NCBI GenBank assembly: GCA_000388065.2
Contig: KB932235.1
Origin: Fonticula alba ATCC 38817
Taxonomy: Eukaryota > Protista > Nucleariida
Reading direction: 5' to 3' (one strand)
Length of the DNA stretch: 8,415 nt
The position numbers and the translations under genes were made by a program. This document shows positions 1 through 8,415 of this stretch, piece after piece (the stretch's first letter is position 1; every line of letters begins with the position of its first letter). A model generated the notes under the pieces. It did not search any database and was not told where the DNA came from. It was given only the letters and a program-made list of their open reading frames with translations.

Positions 1-84
1 CCCCCCCCCCTCCCTGCCTGGCTGACATCCTCCCCCTGCACGCTGTGTGCGCATCTACCCACCACGGGCGTCCATGTGCGCCAG
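1..84 (+). other. 3' end of an upstream intron of the Vps39-family gene
   Basis: C10 run at the window start, CTGAC branch-point-like motif at 22-26, no AG until CAG at 82-84. Confidence 0.7.
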
Positions 85-1763
85 ATCAAGCGCCAAATCC
101 ACAATGACCTGGCCCGGTTGTACACCTTCTCGGCATTGGCGGTCATGACCTCCCAGCGACCGGGCGCCTGTCGCCCGCTGACGGTGTCGAGCTTGGCCCG
201 CACTCCGCAAGACCTCGAGGCCCAGTGGGATTCCTTCGCCGAGGCCGAACTCGGCGGTACCCTGGAAACCGAGGCGTCCCTGCTGCGCTTGGCCTGCCGG
301 TCGCCGGATTCGGCACACATTTGGCCGGTCATCCCGGGCCCGGGGCCCGATGCCCATGGGAATGGCCCCCGGCCGGGGTCGGGCTCCAATGTCCGGTCAT
401 TCCTCCGGCTGCTGCTGACCATTGCCGCCGGGACGAGCGAAGGCATGGGCCTGGACACGGCGCATGCCTTGCGGGCTGAGGCCGCCGCCGCGCCCGATGC
501 CGCGGCCACAACCACCACCACCACCACCACCGGGGCCTTCATCTCGGACCAGGAGCTCGCCGGGCAGAGCCTGCACTTTGAGCAGTTCCTGTCGCAGGTG
601 GTTTTGCAACTGGCGCATCTGGGCGGCAGCGGCACGGCCGGCGATGGGGCCCAGTCTCCAAGCGACCCGGCAGGTGGCTCCGCCTCCCCCCCGGCCGGTG
701 CTGCCAATGGCGGCGGGCCGCCACTGATGATGGACCTCCTATCGCGGCGGCGCTTGCGCTTGGCCTTCTTCCTGCGCTCCGGCCAATGCCCGCTGGACTT
801 GACCCCGCAGCATTTGACCGCCGGTCGGCCTTTCCCCTGGCAGCCGGCCGCCTTCGATGCCGGGGACCTTTGGGATGCCTTCTACCCGATTGCCGGGCGT
901 TTGGCCACCGTGCATGCTCCCGGCCCGGAGGATGCCCTCTGGCAGCGGCTGCTGGCGCTTCATCCGCTTCTGGGACCCGGCGTGCCGGGCCCAAGCCCCG
1001 GCCAAGACCCGGCCAGTGCGGCCTCCTCGCCGGGCCCCCTTCCGACCCATGCGTCCATTTGCTTCCGGTGGGAGCTGGCCCTGTTGGCCATTCAGTCACA
1101 GCAACTGCTGGTCGCATCGCGCATTCTCCTGGCCAGTGCCACATCAGTGCCGCTGAGCGCCTCGCGCCGACGGGACTGCCTGGCCCTGCTGCGCTTCCTG
1201 GCTCTCGCCCGAGGCCCGGCCCCTGGCTCCGGGACCGCGGCGCCGGACGTGGCGACCTCCGCCGCGGCCGCCTCCGCCTCCTCCTCGGCCCTGCAACTGC
1301 CGCTGGCCGTGGCAGTCCCGCACTCGGGGGCCGGCGACACCAGCCAGCTGGTCACCATTTCCAGCTGCTGGATCCTGGCCGTGGTCAATGCCCTGGCACC
1401 GCAGATGGACTCCAAGCCCGGCTCGACCGAGCTCCTGCGCGACCTGTTCCTCCACTCGTCCCTCTCCGGGACATCGCTCTGCCCCTCGACCGCCGGCATC
1501 ATCATCGGCGTCCTGTCACACTATAGCATCCAGTTCATGGGGCCCGGTGAGCCGGAGCCCAACAGCGATGATCCCGACCATGTTGCCAAGGCCGGCCTGA
1601 GCCTGGCCTTCACAAATTACCTCCAGCGCTGCCTGGCCGAGCTGAGCAGCAGCGCACGCAGTGCCCGGCTCACGCGGAACCTGTCGCGCGCCCACCTTCA
1701 GAACTTGTCCCTTCGGCACAAGGCCGAACGGGCCACCCGCGGTGTGGTCATCCATGAGGAAAG
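85..1763 (+). CDS. Penultimate exon of the Vps39-family gene (alpha-solenoid region with low-complexity inserts)
   Basis: Acceptor GCGCCAG (AG 83-84), then open frame IKRQIHND...VIHEE (559 codons + 2 nt), then donor AG|GTGCGC at 1764. The supplied ORF 76..2085 runs on through the intron (poly-Pro artefact). Confidence 0.8.
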
Positions 1764-1768
1764 GTGCG

Positions 1769-1839
<71 letters not shown>

Positions 1840-2392
1840 GCCTGGCATTGGATCATGCGAAGGGGGTGGTCCACCTCCCTCCCCGTATCATGCTCTGCCA
1901 TACCTCCCGTGTTTGATTTCCCTCCGCTCCTCATCTGGTGGCTTCTTTTTTTTTCGCCCTCGCCCTTTGCCCCGAGCCCCGTCCCCCTGTCCGTATGTGC
2001 TGACCTGCCGCTTGGCCGTGGCTCCCGCTCCCCGTGCTCCTGTTGGTGTCTCTCTTTTTTTTTATGGATGTCCCTCTCTCTGTAGCACGTGCTGCCTGTG
2101 CGGCAAGCAACTGATTCAGGAGCCATCCGGCCTGTCAGCCGCCGCCGCCGCCTCGCATGACGCTCATTCCGGGGGCTTCGTGATGATCCCGCTCTTTAGC
2201 ACGGCCAGCGACTACGATTTGGCCGGGGACCTGTCGCCCCGAGATGGCCAGGCCATGGCCGTCTACCTGGCTCAAGGAATGTCCGCCTCGTTTGCGCGTC
2301 CGCCGCCGGCCGGCGTTGAGCGCCTACCGCCTGAGCCCACAGGTGTCGGCACGGCCCATGTCCAGTGTGCCAACCTGGCCGGTCTATTTTGA
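85..2392 (+). CDS. VPS39: 3' portion (5'-truncated by the window) of a Vps39/Vam6/TGFBRAP1(Vps3)-family HOPS/CORVET tethering subunit; join(85..1763,2086..2392), about 661 aa visible
   Basis: Spliced C-terminus FTNYLQRCLAELSSSARSARLTRNLSRAHLQNLSLRHKAERATRGVVIHEE|STCCLCGKQL...SASFARPP...HVQCA matches, by eye and from recall, the Vps39_2 domain (human VPS39 FLEKVLEENAQKKRFNQVLKNLLHAEF...IITEEKVCMVCKKKIGNSAFARYPNGVVVHYFC). Upstream WELALLAIQSQQLLVASRILL resembles the CHCR-region motif ERALLLGRMGKHEQALFIYV. The paralog (VPS39 vs TGFBRAP1/Vps3) cannot be resolved without a phylogeny. Confidence 0.72.
508..531 (+). repeat. ACA(ACC)7 coding repeat, poly-Thr8
   Basis: Read directly; in frame within the Vps39-family exon. 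Confidence 0.9.
1764..2085 (+). other. GT-AG intron (322 nt) of the Vps39-family gene
   Basis: GTGCGC donor, C66 run, CTGAC at 2000-2004, pyrimidine tract, TGTAG acceptor. Removal gives an in-frame protein with the conserved domain. Confidence 0.85.
1769..1834 (+). repeat. C66 homopolymer, starting at intron position +6
   Basis: Read directly. The exact length of such runs is assembly-sensitive. Confidence 0.9.
2086..2392 (+). CDS. Terminal exon of the Vps39-family gene (C-terminal Zn finger), stop TGA 2390-2392
   Basis: Acceptor CTCTCTGTAG at 2085. The phase-2 junction AG+C gives Ser, then TCCLC...HVQCANLAGLF*, restoring the expected CxxC/HxxC domain. Confidence 0.8.
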
Positions 2393-2564
2393 TGGTGGCA
2401 GCGCCGCACCGGTTTCTGCCCTTTCCCCCGTCCCCCTCCGGGCCACCTTTCATCCTTGTCTCGCGAAGCTGAAGCATCATCAGCACAATAGACCCCTCCC
2501 CGAGTTGCCTTCTCATGGCATTTGCCTGTCCTGCGGCACGTTTGACCATTCCTCTGTCCGAATT

Positions 2565-2590
2565 CACACACACACACACACACACACACA
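2565..2590 (+). repeat. (CA)13 microsatellite in the convergent intergenic/3' UTR region
   Basis: Read directly. Confidence 0.9.
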
Positions 2591-2767
2591 AGGCATGGAC
2601 ACAAGAGCATCCCTGGTCCGGATCAATCTAGGGGGAATGTATTGTGCTCGGCCACGGCGTCCATCAGGTGGGAAGGGGAATGGCAGCGGCGCCGGAGCAG
2701 TCTCGAACCGGAAGAAAGAGGCTTGAATGTTTGAAGGGAAGACACAAGGACAAGGAGGGAGGGAGGA

Positions 2768-2791
2768 AGAGAGAGAGAGAGAGGGGGGGGG
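2768..2791 (+). repeat. (AG)8 run followed by a G run
   Basis: Read directly. Confidence 0.8.
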
Positions 2792-2847
2792 AGGCGGGAG
2801 AGGAGGAAGGGGGCAGATCAGAGTGAGTGCACCAGAAAGCATGGATG

Positions 2848-2880
2848 CACACACACACACACACACATACACATACACAC
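2848..2880 (+). repeat. Interrupted (CA)n microsatellite
   Basis: CA repeat with two CATA interruptions. Confidence 0.85.
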
Positions 2881-2960
2881 GCTCCCGCCACCCAGCGCTC
2901 ACATGCACCACAGAGGCCCAGTGCCACGGAGCAAGAAAATATGCAGACTCTCGGAGGAAG

Positions 2961-2982
2961 GAGAGAGAGAGAGAGAGAGAGA
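2961..2982 (+). repeat. (GA)11 microsatellite
   Basis: Read directly. Confidence 0.9.
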
Positions 2983-3042
2983 AAGGGAGGGCGCAACGCA
3001 GGCCAACACATCGCCGAAGCCGTGCCGCCTTCTTCCTCATCA

Positions 3043-4809
3043 TCAGGTCGGCGGCCCAGTGCCCGGGGTGGAGCTGAAATCAAAGAACCCGCCAGCCAGC
3101 GGGGTGTTGGGGCGCATGATCCCCGGGGAGGAAGGATGCGAATAGAAGCCCGGCGTGCCTGGCGGGCCGCCGGTGCTGATGGAGAGGAACCCCCCGGCCT
3201 CCTGCGACCGGAGATCCACGACACTGCTGTCATTCAACTGCAAGTCGGAGGAGAAGTCGATGATCACGGCCGATGAGGAAGACGCGTCGGCCGGTGTGAT
3301 GGTGATCGGCGGAGGGGGCAAGCCGGTGGCCACGGCAAAGGTTTCAGCCGCCGAGGGTGGCCGCGGGCGCTCCGGCTCCTCGTCCCCATCAAACTCGACG
3401 TCCGTGAGAGAGCCATCCTCGCTGTCGCTGAAGTCGAAGGCGGTGGTGGCCCCACGCGTCGGGTCAATGTCGCTGTCATCGTCATCGTCATCGTCATCCT
3501 CGTCGTCATCGTCATCAAAGGATGAGGAGAAGGAATCATGGCCGCGGGCAGGCCCGCCATCGGACTTGCCGCCCTTGGCCCCGAGACCGGCGGCCGACAC
3601 CGAAGCGCCTGACAGGTCCCCGGAGCCGGGGGACGGCAGCGAGCCGGACGGCGAGGCGGCCAGGGCGCCGGTCGCCCCGCCGGCAATCGCCTCATCGGCC
3701 TTGGCAGCGGCACGACGTTGCTGCGACCGCTTGCGCCGACGCTTCCGACGCTTCTTGGACTCGCTCTTCCGCCGGAGAGTTTGGAGCCGGTAGGACTCCC
3801 CGGCGCCCGAACCACCAGGTCCAGCCTGGCCATCCTCCAGCTCCAGCTCATCCTCATTGTCTTCGTAGTCGGCCACCAGCCGCGAATACCGGATGGAGGC
3901 CATGACAATGCCGGCGATGAAAACACCACCAGACACGGCAAACAGGATTTGCGACAGCCACAGACCATCCAGAGCTCCAAGGGTCACGGCACAGAAGAGG
4001 TTCCGCGCGGCCAGGGAGTCCTGGCCAATCCACCGGCATTCGGCCAGGTGCTGCAAGGAAACCCCGGCATCGGTGGCCAGCTGGGTGAAGGTCGTCGCCA
4101 AGACCGGCGCCTGGACCGTGACAAACCCCGGCAGGGTGGTCGCCGCGAAGTGGTCTGCCTGTGCGCGCACGGCGGCCGCCTGCGGCCCGGCCATCCGCGT
4201 GGCATCCAGCAGCCCCGTAAGGCCGACATCCAAGATCTCCGACTGGTCCTCCACCAGGGAGAAGGCCGGCCGAGGATCACTGTTCGGACCAAGGACGTCG
4301 GCTTCGAAGCGCATGGTCAGGGCGTCCGCTCGCTGGAGCAGGCTCTCCAGCTCGATCTGAGCCGCGGCCCCGGCATCCGGGGTGGAGTCGGCCAGAATGA
4401 CACATCGGTCAAAGGTGCCGCTGCCAGGCCCGGCCTGCAGCAATCCCAGGAGGGTCCGCGAAGCGGCCAGTTGATCGCGGAGTCGGTGCACCTGCCCGCG
4501 GTACCGGCCCACCACCGCCTCGCGCCGGGCCAGCGGCGACTGAGAGGTCTCCGTCGACTGAAGAGCATCCAACACCGGGCCGGCGGAAGTCTCCAGCCGG
4601 CTCAGGGCCAGGGTGGTGGCCGACAGGTCGACATACCGCTGGACATCCGGGCCGAAGGTGTCCACCGTTGCCAGGGTGGCGCCAAGGGGCGCGGAGAAAT
4701 CGGCCAGATGCTCCAGGCTCAAGGCCCGCAGGAGGGTCGCATCCCCGGGCTGCCGGCAGGACTCGAATGTGTGCACCAGCTCGGTGAAGGTGTCAGGATT
4801 GATGCCGAC
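3043..4809 (-). CDS. Exon 7: extracellular loop 2, TM5 and cytosolic tail; stop TGA 3045-3043
   Basis: Acceptor CACCAG at 4810; 588 codons open to TGA (part of supplied ORF 3043..5016). Confidence 0.85.
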   Translation of the reverse strand, partial: VGINPDTFTELVHTFESCRQPGDATLLRALSLEHLADFSAPLGATLATVDTFGPDVQRYVDLSATTLALSRLETSAGPVLDALQSTETSQSPLARREAVVGRYRGQVHRLRDQLAASRTLLGLLQAGPGSGTFDRCVILADSTPDAGAAAQIELESLLQRADALTMRFEADVLGPNSDPRPAFSLVEDQSEILDVGLTGLLDATRMAGPQAAAVRAQADHFAATTLPGFVTVQAPVLATTFTQLATDAGVSLQHLAECRWIGQDSLAARNLFCAVTLGALDGLWLSQILFAVSGGVFIAGIVMASIRYSRLVADYEDNEDELELEDGQAGPGGSGAGESYRLQTLRRKSESKKRRKRRRKRSQQRRAAAKADEAIAGGATGALAASPSGSLPSPGSGDLSGASVSAAGLGAKGGKSDGGPARGHDSFSSSFDDDDDEDDDDDDDDSDIDPTRGATTAFDFSDSEDGSLTDVEFDGDEEPERPRPPSAAETFAVATGLPPPPITITPADASSSSAVIIDFSSDLQLNDSSVVDLRSQEAGGFLSISTGGPPGTPGFYSHPSSPGIMRPNTPLAGGFFDFSSTPGTGPPT

Positions 4810-7675
4810 CTGGTGACATTGGCCATTTGGTCCATCGAAGGGGGAGGGAGGGAGAGGGAGAGGGAAAGTCAGGCCAGGGCCCACTGTTGGGGCAGGGGAG
4901 ATAGAGCGAGCCGAGGACAGGCAACCATGGGAGAGATGGAGGGCAGGAGGGGGGGGGGGGGACATGACGTACGACATCGCTGAAAATGGGGGAGATCTCG
5001 CCCGAGTCGACAACATCGCACGCCTCAGACGCGCCGAGGGCCAGGACGAAATGCAGCCCGAAGGCGGCCCAGGTGAAAGCCGCGAAGATGAAGGACAGAA
5101 TAACTGCCACCTTGGATGCCAGGGTGAAGCGCAGGGAGATCGTCGCCAGGACCAGGAGGATCAACACACAGGGAACAATGAAGACAGCAAGGACAATGCT
5201 CGATCTGGGACGGGAAGGAGGCGCATGGCCCCAGAGCCGGAGGGAGGGGGCGGGATGGGGTGGGGGATTGGGAGAGGGGGGACGGCGTAAGGAAAACATC
5301 CGGCATGTTAGAGAGGGAGGAAGGAGACAAGGGCAAGTTGCATATGAAAAAGGAGGGACATCGAAAAATATGCACGTGTGTGTGTATGTGAAAAAGCAAA
5401 CAACAGCGCGCACCTGTATGGCTCATACGGATCGATGTACGTGTCCTTGGCCTGCATAAGGAGGTCGGTGGTGGAATGGATTGTGTTCGCTGTCGGAAGG
5501 GCCGCATTCAGGTGGAAGGTCTGATAGGACCCGGCCATTTCCTCCTGCATGCTGGTGACGCTGTCTCGGACGACTGCCCGAGGAGGAAGAAGAGGGCGAG
5601 GGGGGGGGGGGGGGGGAGAGACAGAGCGGCGAAACATGCGCCCGAATCCTGTCAGACACAGAGCAGAACCGGGCCAGGCAGCCCGGGGGAAAGGGGGAAG
5701 AGGCGGGAAGGGGCAAGAGAGCGAGGCAGGGCAGCATAAGACGACATACGGTCACCGTAAGATTGAATGCGGCCGGCGAAATCCCCGAGATTGCTGTCTA
5801 TCGCGGAGGTCAAATCACTCGAGGCCTCCTCGATGTTGTTGTTGCCAATGGCATCAATCAGGATATCCTCGATTTCGTCGGACCCCGCGAAAACAGCCTC
5901 CTCGGTGGAGAGTGCCGTGCCGGAGACCCCGAGCAAGTCGCAGGCGGCATCTCCGCCACGCAGAGCCCATGGGCGCCCGGGCCCGGGAGCCCGATAGGCA
6001 TCAACCAGAGCAGCGTTCAAACGCTGAACATCGTCCAGCTGGGCCGCATCATCGAGGAACCGATTGAAGACATCCTGAAAGTCGTTGGCGGCGTTGTCCT
6101 GCGTGGGAAAGAGAAAGAGAGAGAGAGAAATAAAGAAGGAGATGGGGGAGGGAGGAGACAGGGAAGGGGTGCGATTGGTTCCCCGGTGAGAATGCATGTA
6201 AGTAGACTGTGAAGGGGACAGGGAGAAGAGAACGAGCAGGGGGGCGTGCGTGTGTGTGTGTGTGTGTGTGTGTGTTTGGGAGGGGGGGGAAGGGGACAGG
6301 ACGAGAAAACGCACGAAGTTGGCGGCCTGATCGATGACCTGGTCAGCTTGGGCATCGAAGTTGGCCGTTGCGGCGGCCACCTCGCGCGATTGGATCCACA
6401 GAAGACCCTCCTGCCCGGCAAACGTCTCGATCGGGTCATAGGCCACGGTGAAGGCGCTGCTGGCCAGCTGGCCGAAGCTGATCGGAGTATGCTCGACCGT
6501 TGCATTGAGCACTGGCAGGTAGGCATCCAGATGGTCATACACACCGGCCGACAGGTGCAGCGAGGAGCCCATGGCCTCGGCAGTGAAGGTGTTGGAGGCG
6601 ATGCCGAGCCCCGCAAAGACCGCGATCAGACCGGACCCAATGGCCAGGATGACTAGCGAGAAGATCCGGTCCGACCGGGAGTAGGGCTTCTGCGCGCGGT
6701 CGGCTCCGCCGCAGCAGGCCAACGACCGACAGGGGAAGAAGACAATGGCCAGGATCAGGAAGAAGAGCGCCAGCAGCGCGGCGATGGAGAGAATAATCAG
6801 GAGGACCTGACAACGGGGAAGCCGCCGAAGGGTGGGAGAGAACCGTGAGTGGGAGAGGCAGAAGCAGAGCGAAGCAAAGAGAAGCAGAGGGGGGGAAAGC
6901 CAAAGGGGAGGGGTGGGGGGGGGGCGGGGAGCGAAAACAGAACGGAGAGGAGAAAGTCCAGCCAGCATCATGGACCAGTGTGCGAGATGTCTGCATACGC
7001 ACGACGTTGTCTGCGGCAAACTCGCCAATTGTGAAGAGAGGTGCTCCGGGATCCTGGCTGCTGTCGGCCGTGGGGGCGGCGGCGGCGGCGGCGGCGGACA
7101 CCGGGAAAAGCGGCTCATAATAAGATGGCACAACGAAGGTGTTGTCCGGGATGCGCAAGCGCGTGGGTGACCGGAGGATGGCCGCCAGCCAGACCCATGG
7201 CCGAAGGCCGGCCGACAGGGACGTTCGATCACCAAGGGCCAAGATTGACTCGTCATAGTCGGACGTGGGAACCAGCGGTGCCTTCAGGAAGGGGCTATCG
7301 GAGGAGTCCCCACGGCCGATGCCGGTGGCTGGAAACCGCGGAGAAACGAGACACAGGAGGCAAGGCAAGCGGCGTGCGCGCGTGCGTGCGAGAAGTGCGA
7401 GAGGTGCGAAGAGGGGAGGAGGGAGGAACGGCACGCGGGGGGGGGTTGGGGGGGAGGGTGCGCAGTCAGTGGCATGGGAAGGGAGATGCGCTCCGGGGAG
7501 GATCAAGGATGACTGGCTGGCAGTCGGGCAAAACGGCAGCAGCACAACGGAGAGGCGTACAGGAGGCAAATGCCGAGCCGACCATCAGCAAAAGAGCCAG
7601 CATGGAGAAGAGCAGGAGCAGTAGACGGCGCCCGGCCCGGGCGGCGCTTCGCCCGGGGTCCGGAGGGAAATGCAT
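3043..7675 (-). CDS. Prominin/Tweety(TTYH)-superfamily pentaspan membrane protein, 1146 aa; complement(join(3043..4809,4973..5204,5414..5573,5750..6098,6315..6806,7003..7328,7561..7675))
   Basis: Seven exons (115+326+492+349+160+232+1767 = 3441 nt) join with matching phases 1,0,0,1,2,0 and no internal stop. Layout: signal peptide aa 1-37, TM1 148-172, then CRSLACCGG, TM2 195-217, loop of about 264 aa, YEPYR then TM3 482-505, TM4 513-538 then SEAC, loop of about 300 aa, ECR-x13-C...LDGLW, TM5 about 842-864, tail of about 280 aa. The family call is by motif recall, not a database search. Confidence 0.75.
3475..3516 (-). repeat. (GAT GAC)n-type coding repeat encoding a 14-residue Asp/Glu tract
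   Basis: Read directly in the exon 7 frame. Confidence 0.85.
4949..4961 (-). repeat. C13 run (sense strand) in intron 6, 11 nt after the donor G
   Basis: G13 on the + strand. Confidence 0.85.
4973..5204 (-). CDS. Exon 6: TM3, TM4 and post-TM4 SEAC
   Basis: Acceptor TCCCAG at 5205, donor GTC|GTACGT at 4972; intron 6 = 4810-4972 (163 nt). Confidence 0.85.
5414..5573 (-). CDS. Exon 5: end of extracellular loop 1 (...YIDPYEPYR)
   Basis: Acceptor GGGCAG at 5574, donor AG|GTGCGC at 5413; intron 5 = 5205-5413 (209 nt). Confidence 0.8.
5600..5616 (-). repeat. C17 run (sense strand) in intron 4
   Basis: G17 on the + strand. Confidence 0.85.
5750..6098 (-). CDS. Exon 4: extracellular loop 1 (helical, acidic; Cys364)
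   Basis: Acceptor ACGCAG at 6099, donor C|GTATGT at 5749; intron 4 = 5574-5749 (176 nt). Confidence 0.85.
6250..6275 (-). repeat. (AC)13 microsatellite in intron 3
   Basis: (GT)13 on the + strand. Confidence 0.9.
6315..6806 (-). CDS. Exon 3: TM1, Cys cluster, TM2, start of extracellular loop 1 (contains the NAT sequon)
   Basis: Acceptor TGTCAG at 6807, donor TTC|GTGCGT at 6314; intron 3 = 6099-6314 (216 nt). Confidence 0.85.
7003..7328 (-). CDS. Exon 2: N-terminal ectodomain (TGIGRGDSS...EFAADNV)
   Basis: Acceptor TTTCCAG at 7329, donor GTC|GTGCGT at 7002; intron 2 = 6807-7002 (196 nt). Confidence 0.75.
7075..7095 (-). repeat. (GCC)7 coding repeat, poly-Ala7 in exon 2
   Basis: Read directly. 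Confidence 0.9.
7561..7675 (-). CDS. Exon 1: signal peptide MHFPPDPGRSAARAGRRLLLLLFSMLALLLMVGSAFA|S
   Basis: ATG 7675-7673 in GCCATG context; basic n-region, Leu-rich h-region, A-F-A cleavage motif. Donor T|GTACGC at 7560; intron 1 = 7329-7560 (232 nt). Confidence 0.7.
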
Positions 7676-8048
7676 GGCAGGGAAGGCGCAGACAGGGCCA
7701 TGCGGCGGGAGAGAAAAAAAAAGGCAGACAGTAGCAGGGGGAGGAGGGGCAAAGACGGCAGGGGCGTGGAGATCTAGCACAGGCGGCCCCGCAGGAGAAG
7801 AGGGGAGGCTGGGAAAGGGGAGGGGGAAGAGAAAGAGGGGAGGGAGAGAACGCCAGGGGCGGGGGAGGTGGAGATGCTTGGCCACCGGGGCTCGGGGGGG
7901 GGCGGGTCGGGGGTGGCCGAAAAAAGCCCGGCCACGGAGCCTCCCCAGACCGAGGACAGGCGATTGGTAGGATGGCGACCGAACGGAGGGGTGGGCGCCC
8001 GGAGAGAAAGGCATCACGGCGCGGATCCCGCCGGGGCCCGCACACGCG

Positions 8049-8084
<36 letters not shown>

Positions 8085-8415
8085 GGCGGCCTTCCTCGAG
8101 GTGACCCCACCGGTGGCGGCCAGCGCGGCCCCCGGCCGGCGCGCCCCCGGGTCGACCAGTTGCTCCTTCGCCCCAGCCCCTTGGAGGTGGTGTGATGGCA
8201 AATTCCGGGGGAACGGCGAGGGGGAGGGGGGGGGGCGGGACGACAATCGACACTGAGGCCGGGGGATGAAAAAGAAGCAACCCCGGCCCAGCCCCGCCAC
8301 ACCACAAACTGGGCGGGTGGCGATCACCGGCCCGGGCCACTGCGGGCTTCGTTCTTATCTGCCCCTGCACGGAGCGCGCCCGGCTCCGGCTGTCCGTTCT
8401 CTCCCCGGGCTGTGA
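7676..8415 (-). promoter_or_regulatory. Probable 5' leader/promoter region of the prominin/Tweety-like gene
   Basis: Position only: pyrimidine-rich sense strand at 7676-7860 and a very GC-rich block beyond it. No TATA or other core element is recognisable. Confidence 0.35.
8049..8082 (+). repeat. C34 homopolymer upstream of the prominin/Tweety-like gene
   Basis: Read directly. Confidence 0.9.

What the first reader, a model, noticed from the sequence alone, without database searches (positions are those of the whole stretch)
3043..7675. Prominin/Tweety mosaic pentaspan protein in an apparently non-animal microbial eukaryote
Seen: a phase-consistent 7-exon gene giving signal peptide + 5 TM. 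Prominin-like traits: cleavable signal peptide, N-terminal ectodomain of about 110 aa, CRxxxCCGG after TM1 (cf. PROM1 CRCCNKCGG), two long loops (about 264 and 300 aa), and LDGLW before TM5 (cf. LNLFW). Tweety-like traits: YEPYR before TM3 (cf. EYYRW), SEAC after TM4 (cf. SDFC), and ECRWIGQDSLAARNLFC (cf. DCRxLHKDYLDALAGIC). Known: prominins organise cholesterol-rich membrane protrusions and extracellular vesicles; TTYHs are dimeric lipid-associated membrane proteins; the two families are reported to be homologous. Inference: this could belong to a deep-branching lineage bridging the families, and could act in protrusion, vesicle or lipid biology in a protist.
Basis: partly seen in the sequence, partly recalled or inferred. 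Interest (0 to 1): 0.75.

Follow-up and report, generated by a model that had tools for sequence, protein, structure and literature searches.

The report
Divergent prominin-like membrane protein in Fonticula
The window holds a real seven-exon gene for a membrane protein that crosses the membrane five times and is laid out like animal prominin (CD133), but its kinship to prominin and Tweety rests on weak, concordant hints, and prominin-like genes outside animals are already reported.

Summary
Observation confirmed. A minus-strand gene (7675..3043) has seven exons, six GT..CAG introns and consistent phases, and gives 1146 aa.

Interpretation partly supported. No piece reaches significance against Prominin or Tweety.
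- Pfam: Prominin at best 12 bits (cut-off 34.3), Tweety 8.6 bits (cut-off 31.8).
- PDB: TTYH3 and TTYH1 at E 1.6-2.5.

The weak signals are co-linear, and independent pieces point to the same two families, as do protein-language-model neighbours. Long loops, a Cys-rich TM1 junction and a Trp at the start of TM5 put it on the prominin side. That Trp is reported near-invariant in prominins and absent in TTYH. A "mosaic" or "bridge" status cannot be shown at these scores.

Putative prominins in fungi, excavates, SAR and plants were already reported (Bell et al. 2024). The protein is very isolated: an HMMER search of 1.84 billion representatives with the loop-2/TM5 piece found one relative.

Limits:
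- The joined protein was never searched or folded.
- The AlphaFold model of one piece was unusable.

Earlier scan notes name the genome as Fonticula alba; they record no prominin or Tweety finding.

The parts
3043..7675 (-). Whole gene, ATG to stop: 7 exons, 6 introns, 1146 codons
7561..7675 (-). Exon 1: start codon and signal-peptide-like leader (basic n-region, Leu-rich core, AFAS end), aa 1-38
7003..7328 (-). Exon 2: N-terminal outer segment, aa 39-147, with an RGD tripeptide at 7306-7314 and an Ala run
6315..6806 (-). Exon 3: TM1 (6735-6806), Cys-rich junction C173/C178/C179 (6711-6731), TM2 (6597-6665), start of outer loop 1 with the only loop sequon, N248
   Evidence: Pfam Prominin top hit E 0.05-0.09; Atlas Tweety and Prominin neighbours
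5750..6098 (-). Exon 4: middle of outer loop 1, with its single Cys (C364)
5414..5573 (-). Exon 5: end of outer loop 1, ending in YEPY(R) before TM3
4973..5204 (-). Exon 6: TM3 (5138-5203), short inner loop, TM4 (5030-5113), GASEAC (C543) just outside the membrane
   Evidence: Pfam Tweety E 0.89 at 210-266/431; PDB TTYH3/TTYH1 at 218-280, E 1.6-2.5
3964..4809 (-). Exon 7, first part: outer loop 2 (predicted all-helical) with C576, C694, C816 and C831. The most conserved block, ECRWIGQD..AARN..C....LDGLW, lies at 3958-4038
   Evidence: Alignment with the only relative, P0001/L001; secondary structure from the low-confidence model
3889..3963 (-). TM5 (aa 841-865), with Trp842 as its second residue
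   Evidence: Trp-795 of prominins in PMC11405016
3046..3888 (-). Cytoplasmic tail of 281 aa: low complexity, net charge -25, acidic stretch, polybasic run (KKRRKRRRKR), poly-Asp run encoded by (GTCATC)7 at 3475-3516, Ser/Gly/Pro-rich end

Best explanation
The locus encodes a plasma-membrane protein with five membrane spans. It is a very divergent member of the prominin/TTYH superfamily and lies on the prominin side.

Shown here:
- an intact 7-exon gene;
- a leader peptide followed by a 2+2+1 arrangement of spans;
- a 109-aa outer N-terminus;
- a 23-aa inner loop that begins with three cysteines;
- two long, predicted-helical outer loops (264 and 301 aa) carrying six cysteines;
- a second inner loop of about 8 aa;
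- a Trp at the outer end of TM5;
- a 281-aa disordered, charged tail.

Inferred by analogy with PROM1 and TTYH1 (Bell et al. 2024; Sukalskaia et al. 2021):
- The long loops fold back as a helical stalk above the membrane.
- Disulfides pin a membrane-proximal flap. Likely pairs are C543 or C576 with C816 or C831.
- The protein binds sterol or another lipid at the outer leaflet near Trp842, sorts to curved membrane such as the amoeba's filopodia, and promotes protrusion or vesicle release.
- The long charged tail is a lineage-specific addition that could dock to acidic lipids or the cytoskeleton.
For: - Gene model and coding periodicity.
- Topology and loop sizes match the operational definition of a prominin used by Bell et al.: five helices in 2+2+1, two large outer loops, two small inner loops.
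- Cys-rich TM1/inner-loop junction, a documented prominin feature (PMC3108902).
- Prominin is the top Pfam hit of the TM1-TM2 piece, at the co-linear profile position, in three cuts.
- The TM3-TM4 exon hits Pfam Tweety and the PDB chains TTYH3 and TTYH1 at co-linear positions, including the G-x-S-x-x-C just after TM4.
- Language-model neighbours: for exon 3, the 12 of 30 clusters that carry a family are 7 Tweety and 5 Prominin. For the loop-2/TM5 piece, 5 are Prominin and 1 is Tweety.
- Trp842 and four loop-2 cysteines are invariant in the only relative found. A Trp in TM5 is reported as the most conserved prominin residue and as absent from TTYH.
Against: - No hit passes a curated or conventional threshold. 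The best Prominin score is 12.1 bits against a cut-off of 34.3; the best Tweety score is 8.6 against 31.8.
- The longest and best-conserved piece (loop 2 plus TM5) has no Pfam or PDB hit to either family at E up to 10.
- phmmer of that piece against 1.84 billion representatives found no annotated prominin or TTYH.
- The Atlas recognition values (1439 and 1521) are in the range where the tool calls high scores weak evidence.
- Hydrophobic hairpins also matched ND4L at the same score level.
- The AlphaFold model was unusable (pLDDT 37.7), so no fold comparison exists.
- The loops carry only one N-glycosylation sequon; this is compared with the multi-glycosylated animal prominins from my own knowledge.
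- Equating Trp842 with Trp-795 rests on position, not on an alignment.
Confidence: 0.6

Rival explanations
1. It is a third, deep-branching lineage of the superfamily, or a TTYH-side member with enlarged loops, rather than a prominin.
For: The weak hits split by region: TM1-TM2 goes to Prominin and TM3-TM4 to Tweety/TTYH. Atlas neighbours of exon 3 are more often Tweety than Prominin. The protein has no detectable kin among annotated members of either family. The Cys pattern around loop 2 resembles the disulfide-pinned E3-E4 flap described for TTYH.
Against: Scores of 9-13 bits cannot rank two homologous families. Only TTYH, not prominin, appeared among the solved-structure hits, so TTYH hits there had no prominin chain to compete with. 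Loop lengths, the long outer N-terminus after a leader peptide, the Cys-rich junction and the TM5 Trp are prominin traits, and that Trp is reported absent in TTYH. Both families are said to predate opisthokonts, so a bridge form in a relative of fungi is not expected.
Confidence: 0.15
2. It is a lineage-specific membrane protein unrelated to either family, whose five-span layout and helical loops are convergent.
For: No significant sequence match to any family. Only one relative, an unannotated fragment, in 1.84 billion representatives. Hits to hydrophobic hairpins are prone to compositional artefacts (ND4L).
Against: Three independent pieces and three methods (profile HMM, pairwise HMM against the PDB, language-model features) all point to the same two homologous families out of about 25,000, each at the co-linear position. 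The full set of prominin layout features is present.
Confidence: 0.2
3. The gene model is wrong in part, or the locus is a pseudogene, so the five-span protein is not made as drawn.
For: No transcript evidence could be obtained. Intron 3 is 216 nt with no in-frame stop, so its removal is not forced by the frame. The protein was not found in the searched protein collections.
Against: All exons show coding periodicity. All introns share size, pyrimidine bias and GT..CAG ends. The frame of exon 7 is confirmed by conservation with P0001. There are no frame breaks.
Confidence: 0.05

Closest known systems
Prominin family (PROM1/CD133, PROM2; Pfam PF05478), including the putative non-animal prominins curated by Bell et al. 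2024 (PMC11405016)
   Same: Leader peptide and outer N-terminus of about 100 aa. Five spans in a 2+2+1 pattern. A short, Cys-rich first inner loop. Two outer loops of about 260-300 aa. A Trp at the outer end of TM5. Cysteines placed to tie the loops. Weak co-linear Pfam hit over TM1-TM2.
   Different: Below the Pfam threshold. Loop 2 and TM5 are not recognised by the profile. One loop sequon only. A cytoplasmic tail of 281 aa with polybasic and poly-Asp runs, against about 50 aa in PROM1 (the PROM1 figure is from my own knowledge). No detectable pairwise similarity to any annotated prominin.
Tweety homologues TTYH1-3 (Pfam PF04906; cryo-EM 7P5J, 7P5C, 7RTW)
   Same: Five spans, N-terminus out and C-terminus in. 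Helical extracellular domain. G-x-S-x-x-C just after TM4, with further Cys before TM5. Disordered cytoplasmic tail. Weak co-linear hits over TM3-TM4.
   Different: TTYH loops are about 120 aa against 264 and 301 here. TTYH is reported to lack a residue analogous to the TM5 Trp. The Cys-rich TM1 junction is documented for prominins; its absence from TTYH is my own knowledge and was not checked here. Scores are far below threshold.
P0001 / L001 (309-aa ORF on a 1270-nt Logan contig of run SRR548319, organism unknown)
   Same: 29% identity over loop 2 and TM5. Four cysteines, the C-x-W-x-GQD-x-x-AARN-x-x-C block and LDG-x-W are conserved.
   Different: It is a fragment. Its tail after TM5 is only about 25 aa. 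It has no annotation and no Pfam hit.

Membership tests
Prominin (PF05478; criteria of Bell et al. 2024) | Five transmembrane helices in a 2+2+1 pattern, N-terminus outside | tested here: met
   Hydropathy of each exon: leader plus spans at 148-171, 195-217, 482-503, 512-539 and 841-865. Orientation is inferred from the leader peptide.
Prominin (PF05478; criteria of Bell et al. 2024) | Two large extracellular loops (about 280 aa or more) and two small intracellular loops (under 25 aa) | tested here: met
   Outer loops of 264 and 301 aa; inner loops of about 23 and 8 aa. The 264-aa loop is a little under the >300 aa written in the paper's methods.
Prominin (PF05478; criteria of Bell et al. 2024) | Sequence homology to annotated metazoan prominins (Pfam gathering score 34.3 bits) | tested here: inconclusive
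   Scanned exon by exon only. The best score is 12.1 bits, E 0.05, at profile 91-194/799, and other exons give nothing. The joined protein was not scanned.
Prominin (PF05478; criteria of Bell et al. 2024) | Cysteine-rich region at the TM1 / first inner loop junction | tested here: met
   C173, C178 and C179 in PCRSLACCGG. The feature is described in PMC3108902, with 4-8 Cys in Xenopus prominins.
Prominin (PF05478; criteria of Bell et al. 2024) | Near-invariant Trp in TM5 towards the outer leaflet (human Trp-795) | tested here: inconclusive
   Trp842 is the second residue of TM5 and is invariant in the only relative. Its equivalence to Trp-795 rests on position only, because no prominin sequence was available to align.
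Prominin (PF05478; criteria of Bell et al. 2024) | Fold: TM bundle plus long extracellular helical stalk | tested here: inconclusive
   AlphaFold2 of loop 2 plus TM5 with a 2-row alignment gave pLDDT 37.7. It is all-helical but unusable, and no fold search was run.
TTYH / Tweety (PF04906) | Sequence match to the Tweety profile (gathering score 31.8 bits) or to solved TTYH chains | tested here: inconclusive
   Exon 6: 8.6 bits, E 0.89, at profile 210-266/431. TTYH3 and TTYH1 at E 1.6-2.5, residues 218-280. Other pieces give nothing.
TTYH / Tweety (PF04906) | Compact extracellular domain (loops of about 120 aa) | tested here: not met
   Loops of 264 and 301 aa, against about 120 aa in TTYH (PMC11405016).
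TTYH / Tweety (PF04906) | Conserved disulfides pinning the E3-E4 flap after TM4 | not testable with these tools
   The Cys pattern is compatible (C543, C576 ... C816, C831; PMC8361169), but pairing needs a reliable model or experiment.

The most novel reading that the evidence does not exclude
The Fonticula protein and its single relative could represent a previously unrecognised third branch of the prominin/TTYH superfamily. Such a branch would keep prominin's long loops and TM5 Trp together with TTYH-like membrane-proximal features. It would give a handle on the ancestral form and on the lipid and membrane-curvature function of the fold in an amoeba with filopodia.
Probability: 0.15. Interest if true: 0.6.

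Novelty: new member of a known kind. Interest (0 to 1): 0.35.

Why it matters
If the assignment holds, the closest unicellular relatives of fungi keep a prominin-type protein. The host, Fonticula, is an amoeba that makes filopodia and aggregates into fruiting bodies. It would be a simple system for asking what the fold did before animals used it in microvilli, cilia and photoreceptor discs: sterol or lipid binding, curvature sorting or vesicle release.

The gain is modest. Prominin-like genes outside animals are already on record, and the homology shown here is only suggestive.

Tried and rejected
- **Word-index protein searches.** Exon 7, P0001 and exon 3 found nothing beyond P0001 itself.
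- **HMMER search of 1.84 billion representatives** with the loop-2/TM5 piece. It gave one true relative (P0001) and one repeat-protein artefact (P0002, 8 short stretches), which I rejected.
- **Metagenome scan** with the 2-row alignment: 202 pattern matches, none confirmed.
- **PDB sequence searches.** Exon 3, loop 2, the A1 profile, exon 4 and the TM5 block gave no family hit. Hits to a designed repeat protein, SMC1 and a LysR regulator were rejected as chance.
- **Pfam on sub-pieces** of loop 2/TM5 and on P0001: nothing. NCBIfam: nothing relevant.
- **AlphaFold2** of the loop-2/TM5 piece: pLDDT 37.7. I therefore ran no Foldseek or VIA search, and I ran no further search on another shallow piece.
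- **Literature.** I found no source for the 'prominin signature' motif that I recalled, so I do not use it as evidence. No paper links prominin and Fonticula. The search for the run id of L001 hit an unrelated paper.
- **RNA genes.** Rfam and tRNA scans of the window were empty.

Full report
**What is in the sequence.**
The window is GC-rich eukaryotic DNA (58-75% GC). On the minus strand between 7675 and 3043, unique junction strings define seven exons: 7675-7561, 7328-7003, 6806-6315, 6098-5750, 5573-5414, 5204-4973 and 4809-3043. The six introns are 163-232 nt long. Each starts with GT (GTGCGT twice, GTACGT, GTACGC, GTGCGC, GTATGT) and ends with CAG. Phases are consistent and the CDS is 3441 nt, or 1146 codons.

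Every exon shows the coding pattern GC3 (0.69-0.82) > GC1 > GC2. The introns are 72-76% pyrimidine on the coding strand, against 51-64% for the exons.

**Protein layout.**

| Element | Residues |
|---|---|
| Leader with a basic start and Leu-rich core | 1-38 |
| Outer N-terminal segment, 109 aa | 39-147 |
| TM1 | 148-171 |
| Inner loop of about 23 aa, opening with C173, C178, C179 (PCRSLACCGG) | 172-194 |
| TM2 | about 195-217 |
| Outer loop 1, 264 aa, one Cys, one sequon (N248) | 218-481 |
| TM3 | 482-503 |
| Inner loop 2 | about 8 aa |
| TM4 | about 512-539 |
| Outer loop 2, 301 aa, with C543, C576, C694, C816, C831 | 540-840 |
| TM5, with Trp842 as second residue | 841-865 |
| Tail, 281 aa, net charge -25, with acidic, polybasic and poly-Asp runs | 866-1146 |

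**Constraint on method.**
I did not build, search or fold the joined protein. One natural open frame (window:5751-6806:-) runs through exon 3, the in-frame intron 3 and exon 4, and I used it as such.

**Family scans.**
Against Pfam, exon 3 (TM1-loop-TM2) has Prominin as its top hit:
- E 0.087, 11.3 bits, profile 94-194 of 799;
- E 0.051, 12.1 bits with a slightly longer cut;
- E 0.45 with the read-through piece.

Exon 6 (TM3-TM4) lists Tweety at E 0.89, profile 210-266 of 431, fifth of seven weak hits. Both positions are co-linear with where those helices sit in the profiles. Both scores are far below the gathering scores of 34.3 and 31.8 bits.

Exon 7 and its sub-pieces hit neither family. 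NCBIfam gave nothing relevant.

**Solved structures, by sequence.**
Exon 6 gave eight hits at E under 10. Four are TTYH3 (7P5C, 7RTW, 9QNR) or TTYH1 (7P5J), at residues 218-280. That region is TM3-TM4 plus the G-S-S-D-F-C just outside TM4, aligned with G-A-S-E-A-C here (E 1.6-2.5). The other four hits are ND4L, which shows that hydrophobic hairpins reach this score by chance.

Exon 3, exon 4, loop 2, the TM5 block and a two-row profile gave no family hit.

**Language-model neighbours.**
- For exon 3, the 12 of 30 nearest Atlas clusters that carry a Pfam family are 7 Tweety and 5 Prominin (scores 0.91-0.92).
- For loop 2 plus TM5, five are Prominin (0.93) and one is Tweety (0.89).
- Recognition values (1521 and 1439) are in the range where the tool itself calls such scores weak evidence.

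**Relatives.**
A full HMMER pass of loop 2 plus TM5 over 1.84 billion representatives gave only two hits at E up to 0.001.
- One (P0002) is a repeat artefact.
- The other, P0001, is a 309-aa ORF on a 1270-nt Logan contig of run SRR548319 (L001). It shares 29% identity, with pairwise E 1e-14.

The alignment (A1) conserves four loop-2 cysteines, the block [E/G]C[R/Y]W[I/V]GQD-x-x-AARN-x-x-C, and LDG[L/V]W at the start of TM5. This confirms the reading frame of exon 7 and marks the membrane-proximal end of loop 2 as the constrained part.

P0001 has a tail of only about 25 aa after TM5, no Pfam hit and no further kin. Word-index searches and a metagenome scan added nothing. The Fonticula protein itself was not found in the protein collections.

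**Structure.**
AlphaFold2 on A1 gave mean pLDDT 37.7. The model is all-helical but unusable, so I ran no fold search. Fold-level homology is therefore untested.

**Literature.**
- Hori et al. 2019 linked PROM1 to TTYH by HHpred (PMC6828804).
- Bell et al. 2024 (PMC11405016) defined a prominin operationally: five helices in 2+2+1, two large outer loops, two small inner loops, and homology to metazoan prominins. They found putative prominins in fungi, excavates, SAR and green plants. They report Trp-795 in TM5 as nearly invariant in prominins, with no analogue in TTYH, and give TTYH loops as about 120 aa against about 280 aa in prominin.
- A Cys-rich TM1/inner-loop junction is a recognised prominin trait (PMC3108902).
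- TTYH structures show five helices, a helical extracellular domain, a lipid-filled cavity and an E3-E4 flap pinned by conserved disulfides (PMC8361169).

**Reading.**
Taken singly, no match is significant. Taken together:
- two independent pieces (TM1-TM2 and TM3-TM4) each pick, at the co-linear place, one of two families already known to be homologous to each other;
- the language-model neighbours of two pieces pick the same pair;
- the layout fulfils every architectural criterion for a prominin.

I put about 0.75 on membership of the prominin/TTYH superfamily. Within that, about 0.6 goes to the prominin side, because of the loop lengths, the leader plus long outer N-terminus, the Cys-rich junction and the TM5 Trp.

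The 'mosaic' reading is not supported. The regional split of weak hits is within noise. Only TTYH, not prominin, appeared among the solved-structure hits. The block said to resemble TTYH gave no TTYH hit. It is not excluded either (about 0.15). An unrelated, convergent five-span protein remains possible (about 0.2).

**Mechanism.**
This part is inferred, not shown. By analogy with PROM1 and TTYH1, the two loops would form a helical stalk. Disulfides between C543/C576 and C816/C831 would pin a membrane-proximal flap over a lipid-facing surface next to Trp842. The protein would bind sterol or another lipid in the outer leaflet, partition into curved membrane (filopodia in this amoeba), and favour protrusion or vesicle shedding. 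The 281-aa charged tail, absent from the relative P0001, is a lineage-specific addition. It is partly built from a (GTCATC)7 repeat.

**Host.**
Earlier notes of this scan name the genome as Fonticula alba. I did not test this. Those notes contain no prominin or Tweety finding in this genome.

**Verdict.**
I file it as a probable new, very divergent member of a known kind. The decisive tests remain undone: a profile search and fold of the joined protein, a phylogeny, and RNA-seq.

Noticed in passing
window 1769-1834 and 8049-8082: Perfect homopolymer runs of 66 C and 34 C. The first lies in an apparent intron of the neighbouring plus-strand gene; the second lies about 375 nt upstream of the prominin-like gene's start codon.
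   Followed up: no
window 85-1764 and 2096-2392 (+): A convergent neighbour gene on the plus strand. It has a long open exon ending at a GTGCGC donor near 1765, then a pyrimidine-rich intron and a last exon ending at 2392. Neither piece has any Pfam hit. It lies tail to tail with the prominin-like gene, across about 650 nt rich in (CA)n and (GA)n.
   Followed up: partly
window 6099-6314 (-): Intron 3 is 216 nt, a multiple of three, with no stop in any frame. If retained, it would insert 72 low-complexity residues (from a (GT)15 microsatellite and more) into outer loop 1 without breaking the frame.
   Followed up: no
window 3475-3516 (-): The (GTCATC)7 tandem repeat encodes the poly-Asp run of the cytoplasmic tail. 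It is likely to vary in length between strains.
   Followed up: no
window 7306-7314 (-): An RGD tripeptide lies five residues into the mature outer N-terminus. It may be chance.
   Followed up: no
L001 1-130: The frame of the relative stays open to the contig's first base. It reads ..QISPEFGD.., which resembles EISPIFSD at the end of exon 6 here (5 of 8 identical, E 0.5). If this is real, the homology runs across the exon 6/7 junction, and the contig is a truncated transcript or a gene with a different intron position. The organism of run SRR548319 is unknown.
   Followed up: partly
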